A stretch of DNA of 44,905 bases from Bacteroidales bacterium (GCA_018400695.1 JAGYMF010000002.1:1-44905); one strand, 5' to 3'; positions 1 through 44,905 are shown, counted from the first letter of the stretch. Numbers and translations: made by a program. The notes: generated by a model not told the origin, from the sequence alone.

Positions 1-2
1 AC

Positions 3-179
3 CAGGCCATGTATGAACGTACCATTGAAGCGTACAGCAAGCATCCCGAACTTCTCAATACCATCTATGATGAGGTGCTTATGAAGCTGCAACTGCAACA
101 GGATCAGGTCGATCAGGAGAGTGCGGACAAACAGAATGCAAAGCTTAAACCCGGGAGTCCAAGAGGAACCGTCAAATAA
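3..179 (+). CDS. 3' end of an unidentified CDS, truncated by the window edge
   Basis: Frame 3 is open from the window edge to TAA at 177-179 (QAMYERTIEAYSKHPELLNTIYDEVLMKLQLQQDQVDQESADKQNAKLKPGSPRGTVK*). I recognise no family motif. Confidence 0.3.
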   Translation, partial: QAMYERTIEAYSKHPELLNTIYDEVLMKLQLQQDQVDQESADKQNAKLKPGSPRGTVK

Positions 180-209
180 CTGAAAGCTGGATCAGCCGTT
201 GCCGGAACT

Positions 210-842
210 TTAACTGGAAATAGCAGATAAAACAAACAGCAGCAGGAGCAGAACCGTTACAAGAAATCCAATTCCGAATCCGGCCAGCACCTCCCCTGGG
301 GTATGCTGCATCAGTAACAACCGGGAAGTACCCAGGAGCCCGGCCGACAATGCCACTAAAATAAAAACAACTTGAAGTGCCGCACCGTAAACAAGAATCA
401 ATACCAGTACCGCACCAAGTAAAAATCCAATGCCCAGCATGTGGATACTGGGATTCAGGACCCTGCTGAATGCCAGTGCGGCAAGAAGTGCCACAGGAGG
501 ACAGGATAGAAACAAAATATGAACGGGCGACAACTGCGGGATCTTGCGCATAACGAACAATAGTATCAGGTAAATGATCACTGTCAGCGCAGCTGGAAGA
601 ATGCGGTCTTTCCACTCATGCAGTTCTGCGTTATCAATCACCCTTGAAAGGTAAAGCAAAATGATCATTGAGGCTGGAAAAACAAAGGTAAACAACACAG
701 TAACAACTACTGAAACACGTTTTACCTCTGGTTGAAGTACGGAGAGAGAGGTGCCTGAATTTAGAAGGATGACCATACCCAGGGTCGTCATGATCAGGGG
801 ATGAAATAAAAAAGAAAAGGCTCTCGCCACTATTTTTTCCAT
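210..842 (-). CDS. Polytopic membrane protein, possibly PAP2-superfamily phosphatase-like
   Basis: ATG start, 210 aa, about 6 hydrophobic segments. PSIH and SRLLLMQHTPGE resemble PAP2 motifs C2 (PSGH) and C3 (SRxxxxxHxxxD, here ending in E). It starts 10 nt downstream of rpoN on the same strand. Confidence 0.5.
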   Translation of the reverse strand: MEKIVARAFSFLFHPLIMTTLGMVILLNSGTSLSVLQPEVKRVSVVVTVLFTFVFPASMIILLYLSRVIDNAELHEWKDRILPAALTVIIYLILLFVMRKIPQLSPVHILFLSCPPVALLAALAFSRVLNPSIHMLGIGFLLGAVLVLILVYGAALQVVFILVALSAGLLGTSRLLLMQHTPGEVLAGFGIGFLVTVLLLLLFVLSAISS

Positions 843-852
843 GGATGCGTCA

Positions 853-2298
853 TTATAGTTCCTTTCTCAGTCGCGCTACCGGAAGGTTTAACTGCTCACG
901 GTATTTGGCTACAGTGCGTCTCGCAATGTGGTAACCCTTTTCCTGAAGAATGACCGCCAGTTTATCATCTGTCAGTGGCCTGCGCTTATCTTCGCCTATG
1001 ATACACTCATGCAATATCTTTTTGATCTCCCTGGTCGAAACCTCTTCGCCACTCTCTGTCTGTAGTCCTTCAGAGAAAAAATATTTCAGGGGATAGATCC
1101 CAAAATGGGTCTGAATATACTTGCTGTTCACAACCCTGGAGATCGTGGAGATGTCCAGCCCGGTCATATCCGCTATGTCCTTCAGTATCATCGGGCGCAG
1201 CAGAACCTCTTCGCCATCGGAAAAATATTTTTCCTGGTATTTTATGATCGCTTCTGCTGTAATCAACAGGGTGTTCTGGCGCTGCCTGATGGCATCAATA
1301 AACCATTTCGCCGAATCAAGCTTCTGTTTAACAAAGGTTACCGCATCTTTTTCATCCCTGGATGCACTCTTTTTATTGGCCTGATAAGATTCCAGCATCT
1401 CTGTATAGGTCCTGCTCAGTCGTAATTCAGGGACATTGGAAGCGTTCAGGGACAACTCAAGTTCACCATTGTTGACCTCAAGAATGAAATCAGGAACAAT
1501 CTGATGAAAGTCCCTGCTCTGTGTCTCCCCATATGAACCCCCCGGTTTTGGATTCAGCCTGACGATAACCGCCAGGGCCTCTTTCAGCTGTTGTTCAGTA
1601 ATGGACAAGCGCTGTATGATCTTATCGTAATGCTTATTGGTGAACTCCGCAAAATGATGTTTCAAAATCTTGTAAGCCACCTCATCCCCTGTCGTATCCA
1701 GACCATTACGTGAAAGCTGTAACATCAGGCATTCCTGCAAACTCCTGGCCCCCACTCCGGCCGGATCAAAATCCTGGATAATCATCAGTACCCCATGCAG
1801 TTGCTCATAGGTTGTCTCCATGCCAAAAGTAAAAGCCAGATCATCTGCAATCGCTTCGAGTTCTCTTCTCAGGTAACCATCATCATCGATATTTCCGATA
1901 ATATATTCACCCAGGAGCTCTTGCTCCTCATCCAGCTTGCGTAATCCCATCTGGCTACTCAAATGCTCCCTGAAAGAACTTCCGCCCGAAAATGGAATCT
2001 CTTCATGCTTGTCATCCCTGGAATAATTTTGGGTATTCAGGCGATAAGAGGGAATATCATCATCGTCCATATAGTCTTCGAGAGAAAATTCCTCCTGCTC
2101 CCTTGTGTCATCTATCACTTCCTGTTCATCCTGCTCTGCCGGCTCTTCTGTACCCTCCTCCAATACAGGATTCTCCTCCAGCTCCTTCTTTATCCTCTGC
2201 TCCAGCTGTATTGCCGGAATCTCCAGCAACTTAATCATCTGGATCTGTTGCGGAGACAGCTTTTGAAGAAGTTTTTGCTGGAGTCGTTGCTTTAACAT
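853..2298 (-). CDS. rpoN: RNA polymerase sigma-54 factor
   Basis: 481 aa. It has a Gln/Leu-rich N-terminus (MLKQRLQQKLLQKLSPQQIQMIKLLE), an acidic region, and a C-terminal RpoN box (ARRTVAKYREQLNLP). Confidence 0.95.
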   Translation of the reverse strand: MLKQRLQQKLLQKLSPQQIQMIKLLEIPAIQLEQRIKKELEENPVLEEGTEEPAEQDEQEVIDDTREQEEFSLEDYMDDDDIPSYRLNTQNYSRDDKHEEIPFSGGSSFREHLSSQMGLRKLDEEQELLGEYIIGNIDDDGYLRRELEAIADDLAFTFGMETTYEQLHGVLMIIQDFDPAGVGARSLQECLMLQLSRNGLDTTGDEVAYKILKHHFAEFTNKHYDKIIQRLSITEQQLKEALAVIVRLNPKPGGSYGETQSRDFHQIVPDFILEVNNGELELSLNASNVPELRLSRTYTEMLESYQANKKSASRDEKDAVTFVKQKLDSAKWFIDAIRQRQNTLLITAEAIIKYQEKYFSDGEEVLLRPMILKDIADMTGLDISTISRVVNSKYIQTHFGIYPLKYFFSEGLQTESGEEVSTREIKKILHECIIGEDKRRPLTDDKLAVILQEKGYHIARRTVAKYREQLNLPVARLRKEL

Positions 2299-2309
2299 CT
2301 CATTCTGTT

Positions 2310-3698
2310 TTAAAACTCAGCATTCTTCGGTGTTCGGGGAAATGGTATCACATCCCTGATATTGCTCATTCCGGTAACAAACATCAGCAACCGTTCAAAA
2401 CCAAGTCCGAACCCACTGTGTTCCACCGTACCAAATTTGCGGGTCTCAAGGTACCACCACAATTCATCCTCCGGAATATTCATCTCCCGCATTCTGTTCA
2501 CCAACTTGTCATAATCCTCCTCACGCTGGGATCCGCCAATGATCTCTCCGATCTTGGGAAAGAGAACGTCCATCGCCCTTACCGTCTTTCCTCCCTCATT
2601 CTGTTTCATATAAAATGATTTTATCTCAGCGGGGTAATCTGTTAAGATCACTGGCCGCCTGAAAGCAACCTCCACAAGGTAACGCTCGTGTTCTGCCTGC
2701 AGGTCATTGCCCCATTGAACCGGGAATTCAAACTTGTGACCGGAAGCCATCAGTACATCTACAGCTTCGGTATATGATTTCCTCACAAATGTGTTTTCTA
2801 CGATAAAATTCAATCTCTCCAGGAGCTCCTTATCGATCATCCTGTTCAGAAAATCCAGGTCGTCTGCACAATGTTCAAGTGCATATTTCACCAGGTATTT
2901 TAGAAAATCTTCTGCCAGGTCCATGTTATCATAGATATCATAAAAGGCCATTTCCGGTTCGATCATCCAGAATTCAGCAACGTGACGCGGAGTATTTGAA
3001 TTCTCCGCCCTGAATGTCGGCCCGAAGGTATAGATAGAGGAAAGTGCCAAGGCCCCTAATTCGCCTTCCAGTTGACCGGAAACAGTAAGGTTGGTGGACC
3101 TGCCAAAAAAATCCCGGCTGAAATCCAGCTGCTGTGCTTCATCCCTGGGAAGATTGTTCAGATCCAGGGTCGTTACACGGAACATTGCACCCGCTCCTTC
3201 AGCATCGGATGCTGTGATAATGGGGGTGTGCAGGTAATAAAAACCCTTGTCGTTAAAATACTGATGTATCGCAAACGAGAGTGCATGCCTGATCCTGAAC
3301 ACTGCACCAAAGGTGTTGGTTCTGAAACGGAGATGTGCTATTTCACGCAAAAACTCGAATGAATGCCCCTTCTTCTGAAGAGGATATACTTCCGGGTCAC
3401 AACCTCCGAGAAGCGAAATCTGATCCGCGTGAATCTCAACATTCTGTCCTTTCCCCGGCGATTCGACCAGGATACCCCGAACCGCAACAGAGCTTCCGGT
3501 AGTGATGTTTTTCACCAACTCTTCAGAAAACTTTTCAGCCTCGGCCACCACCTGAATATTGTGAATGGAGGTTCCATCATTTACTGCAATAAATGCCACC
3601 TGCCTGTTTCCTCTTTTTGTACGTACCCAACCCTTGAGCAAAACCTCCTTATTGAGCCTGTCTCCAGCAATTAACTCTTTAACTGTTGTTCGTGTCAT
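2310..3698 (-). CDS. asnS: Asparagine--tRNA ligase
   Basis: Class II aaRS motifs are present ([23 protein letters not shown]) with an OB-fold N-terminus ([22 protein letters not shown]). The ORF-track start at 3743 is a TTG. I prefer the first ATG at 3698 (MTRTTVKEL), which gives a typical length of about 462 aa and leaves a -7-like box upstream. Confidence 0.92.
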
Positions 3699-3740
3699 CT
3701 GTAACTGATTTGATGATCGGGAAAAATCCCCAATCCTTTT

Positions 3741-3756
3741 CAAAAATACAAAAATA
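3741..3756 (-). promoter_or_regulatory. Two tandem Bacteroidota -7-like boxes (TATTTTTG x2 on the minus strand) upstream of asnS
   Basis: The plus strand reads CAAAAATACAAAAATA, which is TAnnTTTG twice on the minus strand, 43-58 nt upstream of the ATG at 3698. I found no convincing -33 TTTG at canonical spacing. Confidence 0.3.
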
Positions 3757-3840
3757 AGATTTTTAAAACTGAATCAGCATATCAGCAAAGATAATACCAC
3801 ACATATACTAACTATCTGCAAATTATCGTTTTTAATCTGC

Positions 3841-3864
3841 ATTCCTTTACATTGTGAAAGGAAT
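3841..3864. repeat. Perfect 8-bp inverted repeat ATTCCTTT-N8-AAAGGAAT in the asnS/usp divergent intergenic region
   Basis: Read directly from the sequence. It lies 28 nt upstream of the ATG at 3892 and could be an operator or a 5'-UTR hairpin. Confidence 0.5.
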
Positions 3865-3891
3865 ACTTTAATTTTACAATCTTAAATAGAT

Positions 3892-4746
3892 ATGATCATA
3901 AAAATGAGTGAGGAAAAAAAGAAGATACTGGTTACATGGGATTTTTCTCAGGCCGCCATCAACGCACTGAAGCATGCTGTTAAGATAGGAAAGATCGTAG
4001 ACAATGATGTGGCCCTGTTTCACGTGACAACCGATATTGCACAAACAGATGAAGCGGAAAAGAAGCTGAAAGAGGCCAGTGCTGTACATTCCAGCGATCT
4101 GGATCATGATATATCATACATCCTGAAGAATGGATCGATCTTTGATGAGATATCCGATTATGCTTCCAATGAGAATAACCTTGTGAATTTTGCTATTCTC
4201 GGCACCCATGGTATCAAGGGAAGTCAGAAACTTTTCGGCAGCAAAGCCCTCCGGGTGATTAACGGGTCAACGGTGCCCTTTATGGTGGTACAGAATGAAC
4301 CGCGTGAAAAAGAACGGTTCACAGATATTGTGTTCCCCATAGATTTCAAATCAGAAAACAAGGAAAAATTACAATGGGCGATCTTCCTGGGAAAATACCT
4401 CAATTCAAAGGTCCATCTTTTCAAAGTGCCTTCACGCGATAAGTCCCTGACAAAAAAAGTGAATGTAAACCTCAATTTTGCCATCAGGTTTCTTATTCAA
4501 AACAATATCGAATATGAGATCCACTCAGCTGCCGAAGGCAAAAGTTTTATGAAAGAAACCCTTGCTTTCAGCAAAAGTGTGGATGCCGACCTGATCCTGA
4601 TCACAACAACAAAGCACATGACGCTTCTTGACCTTATCTTCAGTGCAAAGGAACAGTACCTGATCGCCAATGATGCCGGTATTCCGGTGATGTGCGTAAC
4701 CCCCAGGGCCAGCTTTGCCAAAGTCAGTCAGTTCATGTATGGATAG
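3892..4746 (+). CDS. Universal stress protein family protein (tandem USP domains)
   Basis: 284 aa. KKILVTWDFSQAAINALKHAV and a second half with DIVFPIDFKSENKEKLQWAI fit a two-USP-domain layout. An alternative start is the ATG at 3904. Confidence 0.65.
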   Translation: MIIKMSEEKKKILVTWDFSQAAINALKHAVKIGKIVDNDVALFHVTTDIAQTDEAEKKLKEASAVHSSDLDHDISYILKNGSIFDEISDYASNENNLVNFAILGTHGIKGSQKLFGSKALRVINGSTVPFMVVQNEPREKERFTDIVFPIDFKSENKEKLQWAIFLGKYLNSKVHLFKVPSRDKSLTKKVNVNLNFAIRFLIQNNIEYEIHSAAEGKSFMKETLAFSKSVDADLILITTTKHMTLLDLIFSAKEQYLIANDAGIPVMCVTPRASFAKVSQFMYG

Positions 4747-4776
4747 GTTCTTCACATGCTCAAAATATAAATTCCC

Positions 4777-5709
4777 GTGTCTATTAATGTAAAAAATATT
4801 TCCAGGCGCTTCGGTGAACAATGGGCCGTCAAGGATGTATCTTTCACGGTCGGTTCAGGTGAAATAGTAGGTTTTATTGGTCCGAACGGAGCCGGTAAAT
4901 CAACGACTATGAAGATCATTACCGGATTCCTGGCACCCAGTGCGGGAGAGGTACTGGTTAATGACTTGAATACCAGGGAGCATCCCATGGAGATAAAAAA
5001 GATCATCGGGTACCTTCCTGAGAATAATCCGCTTTACCAGGAAATGTACGTGACAGAATACCTGAAGTATGTAGCAGGACTGTATGGTATCCGGGGAGAA
5101 AAAGCGGACCGGAGGGTTGAAGATATCATAGAACATGTGGGGCTCCTTGATGAGCGGCATAAAAAGATTGAAAAACTCTCGAAAGGATACAGGCAAAGGG
5201 TCGGGTTGAGCCAGGCCCTGATCCATGATCCGGAAATTCTTATCCTGGATGAACCTACCTCAGGACTGGATCCTAACCAGATCGTCGGTATCCGTAACCT
5301 GATCTCCACCATGGGTGAGAAAAAAACAATCATCCTCTCAACACATATCATGCAGGAGGTGGAGGCAATCTGCGACAGGGTGATTATTATCGATCAGGGA
5401 AAGATAAAAGCAGACGAGGCTGCAGGTGATATCAGTAAAAAACAACATTCCGGTCAGACGATACAGGTGGAACTGGAAACTCATTTCCCGGCAGAAAAAT
5501 GGAAAATACTGGAAAATATTTCCGGGGTGATCGAACTTCCCGGGAATATCTACCTGCTGGCCACCGAAAAGCAAAAAGATATCCGATCCTCTGTATTCAG
5601 ATTTGCGGTGGAGAACAACCTGACTGTGCTATCTATGCATCTGAAAGAAAAAAGCCTTGAGGCTGTCTTCCGTGAACTTACAGGGGGCAATGGTTCCCTG
5701 AACCAGTAA
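4777..5709 (+). CDS. gldA: ABC transporter ATP-binding protein, GldA-like (gliding-motility-associated ABC ATPase)
   Basis: GTG start. Walker A is GPNGAGKST, the signature is LSKGYRQRVGL, and Walker B is ILILDEPTSGLD. STHIMQEVEAICDRVIII and the MSINVKNISRRFG N-terminus closely match my recollection of Flavobacterium GldA. Confidence 0.7.
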   Translation: MSINVKNISRRFGEQWAVKDVSFTVGSGEIVGFIGPNGAGKSTTMKIITGFLAPSAGEVLVNDLNTREHPMEIKKIIGYLPENNPLYQEMYVTEYLKYVAGLYGIRGEKADRRVEDIIEHVGLLDERHKKIEKLSKGYRQRVGLSQALIHDPEILILDEPTSGLDPNQIVGIRNLISTMGEKKTIILSTHIMQEVEAICDRVIIIDQGKIKADEAAGDISKKQHSGQTIQVELETHFPAEKWKILENISGVIELPGNIYLLATEKQKDIRSSVFRFAVENNLTVLSMHLKEKSLEAVFRELTGGNGSLNQ

Positions 5710-5776
5710 TACCAAGCCCCATTCTCCCTTTCTCATTTATAGGTAGTTGGGTTTTCCCAAACCATTTGGCATTGTA

Positions 5777-5808
5777 TTTGTAAACATATAGATATATTTA
5801 TATATTTG
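5777..5808 (+). promoter_or_regulatory. Candidate Bacteroidota sigma-A promoter (-33 TTTG / -7 TATATTTG)
   Basis: TTTG at 5777-5780 and TATATTTG at 5801-5808 are separated by 20 nt, 32 nt upstream of the ATG at 5840. Confidence 0.4.
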
Positions 5809-5839
5809 TCGATTCAAAAAAATTAAACCATGTAAACCT

Positions 5840-6826
5840 ATGAAGAAAAGAGTATTAATAAGTTTAGTAGTACTGGCTCTGGCAGGGGTTTCAATATTCG
5901 CGCAAACAACACTGACAGATGTAATCAATGAATTCAATGCAGGTGTTGAAAGTTTAAACGATCAGGCCTACGAACCAGCCCTTACTCAGTTTAACAAATC
6001 CCTTGAACTGTGCGAAGCGGTTGGAGAAGAATCTGACGATATGAAGAAAAAAGCACAGGAGCAGATAGTTGGCACCCATTACAGACAGGCCATTACGCTG
6101 ATGAAAAGAAAGCAATATGACAAAGCATTGCCTTCCCTCGAAAATACGGTGAAATATGCGAAAGAATATGAAGTAAAACCGGAATATGCGCAAAATGCCA
6201 TAAAATATCTTCCATCCCTGTACCTCAGGGAAGGAAATGTACTCCGGATGCAGGAAAAATATGATGAGGCTATAGACATATTCGACAAAGCCCTTGAATT
6301 GCAACCCACACTGTATAAAGCACATCAGGGAAAAGGGATGGTTTATAAAGACATCAACAATACCGACATGATGCTGGAGGAATTTGCCATCGCCAGGCAA
6401 AAAGCAGTTCAGAAAAATGACCAGGAGGTAATCAATGATATCAATGCAGCCATTAACGGGCACTTCAGGGTGCTCATTGATGAGGAGCTAATAATGATGG
6501 ACCCGGAAGATCCTGATTTTACTTTCCTGCTGGACATCTGTGATGAAGCGATTCAGGCCAACGACCAAAATTCTTATGCGTATTGGCAGGCTGCTACAGC
6601 ACTAAATAAAATGGTGGAATATGATAAAGCCATTGAATATGCAGAAAAAGCCGTGGCTTATGAAACAGACCCCGTGCTGTTATCTGCCCTGAATTACGAA
6701 TTGGGAATGGCATACTATAATACAGTCAGGTACGAAGATGCCTGTCAGGCCTTCAACAAGGTTACAGAAGAGCCTTTCCTCGGAAAAGCTGAAAAGAAAA
6801 TGAGTGCAACTCCAAACTGCATCTAA
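5840..6826 (+). CDS. Secreted tetratricopeptide-repeat (TPR) protein
   Basis: The N-terminal signal peptide is MKKRVLISLVVLALAGVSIFAQ. Repeated TPR-like units are present (YDEAIDIFDKALELQP, YDKAIEYAEKAVAYE, YEDACQAFNKV). Confidence 0.7.
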   Translation: MKKRVLISLVVLALAGVSIFAQTTLTDVINEFNAGVESLNDQAYEPALTQFNKSLELCEAVGEESDDMKKKAQEQIVGTHYRQAITLMKRKQYDKALPSLENTVKYAKEYEVKPEYAQNAIKYLPSLYLREGNVLRMQEKYDEAIDIFDKALELQPTLYKAHQGKGMVYKDINNTDMMLEEFAIARQKAVQKNDQEVINDINAAINGHFRVLIDEELIMMDPEDPDFTFLLDICDEAIQANDQNSYAYWQAATALNKMVEYDKAIEYAEKAVAYETDPVLLSALNYELGMAYYNTVRYEDACQAFNKVTEEPFLGKAEKKMSATPNCI

Positions 6827-6850
6827 AATAACAGACCTGAATACCATGAA

Positions 6851-6880
6851 AGCAGCGATAATATTTCGCTGTTTTTTTTT
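6851..6880 (+). terminator. Rho-independent terminator after the TPR gene
   Basis: Stem CAGCGA (6853-6858) pairs with TCGCTG (6866-6871) around loop TAATATT, followed by a run of nine T (6872-6880). Confidence 0.75.
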
Positions 6881-6920
6881 GGAATCAATTTAAATAATCA
6901 TTTTCTTTGTGCGTCGAGAT

Positions 6921-6970
6921 AAGTGGAAGGATTTGGCTGATTGCAACCACGGAAAAAAATTGCTAAAACA
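6921..6970 (+). promoter_or_regulatory. Candidate SAM-II-class riboswitch (H-type pseudoknot) in the metK leader
   Basis: GUGG (6923-6926) pairs with CCAC (6947-6950). Loop UUUGGC (6932-6937) can pair with the 3' tail GCUAAA (6962-6967), which follows an A-run (GGAAAAAAAUUGCUAAAACA). This resembles the conserved A-rich/GCUAAAA 3' strand of SAM-II as I remember it. It sits about 70 nt upstream of the metK ATG. Confidence 0.4.
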
Positions 6971-7041
6971 GTGTCTTTGTCCCGACAGCATTGCCCTTCC
7001 CCGCCACTTACCGCAGTGATTGTATAACAAATATTTGAACC

Positions 7042-8298
7042 ATGTCATATCTATTTACTTCAGAATCCGTATCCGAAGGACATCCGGATAAGATCGCAGA
7101 CCAGATATCTGATGCGCTGCTGGACGAATTTCTTGCTTTTGATCCACAATCCAAAGTAGCCTGTGAGACGCTTGTAACGACAGGACAAGTGGTCCTGGCT
7201 GGTGAAGTACATACCAATACCTATATCGACGTTCAAAAAGTAGCACGTGATGTGATCTGTCAGATTGGATATACAAAAAGTGCTTACCAATTCGAATGCA
7301 ACAGCTGCGGTATCATGTCGGTCATCCATGAACAATCACCCGATATCAACCGGGGAGTTGAGCGCAAGAACCCGATGGAGCAAGGTGCAGGCGACCAGGG
7401 AATGATGTTCGGATATGCCACCAACGAAACGGACAATTATATGCCCCTTGCCCTGGACCTGAGCCACAGGTTGCTGGAAAGCCTGGCAGAAATACGCCGG
7501 GAAGGAACAGTAATGACCTACCTTCGTCCGGATTCTAAATCACAGGTAACGATTGAATACAGCGATGACAATACTCCACTGAGGGTCCATACCATTGTCG
7601 TCTCTACCCAGCATGATGAATTTGACACTGATGATGAACGCATGCTGCTTAAGATAAAAAAAGATGTAAAAGAAATTCTGATCCCCCGCGTGAAGGCAAC
7701 ACTGCCCGACAGAATCCGTGACCTTATTGATGACCATTATATCCTTCATGTAAATCCTACTGGTAAGTTTGTGATCGGCGGTCCACACGGAGATACCGGG
7801 CTTACTGGTCGGAAAATCATCGTCGACACGTATGGTGGAAAAGGCGCACACGGTGGTGGCGCTTTTTCAGGAAAAGACCCATCCAAAGTAGACCGCTCAG
7901 CAGCCTATGCAGCACGACACATCGCAAAGAACATGGTCGCAGCTGGTGTTGCCGATGAATTGCTTGTACAACTCTCCTATGCCATCGGTGTAGCCAGACC
8001 CATGGGTGTTTATGTTAATACATACGGATCTTCGAAAGTTGGCATCTCCGACAGCGAAATCGCAAATAAGATCCAGGAAATGTTTGACCTCAGACCCGCA
8101 GCCATCGAAAATGATTTAAAACTCAGAAATCCCATCTACCGTGAGACAGCGGCCTACGGACATATGGGCAGGAAACACGAAAAAGTAAAGAAAGTCTTCG
8201 AATCACAATACTGGGATACGCTGCAAATTGAGGTAGAACTGTTTACCTGGGAGGAACTGAACCGGGTAGAAGAAATTAAAAAAATATTTAACCTGTAA
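7042..8298 (+). CDS. metK: S-adenosylmethionine synthase (methionine adenosyltransferase)
   Basis: [33 protein letters not shown] and [19 protein letters not shown] are hallmark MetK motifs. Confidence 0.97.
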
Positions 8299-8309
8299 TA
8301 CCAATTCAT

Positions 8310-8906
8310 ATGTTTTCAGGAATTGTAGAAGAAACCGCAAGGGTTGTTGCACTGGAAAAAGAGAAGGACAACCTGCATATCACGCTGGAATGTTCGTTTG
8401 TTAATGAACTAAAAATTGATCAAAGTATATCACATAACGGGGTCTGCCTTACCGTAGTAGATATCCGGGGAAATAGCTACGTCGTAACTGCCATACAGGA
8501 AACCCTGGTAAAATCAAACCTGGGTATGCTGAAAGTGGGCGATAAGGTAAATTTGGAGAGAAGTACAAAGCTCGACGGAAGACTTGACGGACACATGGTA
8601 CAGGGGCATGTTGACCTTACTGCTAAATGCACATCTGTTAAAGAAGCTGAAGGAAGCTGGTATTACGCCTTTGAGTATGAACCAAAAAACGAAGAACACC
8701 TGACCGTTGAAAAAGGTTCAGTATCAATCAATGGCGTTAGCCTCACCGTTGTCAATTCCAGGGAACGGTCATTCGAAGTTGCTATCATTCCCTATACCTA
8801 CGAAGCCACCAATTTTCATACCTTCGAACCAGGAACCGTGGTCAATATAGAGTTTGATATCATTGGCAAATACATTGCGAAAATTATAAAACAGATGCAG
8901 CAGTAA
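8310..8906 (+). CDS. ribE: Riboflavin synthase (alpha chain)
   Basis: MFSGIVEE N-terminus. The internal duplication shows SHNGVCLTV and SINGVSLTV, with GHMVQGHVD also present. It starts 12 nt after metK. Confidence 0.93.
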   Translation: MFSGIVEETARVVALEKEKDNLHITLECSFVNELKIDQSISHNGVCLTVVDIRGNSYVVTAIQETLVKSNLGMLKVGDKVNLERSTKLDGRLDGHMVQGHVDLTAKCTSVKEAEGSWYYAFEYEPKNEEHLTVEKGSVSINGVSLTVVNSRERSFEVAIIPYTYEATNFHTFEPGTVVNIEFDIIGKYIAKIIKQMQQ

Positions 8907-8999
8907 AAGCCGCCGGTACATATGTTCTAAAGAACCTTTTTCCCTGAAGGAATCTCGTGAACAACATTGTATCTTTAGTCTTCATCATTCCAACAAATC

Positions 9000-10355
9000 A
9001 TGAAGACAATCCTTATCCTTGGTGCAGGCCTCTCTTCCAATATGCTGATCCACTATTTCATTGAACGGGCAGCCAAACTGAATATAAAAATACGTGTAGG
9101 GGACAAATCACATGCCACCGCAGCAGCAAAGACCGAAAATTGCCCGCAATGCAGCGCTTTTGAATTTGATATCTACAATGATATCCAGTGCAACAAGGAG
9201 GTCGCAAAGGCCGACCTTGTAATCTCCATGCTCCCCGCCCGCATGCATCCCCTCGTGGCCAGGGCATGCATCAAACATGGCCGCAACATGATAACCGCCT
9301 CCTATGCCGGAAGCGAAATAAAAGAGATGGATTTCGAAGCCCGTAAAAATGGGATCGTCATTATGAATGAATGTGGTGTTGATCCCGGTATCGACCACAT
9401 GTCGGCCATGCAAATGATCAACAACATTGGTGCAAAAGGTTATGAAATGATAGCATTTGAATCCAGTACCGGCGGACTGGTAGCACCTGGATTCGAGAAC
9501 AATCCCTGGCAATACAAATTCACCTGGAATCCCAGAAACGTGGTACTTGCAGGACAAGACGGAGCAAGGTTTCTTCACAATGGCAAGTTCAAATACATAC
9601 CGTATCACAAGCTATTCAACCGCACAGAGACCATCCATGTCCCCGGACTGGGAGAATTTGAAGTCTATGGCAACCGCGACTCCCTTACTTATCGCGATAC
9701 GTATAAACTGCACCACCTTGAAACCATGTTCCGCGGAACAATCCGCCGTCCCGGATTCTGCGAAGCCTGGAATATCTTCGTTCAGCTTGGAGCAACAGAT
9801 GACAGCTACGTCATGGAAGATACAGAAAATATGACGTGCCGTGAATTTATCAATAGCTTCATGGCATACAGGGTGGACATTCCCGTGGAGGAGAAACTTT
9901 CCCTCTACCTCGGTATTCCCCTGAACTCATCCATGATGGGACGACTCCAGTGGCTGGGGATCTTTGAAGATACAAAAATCGGGAAACCCGGACTCACCCC
10001 TGCCAAAGTATTACAAACCATCCTTGAGAAGAAATGGTCACTGGAATCCGGAGACAAAGATATGATTGTCATGCAGCACCAGTTTGATTATATGGATGGA
10101 GAACTGCGAAAAAAAATCTATTCCACCATGACCCATATTGGAAAAGATTCCTACAATACCGCCATGGCAGCAACGGTAGGCCTTCCGGTTGCAATTACAG
10201 CCAGGTTGATACTCGAGGGTAAAATTAATCTTAAAGGTGTCCATCTTCCGGTTATCCCGGAAGTCTATGAACCTGTGCTGAAGGAGCTGGAACAGCTCGG
10301 GATCAGATTTGTAGAGGAGGAGGTCGTCATCCCCAGGGATATCAGCAGTGTCTGA
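9000..10355 (+). CDS. Saccharopine dehydrogenase family oxidoreductase
   Basis: N-terminal Rossmann motif ILILGAGLSS. GVDPGIDHM and the overall 451-aa layout are typical of LYS9-like saccharopine dehydrogenase family proteins. Confidence 0.75.
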   Translation: MKTILILGAGLSSNMLIHYFIERAAKLNIKIRVGDKSHATAAAKTENCPQCSAFEFDIYNDIQCNKEVAKADLVISMLPARMHPLVARACIKHGRNMITASYAGSEIKEMDFEARKNGIVIMNECGVDPGIDHMSAMQMINNIGAKGYEMIAFESSTGGLVAPGFENNPWQYKFTWNPRNVVLAGQDGARFLHNGKFKYIPYHKLFNRTETIHVPGLGEFEVYGNRDSLTYRDTYKLHHLETMFRGTIRRPGFCEAWNIFVQLGATDDSYVMEDTENMTCREFINSFMAYRVDIPVEEKLSLYLGIPLNSSMMGRLQWLGIFEDTKIGKPGLTPAKVLQTILEKKWSLESGDKDMIVMQHQFDYMDGELRKKIYSTMTHIGKDSYNTAMAATVGLPVAITARLILEGKINLKGVHLPVIPEVYEPVLKELEQLGIRFVEEEVVIPRDISSV

Positions 10356-10390
10356 TCACACCGTGAAAAAACTTGTATCAAGGGTAATAT

Positions 10391-11050
10391 TCAAAGATCA
10401 ACAATCATCCCATCTCTCATCCTAACCATGCGATCGGCCATCCCGGCCAGCTGCAGATCGTGGGTAACAATCACCAACGTCTTATTCATCTCATCCCTGA
10501 GCCTGAAAAACAGATTATGCAGCTCCTGCTTGTTCTCGGTATCAAGGTTACCGGAAGGTTCATCAGCCAGGATCACTGCGGGATCATTAATCAGGGCACG
10601 CGCTATTGCTACCCGCTGCTGCTCACCACCCGAAAGCTCATTTGGCTTATGATCCAACCGCTCTGACAACTTCAGGAAATTGAGCAGCTCTTTGGCCCGC
10701 TTCTCAACTTTCCCCCTTGGGGTTTTTGCAATGAAACCGGGAATACAAACATTTTCCAATGCAGTAAATTCAGGCAACAATTGGTGAAACTGGAAAACAA
10801 AACCAATGTTTCGATTCCTGAAACGGGCAAGCTGATTTCCCTGGAGGCGGGAAGTCTCTATACCATTAACCTCAACGGTGCCTCCATTTTGCCTGCTCAA
10901 TGTTCCCATGATCTGCAGCAATGTGGTCTTTCCTGCTCCGGAAGCACCAACTACAGAGACAACCTCTCCCTCCGCTATCTGGAGTGAAATGCCTTTCAGC
11001 ACCTGCAGGTTCCCGTATCGTTTGGTAATATCTTGCGTCCGAATCATCAT
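10391..11050 (-). CDS. ABC transporter ATP-binding protein, LolD/MacB-type
   Basis: Walker A is GASGAGKTT, the signature is [15 protein letters not shown], and Walker B is [11 protein letters not shown]. It starts 2 nt after the upstream antiporter stop. No permease gene is adjacent. Confidence 0.85.
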
Positions 11051-11052
11051 GG

Positions 11053-12000
11053 TCAGGTGATAAAGATAAAATAAATATATGAAGCATACCCCAATAGCAT
11101 CACTGTTCCTTCAAACCGGTTGATCCTACCCTTGTTGGCTGGCAGCATGAAGAGCAACAGGATAACCCCAGACCCAATCATCCAGGGCATGTCGATAGTC
11201 AGCACCTCAGGCACAGTGGTAATGGGTTTGATTAATGAAGTGATACCCAATACAGAAATAATATTCATTATATTGGATCCCAATATATTTCCAATAGATA
11301 TCTCTGTTTCCCTCTTGAATGCAGCTATAACACTGGTGGCCAGTTCTGGAAGACTTGTTCCCAGAGCAACCATCGTGATAGAGATCACCCGCTCACTGAT
11401 GCCAAAATAGCCGGCCATTTCTGCAGCGCTATTTACCAAAAGGGAAGCCCCAAAAGCCAGTCCGGCACAGGAGATCAAAAAAATTAAGATCGCTGTCCAC
11501 CACCTGGACTTTCGCTCTTTTCCCTGATTGGTTGGATCTTCATTTATACGCTTCCGTGATTGCATAACGGAAAAAACAATATAGAGAAGAAAGAGAACAG
11601 CCAGGACAAACCCTTCCAACCTGGTGATTTGGTTATCAAGCAGAAACAAAAACAGTAATAGCGTCAGAACAATCATTACCGGCCAGTCACGGACAATGGA
11701 CGAGCGTCTGACCACGAGCGGAAATATGACCGTGGTAAGTCCGAGTACAAGAAGAATGTTGGAAATATTGCTCCCGATAACATTCCCAACAGCCATATCG
11801 GGATGACCCAGTACGGCGGCCTGAATGCTTACCAATAACTCAGGAGCAGAAGTGCCGAAGGCTACTATCGTCAGCCCGATAATGCTTGAAGGAATTTTGA
11901 ATTGTCTGGCGATGATCACACTGCTTTCAACAAGAAATTTTCCGCTTACAAGAAGCAGTATTAATCCGGCCACTAATAATAGAATGGTAGCGATTTCCAT
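11053..12000 (-). CDS. Calcium/cation antiporter (CaCA family, YrbG-like)
   Basis: 315 aa, about 10 hydrophobic segments, with duplicated alpha-repeat motifs GTSAPEL and GTSLPEL. Confidence 0.8.
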
Positions 12001-12006
12001 GAATGA

Positions 12007-12288
12007 TCAGCGGTCCGAATCCGAATCGACCTGTTTTTTTACATTCTTCACCACTTCGTTCGCATCCTTCTTCAGATCATCCCTGATCTCCTTAAAATCA
12101 TTGACAACATCTGAAGTACTGTCCTGCATCTCCCTTTTTATATCTTCGGTCGCACGCCTGAACTCTTTCATGCCCTGACCAAACATCCTCGCCATCCTTG
12201 GTATCTCCTTTGAACCAAACAACAGCAAAACAGCAAGTATAACGATTAGGATCTCCTGCCCACTAAAAAATAACAGTACCCAAGCCAT
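12007..12288 (-). CDS. tatA: Twin-arginine translocase subunit TatA/E
   Basis: 93 aa. It has a single N-terminal TM segment (ILIVILAVLLLFGSKEIP), then an amphipathic helix (MARMFGQGMKEFRRATEDIK) and an acidic tail. Confidence 0.8.
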   Translation of the reverse strand: MAWVLLFFSGQEILIVILAVLLLFGSKEIPRMARMFGQGMKEFRRATEDIKREMQDSTSDVVNDFKEIRDDLKKDANEVVKNVKKQVDSDSDR

Positions 12289-12346
12289 CTATGTTACATA
12301 TTTATGCAAAGATAACAAGGTTTAAAGACAATTGCTGAAATAATAC

Positions 12347-15300
12347 CTATGATTTTCGCACACCTTTCAACACCCTTGTGGTCTCTCCCTTCCGTATAGT
12401 ATCATATACCACCGGTGTGGCAATGAACAAAGATGAGTAGGTTCCAACCACAACACCAATCAGCAGTGCAAAGATGAACCCACGTATCACATCACCTCCA
12501 AAGATAAAGATGGTAAGAAGCACAACAAACGTACTGAGAGATGTACTGAACGTCCTGCTCAGCGTACCGTTCAATGCCAAATTAAAGATCTCCTTACGCT
12601 CCCGTTTCCGGTGAAGTCCCAGGAATTCCCTGATCCGGTCAAATACCACCACGGTATCATTGATCGAGTAACCTACCACTGTGAGGATTGCTGCAATAAA
12701 GGCCTGGTCAATCTCCAGCGAGAAAGGCATGATGCCACTCAGCAGCGAGAAGATACCCATCACAATAATTACATCGTGCACCAGTGCCGTAAGCGCTCCT
12801 AAACCATACTGCCAGTTCCGGAATCGAATCAGGATATACATGAATATGATTGCTAGTGAAGCAAGAACCACCCATACCGAACTTCTTTTGATATCGTCGG
12901 CAATGGTTGGACCCACCTTGTGGGCGCTGACAATATACTCCTGATCACTGACAAACTCATTTAAACCGACCTCGTCACCCAACAATGACTGCAAGCTGCT
13001 AAACATTGTAGCCTTGATAATGGAATCAGCCTCCGGCCTTTCATCTTCAATCATATACTTGGTCGTAACACGCACTGCGTTCTTCTGTCCAAAAGTAATT
13101 ACAGTAGGCATTTCACCAAATCCGTCAGTAAGCAATTCTCTGACCTGTGTTACATCCACATCCTCCTTGAACTCTATCACATAGTTTCGTCCACCGGTAA
13201 AATCAACACCGCCGTTCAACCCTCTGAATGTAAGTGACAAAATACTAGCAGCTACAAGAATTCCGGAAATCACATAGGCAATTTTTCTTTTGTCAAGGAA
13301 TTTAATCTTCGTATTCTGGAATGCATTCTCGGTAAGCTTTGTAGAGAAGGTCAGTTTCCAGCCTTTTTCAAGATAGCGCTCATAAACAAGCCTGGTCAGA
13401 ATCACAGCAGAAAAGAGTGAAGTCAGAATACCAATAACCAGCGTGGTTGCAAAACCCTTGATCGGCCCCGTACCGAAAAAGAAGAGAATCAGTGCCGTAA
13501 GGAATGTGGTAACGTTGGCATCGATGATCGCAGAATAGGCATTTCTGTAACCATCCTTGATGGCTGCCTTCTTCCCCTTTCCGGCAGCAAGTTCCTCCCG
13601 GATCCTGTCATATATCAGTACATTGGCATCCACCGACATACCAATGGTAAGCACAATACCAGCGATACCCGGCAGGGTCAGCGCCGCCTGCAATGAAGCC
13701 AACACACCGATCAGAAAAAACATGTTCGCAATCAACGCAAGGTCAGCTACCAGACCGGCCCTGCGGCTGTAATAGAAAACCATATAAAGGAGCACCACCA
13801 CAAAAGCAATCAGGAACGAATTAAAACCTGCCTTCACAGATTTTGCCCCCAGTGAGGGGCCGATCACTTCACTTGATTCCACCCTGGCCCTGGCCGGCAT
13901 TTTACCCGACTTCAGGATATTCGCAAGGTCGGTAGCCTCATTCTGGGTAAAATTACCGGAAATGGAGGAACTGCCTCCCTTGATCTCTTCATTCACATTG
14001 GGTGCAGAGTATACCACCCCGTCCAGTACAATCGCAATCGCCTTCTGTACATTTTCCCTTGTCAGATTGGCCCACCGTTTGGCACCCTCTGAATTCATGC
14101 TCATGGAGACCTCAAAAGCACCCGTATATTGGTCCGTAGTTGTTCGCGCATCCGTTACATATTTTCCATCCATCGCAGGCTGTCCATTCCTGGTGGCCTT
14201 TAGCGAATAGAGGTAAATAAACTCCGTCTCTTCACCCATTCCCTGGAAGTGCCAGGCAAACCTCAGATCAGCAGGGAACAACTGCCTTACCCGTGGAATG
14301 GATAAATATTCGTTCACCTTGGCTGTATCACTCAACTCAACCACCCCAATTACAGCACTTGGTATTAGCTGACCTTCATTGTTCACATAGGGCCGCATTA
14401 CAGCAAACAGTGGATTATCACGCATAAATGCAGCTTCCTCTTCCCCGAACAAATCTGCTTCACCACTGTCATCAAGAAGGCTGAGATCTGCGGTATCAGA
14501 TAAGATACGTTCATCATCCAGCAGCATCTCTTCATCCTCTTTCTCCGACTCTTCCAGTACTGCTACTTCTGCTTCAGTATCCTGCGACGCTTCATCTTCA
14601 AGAGTTTCCGAAGTACTGCTCATATCAGCAATGATCTGGTTGGCCTCTTCAATAGAGGACCAGACATCAACATTCTCATAAGTGGTCCAAAACTCCAGAT
14701 TAGCAGTACCGGTTAGAAGCTTTGTTACACGCTCAGGCTCTTTCACACCAGGCAGTGCAACCAGAATACGTCCCTGGCGCTCCAAACGCTGGATATTCAT
14801 CTGCACAACACCAAAACGGTCAATCCTGTTGCGGAGAACGTTGTATGAATTATCAATGGCATCCTCAGCTTCTCTCTTCAGAAATTCAACCACCTCATCA
14901 TTGGAAGTATTGAAATCAATATCTCCCCTGGATTCCGGCGTCATAAAGAACTGGGCCAGCTGTGCACCCGGATTCTGCTCCTCAAATGCATCTGCAAACA
15001 GATCAACAAAATCATTTGTTGAATTTCTCTTTTCTATCTTGGCAGCATCCATTGAGGAAGTGAAAACCGGATCGGATAAATATTGCGGTGCCGCTAAAGC
15101 CCGGATAATATCTTCCACAGCGATCTCCAGCACCACATTCATACCCCCCTTGAGGTCCAGCCCCAGGTTAATCTCTCGCTCTTTACAATCCTGGTATGTG
15201 TACTTCTTCAACCAAACGAAATTATAGATCTCCACATTCTTCATGGAATCGAGATATGCCCTCTCCACAACGGGATCCCCCTGGGCAACATTCCGTGCTT

Positions 15301-15400
15301 CACGCTCTACCTTGGTGGTGAAAAAAGTAAATGTCAACTGGTAAAGACAAATTGCTGCGAAAGTGATAGCCAATAATTTTACAGCACCTTTATTCTGCAT
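12347..15400 (-). CDS. secDF: Protein translocase subunit SecDF (fused SecD-SecF)
   Basis: 1017 aa. The SecD part shows LGLDLKGGMNVVLE and LPGIAGIVLTIGMSVDANVLIYDRIREE. The SecF part shows GVDFTGG and GYSINDTVVVFDRIRE. Confidence 0.95.
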   Translation of the reverse strand: MQNKGAVKLLAITFAAICLYQLTFTFFTTKVEREARNVAQGDPVVERAYLDSMKNVEIYNFVWLKKYTYQDCKEREINLGLDLKGGMNVVLEIAVEDIIRALAAPQYLSDPVFTSSMDAAKIEKRNSTNDFVDLFADAFEEQNPGAQLAQFFMTPESRGDIDFNTSNDEVVEFLKREAEDAIDNSYNVLRNRIDRFGVVQMNIQRLERQGRILVALPGVKEPERVTKLLTGTANLEFWTTYENVDVWSSIEEANQIIADMSSTSETLEDEASQDTEAEVAVLEESEKEDEEMLLDDERILSDTADLSLLDDSGEADLFGEEEAAFMRDNPLFAVMRPYVNNEGQLIPSAVIGVVELSDTAKVNEYLSIPRVRQLFPADLRFAWHFQGMGEETEFIYLYSLKATRNGQPAMDGKYVTDARTTTDQYTGAFEVSMSMNSEGAKRWANLTRENVQKAIAIVLDGVVYSAPNVNEEIKGGSSSISGNFTQNEATDLANILKSGKMPARARVESSEVIGPSLGAKSVKAGFNSFLIAFVVVLLYMVFYYSRRAGLVADLALIANMFFLIGVLASLQAALTLPGIAGIVLTIGMSVDANVLIYDRIREELAAGKGKKAAIKDGYRNAYSAIIDANVTTFLTALILFFFGTGPIKGFATTLVIGILTSLFSAVILTRLVYERYLEKGWKLTFSTKLTENAFQNTKIKFLDKRKIAYVISGILVAASILSLTFRGLNGGVDFTGGRNYVIEFKEDVDVTQVRELLTDGFGEMPTVITFGQKNAVRVTTKYMIEDERPEADSIIKATMFSSLQSLLGDEVGLNEFVSDQEYIVSAHKVGPTIADDIKRSSVWVVLASLAIIFMYILIRFRNWQYGLGALTALVHDVIIVMGIFSLLSGIMPFSLEIDQAFIAAILTVVGYSINDTVVVFDRIREFLGLHRKRERKEIFNLALNGTLSRTFSTSLSTFVVLLTIFIFGGDVIRGFIFALLIGVVVGTYSSLFIATPVVYDTIRKGETTRVLKGVRKS

Positions 15401-15450
15401 TTTAACTAATTTATTAATAGTGAGTTAATAAGTCATTCCTTTTCGAAGCG

Positions 15451-15458
15451 CAAATATA
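15451..15458 (-). promoter_or_regulatory. -7-like box (TATATTTG on the minus strand) upstream of secDF
   Basis: The plus strand reads CAAATATA, 51 nt upstream of the secDF ATG. No -33 element at canonical spacing. Confidence 0.3.
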
Positions 15459-15500
15459 ATATTATTTTTTTGAAACTCAGGGAAAGATCCAAAGCAAATA

Positions 15501-15548
15501 CACCGCGAAGCAGAGACCTGTCATCCAGGACACCTCTCTTTCGCGGTG
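15501..15548 (-). terminator. Long imperfect hairpin downstream of mdh, a possible intrinsic terminator
   Basis: CACCGCGAAG (15501-15510) pairs with TTTCGCGGTG (15539-15548). Inner helices are AGAG/CTCT and CCTG/CAGG. On the minus-strand transcript it is followed by UAUUUGCUUUGG, which is only moderately U-rich. Confidence 0.4.
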
Positions 15549-15571
15549 CAAAAAAATGTATTGCTGACCGG

Positions 15572-16510
15572 TCAGAACAGTTTCAGGTCTTCCAGCACTT
15601 TCATTACGGTCTGAACCGAATCTGAAGATGTTTTTAGTAACTTCTTTTCATCCTGGTTCAGGCTGATCTCAATGATCTCCTCAACACCATCCTTGCCAAG
15701 CTTAACCGGCACGCCAAGATAGATATCCTTAAGTCCATACTCGCCTTTGAGCATCGCACACACCGGGAAGATTCGTTTCTGGTCATCCACAATAGCCTCC
15801 ACCATCTGCGCAACGGCAGAGCCTGGGGCATACCAGGCTGATGTTCCCATCAGACGAACAAGTTCTCCTCCTCCCTTGCGCGTCCGGTCAACAATTTTTT
15901 CAATCACTGCCGGCCCCAATAACTCAGTTACAGGGATACCATTAATCGAAGTATACCTGGGAAGCGGTACCATCGTATCACCATGACCCCCAAGCAACAT
16001 GGCATGGATATCTTCCGGTGAGACATTTAATGCGTCGGCGATAAATGCTTTGTACCTCCCCGTATCCAGGATCCCAGCCATGCCAAACACTTTGTTTGGA
16101 GCCTTATTGGCCGCCAGAAAGGCCGCATAGGTCATCACGTCGAGGGGATTGGAAACCACGATAATAATGGCATCCGGAGAATATTTCACAACCCTTTCTG
16201 TAACATCCTTTACAATCGTTGCATTTGTCTTTATAAGATCATCCCTGGACATCCCGGGCTTCCGCGGAAGCCCTGAGGTAATCACAACAACACCTGAACC
16301 CTTGGTTTTCAAATAATCGTTCGTCACACCGGTTACCCGGGTATTAAAGTGAATGATAGAGGAGGTTTGCCAGATATCCAGCGCCTTTCCCTCAGCAAGC
16401 CCCTCTTTAATATCCAGCAATACAACCTCCCTTGCAAGATCCTTCTGAGCAATGACATTGGCCGTAGTTGCACCGACATTACCAGCTCCAATTACAGTAA
16501 TTTTATTCAT
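15572..16510 (-). CDS. mdh: Malate dehydrogenase (LDH-like family)
   Basis: KITVIGAGNVGATTA, ITSGLPRKPGMSRDDL and GGHGDTMVP in a 312-aa protein are typical of Bacteroidota/Bacillus-type Mdh. Confidence 0.95.
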   Translation of the reverse strand: MNKITVIGAGNVGATTANVIAQKDLAREVVLLDIKEGLAEGKALDIWQTSSIIHFNTRVTGVTNDYLKTKGSGVVVITSGLPRKPGMSRDDLIKTNATIVKDVTERVVKYSPDAIIIVVSNPLDVMTYAAFLAANKAPNKVFGMAGILDTGRYKAFIADALNVSPEDIHAMLLGGHGDTMVPLPRYTSINGIPVTELLGPAVIEKIVDRTRKGGGELVRLMGTSAWYAPGSAVAQMVEAIVDDQKRIFPVCAMLKGEYGLKDIYLGVPVKLGKDGVEEIIEISLNQDEKKLLKTSSDSVQTVMKVLEDLKLF

Positions 16511-16561
16511 TTTATCATGGGTTTTAAGTTGGTACTAATCCTGTTTATAGCCAGTCAGAAA

Positions 16562-16578
16562 CAAAGATAACAAATTTA
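16562..16578 (-). promoter_or_regulatory. Two adjacent -7-like boxes (TATCTTTG and TAAATTTG on the minus strand) upstream of mdh
   Basis: The plus strand reads CAAAGATA (16562-16569) and CAAATTTA (16571-16578), 52-68 nt upstream of the mdh ATG. Confidence 0.3.
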
Positions 16579-16755
16579 AATATCTGCATGTATGAATATG
16601 TCTTAAGATGATTACAATATAACAAATAATAGCACCTTATCCGATACATAACAAAAGTTATAATTCATTTGACAGGAAGAAATATTTGCCGCTGTTACTT
16701 GAATTGAAACACAATTTATCATAACTTGTAACAAACGTCAATAAAGCAGCTCCTA

Positions 16756-17448
16756 ATGAAAGCCGATCTTTCAAAATATAAACAAGAGTGGTACAAGGAA
16801 GATACCGCAAAAGGTATATTCCCGGGTCCGGTAGTTACGATATCCAGAGAGCTGGGGTGCCCGGCAAAAACCATCGCCTGCATGCTGGCGAATGAACTAA
16901 ACCTGATCAGGTCAAACAAAGCAAAAAGCCACTCCTGGAAATGGATCAGCAAAGAGATTCTTCATGAATCTGCAAAAGAGCTGGATGTGGATTGCGATCA
17001 GATTGAACATGTCTTCCATTACAAAAACAGGAATGCACTCGAAGACCTGTTGATGGCACAATCTAAGAACTACTATAAATCTGACCTGAAGATCAGAACC
17101 ACCATCGCAAAGGTTATCCGTGATATTGCCAATACCGGCAATGCCATTATCGTAGGCCGGGGGGGTGTGGCCATTACCAGGGATATCCCAAAATCACTTC
17201 ATATCATGCTGGAAGCACCAATGGAATGGCGCGCCGTAAGAACGGCCTCAAAACACGACATGACCCTCGAACAGGCAAGAAACTATGCACAATCCGTCGA
17301 CAAAAAAAGGAAACAATTCAGGGATTATTTCCAGGGAAAAGGCAATGACTATACCCGATTTGATATAAAATTCAACTGCATGACACTCGAGACAGAGACA
17401 ATCGTAAAGATCATCATTGCAGCACTTAAAACAAGACAATTTATCTAA
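16756..17448 (+). CDS. Cytidylate-kinase-like family protein (P-loop-kinase-like, function unknown)
   Basis: 230 aa. VVTISRELGCPAKTIACMLANELN and IIVGRGG match the AAA/cytidylate_kin2-type family as I recall it. There is no canonical GxxGxGK P-loop. Confidence 0.55.
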   Translation: MKADLSKYKQEWYKEDTAKGIFPGPVVTISRELGCPAKTIACMLANELNLIRSNKAKSHSWKWISKEILHESAKELDVDCDQIEHVFHYKNRNALEDLLMAQSKNYYKSDLKIRTTIAKVIRDIANTGNAIIVGRGGVAITRDIPKSLHIMLEAPMEWRAVRTASKHDMTLEQARNYAQSVDKKRKQFRDYFQGKGNDYTRFDIKFNCMTLETETIVKIIIAALKTRQFI

Positions 17449-17548
17449 CCCTCCGGTCCGCCGAATCAGCACCTTCATAAGCTCCCCGTTCATAAGTACT
17501 GTTTCACCTTTAAATACTTTTTCTTAATTTTAGAAAAAATGATGGCCC

Positions 17549-18436
17549 ATGAGATCTGTAACCCTGCTCCTCCTGCTATTCCTGCTATTCCTGAATGCAT
17601 GTAAAGAACAGCCCCGGCCAACCGCAGAACCTTTTCGATATACAGAGGAGCTGAAATCTAAAAACAATGAGGTCAGTGAGGTGATCTATTCCATGCACCT
17701 CCCCACCGATATGGCCGGACTTTTCAACCGCACAGGCACAAATTACGATCCCGCTATTCCTGCCCCCATCAACAGTATTACCCTATACACCAACCCGGAA
17801 AAGATTGCCCTTATGCTGGGAGTCTATGGCGTAAATATCACTTATATGAAGCTTCTCGGTCAAACAATTCCTGCAGCACAATACTACAAAGCCATCGAAA
17901 CCCTCTCTGATAAGATCGGAATTCCACAGACGATCTTTGAAGAGTCCTCCCTCTATCTGGAGAAATATTTTGCCGAAGAAGATTCCCTGTCTGCTGTCAT
18001 CGAAACAATTTACCGGAAAACAGACCGCTTCTTCAGGGAAAACAATCGCGACAACCTGGCAGCACTTTCTCTTACCGGAGGATGGATCGAAGCCATGTAC
18101 GTGGGTATAAAAATTTATGAAGCCGATAATGGCAACCAGGTGATGGCAGAAAGGCTGCTTCAGCAAAAATATTCCCTCAACAGCATCTATACCATCCTAA
18201 GCAATCACCAGGAATCTCTCGAAGTTAAAGAATACCTCCTGATGATAAAAAAGATACGAAAAGTATTCGACCGGGTAGAAATCAGGTACCAGAAAAAGGG
18301 ATTCAACCTGGACACCACACAGAAAAAGATCCAAACCTATAATACCCTGATCAGGTATGATGAAGAGACCATGGACGACCTGGCCAGGATTATTCCGCTC
18401 GTAAGAAACAGCGTTATTTCATATGAAGAAGATTAA
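17549..18436 (+). CDS. Hypothetical lipoprotein (predicted all-alpha)
   Basis: Signal peptide plus lipobox MRSVTLLLLLFLLFLNAC. I recognise no family. Its 3' end overlaps the next gene by 14 nt. Confidence 0.6.
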   Translation: MRSVTLLLLLFLLFLNACKEQPRPTAEPFRYTEELKSKNNEVSEVIYSMHLPTDMAGLFNRTGTNYDPAIPAPINSITLYTNPEKIALMLGVYGVNITYMKLLGQTIPAAQYYKAIETLSDKIGIPQTIFEESSLYLEKYFAEEDSLSAVIETIYRKTDRFFRENNRDNLAALSLTGGWIEAMYVGIKIYEADNGNQVMAERLLQQKYSLNSIYTILSNHQESLEVKEYLLMIKKIRKVFDRVEIRYQKKGFNLDTTQKKIQTYNTLIRYDEETMDDLARIIPLVRNSVISYEED

Positions 18437-21380
18437 AAAAAAGGCGGTTTTCAATCAATTCTACATAAGTACACTTATTATCTTCGTTTTACTCCCTGTT
18501 GCCCCCCCCGGCACAGCACAAATCTCCTCCTCCTTCGAACTCAGGTACTATTCGAAGGACAAAACCGCTGAAGGAATCACGGATTTCAAGGGGGAGAATG
18601 AATTCTTTAACACCGCCGAAAGAGTCGAATTCCTGAACGCCTATGCAGACGTGGCGGGTAAATGGTTTCTGGATACCAGCCTTCAAATGCAAGTAAATAC
18701 TGCAGATGAAATCAGCCGCTTTATAAAGCAGCTCAGAGAACAACCGCTTCCTGAAATAAGAAAACGGATCAGACTGGACAACTGGTTTTCCATAGGATAC
18801 AAAGCGGGAGACCGTGAACGTTCCCTGGCTTCTGCAGAAAAATGGGAGACCTTTCAGGACATCTCCGTTGAACAGGGGGTGCTCCATTTCAACCAACCCA
18901 ATACGCGCATCGAAAAAACAACCGACAGTCTTCAATGGCGTTTCTTCCTCAGCTGGAAAGCAATGAACAGTAAAGGAAAAGTGCCGCTAACTGTCGCCCT
19001 GAAAAAAAATAACCATACCATCGCTGAGGCCGGATTTCACTCCAATGGCAACATCTTCTTTACTGAAAGAGGAAATGACAGAATGGGGGAAGCCTACCTT
19101 CCCGGGAAATGGTACGATTTTAAAATTGAAGCTGACCTTGTTAATAACCGCTATAACCTTTACATAAACGGCAGGAAAGCTGGTGACTGGATCCCAATGC
19201 AGAAAACATCCCTGATCAACAACATCGTGATCACTGGTGGCGAAGGCATCCAGCTGGATGACCTCACCGGGCTGAAGTTTGATACCACCAACTGCATGCC
19301 CGGGCATCCTTACAGAATCATCCCCTTTATCAGGGAAAGTTTTAATATCATCCCCTCGCTTGACAACTGGCCGGACCCAAATTATGATGACCGCACATGG
19401 AAAATCACAAACCTGCCGGCGGTAAGGGGCGGAGCTCTGGAATCGGGTGAAGACCTGTTTCTGAGAAAAAAAATCCGGCCGGGATCATTCGAAAAAGCCT
19501 GGCTCAATATTGAAACCCTGGACCCGGGAGGAGAGGTGTGGATCAACGGCAGGGTTGTTTTTGTAACACATAACACCCATCCCGTTAAACTGGATATTTC
19601 AGAATTCCTGAAACCTTATCAACTCAATACCATCGGCATCAGGATCTTCTCTTTCTATAACAACGAAAACCTTTATCATTCACCGCAGGACAGGAATATT
19701 GGCTGGTTTTGCGGAAGGGCATGGATCGACCTCACCGAAAAAACCAGTATCAGCCAGATAAAAGTATTCACCTCCTCCTTAAAACAAGATGCCCGCCAGC
19801 AACACAAAATCGTCATACAGAACAATGCCGACTCCACCTTTTCCGGAAAAGTCTCCATCGATTACTATCCATGGTTCCCGGTGGAAGGCGAAAAAAAGGC
19901 AGCATCGTTTGAATGGCCGGTGGAAATATTTGCCCGCGATACGGTTCACCTGTTCCTGAATGGCACCGTAAAAAACCCATATCTGTGGACCCACGATGAT
20001 CCAAACCTCTATAGGGTACATGCAAAAATTATGGATGGCAATCGCGTAATCGATGATGAGGTGATCACCACCGGTATCCGCACCGTCAGCCAGGAAGCGG
20101 GCATCTTCAGAATCAACGGAGAACCTGAGTTGCTGGGTGGAGCGCAAACAATGGGCTTTAGAATGCCAGTCGAAAATATTGCCAAATGGAACCGATGTGC
20201 ACCGGCTGAAGTTCTCGCAAACGAACTGCTGGCATGCAAAAAACTGGGCAACCTGCTGCGCATCCATATTCATGCCGGAGGACACTACGCCCACAGCGTG
20301 AACGATCCCCGAATGGCTGAGATGGCCGACCAACTGGGATTGATGCTTATCTGGCCAACCAATGCCTGGATCCGCGAAGGCGATTGGGGAGGCATCGATT
20401 TTGAAGGCTATCCCAAGTACATGGAACAGGTGTTCAACCACCCCAGCATCGTTATCTGGGAGGGATCAAACCATCCCAATCAATTCTACGGAAAGCCCCT
20501 TTCCTATTCAAGCCGTTTCATCACAAAAATGTACAAGACCATTGCTGACGCAGACTCCTCCAGGCTTGTATCCCCCACTTCATACAACAAACACCTGGCC
20601 TATAGGAACGATGAAGGAACCATTGACAAAGAAGGCAACCCTGTCATTCCATGCAAGGAGTGGACCGCACCGCTGATCGTCAGGGGAAACCAGGATGCTC
20701 TCACAGGATATGGGGCTGAATGGCATCGTATCCGGCAGTGGCCGGATAATTACCGGCGCTCATTGCTCGAAAGCAACCAAAGGGCTTATTTTAATTTCGA
20801 ACATGAAGAGTCGATCGGTATGCAAAACTTCGCCCTGGCAAAGGGAAAACCCTGGTACCAGATGCCTTCCTACGAGAACATCTATGATTTAGGCAGTATA
20901 GGAAGGGAGTTTCATTACGACGAATGGAGGGCGAGTCAGGCCTGGCAGGCATTCAGCGCCTGGGAATCCATGAAATGGCAGAGAATTAAAGATGTAGACG
21001 GATTCAGCTGGTGCTGTCTCCACGGCGGTCCCAACAGCGGAACCTATCGCAAACCACTGATTGATGCCCTGGGCCATGCCAAACTTTCTTTCTATACCAA
21101 TAAAATGGCGTTGCAGGATGTCACTGCAGGAAGCAATAACACCGATGTGGTCTACCACAGGAAGGATGAGTTAAGTCCGGTAATCATACACGTGGGTAAA
21201 GCGCAGGAAGTGAAACTAAAGGTTGTCGTTAAAACCGTTGCCGGAAAAATTACCGATACCCGGGTATTTAACAGCATCATGCTCGAGGAGGGACGTAATA
21301 TAAAAGAAACAGCCTCCTTCAGACCAAAATTCGCTGAAGAAGGCTATTATATTTTTGAATACTACGTCCTTAGTCCGTAG
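18423..21380 (+). CDS. Secreted GH2-like glycoside hydrolase family protein with an N-terminal LamG/concanavalin-like domain
   Basis: Signal peptide is present. The LamG-like stretch is KWYDFKIEADLVNNRYNLYINGRKAGDW. The GH2 sugar-binding-like stretch is LFLRKKIRPGSFEKAWLNIETLDPGGEVWINGRVV. The Ig-like stretch is PYLWTHDDPNLYRV...GIRTV. The TIM-barrel region reads NHPSIVIWEGSNHPN where canonical GH2 has NHPS..WS.GNE. Confidence 0.7.
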   Translation: MKKIKKKAVFNQFYISTLIIFVLLPVAPPGTAQISSSFELRYYSKDKTAEGITDFKGENEFFNTAERVEFLNAYADVAGKWFLDTSLQMQVNTADEISRFIKQLREQPLPEIRKRIRLDNWFSIGYKAGDRERSLASAEKWETFQDISVEQGVLHFNQPNTRIEKTTDSLQWRFFLSWKAMNSKGKVPLTVALKKNNHTIAEAGFHSNGNIFFTERGNDRMGEAYLPGKWYDFKIEADLVNNRYNLYINGRKAGDWIPMQKTSLINNIVITGGEGIQLDDLTGLKFDTTNCMPGHPYRIIPFIRESFNIIPSLDNWPDPNYDDRTWKITNLPAVRGGALESGEDLFLRKKIRPGSFEKAWLNIETLDPGGEVWINGRVVFVTHNTHPVKLDISEFLKPYQLNTIGIRIFSFYNNENLYHSPQDRNIGWFCGRAWIDLTEKTSISQIKVFTSSLKQDARQQHKIVIQNNADSTFSGKVSIDYYPWFPVEGEKKAASFEWPVEIFARDTVHLFLNGTVKNPYLWTHDDPNLYRVHAKIMDGNRVIDDEVITTGIRTVSQEAGIFRINGEPELLGGAQTMGFRMPVENIAKWNRCAPAEVLANELLACKKLGNLLRIHIHAGGHYAHSVNDPRMAEMADQLGLMLIWPTNAWIREGDWGGIDFEGYPKYMEQVFNHPSIVIWEGSNHPNQFYGKPLSYSSRFITKMYKTIADADSSRLVSPTSYNKHLAYRNDEGTIDKEGNPVIPCKEWTAPLIVRGNQDALTGYGAEWHRIRQWPDNYRRSLLESNQRAYFNFEHEESIGMQNFALAKGKPWYQMPSYENIYDLGSIGREFHYDEWRASQAWQAFSAWESMKWQRIKDVDGFSWCCLHGGPNSGTYRKPLIDALGHAKLSFYTNKMALQDVTAGSNNTDVVYHRKDELSPVIIHVGKAQEVKLKVVVKTVAGKITDTRVFNSIMLEEGRNIKETASFRPKFAEEGYYIFEYYVLSP

Positions 21381-21957
21381 TACTGAAATTTGTCGAAATG
21401 GTAAGATAAAGGTTGGTCTTCACCTTGAAACTGCTGCCAAAATCTTCTTCTTCAAATTCATATTCGCTGCCGTCTGCATTCTGAAATGCATAAGCAAAAC
21501 TGATGTTGAAGCTTCCGGGATCCTCCATCCATGCAATGACCTGTGCCACAGCCACAGTGTCGAGCACAAAATCCCCCTCTTCACCAATCGTGGAAAGATG
21601 ACCCAGGTTTTCCGGAGCAATTGTCGCCAGGGTCACTGTAGTGGTTGAATCCACATCAGTTACCTCTATACTTCCGGTGAAATGGAGATCTTCAGGTGCA
21701 TTAAAATCCAGGATTTCGTAAGTAGCTTTGCTGAGCATGTAGCCATCTACATACTGACTATAGGTTTGAAACTCCTCATACTCCCTGATATCGATAAATT
21801 CTTCCTCCGTAATGCCCTCTGCGATATTTTCATCAATCACAAATTCATAGGTTTCACTCACAACCTTGTCAATGTCAGGAATAAAATCTCCCAGCATATC
21901 ACAAGAGGTGAACCCTGCAAAAATTACAAAAACAGAAATGAAAACTATTTTTTTCAT
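21370..21957 (-). CDS. Hypothetical acidic lipoprotein
   Basis: MKKIVFISVFVIFAGFTSC lipobox. The ORF-track start at 21963 is a TTG, so I prefer the ATG at 21957. Its 3' end overlaps the convergent GH2-like gene by 11 nt. Confidence 0.6.
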   Translation of the reverse strand: MKKIVFISVFVIFAGFTSCDMLGDFIPDIDKVVSETYEFVIDENIAEGITEEEFIDIREYEEFQTYSQYVDGYMLSKATYEILDFNAPEDLHFTGSIEVTDVDSTTTVTLATIAPENLGHLSTIGEEGDFVLDTVAVAQVIAWMEDPGSFNISFAYAFQNADGSEYEFEEEDFGSSFKVKTNLYLTISTNFSTTD

Positions 21958-22065
21958 GTTCAAATTAATTGGTTATGATAGGTAAATATAACAAGATTTG
22001 CTATATGATTGTTTCGCCCTCGCGAAAAAAATAACTTTTTTTTAACAAAAAATCATCCTGAATAT

Positions 22066-23583
22066 TTAAACCAGCACCTTCCCCGTCATCTCCTCAGGAA
22101 TAGCAATCCCCATAATATGCAACAACGTGGGTGCCACGTCGGCAAGAATTCCCTCCCTGATCGAAGTATAGTCGTCTGTTACAAGGACGCATGGAACGGG
22201 ATTCAGGGAATGGGCCGTATTGGGAGAACCATCTGCATTCACTGCATAATCGGCATTGCCATGATCCGCAATGATCATCACATCATAACCATTGGCCCTG
22301 GCCGCTTCGACCACATCTCCTGCACATTCATCCACCGTCTGAATGGCTTTTTTGATGGCTTCATATACCCCGGTATGTCCAACCATGTCGCCATTGGCAA
22401 AATTCAGACAGATAAAATCGTGGATGCCGGTGTGCAGATCTTCCACCACCTTATCCCGCACACCATAGGCACTCATTTCTGGCTGCAGGTCGTAAGTTGC
22501 CACCTTTGGCGAAGGCACCAGAATCCTCTCCTCGTTTTCAAAAACCTGCTCCCTGCCACCTGAAAAGAAAAAGGTAACATGGGCATATTTTTCCGTTTCC
22601 GCAATCCGAAGCTGTTTCAAACCAGCCGCGGAGACAACTTCACCCATGGTATTGGTAACATTATCCTTTCCGAAAATAACATTCATTCCCTTATAAGTAA
22701 CATCATATGGGGTCATGGTACAGTAATGCAGGGGGATGGTCTTCATCCCATATTCCGGCATATTCTGCTGCGTCAGGACCGTGGTGATCTCCTTCGCCCT
22801 GTCGTTCCTGAAATTAAAAAACACGACCACATCGCCATCACCAATCCTTCCAACAGGTTCCTGGTCATCGCCAACCATCACGATCGGTTTAATAAACTCA
22901 TCCGTCACCCCTTCCCTGTACGATTCATCGATGGACTGCAGAATGTCGGAAGATTTCTTTCCAACCCCATTCACCAGCAGGTCATAGGCCTCTTTGATCC
23001 GCTCCCACCTTTTGTCCCTGTCCATGGCGTAATACCGGCCGACAAAAGTGGCCAGTTTTCCATTGGAACCTGCAAGGTGTTTCAGCAACCGCTCCAGATA
23101 CCCCTTGCCACTCTGCGGATCCGTATCCCTGCCATCCCCGAAGCCATGGATAAATACATCTTTAATACCATATGTTCCGGTCATGTCGCACAAAGCATAG
23201 AGGTGTTTGTCAAGCGAGTGCACACCACCATCCGACAACAAGCCCAGAAAATGAACTGCTCTCTTGTTGTCCCTCGCATAGCTGAATGCATCCACAAGCA
23301 CCTTGTTCTCTTTGATGGAACCATCTTTAATTGCTTTGTTGATCTTCACAAGATCCTGGTAAACAATTCGTCCGGCCCCGATGTTCAGGTGTCCCACCTC
23401 TGAATTACCCATCTGTCCATCGGGCAACCCAACATTCTCTCCCGATGCATACAGGTGATTAAATGGGAACTCCTTTTCAAGACGGTCCATGTTTGGGGTG
23501 GGGACCTGGCTGATTACATCAGATTCCGTTCCGTTTCCCAATCCCCAGCCATCCAAAATCATAAGGAGTGTTTTCTTTTTCAT
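22066..23583 (-). CDS. gpmI: 2,3-bisphosphoglycerate-independent phosphoglycerate mutase
   Basis: [21 protein letters not shown] (catalytic Ser region) and IIADHGNAD in a 505-aa protein. Confidence 0.96.
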
Positions 23584-23793
23584 GTATATAAGTCTTTAAA
23601 AATAAAGCCAATTAACAAGTCGGCTATGAATTTGTTTTCATCTGTTGGTCACGTGTCGACTTAGAGAAAAAATATTTGCTACATATTTACTATTACTAAC
23701 TGAACACTACGGAGCACAAATTGTTTGTTGTCCGGCAATGCAGGAAGGGCACAAATTTAGATTTTTTTACCGGACTTACATAAAAAAACCGAT

Positions 23794-24200
23794 ATGATCA
23801 ACATCCACTGCGCTAACGGAAAAAGGAAAAGAACCAGTTACCTGTTCATTCTTCTCCTGTCTGTTTCTGTAGCCTGCAGCACCGACAAAGGAACTGTTGA
23901 TCTGCTCAAACATCCGGGCAGGTGGCAGGGAGATCCATTCAACCTTACCACGGAAGGAGTCATGGAGCTGAATGGGGAATACCAATAAAAAAGACGCCGA
24001 TAAAAGCTGTGAAGTGATCATCGATAACAGCCAGACGGGCGATTGGAATCACCTGTTGAAAACTGGGAATAAATTATGGGATTGCCGCCAACTGTAGACC
24101 CAAGTTTCCCATTGAGACGGACGAGCAATTGGCAGATTACCTGGCCTCCATCAGTGGGTTGCCGATATTCAAGGCGATGCAGGCAGAGGGGCGTGAATGA
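23794..24200 (+). pseudogene. Possible decayed lipoprotein gene (fragments in three frames)
   Basis: Frame 1 has a lipobox signal (SYLFILLLSVSVAC) and 35 more codons to a stop at 23986-23988. Frame 2 continues at 23972-24094 (..EVIIDNSQTGDWNHLLKTGN..). Frame 3 continues at 24060-24200 (..YGIAANCRPKFPIETDEQLADYLASISGLPIF..). No single frame stays intact. Confidence 0.3.
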
Positions 24201-24235
24201 GAGGTGGGCGATCCGGAAAATGGCGCTGTATGAGA

Positions 24236-25015
24236 TTACCGGGTTAAATCAAGCAACGCTACTTTTCGGAAGTCGATGGGGTGTGACTCCGACTGAAGCG
24301 AGATGAATCCCTCTTTTAATGGAGTCCCCTCAGGTACAGGATATCCTTCCGGTTTATGCTCCCCTCCAATCACCGGCCTGCTAAAGGTCAGCACCGTATC
24401 CCCATCCACCAGGTGATGAATGATGCTGTCGCCATGAACAATAAACTCGGCCACAACCCACTCCTCTCCACGAATGGTCTTTGATGTGGAGCTGTTGCAG
24501 TGCTCTGTTACCAGCTCGCCACTGAAATGAACATGGGTGCCCGGTGTACAGAGATTCATTGTCGGGCGTTCACCCTCCTCATATCCGCCCAGAAACTGTC
24601 CTTCAAGGGATACGGGAAATGACTGATCAATAAGCATGCTGGCAGCTGATTGTGAATGATACATCACTCCGCTGTTTTTGAAGGCCCATGCCTGTCCACC
24701 GGGGGCCTGCGCACCCACAATTCTGTATTCGACCCTCAGCCGGTAGTGCGAAAACTTCTCCTTGTAGAAGATATGTCCAAACTGATTTGTAAAGGTATCA
24801 TAAGCATCATACCGCACCTTCATCAGGCCATCTTCTACCCTGAAAGTGTTTCCGAAATTATCGTTCATTTCATAACCGTTTATTTTTATATCCCAGCCGT
24901 CAAGGTTCTCCCCGTTAAACAGTTGTATCCATTGTTCATCAGCAGCATTCGTTTTGCCGGGCGAATTACACCCGGTTATCATTGCGACAAAGAGCAGTAA
25001 AAGTATCCATTTCAT
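24236..25015 (-). CDS. DUF1080 (3-keto-disaccharide hydrolase-like) domain lipoprotein
   Basis: MKWILLLLFVAMITGC lipobox. WIQLFNGENLDGW, FRVEDGLM and GFISLQSESHPIDFRKVALLDL are typical DUF1080 landmarks. Confidence 0.8.
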   Translation of the reverse strand: MKWILLLLFVAMITGCNSPGKTNAADEQWIQLFNGENLDGWDIKINGYEMNDNFGNTFRVEDGLMKVRYDAYDTFTNQFGHIFYKEKFSHYRLRVEYRIVGAQAPGGQAWAFKNSGVMYHSQSAASMLIDQSFPVSLEGQFLGGYEEGERPTMNLCTPGTHVHFSGELVTEHCNSSTSKTIRGEEWVVAEFIVHGDSIIHHLVDGDTVLTFSRPVIGGEHKPEGYPVPEGTPLKEGFISLQSESHPIDFRKVALLDLTR

Positions 25016-25272
25016 ATTTTCTGTTTTTTAAAGATAAGAGGGGCTTATTGCCCCAAATAATGTTAGACCAAGATATGAAAAAATCTCCTGGCAGGTTATA
25101 TTTATAAATAACTCCATTAGTTTTGTAATTAATCTGTTGTCGCCCATATTGCACGCGCTACCAAAGGATTCTTCTTTATAGCCCATGGAAACAGGAGATA
25201 AAACAATTGCAGATAAACAAGAATATTCTTAATTTTAAATATTATTCATCAACGCATAAACCCCCCCGTCGT

Positions 25273-28089
25273 ATGAAAATAAAAGTAAACTACCTCCCGG
25301 TGATTATGCTGTCACTGGGTTTTCTGTTTCTGAACAGTTGTAATAGTAATAAAGAGACCCTGTCTCTCGAATTTGAAAAGTATACCCTGGACAATGGTCT
25401 GGATGTGATCCTCCACCAGGACACTTCCGATCCTATCGTCGCCCTCGCCATTCAATACCATGTAGGCTCCAACCGTGAAAAACCTGGCAAAACCGGTTTT
25501 GCACACCTGTTTGAACACATGATGTTCCAGGAATCGGAAAACGTGGGTCAGGATCAATTCTTTAAAAAGATCCAGGAGGCCGGCGGAACACTGAACGGGG
25601 GCACAGGTTACGATGGTACCGTCTATTTCGAAGTCGTACCAAAAAATGCAGCCGAGATGGTGCTCTGGATGGAATCAGACAGAATGGGTTACATGATCAA
25701 TACAGTGACACGCGGTGCCTTTGCCAACCAACAGGATGTGGTGTTGAACGAAAAACGACAGGTAGTCGATAACAACCCTTTCGGTCATAACAATTATGTG
25801 ATCCACAAAAACCTGTTTCCGGAAGGACACCCCTATAACTGGCAGATCATCGGCGAAATGGAAGACCTCTTTAACGCTACTGTGGAAGATGTGAAGGCTT
25901 TTCACCAGGAGTTCTACCTGCCCAACAATGCCACACTTGTAGTGGCAGGTGATTTTGAACCAGCGGTAATCAAGGAACAGATCCAAAAATATTTTGGAGA
26001 GATACCTTCAGGTGAAAAGGTGACAGACATGGACCCTGTCCCAGTTACCCTTGAAAAGACAAAAAGGTTGTACCATGAAGACGACTTCGCAAAAACACCG
26101 CTGCTTACCATGGTATGGCCAACTGTGGAACAATACCATCCCGATGCCTATGCACTTGATTTCCTGGCCAGGATCATTGGTAACGGAAAAAAAGCACCGC
26201 TCTACAAGGTGCTGGTCAAGGAGAAAAAACTCACCTCACGTGTAAGCACCTATAACTATGCCATGGAGCTTGCAGGCAGGTTCACCATCTCTGTTCCCGC
26301 CAACGCTGGTACCAGCCTGGCAGAAGTAGAAAAAGCTGTTTTTGAGGCTTTTGACAGGTTTGAAGAGGAAGGAATTACCGAAACAGACCTGGAAAAAATC
26401 AAGGCTGGACTCGAAACAGATTTTTACAATGGCATCAGCTCTGTGCTGGGCAAATCATTCCAGCTGGCGCAATACAACGAATATGCCGGAGACCCCGGTT
26501 TCATCACCCAGGATATTGAAAATATCAAGGCCGTAACCATCGAAGATGTACAAAGGGTCTATGATACTTACATCCGGAAGAAACCTTTTGTGCTGACCAG
26601 TTTCGTGCCTGAAGGTCAGATGGATCTTTCTGCTGAAAACTGTGAAAAAGCAGTGATCGTTGAAGAAAGTGCAGAAAATGTATTCAAGGTCGCTGAAGTG
26701 GACGAAGAGGAAGAGGAGATAAAGAAAACCCCATCTTCATTCGACCGGTCTGTTGAACCGGAACCGGGACCAGATCCGGTCCTCACTGCACCTGAAGTAT
26801 GGAAATCCTCCCTGCCCAACAACATAAAGGTACTGGGGATCGAACACAATGAACTGCCCCTGTCGCAATTTACCATTCATATTCGCGGAGGACATCTCCT
26901 GGATCCTGTTGAAAAATCGGGTGTAGCCAGTCTGCTGACCACCATGATGATGGAGGGTACAGCCCATAAAACGCCCGAAGAGCTGGAAGAGGCCATCGAC
27001 CTGCTGGGTGCCAGTATCAGCGTCTATGCCGGACTGGAATCAATCACCATCAATGCCAACTGCCTCTCCAGAAACCTGGAGAAAACAACCGCACTGGTAC
27101 AGGAGATTCTGCTCGAACCCCGCTGGGATCCGGAAGAGTTTGAGATCGCCAAAATGAAAACAATCAATAATTTGAAAAGAAATGCTGCCAATCCAAATTA
27201 CCTGGCATACATCGCTTTCAACAACCTTACACTGGGAGAGGGCTCCCTTCTTGCTACCCCCACCTCCGGGACCGTCGAAACAGTAGAGTCCATCACGCTC
27301 GATGATCTGAAGTCCTACTATCAGCATAACATCTCTCCAAATATCGCCACACTGATGATCGTTGGAGATGTGGACAAAGCTGAGACTGAAAACACCTTCA
27401 GGGGGCTGGCCGAGGCCTGGGAGCCGGTTGATGTATCATTCCCGGAATTCAATGTCCCTGCAGAAAACCCGGAATCAAAAATCTATGTGGTGGATTTCCC
27501 CGGCGCCAAACAGTCGGTGATACAAATTGGAAACAGGTATAACCCGGAAGATCACTTTGATCATTACGCTGCAACCGTTGCCAATTATAAACTGGGAGGT
27601 GCATTTAACGGTGTTCTGAACATTATTCTCCGGGAGGAAAAAGGGTTTACCTATGGCGCAAGGTCAGGGTTCAGCCTGAACAACACCTATGGCACTTTCA
27701 CTGCCTCCTCCAGCGTGCGGTCTGATGCCACCCTCGAATCGGTGGAGATCTTCCGTGACGAAATGGCCCGCTACCGGGAAGGCATCTCTGAAGAAGACCT
27801 GGAATTCACCAAAAATGCCCTGCTTAAATCCAATGCAAGGGAGTATGAAACCCTTTGGGCACTGCAGGGTATTCTTCAGCAGATCAACAGCTATGACCTT
27901 CCTGAAGATTTCATTGCCAGGGAGCAGGAAATTTTACGGTCAATGACACTGGAAGATCACAAAGCATTGTGCCAAAAATACATCGATCCGCAAAAGATGT
28001 TCTATGTGGTGGTGGGAGACGCCGCTTCACAAATCGAACCTCTTAAAAAGGCCGGGTTCGGTAAACCGGAACTGATTACGGTGTACTAA
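25273..28089 (+). CDS. M16 family zinc peptidase (two fused pitrilysin/insulinase-like units), lipoprotein
   Basis: HxxEH zinc motif in GFAHLFEHMMFQ. Lipobox is LFLNSC. An acidic linker EVDEEEEEIKK separates the two M16 halves. The ORF-track start at 25207 is a non-ATG extension, so I prefer the ATG at 25273 (MKIKVNYL). Confidence 0.88.
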   Translation: MKIKVNYLPVIMLSLGFLFLNSCNSNKETLSLEFEKYTLDNGLDVILHQDTSDPIVALAIQYHVGSNREKPGKTGFAHLFEHMMFQESENVGQDQFFKKIQEAGGTLNGGTGYDGTVYFEVVPKNAAEMVLWMESDRMGYMINTVTRGAFANQQDVVLNEKRQVVDNNPFGHNNYVIHKNLFPEGHPYNWQIIGEMEDLFNATVEDVKAFHQEFYLPNNATLVVAGDFEPAVIKEQIQKYFGEIPSGEKVTDMDPVPVTLEKTKRLYHEDDFAKTPLLTMVWPTVEQYHPDAYALDFLARIIGNGKKAPLYKVLVKEKKLTSRVSTYNYAMELAGRFTISVPANAGTSLAEVEKAVFEAFDRFEEEGITETDLEKIKAGLETDFYNGISSVLGKSFQLAQYNEYAGDPGFITQDIENIKAVTIEDVQRVYDTYIRKKPFVLTSFVPEGQMDLSAENCEKAVIVEESAENVFKVAEVDEEEEEIKKTPSSFDRSVEPEPGPDPVLTAPEVWKSSLPNNIKVLGIEHNELPLSQFTIHIRGGHLLDPVEKSGVASLLTTMMMEGTAHKTPEELEEAIDLLGASISVYAGLESITINANCLSRNLEKTTALVQEILLEPRWDPEEFEIAKMKTINNLKRNAANPNYLAYIAFNNLTLGEGSLLATPTSGTVETVESITLDDLKSYYQHNISPNIATLMIVGDVDKAETENTFRGLAEAWEPVDVSFPEFNVPAENPESKIYVVDFPGAKQSVIQIGNRYNPEDHFDHYAATVANYKLGGAFNGVLNIILREEKGFTYGARSGFSLNNTYGTFTASSSVRSDATLESVEIFRDEMARYREGISEEDLEFTKNALLKSNAREYETLWALQGILQQINSYDLPEDFIAREQEILRSMTLEDHKALCQKYIDPQKMFYVVVGDAASQIEPLKKAGFGKPELITVY

Positions 28090-28116
28090 GAACTACCTGT
28101 TTCCAGACAACGAATA

Positions 28117-29157
28117 TCAGGCCTCCAGGTCACCCTTCCTGCTCAGCAATGCTGCGACCGGACGGGTGCCTGGAAATTCGTTCAGAATCAGGATAATGAT
28201 CACTGTGATCGGTACACTCAACAACATGCCGGTTACACCCCAGATGGCTCCCCAGACAGCAAGGGTGAGGAATACCACCAGAGGACTCATGTTCAGCGTA
28301 TTGCCCATGATTCGGGGTTCAACCAGGCTTCCTATAGTGAGCTGGATTGCTCCGACAATCAGTAAAACCAGCAAAGGATGGGTGAAATCACCAAACTGAA
28401 GCAAGGCAAATACCGTTGGAAAAAGCGTGGCTATCAATGATCCGATATTGGGAATGTAATTCAGGATAAAAATGATGAAGGCCCAGAAAAACGGGGCATC
28501 CACACCAATAAAAAACAGTACAAAAAAACTCAGAAAACCGGTGGTCAGACTGGTCAGTGTCTTGATGGTGATGTAATTATTAATGGACCTGTCCACTTTA
28601 CCAAGTATACTGGATACGTGGTTATACTGCTCCGGTGAGGGATAAATCGATTTAAGTTTTCTCTGAAAGATGGTCTCCTCAAGCAGAATGAAAATGAGGT
28701 AGAGCAGAATCAGAAATGCATTGGCAAATATCGAGGTCAGCGCTGAAAAAAGCGACGAGAGAATATCCGCAAAATTGAAATCCCTGATGGCACTGGTCAC
28801 CGACTCCACCAGGTCAATATCGAAGGTTTTATTGATCTTCTGTGCTACAATGTTTACATTCTCTTCATATTTCGGAATGGAGGATGATAACTGCTGAATA
28901 TTACTGGAAATTAATGAGACCACCAACGACAGAATGGTCACCAGGATGACCGACGAGATGGTTGTAACCAACCAGTCAGGCCACTTGCCCACGAAAGGAA
29001 CCTTGCTGAGCAGATTTTTCAGAACCCTGATCAGAAACCATGCAAGAATGGCCAGAACAAAGGGTATTAGCAAAGATTCAGCATAGATCAGCAGCAAAAC
29101 AATGATCACCACCAACAGCAGGTAATAGATCCTTTTGGAAAAATTCATCGCGTCCAT
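28117..29157 (-). CDS. AI-2E family transporter (PerM/UPF0118 permease)
   Basis: 346 aa, multi-TM. NYIPNIGS and VEPRIMGNTLNMSPLVVF are typical of the family. It starts 1 nt after the corA stop. Confidence 0.8.
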   Translation of the reverse strand: MDAMNFSKRIYYLLLVVIIVLLLIYAESLLIPFVLAILAWFLIRVLKNLLSKVPFVGKWPDWLVTTISSVILVTILSLVVSLISSNIQQLSSSIPKYEENVNIVAQKINKTFDIDLVESVTSAIRDFNFADILSSLFSALTSIFANAFLILLYLIFILLEETIFQRKLKSIYPSPEQYNHVSSILGKVDRSINNYITIKTLTSLTTGFLSFFVLFFIGVDAPFFWAFIIFILNYIPNIGSLIATLFPTVFALLQFGDFTHPLLVLLIVGAIQLTIGSLVEPRIMGNTLNMSPLVVFLTLAVWGAIWGVTGMLLSVPITVIIILILNEFPGTRPVAALLSRKGDLEA

Positions 29158-29158
29158 T

Positions 29159-30223
29159 TTACATCCATTTTTTTCTTCTGAAAAAGATCAACAAAAGAAT
29201 CCCAACGGCCATAATCAATAGCCAGAAATACAGATAGCCATTGGCCCATTGCAGTTCCGGAATATTTTCAAAGTTCATACCATAGATACCGGCAATAAAA
29301 GTGAGCGGAATAAAAATAGCCGCAAAAATGGTAAGAACTTTCATGATCTCATTCGCCCGGTTGGAAATCAGGGAGTGATAGATGTCCAACTGATCGGCTA
29401 CAAGGGAGTAATACACCTCGATGCTTTCATGCGTAATAACCACATGGTCATGCAGATCCTCAATAAAGCTTTTTGTCTCCTGCCGGATTACCGGAGAGGC
29501 TGATTTCAACAACCCGAAAGTCACCTCCTTCATCGGCAAAACAATTTGCCGAAGAAAATTCAGCTCTGTCCTGTGACGATAAATCTCCCTCGAGGTTTCA
29601 CGGTCCGGATTACCAAAAATCCTCCCTTCCAACGCATCAATTGAACTTCCAATATCAGCCAGCAAATCCATATAAGTATCCACCATACAATCCAACAGGG
29701 CATAAGCCAGGTAATCCGGATGGATGATCCGCTGCCTGTCACGGCTCTTTCTTATCCTCTCCCGTACCATATCAAAATGGTTGCCCGGTTTTTCCTGTAA
29801 CGAAATAAGCAGATGATCCGCAACAATCAAACTCAGCTGGTCGGCTTCAATGCGCCGGGATTCCTGGTTGAATGAAAGCAGCTTGGCAATAATATACAAC
29901 TGATCTTCATCATGATTAAACACTGGACGATGCCCGGTATTCATCATATCCTCGAGCAGCAAATTGTCAATATCCAGCTGCTTCCCCAGTGCGGCAATCA
30001 CCTCCGGGTCATGTACACCATAAATATTTATCCACGTGAGCTTCTCCTCCCCTGCCATGGAGAGTGCAGCATCGATCGATTCCACCTTCTTCTCTGTCAG
30101 GGTATTCTGATCGTACTGCATGACATTGATTTCAACCTGCTCCGAATGCTGCTCGCCAATTAAAATCAATGACCCCGGCCGGGCCCCTTTCACTGATCCA
30201 CGCCTTTTGATAAATCTTGCCAT
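29159..30223 (-). CDS. corA: Magnesium/cobalt transport protein CorA
   Basis: 354 aa with a cytoplasmic N-domain and two C-terminal TM segments carrying the YGMNF signature (IAGIYGMNFENIPEL). Confidence 0.92.
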   Translation of the reverse strand: MARFIKRRGSVKGARPGSLILIGEQHSEQVEINVMQYDQNTLTEKKVESIDAALSMAGEEKLTWINIYGVHDPEVIAALGKQLDIDNLLLEDMMNTGHRPVFNHDEDQLYIIAKLLSFNQESRRIEADQLSLIVADHLLISLQEKPGNHFDMVRERIRKSRDRQRIIHPDYLAYALLDCMVDTYMDLLADIGSSIDALEGRIFGNPDRETSREIYRHRTELNFLRQIVLPMKEVTFGLLKSASPVIRQETKSFIEDLHDHVVITHESIEVYYSLVADQLDIYHSLISNRANEIMKVLTIFAAIFIPLTFIAGIYGMNFENIPELQWANGYLYFWLLIMAVGILLLIFFRRKKWM

Positions 30224-30242
30224 AACATCAGATGATTTCAGC

Positions 30243-30250
30243 CAAAGTTA
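30243..30250 (-). promoter_or_regulatory. -7-like box (TAACTTTG on the minus strand) upstream of corA
   Basis: The plus strand reads CAAAGTTA, 20 nt upstream of the corA ATG. Confidence 0.3.
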
Positions 30251-30491
30251 CAGAATTTATCTATTCCGACCTGAAAAGACAATAAGACCGGCAAAACTCC
30301 CTGAAAACAATCAGCCGACTGTCTTTTTGTCAGTCTTTGCTTTACACAGCCTGCCGTATTGTCACTTTAAAATGCGCTGTGACTGGCTGCATTAATTGTA
30401 TGTATCTGTTTTTGTGATGCTTGATAGGATTTCTCACCTGCTCCATCCTTTCTGGCGCACTGTTTGAAGGTGTATCTGCAAAAACAATACA

Positions 30492-33104
30492 ATGGATTTC
30501 AATAAATTTACAATAAAGGCACAGGAAGCGATCCAGCGGGCGAAACAAATCGCTGTAGAGCGTGACCACCAGGCGATCGAATGCGGACACCTCCTGAAGG
30601 GAGTAATGGAGGTGGATGAAAATGTACTGCCATTTATCTTTAAAAAATTATCTGTAAACGGATCCCACCTGGAGGCATCATTGAACGGTATCATGGATGG
30701 TTATGCTGTGGTAACGGGTGGAGAGAAGTATCTTTCGCCTGCAGCAAATGAGGTGCTGGTCAAATCACAGGCTGTGGCTAAAAGTTCGGGTGATGAATAT
30801 GTCACCCTGGAACACCTGTTGCTGGGAATGTTCAAAACGAACGATCCAGTAGGACGCCTGCTGAAGGATGCCGGTATCAATGAAAAAGAGCTGAACGCAG
30901 CGGTAAAGGAGCTGCGAAAAGGGGAGCCTGTCAGAAGTCAGTCGGCCGAGGACCAGTACAATGCCCTGGAAAAATATGCGGTACACCTGAATGAACGTGC
31001 CCGCGACGGTAAGCTGGACCCGGTAATCGGCAGGGATGAAGAGATCCGCAGGGTCCTGCAGATCCTAACACGGCGTACCAAAAACAACCCGATCCTGGTA
31101 GGAGAACCCGGCGTAGGGAAAACAGCGATCGCCGAAGGAATTGCTTTCAGAATCGTCAACGGCGACGTGCCCGATGACCTGCTAAAAAAAGAGTTATACT
31201 CACTGGACATGGGCGCCCTGATCGCCGGGGCAAAATATAAAGGCGAATTTGAAGAGCGCTTGAAATCGGTGGTCAAAGAGGTGATCAGCGCCGAAGGAAA
31301 AATCATCCTGTTCATCGATGAGATTCACACCCTGATTGGCGCCGGAGGCGGCGGCGAAGGAGCAATGGATGCCGCAAATATCCTGAAACCTGCCCTGGCC
31401 AGGGGTGAACTGCGGGCCATCGGTGCCACCACGCTGAACGAATTCCAAAAATATTTTGAAAAGGACAAGGCACTTGAACGCAGATTCCAGAAAGTATTTG
31501 TAGACGAACCTGCGGAAGAGGATGCTGTCTCCATTCTCCGCGGAATCAAGGAGCGTTACGAAGGTTACCATAAGATCAGAATCCGCGACGAAGCAATTAT
31601 CGCCGCCGTACAACTGTCGACCCGTTATATTACCGACCGCTTTCTGCCCGACAAGGCCATCGACCTGATCGATGAGGCTGCAGCACACCTCCGGCTGGAA
31701 ATGAACTCCCGGCCAGAATCGATCGACACACTGGAAAGAAAGATCCAGCAACTGGAGATCGAGAAGGAGGCATTTAAACGGGAGAAAGATAAATCAAGGG
31801 TGGAAAACATCTCCCGCCAGCTGGCAGACCTGACCGATGAGCACAAACAGCTGATGGCCGTGTGGCAAGATGAGAAAGAGATCGTAGCAAATATCCAGAA
31901 GGTAAAAAAGCATATTGAAGACCTTCGGTATGAAGCAGAAAGAGCCGAACGCGAAAGCAACCTGGGACGGGTAGCAGAAATCCGCTACGGTGAACTGCCT
32001 TCAGCAGAAAAAGCGCTGGAAGAGACCATCGAAAAACTGCAGCAATACGAAAAGGAGGGCAAACGACTGGTCAGGGAAGAGATCACTGCCGAAGATATTG
32101 CAGAAGTGGTTTCGCGTTGGACAGGGATTCCGGTGACGCGAATGTTGCAGAATGACAAAGAGAAGCTGCTGCACATCGAGGATGAACTGCGGAAACGCGT
32201 TGTGGGACAGGAGGAGGCGGTCGAAGCGGTCTCGTCAGCCATCCGGAGAAGCCGAACCGGACTGGCCGATGAGAAACGGCCGGTCGGATCATTCCTCTTC
32301 CTGGGTACCACCGGGGTGGGAAAGACGGAGCTGGCAAGGTCGCTGGCTGAATACCTGTTCAACGATGAGTCGCTGTTGACCCGTATCGATATGAGCGAAT
32401 ACCAGGAGCGCCATGCTGTATCCAGGCTGATTGGAGCCCCTCCGGGATATGTGGGGTATGAGGAAGGCGGCCAGCTTACCGAGGCGGTACGCAGAAAACC
32501 CTATTCTGTAATCCTGCTGGACGAGATCGAAAAGGCACATCCGGATACATTCAATATTTTACTCCAGGTACTGGAGGATGGACGGCTGACCGATAACAAG
32601 GGAAGGATTGCCAATTTTAAGAACACAATCATTATTATGACCTCCAATATCGGATCTGATATCATCCAGGAGCGGTTTGCAGACGCGGTAGAATCAAACA
32701 TGGAAGCGGTATACCAGGAGACAAGGAACAGGATCTTTGAACTGCTGAAAAAAAGCATGCGGCCAGAATTCCTTAACAGGATCGATGAATTGGTCGTATT
32801 CAGACCATTGGGAATGGAGCAGATGGAGGGGATCATTCATATCCAGCTGAAAACCCTGCAGAAGCTGCTGCAGAAGCAGGAGATCACAATCGATGTTTCG
32901 CAGAATGCGATCGAACAGATCAAGCATGAAGGATTCGATATGCAGTACGGGGCGAGACCACTGAAACGGCTGATTCAGAAAAAGTTGGTTGACCTGATCT
33001 CCATGGAGATCCTGAAAAACAATATCACTCCGGGAATGAAGGTGATTATCGATGCAGAAAATGGCAACATCGTTGTAAGACCTTCAGGCGATTCCGAACA
33101 GTGA
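30492..33104 (+). CDS. clpB: ATP-dependent chaperone ClpB
   Basis: 870 aa with a Clp N-domain, two AAA+ modules (GEPGVGKTA and GTTGVGKTE) and a long coiled-coil middle domain between them. Confidence 0.97.
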   Translation: MDFNKFTIKAQEAIQRAKQIAVERDHQAIECGHLLKGVMEVDENVLPFIFKKLSVNGSHLEASLNGIMDGYAVVTGGEKYLSPAANEVLVKSQAVAKSSGDEYVTLEHLLLGMFKTNDPVGRLLKDAGINEKELNAAVKELRKGEPVRSQSAEDQYNALEKYAVHLNERARDGKLDPVIGRDEEIRRVLQILTRRTKNNPILVGEPGVGKTAIAEGIAFRIVNGDVPDDLLKKELYSLDMGALIAGAKYKGEFEERLKSVVKEVISAEGKIILFIDEIHTLIGAGGGGEGAMDAANILKPALARGELRAIGATTLNEFQKYFEKDKALERRFQKVFVDEPAEEDAVSILRGIKERYEGYHKIRIRDEAIIAAVQLSTRYITDRFLPDKAIDLIDEAAAHLRLEMNSRPESIDTLERKIQQLEIEKEAFKREKDKSRVENISRQLADLTDEHKQLMAVWQDEKEIVANIQKVKKHIEDLRYEAERAERESNLGRVAEIRYGELPSAEKALEETIEKLQQYEKEGKRLVREEITAEDIAEVVSRWTGIPVTRMLQNDKEKLLHIEDELRKRVVGQEEAVEAVSSAIRRSRTGLADEKRPVGSFLFLGTTGVGKTELARSLAEYLFNDESLLTRIDMSEYQERHAVSRLIGAPPGYVGYEEGGQLTEAVRRKPYSVILLDEIEKAHPDTFNILLQVLEDGRLTDNKGRIANFKNTIIIMTSNIGSDIIQERFADAVESNMEAVYQETRNRIFELLKKSMRPEFLNRIDELVVFRPLGMEQMEGIIHIQLKTLQKLLQKQEITIDVSQNAIEQIKHEGFDMQYGARPLKRLIQKKLVDLISMEILKNNITPGMKVIIDAENGNIVVRPSGDSEQ

Positions 33105-33114
33105 GAACCAAATC

Positions 33115-33149
33115 ATTCCGCCCGGACAACTACTCCCCCGGGCTGGAAT
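33115..33149. terminator. GC-rich hairpin between convergent clpB and the GH51 gene, a possible bidirectional terminator
   Basis: ATTCCGCCCGG (33115-33125) pairs with CCGGGC-T-GGAAT (33138-33149), with one bulge and a 12-nt loop. The flanking U-tracts are weak on both strands. Confidence 0.3.
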
Positions 33150-33205
33150 TTCGCTGTCTGCCAACAAAAGAGCTGATGCCGATAAACACTGGAACATGGT
33201 CCCTT

Positions 33206-34777
33206 TCAGAAAAGCTCTAGTACCACAACCGATCCGGCCGGGATGGTGGCAGTCAGGATGCTTTTCTTCAGTTTCATATCTGTAAACTCCTCAGGCTTTA
33301 CCTTTTCCGGATCACTGAAGGTGTTGTGGTCGCCTACATCTCCGGATGTAAGGATTCGTCCGTTCACCTTTGAAACCTCCATACCACGCAGATCAATCGT
33401 CATCTCACTGTCCTCGTCCGGGTGGATATTTACCAGCGAAATATGAATACGGCCCTGTGCATCCAGCGAAGCAGAAGCGCTGAGGGAAGGAAGTTTCTTG
33501 CCTTCAAATTCATAGCTCCCGGAAACCAGGTCAACAGGCAGCAGCGTGGCATCATGATGCACCTTGTACATCTCGAAAACATGGTAGGTCGGTGTCAATA
33601 ACATCTTCTCCTCATCGGTAAATACCAGGGCCTGAAGCACATTCACCGTCTGCGCAATGTTGGCCATCTTTATCCTGTCGCTTTTCTCATTGAAATAGTT
33701 CAGGGAAATCCCTGCCACAAAAGCGTCCCGCATGGTGTTCTGCTGAAAGAGAAATCCAGGGTTGGTGCCCGGTTCAACGTTGTACCATGTTCCCCATTCA
33801 TCGACAACAAGGGCTACCCTCTTTGCCGGGTCATATTTATCCATAATCGTAATATGGCGGTCAATCACATCCTCAATCTCTATGCACCTGCGCAGGACAT
33901 CAAAGTACCGGTCCTCTTCAAATCCGGTAGCAGGACCCTTGTTCTCCCACCACGTGGTATAATGGTGCAGCGACAATCCCCACATCATCCAGTGCGGAAT
34001 GTTCTTCATCAATACCTCCGTCCAGTTGTAATCCGTCGTATTGGCTCCCCCGGCGATCTTGCGAAGCCGTGTGTCACCATAATTGCGGGCATAAGTGGCA
34101 AATCTTTTATACAGCTCGGCATAATATTCAGGCGACATGTGCCCGCCACAGCCCCAGTTTTCATTTCCGATGCCCCAGTAAACCACGTTCCAGGGATCTT
34201 CTCTTCCGTTTTCACGGCGCATATTGGCCATCGGACTAACACCATCAAAGTTGATATACTCCACCCACTTGGAGAGCTCTTCAGGAGTACCGCTTCCTAC
34301 ATTGCCCACCACAACCGGTTCGGTCTCCAGCTGATTGCAAAGATCCAGAAACTCATGGGTTCCGAAGCTGTTGTCTTCTGTCACCCCTCCCCAGTGTGTG
34401 TTGATCATCGTGGGCCTGTTCTCCTGCGGTCCGACGCCATCCCGCCAGTGATATTCATCTGCAAAACAACCGCCAGGCCATCTGAGATTAGGTATAGCCG
34501 TCTTTTTTAGTGCCTCCACTACATCCGTACGTATCCCCCTGGTATTTGGAATTTCCGAATCTTCACCTACCCAATAACCTCCGTAAATACACCGGCCCAG
34601 GTGCTCTGAGAAGTGTCCGTAAATATGACGGCTGATCTGCTTTTCCCCCAGATCAGCATTTACGGTAAGACTGGCCTCCTGCTGTGCCTGTAACGCAGAG
34701 CCTGCAAAAATCAGTATCAGGGAAACCACTGCCGGGATCATCCCCGGATTCATAATGATGCCTCTTTTCATTTTCAT
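33206..34777 (-). CDS. Alpha-L-arabinofuranosidase, glycoside hydrolase family 51 (secreted)
   Basis: [33 protein letters not shown] (acid/base Glu) and VVDEWGTW (nucleophile Glu) are present, with an N-terminal signal peptide. Confidence 0.9.
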
Positions 34778-34945
34778 CTTTGTACGATTTACTTTAGTAA
34801 TCAGCTGGAACTACCCTTTTGCAAATAACCATGCTCATGTGTGCAATATTGATTATTTACCTATGAACAAGCTGTTTTATGTTTTTTTGAAAGATAGAAA
34901 TTTTTTTATCAAACCCGATATCGAACCCATAACACTATCAGGCAG

Positions 34946-37354
34946 CTATTGCTCCAGGTATTTCTTCAGCCATTCGTCCTGCTCCCACAACACATGCAAT
35001 ACGCTCTCCCTGGCACTGTATCCATGACTCTCCCTGGGTAAAACCACCAACCGGGCGGTTCCCCCAAGTCCCTTAATCGCATTGAAATACCTTTCACTCT
35101 GCATAGGATAGGTTCCCGAATTGTTATCAGCCTCACCATGGATCAACAGCAACGGACTCTTCATTTTATCGGCGTGCATAAAGGGCGACATGGTATAATA
35201 GACCTCCGGGGCTTCCCAGTAATTGCGTTCTTCACTCTGAAAACCGAAAGGTGTGAGTGTCCTGTTATATGCACCACTCCTGGCAATGCCTGCAGCAAAA
35301 AGGTCTGAATGGGAGAGCAGGTTCGCTACCATGAACGCACCGTAACTGTGTCCACCTACCGCCACCCTATTGCGGTCTATATAACCAAGGTTGTCCACAG
35401 CATCGATCGCCGCTTTGGCATTGGCCACGAGCTGACTGCGGAAAGAGTCGTTGGGCTCTTCCTCACCCTCCCCAACTATAGGGAAAGCAGCATCATCAAG
35501 TACCACATAGCCACGTGTAACCCAGTAAATGGGAGATCCATAATAAGGATAGATAAAACTATTGGGGTTCTGGGTGGTCTGTCCGGCACTGGATCTGTCT
35601 TTGTATTCAGTAGGATAGGCCCAGAGAATCATCGGACACTTTTCCTTTTTCTCCATATCATAATCCACCGGCAGATAAAGGGTCCCTGACAGCTCCAGTC
35701 CGTCATCACGCTGGTAGGTAATGACCTCCTTGTGGACATCCTGAATGCTTTTAAATGGATTTTCGAAGAAGGTAATCTGGGTAAGCTTCTCCTTCTTCAG
35801 CTGCCTGAAATAGAAGTTTGGATATTCAGCCGGAGATTCGATACGCACCAGAAGGAGGTCCTTATCCGGATCATATTCACCGAGGGTTTCCAGCTTATTG
35901 GTATAGGCTGACTGGTATAACCGTTTCTTTTTTATATTTTTAAGGTTGATCTGGTCCACGAAAGGAAATTGCCCCTTATCAGAAAAACCATCACCAATAA
36001 GGAATGCATTGTTTCCTTTCATAGCCAGCACCTGGCGCCCCATCTCGTTGCGTTTCATGACAAAACTTCCCGGATCGCTGTAACGGTCCTGATAATTCCG
36101 GTCATCGATCACCACCGGCTCCACAGATGGATCCGACGGATCAAAAACGTAGGTTTTTGTATTCCGTGTATTCCACCAATAATCTCTCGCCACAGCCAGG
36201 CGGTCATCTCCCCACTGAATCCCTGCAAAACGGTTGATTATCTTCAGGATACGCTGCGGCTCTTTTTTGAACGGAGCATCCCACTGAAATACTGCATCCC
36301 GGTAATCCACCTCATTCTCAGGATCACCATGGTCAAGCGCTTCGGCAAACACCACTGATGCGGTCCTGTCACTGCGCCAGCTGATATCCCTTCTGCCCTG
36401 TCTGACCGCCATAAAACCTTGTGGAAGGTCTTCAATCAGCGGCACTTCAACCACAGTTTCCACTTCAATACCGTCACTGGTATAGATCTTTGTTTCCGAG
36501 GGAAACCTGTAATAAGGAACCAGGTAAGAGAAGGGCCTGCCTATAGAACTGATCAGTACATAATTTCCATCGGGAGAAAAACTGATCCCCGTATACATGT
36601 TGTTATGCAGCCATTTTTCATTCTCTCCATCAATAGAGACCCTGTACAGATCAGCCCTTGCCAGCTGTTCAAAGTTATGTTCATCATTCCTGTTTTTCAG
36701 AAGGTCCTGGTAGGTCCTGTTCTGGGCCATTACACCATCACTTACAGATACCGTAGGACCTGTGGGCACCGCCTGATCTGCATCGATGAGCGGTTTCCTC
36801 ACCGCTGCGATCATCTTTACCAGCAAATGTTCACTGTCGCCAAACCAATTGATCACATCACCCATATTCGCATTCACCCGTGGTTCGGTGAGCCTTTTTG
36901 CAGATGCAGATACAATATCCACCAGCCACACCTCAACACCCTCCTCTGCCGTATGTGTCATTGCCATCTTCCTCTGGTCGGGCGACCACGAAAAATTGGC
37001 CAGACGGGGTGATTCCGGAAGCCCGGCAACCTGCACTGGCGTACTGTCGTCATCACTCAATCTACGGATCTTTAAATTGGTGTAGTAACGCGTCCTGCTG
37101 CCAATATTTGTCGCAGGATCAATCCGGAGACCGGCAAGGCGCAACTCTTCCTTCGACAACTCTTCGATGGATTTATATGGATCTCTATAAAGGAAAAGCA
37201 TGACTTCCCTTGCTTCATCCATCAATACCCGTGGCGCCAGCGGAACATCCACCAACTCCATGATCTCTTTTGGAGGCTGCTGATAGGTAAGGCTTTCTTG
37301 TCCTGAAGCCAACAGGGAGATACTGATCAATAACACCAATAACACATGTCTCAT
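34946..37354 (-). CDS. S9 family serine peptidase (prolyl oligopeptidase/dipeptidyl peptidase-like) with an N-terminal beta-propeller
   Basis: Signal peptide is MRHVLLVLLISISLLASG. The catalytic triad context is GGHSYGAFM (Ser), IHGEADNN (Asp) and ESHGY (His). Confidence 0.88.
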   Translation of the reverse strand: MRHVLLVLLISISLLASGQESLTYQQPPKEIMELVDVPLAPRVLMDEAREVMLFLYRDPYKSIEELSKEELRLAGLRIDPATNIGSRTRYYTNLKIRRLSDDDSTPVQVAGLPESPRLANFSWSPDQRKMAMTHTAEEGVEVWLVDIVSASAKRLTEPRVNANMGDVINWFGDSEHLLVKMIAAVRKPLIDADQAVPTGPTVSVSDGVMAQNRTYQDLLKNRNDEHNFEQLARADLYRVSIDGENEKWLHNNMYTGISFSPDGNYVLISSIGRPFSYLVPYYRFPSETKIYTSDGIEVETVVEVPLIEDLPQGFMAVRQGRRDISWRSDRTASVVFAEALDHGDPENEVDYRDAVFQWDAPFKKEPQRILKIINRFAGIQWGDDRLAVARDYWWNTRNTKTYVFDPSDPSVEPVVIDDRNYQDRYSDPGSFVMKRNEMGRQVLAMKGNNAFLIGDGFSDKGQFPFVDQINLKNIKKKRLYQSAYTNKLETLGEYDPDKDLLLVRIESPAEYPNFYFRQLKKEKLTQITFFENPFKSIQDVHKEVITYQRDDGLELSGTLYLPVDYDMEKKEKCPMILWAYPTEYKDRSSAGQTTQNPNSFIYPYYGSPIYWVTRGYVVLDDAAFPIVGEGEEEPNDSFRSQLVANAKAAIDAVDNLGYIDRNRVAVGGHSYGAFMVANLLSHSDLFAAGIARSGAYNRTLTPFGFQSEERNYWEAPEVYYTMSPFMHADKMKSPLLLIHGEADNNSGTYPMQSERYFNAIKGLGGTARLVVLPRESHGYSARESVLHVLWEQDEWLKKYLEQ

Positions 37355-37413
37355 AGAATTATTTTTTAGGATTTGAAATAATTTTGGTTACGTGTACCTT
37401 TTGCTGTCCTGCA

Positions 37414-38571
37414 TTAAAAATAGTAGCTGCCATCTATCAGAACATCATGCAGGGTAGTGTCCAGCACCTCAATCCATGGATCCTGCAACACCCCTGTTTT
37501 GACCGGGTTTTTCCTGAAGACCAGCTGATCATCCTTCTCCTCTTCAAGTATAAGCACGTAACGCAGGTCGTTTTCGGTAATTACCGCTGTTGAAGGCAAT
37601 GCCAGCGTTTCACGGTAGCAGGTTATGATCGCTGCCTGAACATACGATCCGTCCACAAAACCGGAAGCAACATGCTCATCGGGCACCGCCACACATTCAA
37701 TGGTCCTCTTCTCTCCATCTACCGTTCTGCCCACATGCAACAGGGTTGCACCATATACCTGTCCGGGCCGACCCGGATCATAATACGTCACGTTTTGTCC
37801 GGCAGCCAGCATCGCAATATCCTTTTCAAAAACATGCAGATACAGCCCAAGTCTGGTTGTGTCGATGATCTCCGCAACAGACCTGTAGGGTTCAACAACC
37901 GCTCCCCTTACCAGTGCCATACGGGTAACCACACCGCTGGAAGGTGCGTTCACCGTTACCCCCGGTGCGATCTTGCCCTGTTCCACCTGCCGTGGATCAA
38001 TATTGATCAGCTTCAATCTCGCCTTCAGCCCTTCTGCCTGGGCAAGCATGCTCCTGTACTCACTTTCCGCCTTGACAAGTTCCTTTCCAGCAGAAACATT
38101 TCCCTCCGAAAGTACCTGCTGCCGCTTGTAAATGCTCTCCAGCAGACGAAGGTCATGGAATGCTTTTGCATATTCCTGCTGCAGCTGAATAATCTCATTC
38201 CCCTCCATAAAAAACATCTTCTCGCCCCGGGCCAGGTACTCCCCCAGGGAAAACCCGATCTCCTTCACCCTTCCGGGGATAAATACACTTACCTCTGTCT
38301 TCCCCTGCGGGGTCGCCCGGACATACCCGGTAGCGTCCACCGTTTGCTGAAAGCTCACCACTTCCGGATCGCCCGTATTCATGCCGACGCCCTCAAACTG
38401 CGCCCTGGTCAGCACAATACGCGATGCTTCCGTCTGGCCGGTCGCGGAAGCTGATGCCGCTCCGGCATCTTCCTCTGCAGATTCACCTCCGGCGCCTGAC
38501 TGACAACCACCCAGGGCCATGAATACCAGCACCGGAATCGCCTGGAAAACATTTCTAAAAACCTTCTTCAT
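37414..38571 (-). CDS. Efflux RND transporter periplasmic adaptor (membrane fusion protein), lipoprotein
   Basis: MKKVFRNVFQAIPVLVFMALGGC lipobox. It has a coiled-coil hairpin region (QQEYAKAFHDLRLLESIYKRQQ...AESEYRSMLAQAEGLKARL) and a beta-barrel C-terminal part. The ORF-track start at 38592 is a TTG, so I prefer the ATG at 38571. Confidence 0.85.
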   Translation of the reverse strand: MKKVFRNVFQAIPVLVFMALGGCQSGAGGESAEEDAGAASASATGQTEASRIVLTRAQFEGVGMNTGDPEVVSFQQTVDATGYVRATPQGKTEVSVFIPGRVKEIGFSLGEYLARGEKMFFMEGNEIIQLQQEYAKAFHDLRLLESIYKRQQVLSEGNVSAGKELVKAESEYRSMLAQAEGLKARLKLINIDPRQVEQGKIAPGVTVNAPSSGVVTRMALVRGAVVEPYRSVAEIIDTTRLGLYLHVFEKDIAMLAAGQNVTYYDPGRPGQVYGATLLHVGRTVDGEKRTIECVAVPDEHVASGFVDGSYVQAAIITCYRETLALPSTAVITENDLRYVLILEEEKDDQLVFRKNPVKTGVLQDPWIEVLDTTLHDVLIDGSYYF

Positions 38572-38588
38572 AACATCTGTTTTTGCAA

Positions 38589-41500
38589 TCAAAGTGTATT
38601 GTAATTAATCTCCAGTACGACCCTGTTGTATTCATAGAGCTCATCCAGGTAATCCATCTCGATACAGAGCGCAGCATCCAGCGTATGGACCAACTCCAGG
38701 AAACTGATCTCCCCGGCGTCAAAACTCTCCTGTGCCGTCCTGATCAGCTCGGCAGAAATCTGCCGTCCGTTCTCTTCAAAATATGTGACCGTTCTGCGAC
38801 GCTTTTCCAATTCTTTCATAAGCTGTCCCAACCTGTTATCATAGCTCCTCCGATAATTCTCCAGCATCTGTTCGGACGCCTCCGCAGCATATTTCTCTGC
38901 CTTGATCCTGGCTTTCTGCTCGCCAAAAAACAGGGGGATTCCCAATCCGACCTCAAACACCTGGTAATTTCTGGCATCAGCATAACTGTTCGTTCCGTTG
39001 TAATAACCCAGCGTCAGATCCGGGAGCAGCCTGTTCTTCTCAACCTTCAGGTTCGCCTGCCGCAGGAGCACTGCATTTTCATGGTAATTGTATCCGGGAT
39101 CCGCCCCAATACCACCATGATTCACAGCCACCATTTTCGGCAGCTCTTCCTGAACCACAAAACTGCTGTCGAAATGCATCAGTGCAGCCAAATTTCCATG
39201 GGCAATTTCTACATCAAATTCCAACTGTTCCTGCATCAGTTTCATCCGGCTCTGCTGTGCCCGGGCATTCAGCATCTCCAGATAAGGACTCTCTCCCTGG
39301 TCATACTTCAGTGCCGCAGCCTCGGCATAATTCTCATAGATCTGGTTCACCTTGTCACACTGCTCCTTCTTCTTTTGCAAATAGTACAAATTATAATAGG
39401 CCCCTGTCACCTCCCGCGTCAACGTCCTGCGCATCTGCTCAACCTTGTCATTGGCCATTGTTGCAGCCATCGTATTGGCCTTCTTCTGAGCTACATACAG
39501 CGAAGGAAAATCAAACCGCTGCTCTCCACCGAGCACCCCGATGGGATAGTCGTTGTGGGCAATGTTGTTTTCATCATAGGTGTAAGAGATGGTGGCCCGG
39601 TCCAGGCTGAAGGCGGTAGCGATCAGGGCATCGCTCTCGGCCGCCAGTGCATTATATGCCGCCAGCTCACTGTTGTTTTGGTACGATATCTCCAACGCCT
39701 CATCAAGGGTAATGGTCTTTACCGGTTCTCCGGGCTGCGATGGAACAGCGAACAGGGCTGAAAACGGCAGCAAACAGATCAGCAACAGGGAAAGTCCCTT
39801 TCTGCCTTTCCGCCATCCGGGCAGACGAAGCTTGAGCGGCTTCATCTCATCAAAAATGGAATACAACAGTGGCAGCGCAAGCATGGTCAGCAGCGTAGAG
39901 GTAACAAGTCCTCCAATAACCACCGTTGCCAGTGGCCGCTGCACCTCCGCACCGGCAGAGGTTGAAATAGCCATGGGCAAAAACCCCATTGCTGCAGCTG
40001 AAGCGGTAAGCAATACCGGGCGCAACCGCTCCCTGGTTCCTTTAAGTACTCTCTCTTTCATATTGGTCACTCCTTTCTTTTTTAGTTCCTTCAGATAATC
40101 GATCAGAACAATGGCATTCAATACTGCCACGCCGAACAGGGCGATAAACCCGATACCGGCTGAAATGCTAAAAGGCATTCCCCTGATCCATAATAACATT
40201 ACCCCGCCAACAACAGCCAGCGGAATTGCCGTAAAAACCATGGCCGCTTCCTTCAGGGAGCCGAATGCAAAATGTAGGAAGATAAAGATCAACAGCAAGG
40301 CCACCGGCACCGCATATTTTAATCGTTGTGTAGCCTGCTCCAGGTTTTCAAATTGTCCCCCGTAATCCAGGTAATACCCGGCTGGCAACTCCAGGTTTTC
40401 ATTGAGGATCCCCTGAATATCTGAAACCACCGATTCCAGGTCACGGTTGCGGACATTCACGCTCACAACCACCCTGCGCTTGGCATCATCGCGCGAAATT
40501 TTTGCAGGACCAGTGGTATATTGAATATCTGCCAGCTCTTTCATGGGAACCTGCGCGCCGTTGGGCAGGCTGACAAGAAGGTTTCTGATATTTTCAATAT
40601 CCTCCCGGTAATCGGGATGAAGCCTCGTAACGAGCTCAAACCTTCGCTCCCCCTCGAAAATACTGCCTGCCGCACCCCCGGCAAAAGCAGTTGTGAGATA
40701 CTGGTTCAGCTCATCCACACTCATTCCATAATAGGCCAGCTTTCCACGGTTATAATCTACCTTCATCTGTGGCAATCCTTCTGTTTTCTCCACGATAATA
40801 TCTTCGGCACCAGGAACACCTTCGATCAGTGTCTTCACCTCCCCGGCCTTATCCGCCAGGATAGAAAGGTCCTCCCCGAACAACTTAATGGCCAGGTCAG
40901 CACGCACCCCTGTGATCAGCTCATTGAACCGCATCTCAATAGGCTGGGTAAACTCATATTCAATACCGGGCAGGACCGACAGGGCGTCCTTAAACAGTCC
41001 GGCCAGATCCTCCTTGCTATCGGCCGACACCCACTCCTTACGCGGATGCAGCTTTATGATCATATCAATCTCCTCCATGGACATCGGATCGGTGGGCACC
41101 TCAGCAGCACCGATACGGCAAACGATCTGATCCACTTCCGGAAACTCATCGATCAGAATACGCTCCATCTCTGTCGTCAACTCTATGGTTTTTGACAGTG
41201 ATGTACCGGTCTTTAGTACAGGCTGGATCACAAAATCTCCTTCATCAAGGGTCGGCACAAACTCTCCTCCCATTTTCGAAAAAACCACCCCGGTAAGCAC
41301 CAGTGAAGCAATTGCCAATCCGAAGATCACCCCCTTGTGGTCGTATGACCAACGGATCACGGGATCATACGAACGGTAAATCAGCCGCATGAAATAACGG
41401 GTAACTATAAATTGCTTTTCACCTTCCGGCCTGAGAAAGAGGGAGGCCGCAACGGGAAGCCATGTAAATCCGAAAAACATTGCACCCAGCAGGGCAAAGC

Positions 41501-42956
41501 TGAAAGAGAGGGCCATCGGGCGGAACATTTTACCCTCTACACCGGTAAGCATCAGCACCGGGATAAAAACGATCAGGATGATCACCTGTCCGAATATGGC
41601 CGAATTGATCATTTTCGATGCCCCGTCGAAGGTGATGCTGTCCATCATTGTCTGCCGCTCCGCACCAGAAGTCCCCTCAAGTTTGGCCCTGTTCACCGTC
41701 AGCCGGATCACAATAAACTCCACGATGATCACCGCTCCGTCAATAATAATACCGAAGTCAAGCGCTCCAAGGCTCATCAGGTTGGCATCAATACCGAAGA
41801 TATACATCATCGCTATTGTGAAAAGAAGTGACAGCGGAATGATGGAAGCAACGACCAGTCCCGACCGCAGGTTTCCCATCAGCAGCACCACTGTAAGGAA
41901 TACGATCAGGCAGCCGTAAAGCAGGTTCTCAAAAACCGTGTGCGAGGTCTTTCCTATCAGTTCGCTGCGTTCAACAATGGGGTTGATATAAACCCCCTCG
42001 GGAAGCGATTCCTGCACCTCATCCACGCGCTCCTTCACCGCTTTGATCACCTTGTTGGAGTTGGCATCCTTCAGCATCATGATCTGTCCCATCACCTTCT
42101 CTCCTTCACCATTGGCCGTGATGGCTCCAAACCTGTTGGCACTCCCGAAACGGACCTCAGCAAGGTCACGGACCAGCACAGGAATACCGTGATCATTCGA
42201 AACAACGACCTGCCTGAGATCCTCCAGCGACAAGATCAATCCATCGCCACGTATAAAGTAACTCTGATTCGTCTTTTCAATATAGGCCCCTCCGGCTACC
42301 CCGTTGTTCTCCTGCAGGGCCCGGTGCACATCCAGCAGGGAGACACCATAACGCTTCAGCGTTTCGGGATTTACAGCGACCTCATACTGCTTCAGGAAAC
42401 CTCCCCATGTATTCACCTCAACCACCCCCGGAATCCCCGAAAGCTGTCGCTTTACAATCCAATCCTGAATCGTCCGCAGGTCCATGATGGAATATTTCTC
42501 CTTATACCCCGGTTCCGTATCCAGGATATACTGATAGATCTCACCCAGCCCTGTAGAGATCGGTCCCATTTCGGGGGTCCCGAATCCCTCAGGAATATTG
42601 GCAGTTGCACTCTTTATCTTCTCTGCGATCAGCTGTCGGGGGAGATACGCGCCCAATTTATCTTCAAATACGATGGTGACCACGGACAATCCAAATTTCG
42701 AAATGGACCGTATCTCAGTTACACCCGGAAGATTAGACATCTCCAGCTCCACAGGATAGGTAATAAACTGCTCCACATCCTGTGTGGAAAGATTTGGCGA
42801 GGTAGTGATTACCTGCACCTGGTTGGTGGTAATATCCGGTACGGCACCAAGCGGAATCTGAAAGATGGCATAAACACCAAAACCTGCAACTAAAATTGTG
42901 AGTAATATCGCAATAAGCTTGTGCTTAATGCTTAAGTTGATCATCCTGTTCAGCAT
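38589..42956 (-). CDS. CzcA-like heavy-metal RND permease fused in frame to a TolC-family outer-membrane factor
   Basis: 1455 aa. Residues 1-1037 are CzcA-like (AVPDITTNQVQV, GPISTGLGEIYQY, 12-TM layout, ending ..ALPLLYSIFDE). Residues 1038-1455 begin MKPLKLRLPGWRKGRKGLSLLLICLLPFSALFAVPSQ and continue as a full OEP/TolC-like protein (ITLDEALEISYQNNSEL, LLPDLTLGYY, GEISFLELV). There is no stop codon between the two parts. Confidence 0.9.
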   Translation of the reverse strand: MLNRMINLSIKHKLIAILLTILVAGFGVYAIFQIPLGAVPDITTNQVQVITTSPNLSTQDVEQFITYPVELEMSNLPGVTEIRSISKFGLSVVTIVFEDKLGAYLPRQLIAEKIKSATANIPEGFGTPEMGPISTGLGEIYQYILDTEPGYKEKYSIMDLRTIQDWIVKRQLSGIPGVVEVNTWGGFLKQYEVAVNPETLKRYGVSLLDVHRALQENNGVAGGAYIEKTNQSYFIRGDGLILSLEDLRQVVVSNDHGIPVLVRDLAEVRFGSANRFGAITANGEGEKVMGQIMMLKDANSNKVIKAVKERVDEVQESLPEGVYINPIVERSELIGKTSHTVFENLLYGCLIVFLTVVLLMGNLRSGLVVASIIPLSLLFTIAMMYIFGIDANLMSLGALDFGIIIDGAVIIVEFIVIRLTVNRAKLEGTSGAERQTMMDSITFDGASKMINSAIFGQVIILIVFIPVLMLTGVEGKMFRPMALSFSFALLGAMFFGFTWLPVAASLFLRPEGEKQFIVTRYFMRLIYRSYDPVIRWSYDHKGVIFGLAIASLVLTGVVFSKMGGEFVPTLDEGDFVIQPVLKTGTSLSKTIELTTEMERILIDEFPEVDQIVCRIGAAEVPTDPMSMEEIDMIIKLHPRKEWVSADSKEDLAGLFKDALSVLPGIEYEFTQPIEMRFNELITGVRADLAIKLFGEDLSILADKAGEVKTLIEGVPGAEDIIVEKTEGLPQMKVDYNRGKLAYYGMSVDELNQYLTTAFAGGAAGSIFEGERRFELVTRLHPDYREDIENIRNLLVSLPNGAQVPMKELADIQYTTGPAKISRDDAKRRVVVSVNVRNRDLESVVSDIQGILNENLELPAGYYLDYGGQFENLEQATQRLKYAVPVALLLIFIFLHFAFGSLKEAAMVFTAIPLAVVGGVMLLWIRGMPFSISAGIGFIALFGVAVLNAIVLIDYLKELKKKGVTNMKERVLKGTRERLRPVLLTASAAAMGFLPMAISTSAGAEVQRPLATVVIGGLVTSTLLTMLALPLLYSIFDEMKPLKLRLPGWRKGRKGLSLLLICLLPFSALFAVPSQPGEPVKTITLDEALEISYQNNSELAAYNALAAESDALIATAFSLDRATISYTYDENNIAHNDYPIGVLGGEQRFDFPSLYVAQKKANTMAATMANDKVEQMRRTLTREVTGAYYNLYYLQKKKEQCDKVNQIYENYAEAAALKYDQGESPYLEMLNARAQQSRMKLMQEQLEFDVEIAHGNLAALMHFDSSFVVQEELPKMVAVNHGGIGADPGYNYHENAVLLRQANLKVEKNRLLPDLTLGYYNGTNSYADARNYQVFEVGLGIPLFFGEQKARIKAEKYAAEASEQMLENYRRSYDNRLGQLMKELEKRRRTVTYFEENGRQISAELIRTAQESFDAGEISFLELVHTLDAALCIEMDYLDELYEYNRVVLEINYNTL

Positions 42957-43120
42957 ATTGAGACACTTATGATGAATGCATATCGTTCAAAAATTCATTC
43001 AGTTAAAAATAATCAATTTGATTCGTTAACACACCATCTATCGGTTAAATGTCAGAGTTTATACAAGAATAATGTAAACTTTTAACGATAATATGTAAAA
43101 CAATTTGTCAGCCAATACGT

Positions 43121-43128
43121 TATATTTG
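43121..43128 (+). promoter_or_regulatory. -7-like box TATATTTG upstream of the small Cys-rich gene
   Basis: It ends 17 nt upstream of the ATG at 43146. There is no -33 TTTG at canonical spacing; the nearest TTTG is 13 nt away. Confidence 0.25.
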
Positions 43129-43145
43129 TGACATAAAATCTGATT

Positions 43146-43523
43146 ATGCTCAGGAAATTTGGCAATATAATGACGATGTGCCTGTTGTTGATCTCGACCA
43201 CGGGATTTGCCGTTTCTGAACATTTTTGTGGAACAGATCTTGTATCCATCGAATTGAATAAAGAGGCTGAGCCCTGCTGTGATAACGCAATGTGTTGTCA
43301 TTCCGAAACGCAGTTTTACCAGTTAGATGAAGATTTTATGTTTACTGCGACCAGTTACGATTTTGAAACCCTCACGGTAACAGATCTTCCCCAACTAGCA
43401 GTGCATCCACAATTTGACCTTACCAGAATTGATGCAGCGCAGGCCCTTTGTATTGACTTTGAGTCGCCTCCCCCGCCGGAAAGAAAAGTCATTCTTTCCA
43501 CACTTCAGATATATATATTATGA
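43146..43523 (+). CDS. Small membrane-anchored or secreted Cys-rich protein, HYC_CC_PP-like, a putative metal-binding accessory of the downstream CusA-like pump
   Basis: 125 aa with an N-terminal hydrophobic segment (MTMCLLLISTTGFAV). The motifs are EHFCG, PCCDNAMCCH and SPPPPE. The length and the H-aromatic-C / CC / PP pattern match what I recall of the NCBI HYC_CC_PP family found next to Bacteroidota heavy-metal RND genes. Confidence 0.6.
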   Translation: MLRKFGNIMTMCLLLISTTGFAVSEHFCGTDLVSIELNKEAEPCCDNAMCCHSETQFYQLDEDFMFTATSYDFETLTVTDLPQLAVHPQFDLTRIDAAQALCIDFESPPPPERKVILSTLQIYIL

Positions 43524-43615
43524 GTTTGCGCTCTGCTGAGCACGACAACCGTATATGATTAATTGCCTGAAAATTGATCATTATACTTTATTTGTAACAA
43601 TCTAATAAAATATAT

Positions 43616-44905
43616 ATGTTGAATAAAATAATCAAGTACTTTCTTGATAATAAATTGGTTACCATTCTGGTCCTTACCGTATTCATCGCATGGGGGATTG
43701 TAACAGCACCCTTTGGCTGGAACCTGGGCAACCTGCCTTCCGACCCGGTTCCGGTGGATGCCATCCCCGATATCGGAGAAAACCAGCAGATCGTATTTAC
43801 AGAATGGATGGGAAGGTCGCCCCAGGACATTGAGGACCAGATATCCTATCCCCTCACAACCTACATATTGGGTATACCAGGTGTGAAATCGATCAGGAGC
43901 ACATCAGTGTTTGGATTCTCCAGTATCTTCATTATTTTCAATGAAGATGTTGAATTCTACTGGTCCCGATCCAGGATCCTCGAAAAACTAAATGCGCTTC
44001 CCTCGGGTTTGCTTCCCGATGACGTTCAACCAGCCCTGGGGCCTGATGCCACGGCACTCGGCCAGGTATTCTGGTACACACTGGAAGGACGTGATCCCGA
44101 TGGCAATCCGACGGGTGGATGGGACCTGCATGAGATCCGGACCGTCCAGGATTTTTATGTAAAATATGGCTTGAACGCTACGGAAGGGGTCTCAGAAGTT
44201 GCTTCTATCGGTGGTTTCGTACAGGAATACCAGGTGGATGTGAATCCGGATGCCCTGAAAGCCTATAACATTCCCCTCCATAAGGTAATGATGGCCGTGC
44301 AGAAATCGAACCGTGACGTCGGAGCAAAGACCATCGAGATCAACCAGGCGGAATACCTGGTACGCGGATTAGGTTATGTAAAAAGCATCGAAGACCTTGA
44401 GGAGGCTATAGTTGCGGTGAAGGAAAATGTCCCCGTACGGATCAAAGATATCGCTGTTGTAAAGCTCGGCCCTGCCACAAGGCGGGGGGCCCTTGACAAA
44501 GACGGTGCGGAAGTTGTAGGTGGCGTAGTGGTGGCACGCTATGGTGCCAACCCGCTGCAGGTGATCAATAACGTGAAAGAAAAGATCATTGAGATCACAC
44601 CAGGACTCCCGAAAAAAACGCTGGAGGACGGGACCGAAAGCCAGCTTACCATCGTGCCCTTTTATGATCGTTCTGAACTGATCTACGAGACCCTGGGAAC
44701 ACTGGAAGAGGCCCTCTCATTGGAGATCCTGATCGCCATCCTCGTAGTAATCGTTATGGTCTTCAACCTGCGGGCCTCCCTGCTGATATCAAGTCTGCTT
44801 CCCATTTCGGTGCTCATGGTGTTTATCTCCATGCGTTATTTCGGGGTGGATGCGAACATCGTGGCGCTGTCCGGAATCGCCATCGCCATCGGCACCATGA
44901 TCGAC
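43616..44905 (+). CDS. CusA-like heavy-metal efflux RND permease, N-terminal 430 codons (runs off the window)
   Basis: ATG at 43616, open to the window end. It aligns by eye to E. coli CusA (PVDAIPDIGENQ, GPDATALGQ versus GPDATGVG, EVASIGGFVQEYQVDVNP, LSGIAIAIGTMID). It is absent from the ORF track because no stop codon lies inside the window. Confidence 0.92.
   Translation, partial: MLNKIIKYFLDNKLVTILVLTVFIAWGIVTAPFGWNLGNLPSDPVPVDAIPDIGENQQIVFTEWMGRSPQDIEDQISYPLTTYILGIPGVKSIRSTSVFGFSSIFIIFNEDVEFYWSRSRILEKLNALPSGLLPDDVQPALGPDATALGQVFWYTLEGRDPDGNPTGGWDLHEIRTVQDFYVKYGLNATEGVSEVASIGGFVQEYQVDVNPDALKAYNIPLHKVMMAVQKSNRDVGAKTIEINQAEYLVRGLGYVKSIEDLEEAIVAVKENVPVRIKDIAVVKLGPATRRGALDKDGAEVVGGVVVARYGANPLQVINNVKEKIIEITPGLPKKTLEDGTESQLTIVPFYDRSELIYETLGTLEEALSLEILIAILVVIVMVFNLRASLLISSLLPISVLMVFISMRYFGVDANIVALSGIAIAIGTMID

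Follow-up and report, generated by a model that had tools for sequence, protein, structure and literature searches.

How can an inner membrane pump and an outer membrane channel, encoded as one continuous polypeptide, both reach their compartments? This question is raised by a gene in a 44,905-nucleotide stretch of DNA from a Bacteroidales bacterium, which we refer to as the window. The initial annotation described the gene as a single 1455-codon open reading frame (ORF) joining a CzcA-like RND permease to a full OEP/TolC-type part, and the ORF list, the Pfam searches, the TIGR00914 match, and a fold model all confirmed this description. From the sequence, we think it probable that two of the three components of a divalent-metal pump of the CzcCBA/ZneCAB kind are made here as one polyprotein precursor, which signal peptidase I (SPase I) cuts at S1073/Q1074 (a slash marks a cleavage site). 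The features of the gene are listed in Table 1. The junction reads ...LPLLYSIFDE-MKPLKLRLPGWRKGRKGLSLLLICLLPFSALFAVPSQPGE..., with M1038 at 39845-39843 and Q1074 at 39737-39735. The ATG of the MFP gene lies 17 nt past the stop codon of the fused gene on the same strand. This is the RND-OMF then MFP order that had been annotated, and an MFP gene was also directly downstream, on the same strand, in 71 of 80 related loci.

Table 1. Features of the fused gene and the adjoining adaptor gene in the window
Feature	Coordinates	Strand	Basis or remarks
Whole fused ORF	38589..42956	-	1455 codons plus stop (stop codon 38589-38591); one ATG-to-stop frame in the ORF list
HME-type RND permease, aa 1-1037	39846..42956	-	ACR_tran, TIGR00914, ZneA/CusA alignment, 12 hydrophobic segments
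Basic linker, predicted to be cytoplasmic, aa 1038-1053, MKPLKLRLPGWRKGRK	39798..39845	-	7 K/R, no D/E; equivalent to RND tail plus signal peptide n-region
13th hydrophobic segment, putative h- and c-regions of internal signal peptide, aa 1054-1073, GLSLLLICLLPFSALFAVPS	39738..39797	-	Hydropathy, small-x-small/Q site
Predicted mature OMF, aa 1074-1455, 382 aa, N-terminal Gln	38592..39737	-	Two Pfam OEP matches, AF2, Foldseek; TolC fold, non-lipoprotein
MFP periplasmic adaptor gene, same operon, lipoprotein (MKKVFRNVFQAIPVLVFMALGG/C)	37414..38571	-	Pfam HlyD_D23, TIGR01730 RND_mfp

The Pfam profile search placed ACR_tran at residues 5 to 1035 (E 5.8e-274), and the NCBIfam model TIGR00914 (CusA/CzcA) matched residues 1 to 1035 with 1131 bits, which is above the curated family threshold of 701. 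The best solved relatives, ZneA (4k0e; E 7e-198) and CusA (3k07), aligned end to end with residues 1 to 1037. Hydropathy indicated 12 RND transmembrane (TM) segments (residues 14-32, six in 345-560, and five in 883-1030), a 13th segment at residues 1054-1072, and none later; the gaps of about 310 residues after TM1 and TM7 correspond to the two large periplasmic loops of the RND part. In TM4, the charged triad D400, D406, and E413 lies within DFGIIIDGAVIIVEF, which aligned to DFGIIVDGAIVVMEN of ZneA, and the proton-relay motif DFGxxxDGAxxxVEN was present except that its closing N was replaced by F. A D-D-E triad or motif in TM4 is reportedly typical of divalent-cation HME pumps. By sequence, the RND part is a CzcA/ZneA-type heavy-metal HME-RND permease, presumably with the corresponding metal specificity.

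The C-terminal 418 residues scored as OEP, as the initial annotation had expected, in two tandem stretches that together exceeded the Pfam gathering score (88.4 bits versus a cut-off of 22; E 6.7e-25). The AF2 model of these residues (pLDDT 92.5, pTM 0.85) contained four beta-strands (model residues 85-95, 101-111, 276-285, and 294-302) and paired helices of about 69 residues (114-182 and 308-376), which is the layout of an OMF protomer that supplies a third of a 12-strand barrel and its alpha-tunnel. Every one of the 44 significant (top) Foldseek matches was an outer membrane factor (OMF), with TM scores of 0.65 to 0.73 over about 400 columns; TolC, SilC, OprN, CusC, CmeC, OprM, VceC, and MtrE were among the solved structures matched. 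Because the model matched solved OMFs only, and over about 400 columns, we consider the OMF domain to be complete. A PDB sequence search with the OMF part returned no match at E<=1, and the domain is therefore divergent. Scores were also below cut-off for the named subfamilies TIGR01844 (TolC type I secretion; 21.3 bits versus 225) and TIGR01845 (NodT; 18.1 versus 210), and a lipobox was found in 0 of 81 junctions, which places the protein among OMFs but outside both named subfamilies.

To examine the fusion in relatives, we used the 80 highest-ranking tblastn hits for a query that spanned the junction, a sample that reveals the spread of the fusion rather than its frequency relative to unfused operons. 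An uninterrupted frame of 1438 to 1500 codons, with no stop codon at the junction, was found in 77 of the 80 loci, including those of isolates and complete genomes. The fused loci span all major Bacteroidota orders, Ignavibacteria, Chlorobiota, and one Gemmatimonadota metagenome-assembled genome; large clades exist in which all members are fused, and thousands of database proteins extend across the junction and contain both Pfam domains. Thus, the unusually long (more than 1400 residues) "CzcA" proteins of Bacteroidota that the initial annotation mentioned do exist. Three unfused operons (L081, L083/L084, and L085/L086) have the same gene order, RND→OMF→MFP, and the same OMF subfamily, with 27 to 35% identity. 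Their RND and OMF genes overlap by 14, 17, and 4 nt, respectively, and the OMF is in another frame with its own ATG, so a ±1 indel would fuse the two genes; in the window gene, both parts share one frame. Such an indel in overlapping RND→OMF genes was probably the origin of the fusion.

A single base in an A-rich tract can be all that separates unfused from fused relatives. This is an error-prone context, and in the closest genome relative (L009) the OMF frame is broken, as might be seen if two real genes had been joined by an indel introduced in sequencing or assembly, or by the recent loss of a stop codon. However, the frame is continuous in those 77 independent assemblies, the junction DNA in the window is not a homopolymer, the signal peptide features described below have survived sequence turnover, and whole clades are fused. 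The idea of a recent stop loss or sequencing error, which the initial annotation had left standing, is so improbable that it can be set aside: the fusion is genuine and conserved across Bacteroidota.

The initial annotation had also noted the signal peptide-like layout of the junction, and this description was correct. In the window, the junction has 7 K/R per 16 residues, an h-region with a Kyte-Doolittle (KD) value of 2.2 to 2.7 (19-mer score, 2.2), and V-P-S at positions -3 to -1. Across the 81 junctions, the linker averaged 14.4 residues, with 4.8 K+R versus 1.0 D+E, and all 81 contained a hydrophobic 13-mer with a KD value of 1.9 to 3.5. Cleavage sites were assigned by a rule-based scan. 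A small-x-small/Gln site was present in 78 of the 81 junctions, compared to 34±4 (maximum, 46) in shuffles; the corresponding rate behind the 756 remaining hydrophobic segments was 6.7%. Position -1 was Ala in 55 of the 78, position -3 was A, I, V, G, S, or L, and +1 was Gln in 78 of 81. Thus, the junction sequence varies freely while a signal peptide design is kept.

The same design is found in known exported proteins. Bacteroidetes Sec/SPase I signal peptides that follow the Q-rule share the basic n-region, the hydrophobic core, the small residues at -3 and -1, and the Gln at +1, which is a signature of Bacteroidetes SPase I substrates (a mean of 71% of predicted substrates; PMC5837995). The stand-alone "OM Efflux protein" Tanf_07615 of T. 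forsythia has a pyroglutamate N-terminus after ...FCAMA/QEVLTLDQ. In the window, Gln was at +1 in four of four other SPase I-type secreted proteins. Stand-alone OMF relatives (394 to 409 residues) have ordinary N-terminal signal peptides, 46 of 50 of which end ...AQ/Q, and so do the OMFs of the unfused operons. The distance from the cleavage site to the first conserved OMF motif is also the same in both arrangements (median, 17 in stand-alone relatives and 18 in fused proteins). Whereas canonical signal peptides are N-terminal, the window segment begins at residue ~1038, some 1040 residues into the precursor and after 12 TM segments, and would stay attached to the upstream protein after cleavage. 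Because of this position, it is formally an internal signal, or a cleavable 13th TM segment, although it would work like a signal peptide.

The RND-OMF linkage was originally called topologically problematic, but this is not really the case. With a basic linker on the cytoplasmic side and an N-in/C-out hydrophobic segment behind it, the OMF would arrive in the periplasm just as the two large periplasmic loops of any RND pump do. The initial annotation gave three options with no preference among them; one of these, a 13th TM segment that is then cleaved by signal peptidase, is the one favored by the linker, the Q site, the spacing, and the TM count.

The position of the cut deserves comment because the window site is less canonical than the sites of its relatives, with Ser at -1 and Pro at -2. 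The bond A1070/V1071, at which cleavage was initially placed (...|VPSQ in that description, written here as .../VPSQ), also fits the -1/-3 rule, so SPase I might cut there, or another protease (a rhomboid or site-2-type intramembrane protease) might act instead. We regard these possibilities together as quite unlikely: the relatives carry a standard A-x-A/Q site, and S1073/Q1074 is positionally homologous to the signal peptide cleavage sites of stand-alone OMFs. By the Q-rule and this homology, S1073/Q1074 is the likelier predicted site.

A different possibility is that the protein is never cut, with the 13th helix serving as a permanent anchor and the OMF working while tethered to the pump or in some periplasmic role. 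In the fold model, pLDDT climbed from 64 to 96 at about model residue 41, which means that the folded OMF begins only about 5 residues past the predicted cleavage site. In AcrAB-TolC-type assemblies (e.g., 5NG5), the N-terminal/equatorial region of the OMF is more than 100 Å from the inner membrane. If these dimensions apply, the tether is too short for an OMF that stays on the inner membrane. Moreover, the conserved small-x-small/Q motif would serve no purpose in an anchor, and the stand-alone orthologues are ordinary exported OMFs. An uncleaved protein is thus very unlikely.

The remaining alternative concerns translation. The window linker holds an in-frame ATG (39845-39843) exactly where the n-region begins, and a separate pre-OMF with an N-terminal signal peptide could start there, which would make the long ORF a read-through by-product. 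Internal initiation and polyprotein cleavage would yield identical mature OMFs. An ATG occurs in 34 of the 81 linkers and some ATG, GTG, or TTG codon in 53, and Met is slightly enriched 2 to 7 residues ahead of the hydrophobic core (21 loci versus about 12 expected, our own estimate from 6 positions × 2.5% background × 81 loci). This mild excess may be left over from the start of an ancestral OMF gene. Overall, however, Met in the linker was at background (2.2% versus 2.5%), the junction Met was unconserved even among the closest relatives, and 28 of the 81 linkers contained no ATG, GTG, or TTG codon. The OMF of those 28 loci can therefore come only from the fusion. Inside the gene, the coding strand contained no -7 promoter motif of the Bacteroidetes type. 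A weaker point is that the AUG lies within a predicted 9-bp stem, with an upstream region that is T-rich rather than A-rich. Furthermore, ribosomes arriving from the RND part would not stop at this site; the fusion protein would be made in any case and would have to be dealt with. We therefore consider internal initiation, another of the options in the initial annotation, unlikely as the main source of the OMF and unsupported as a conserved mechanism; the in-frame Met appears to be incidental, and internal initiation may be a minor extra route in the window organism.

For the favored cleavage of a polyprotein by SPase I, we propose the following maturation. The RND pump, with 12 TM segments and a cytoplasmic C-terminus, would insert cotranslationally, and the 16-residue K/R-rich linker would remain on the cytoplasmic side. 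Residues 1054 to 1072 would then insert N-in/C-out, as a 13th TM segment acting as an internal Sec signal peptide, and the OMF domain of about 380 residues would be threaded into the periplasm like the pump's own large loops. SPase I would cut after ...AVPS1073 to give an OMF with N-terminal Gln1074, which presumably cyclizes to pyroglutamate, as it does in other exported proteins of Bacteroidetes. The released OMF would trimerize in the outer membrane, and the lipoprotein adaptor from the downstream gene would connect it to the RND trimer. The RND part would retain a tail of about 36 residues (the linker plus the 13th helix). Such a fusion would guarantee 1:1 synthesis of RND and OMF.

On balance, we lean toward a broader view. 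Across many lineages of Bacteroidota, and at a minimum in the 28 loci that lack an internal start codon, the OMF would be made only via SPase I cleavage of an RND-OMF polyprotein. This would leave an RND pump with 13 TM segments, the last of which may have its own role, and the fused and unfused states would have been toggled repeatedly by single-base indels. For example, the extra helix might pack against the TM domain in the manner of AcrZ and other small accessory proteins. If this view is right, an outer membrane channel always originates as the C-terminal portion of an inner membrane transporter, and tripartite efflux pumps would have a hitherto undescribed route of biogenesis; we found no description in the literature of the cleavage of such a fusion or of this maturation route for any efflux pump.

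The proteobacterial CzcCBA, ZneCAB, and CusCBA systems are likewise built from an HME-RND permease, an MFP adaptor, and an OMF, and their permeases ZneA and CusA are the end-to-end homologs noted above. However, each component there has a gene of its own, C-B-A being the usual order, and many OMFs of the CusC/CzcC type are lipoproteins. The closest mechanistic precedent is FbcH of Bradyrhizobium japonicum, a cytochrome b-c1 polyprotein whose processing reportedly yields two subunits of a single complex; it too links a polytopic inner membrane protein to a periplasm-facing partner via an internal signal peptide-like segment. The families are unrelated, and both FbcH products remain in the inner membrane, whereas the window OMF must still reach the outer membrane and assemble into a beta-barrel/alpha-tunnel trimer. 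The window itself contains another natural fusion of two RND-superfamily membrane partners that are encoded by separate genes in other bacteria, namely SecDF (12347-15400). Unlike the RND-OMF fusion, SecDF is one uncleaved inner membrane protein whose parts undergo no change of compartment.

The initial annotation had described a 1455-codon ORF in which a CzcA-like RND pump runs in frame into a TolC-like OMF, and both parts of this description were borne out. One ATG-to-stop frame encodes a 1455-aa protein with the junction ...LPLLYSIFDE-MKPLKLRLPGWRKGRKGLSLLLICLLPFSALFAVPSQPGE.... Pfam ACR_tran covered aa 5 to 1035 (E 5.8e-274), and NCBIfam assigned the N-terminal 1035 aa to CusA/CzcA TIGR00914 (1131 bits against a cut-off of 701); the best solved relatives of the RND part were ZneA (4k0e, E 7e-198) and CusA. 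The TM4 motif DFGIIIDGAVIIVEF retained the D-D-E triad characteristic of divalent-cation HME pumps. The Phe in this motif stands where HME pumps classically have the Asn that closes ...VEN (ZneA ...VVMEN).

Two segments of the C-terminal part matched Pfam OEP (E 6.7e-25). A phmmer comparison of this part with PDB sequences yielded no match at E<=1, so the fold had to come from AlphaFold2 and Foldseek. The model, based on 110 aligned sequences (pLDDT 92.5, pTM 0.85), contained four beta-strands and two helices of about 69 residues, and it matched solely outer-membrane factors, namely, TolC, SilC, OprN, CusC, CmeC, OprM, VceC, and MtrE (TM 0.65 to 0.73 over about 400 columns, 12 to 17% identity). 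Hydropathy analysis of the fused protein revealed the 12 expected RND TM segments, a 13th at aa 1054 to 1072, and no hydrophobic segment beyond it. The domain matches, the model, and the Foldseek results thus indicated that the fusion is a complete RND pump joined to a complete, divergent, non-lipoprotein OMF. Together with the MFP, it is a predicted CzcCBA/ZneCAB-type pump in function, differing from those systems in its gene order, its polyprotein arrangement, and its non-lipoprotein OMF.

Features of the fused locus and other genes of interest in the window
Feature	Coordinates	Strand	Observation
Fused SecDF, 1017 aa	12347-15400	-	Natural fusion of RND-superfamily membrane partners; known arrangement
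MFP gene (per ORF finder)	37414-38592	-	TTG start overlapping fused-gene stop by 4 nt
RND-OMF fused gene	38589-42956	-	1455 aa
Junction ATG (M1038)	39845-39843	-	In frame
TM4 motif	about 41715-41759	-	aa 400-414 of fused protein
Bacteroidetes -7-like TATATTTG	43121-43128		18 nt upstream of HYC_CC_PP ATG
HYC_CC_PP-family gene, 125 aa	43146-43523	+	Motifs EHFCG, PCCD, CC, PPPP; precedes second RND gene
Second heavy-metal RND gene	starts 43616, runs off window end	+	First 430 aa match TIGR00914 CusA/CzcA, E 9e-107

A 520-aa query spanning the junction retrieved 7174 proteins at E<=1e-10; among the best 120, almost every one contained both Pfam domains with full query coverage, at identities down to 37%. 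The initial annotation mentioned long CzcA entries, and thousands of such database proteins are indeed labeled simply "CzcA." A single-sequence scan of genome contigs produced zero matches, and an alignment-driven scan of species-representative genomes was needed to recover 80 loci; as the best matches to the junction-spanning query, these measure breadth rather than frequency. They came from Flavobacteriales, Cytophagales, Chitinophagales, Sphingobacteriales, and Bacteroidales/Marinilabiliales, as well as from Ignavibacteria/Melioribacteraceae, a Chlorobiota MAG, and one Gemmatimonadota MAG, and they included cultured isolates and complete genomes. An uninterrupted stop-to-stop frame of 1438 to 1500 codons was found in 77 of the 80, which argues against the earlier suggestion of a sequencing error or recently lost stop codon; two of the other three were cut by contig ends, and one (L009) had a broken OMF. 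The fusion is neither an artifact nor a one-off. In 71/80 loci, the MFP gene followed directly on the same strand, making the RND-OMF→MFP order a family trait.

The locus with the broken OMF, L009 (CAVTME010000022.1, 3004-7014 and downstream), was the closest genome relative, with 56% identity across the junction. Its OMF frame was interrupted 261 codons past the TM12 motif, and an MFP followed about 600 nt further on. A frameshift error in this long-read MAG is the probable cause of the break; alternatively, the gene may be a pseudogene.

Among the 81 junctions (the window and 80 loci), the sequence varied and the design was conserved, in keeping with the signal-peptide layout proposed initially. 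Specifically, the RND part ended in LPxLYxxF and was followed by a linker averaging 14.4 aa, with 4.8 K+R versus 1.0 D+E, and then by a hydrophobic 13-mer (KD 1.9 to 3.5). A small-x-small/Gln site (the slash marks the cut) was located 13 to 25 residues past the start of the hydrophobic core in 78/81 junctions, with Ala at -1 in 55 of the 78 and A/I/V/G/S/L at -3. Just 6.7% of 756 other hydrophobic segments in the same proteins passed this test, and shuffled local residues passed in 34±4 (maximum 46) of 81 junctions. No lipobox was present in any of the 81. A Gln at +1 is a signature of SPase I substrates in Bacteroidetes, where it occurs in a mean of 71% of predicted substrates (77% in Ignavibacterium), and a stand-alone "OM Efflux protein" of T. 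forsythia has a pyroGlu N-terminus after ...FCAMA/QEVLTLDQ (PMC5837995 and its supplement). The supplements of that study contain one stand-alone OM efflux protein and no fused RND entry. All four of the other SPase-I-type signal peptides in the window (genes at 5840, 18423, 33206, and 34946) expose Gln.

In the subclade of the window (40 to 57% identity), the linker (alignment A1 columns ~475 to 495, window aa 1038 to 1053) was semi-conserved beyond its basic character. The motif was (V/I)(T/K)G(I/F)(Q/R)(L/F)(W/F)P(P/L)(K/R)(F/L)(K/I)R, of which the window carries the divergent copy KPLKLRLPGWRK. A signal-peptide n-region would need less conservation than this, and the linker may be an interfacial amphipathic element.

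When the mature OMF was searched exhaustively against 1.84 billion representatives with HMMER, three kinds of match emerged: fused proteins (e.g., P0148, 1447 aa), fragments with RND tails, and about 50 stand-alone OMFs of 394 to 409 aa. At their N-termini, the stand-alone proteins had a Met followed by a basic n-region and then a hydrophobic core; ...AQ/Q was present in 46/50. The distance from the predicted +1 Gln to the conserved Asn in the first OMF motif had a median of 17 (IQR 16 to 18) in stand-alone proteins and 18 (IQR 17 to 20) in fused ones. This matching spacing, together with the N-terminal signal peptides of the stand-alone OMFs, points to the junction being the OMF's own signal peptide, now internal.

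In the three cases with sufficient context (L081, L083/84, and L085/86), the stand-alone relatives were in unfused RND→OMF→MFP operons, in which the OMF ATG overlapped the RND stop by 14, 17, and 4 nt, respectively, in another frame and in A-rich sequence; a fourth (L082) was an orphan gene. A ±1 indel at such an overlap would join the RND tail to the OMF n-region, and the resulting basic linker would be as long as those observed. In an NJ tree of OMF domains, fused and stand-alone proteins were intermixed, alongside large all-fused clades. The Fitch minimum was 24 changes, an unreliable figure given that the tree lacked support values and had a comb-like topology. The pattern suggests repeated toggling between fusion and fission.

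The initial annotation also raised translation of the OMF from an internal ATG. The window does have an in-frame ATG at the junction, but V, I, T, or K occupied the position of this Met even among the closest relatives, Met made up 2.2% of linker residues versus 2.5% overall, and 28/81 loci lacked any ATG, GTG, or TTG in the stretch from the RND end to the hydrophobic core. In those 28, the OMF would be made solely as part of the fusion, which speaks against internal initiation as a family-wide route; as judged from these comparisons, the junction Met is incidental. The window's OMF may still be translated separately from this ATG. Against that, no Bacteroidetes -7 motif (TAnnTTTG) for an internal promoter was found on the coding strand inside the fused gene, and the AUG context was T-rich and weakly structured. 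RNA folding around the AUG was no more stable than in shuffled sequence (z = -0.44) and is therefore uninformative.

For the internal signal peptide, we propose the following maturation. The RND C-terminus is presumably cytoplasmic, by analogy with the solved structures of CusA, ZneA, and AcrB, and the basic linker would stay inside by the positive-inside rule, so the 13th segment would insert N-in/C-out. The OMF would be translocated in the manner of the pump's own periplasmic loops of about 300 aa, and SPase I would then cut the junction, most likely at S1073/Q1074, with A1070/V1071 as the alternative. In the AlphaFold2 model, the folded OMF began about 5 residues past S1073/Q1074. With such a tether, an uncleaved OMF would fall far short of the outer membrane, and function thus needs cleavage or separate synthesis; we infer cleavage. 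The RND part would keep a tail of about 36 residues that includes the 13th helix, and RND and OMF synthesis would be fixed at 1:1.

Tripartite RND pumps play a central part in resistance to metals and drugs. Nearly all work on how they assemble concerns Proteobacteria, in which each part is a protein of its own. The nearest known mechanistic precedent is the B. japonicum cytochrome b-c1 polyprotein, which has an internal signal sequence. We found neither a natural RND-OMF fusion nor its maturation described in the available portions of the literature, including a 2021 Chem Rev tripartite-pump review and the Saier-lab OM porin survey. The fusion is real, widespread, and mechanistically instructive. 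If it is a natural polyprotein, an outer-membrane channel can begin as the tail of an inner-membrane protein, SPase I can process a signal peptide placed after 12 TM segments, and 1:1 RND:OMF stoichiometry can be genetically hard-wired, which might be useful in a phylum sparing with Shine-Dalgarno-based translational coupling. One gene with two products in two membranes would also provide an experimental handle on OMF targeting in Bacteroidota. For annotation, an OMF is hidden inside thousands of "1450-aa CzcA" entries, and genomes therefore appear to lack the outer-membrane component in the operon.

The true MFP start is likely the ATG at 38571 (MKKVFRNVFQAIPVLVFMALGG/C), 17 nt past the end of the fused gene; the adaptor would then be a lipoprotein. 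The two metal-efflux operons of the window are arranged divergently. The HYC_CC_PP protein, which is probably a small metal binder of the membrane or periplasm, was considered as part of the fused-gene system and dropped; it heads the second, divergent RND operon, and tblastn detected no counterpart beside the fused gene in the 80 loci.

Fused genes outside Bacteroidota kept the +1 Gln, namely, those of L003 (Chlorobiota MAG, …SYT/QEK), L007 (Melioribacteraceae, …ING/QSK), L037 (Ignavibacteria, …ADG/QQI), and L040 (Gemmatimonadota MAG, …VGA/QSA). The Q-rule is reported as inconsistent outside Bacteroidetes, and these sites would fit either horizontal transfer out of Bacteroidota or a rule of broader scope.

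The unfused operon of L083/L084 (874-9206; OMF P0153) lay downstream of a histidine kinase and adjoined HTH_17, DUF3408, and MobC_2 genes, which are typical of Bacteroidetes conjugative or mobilizable elements. An OMF identical to P0153 was indexed in 127 blocks of the sequence collection, and these identical copies suggest that the operon is a widely disseminated mobile metal-resistance module.
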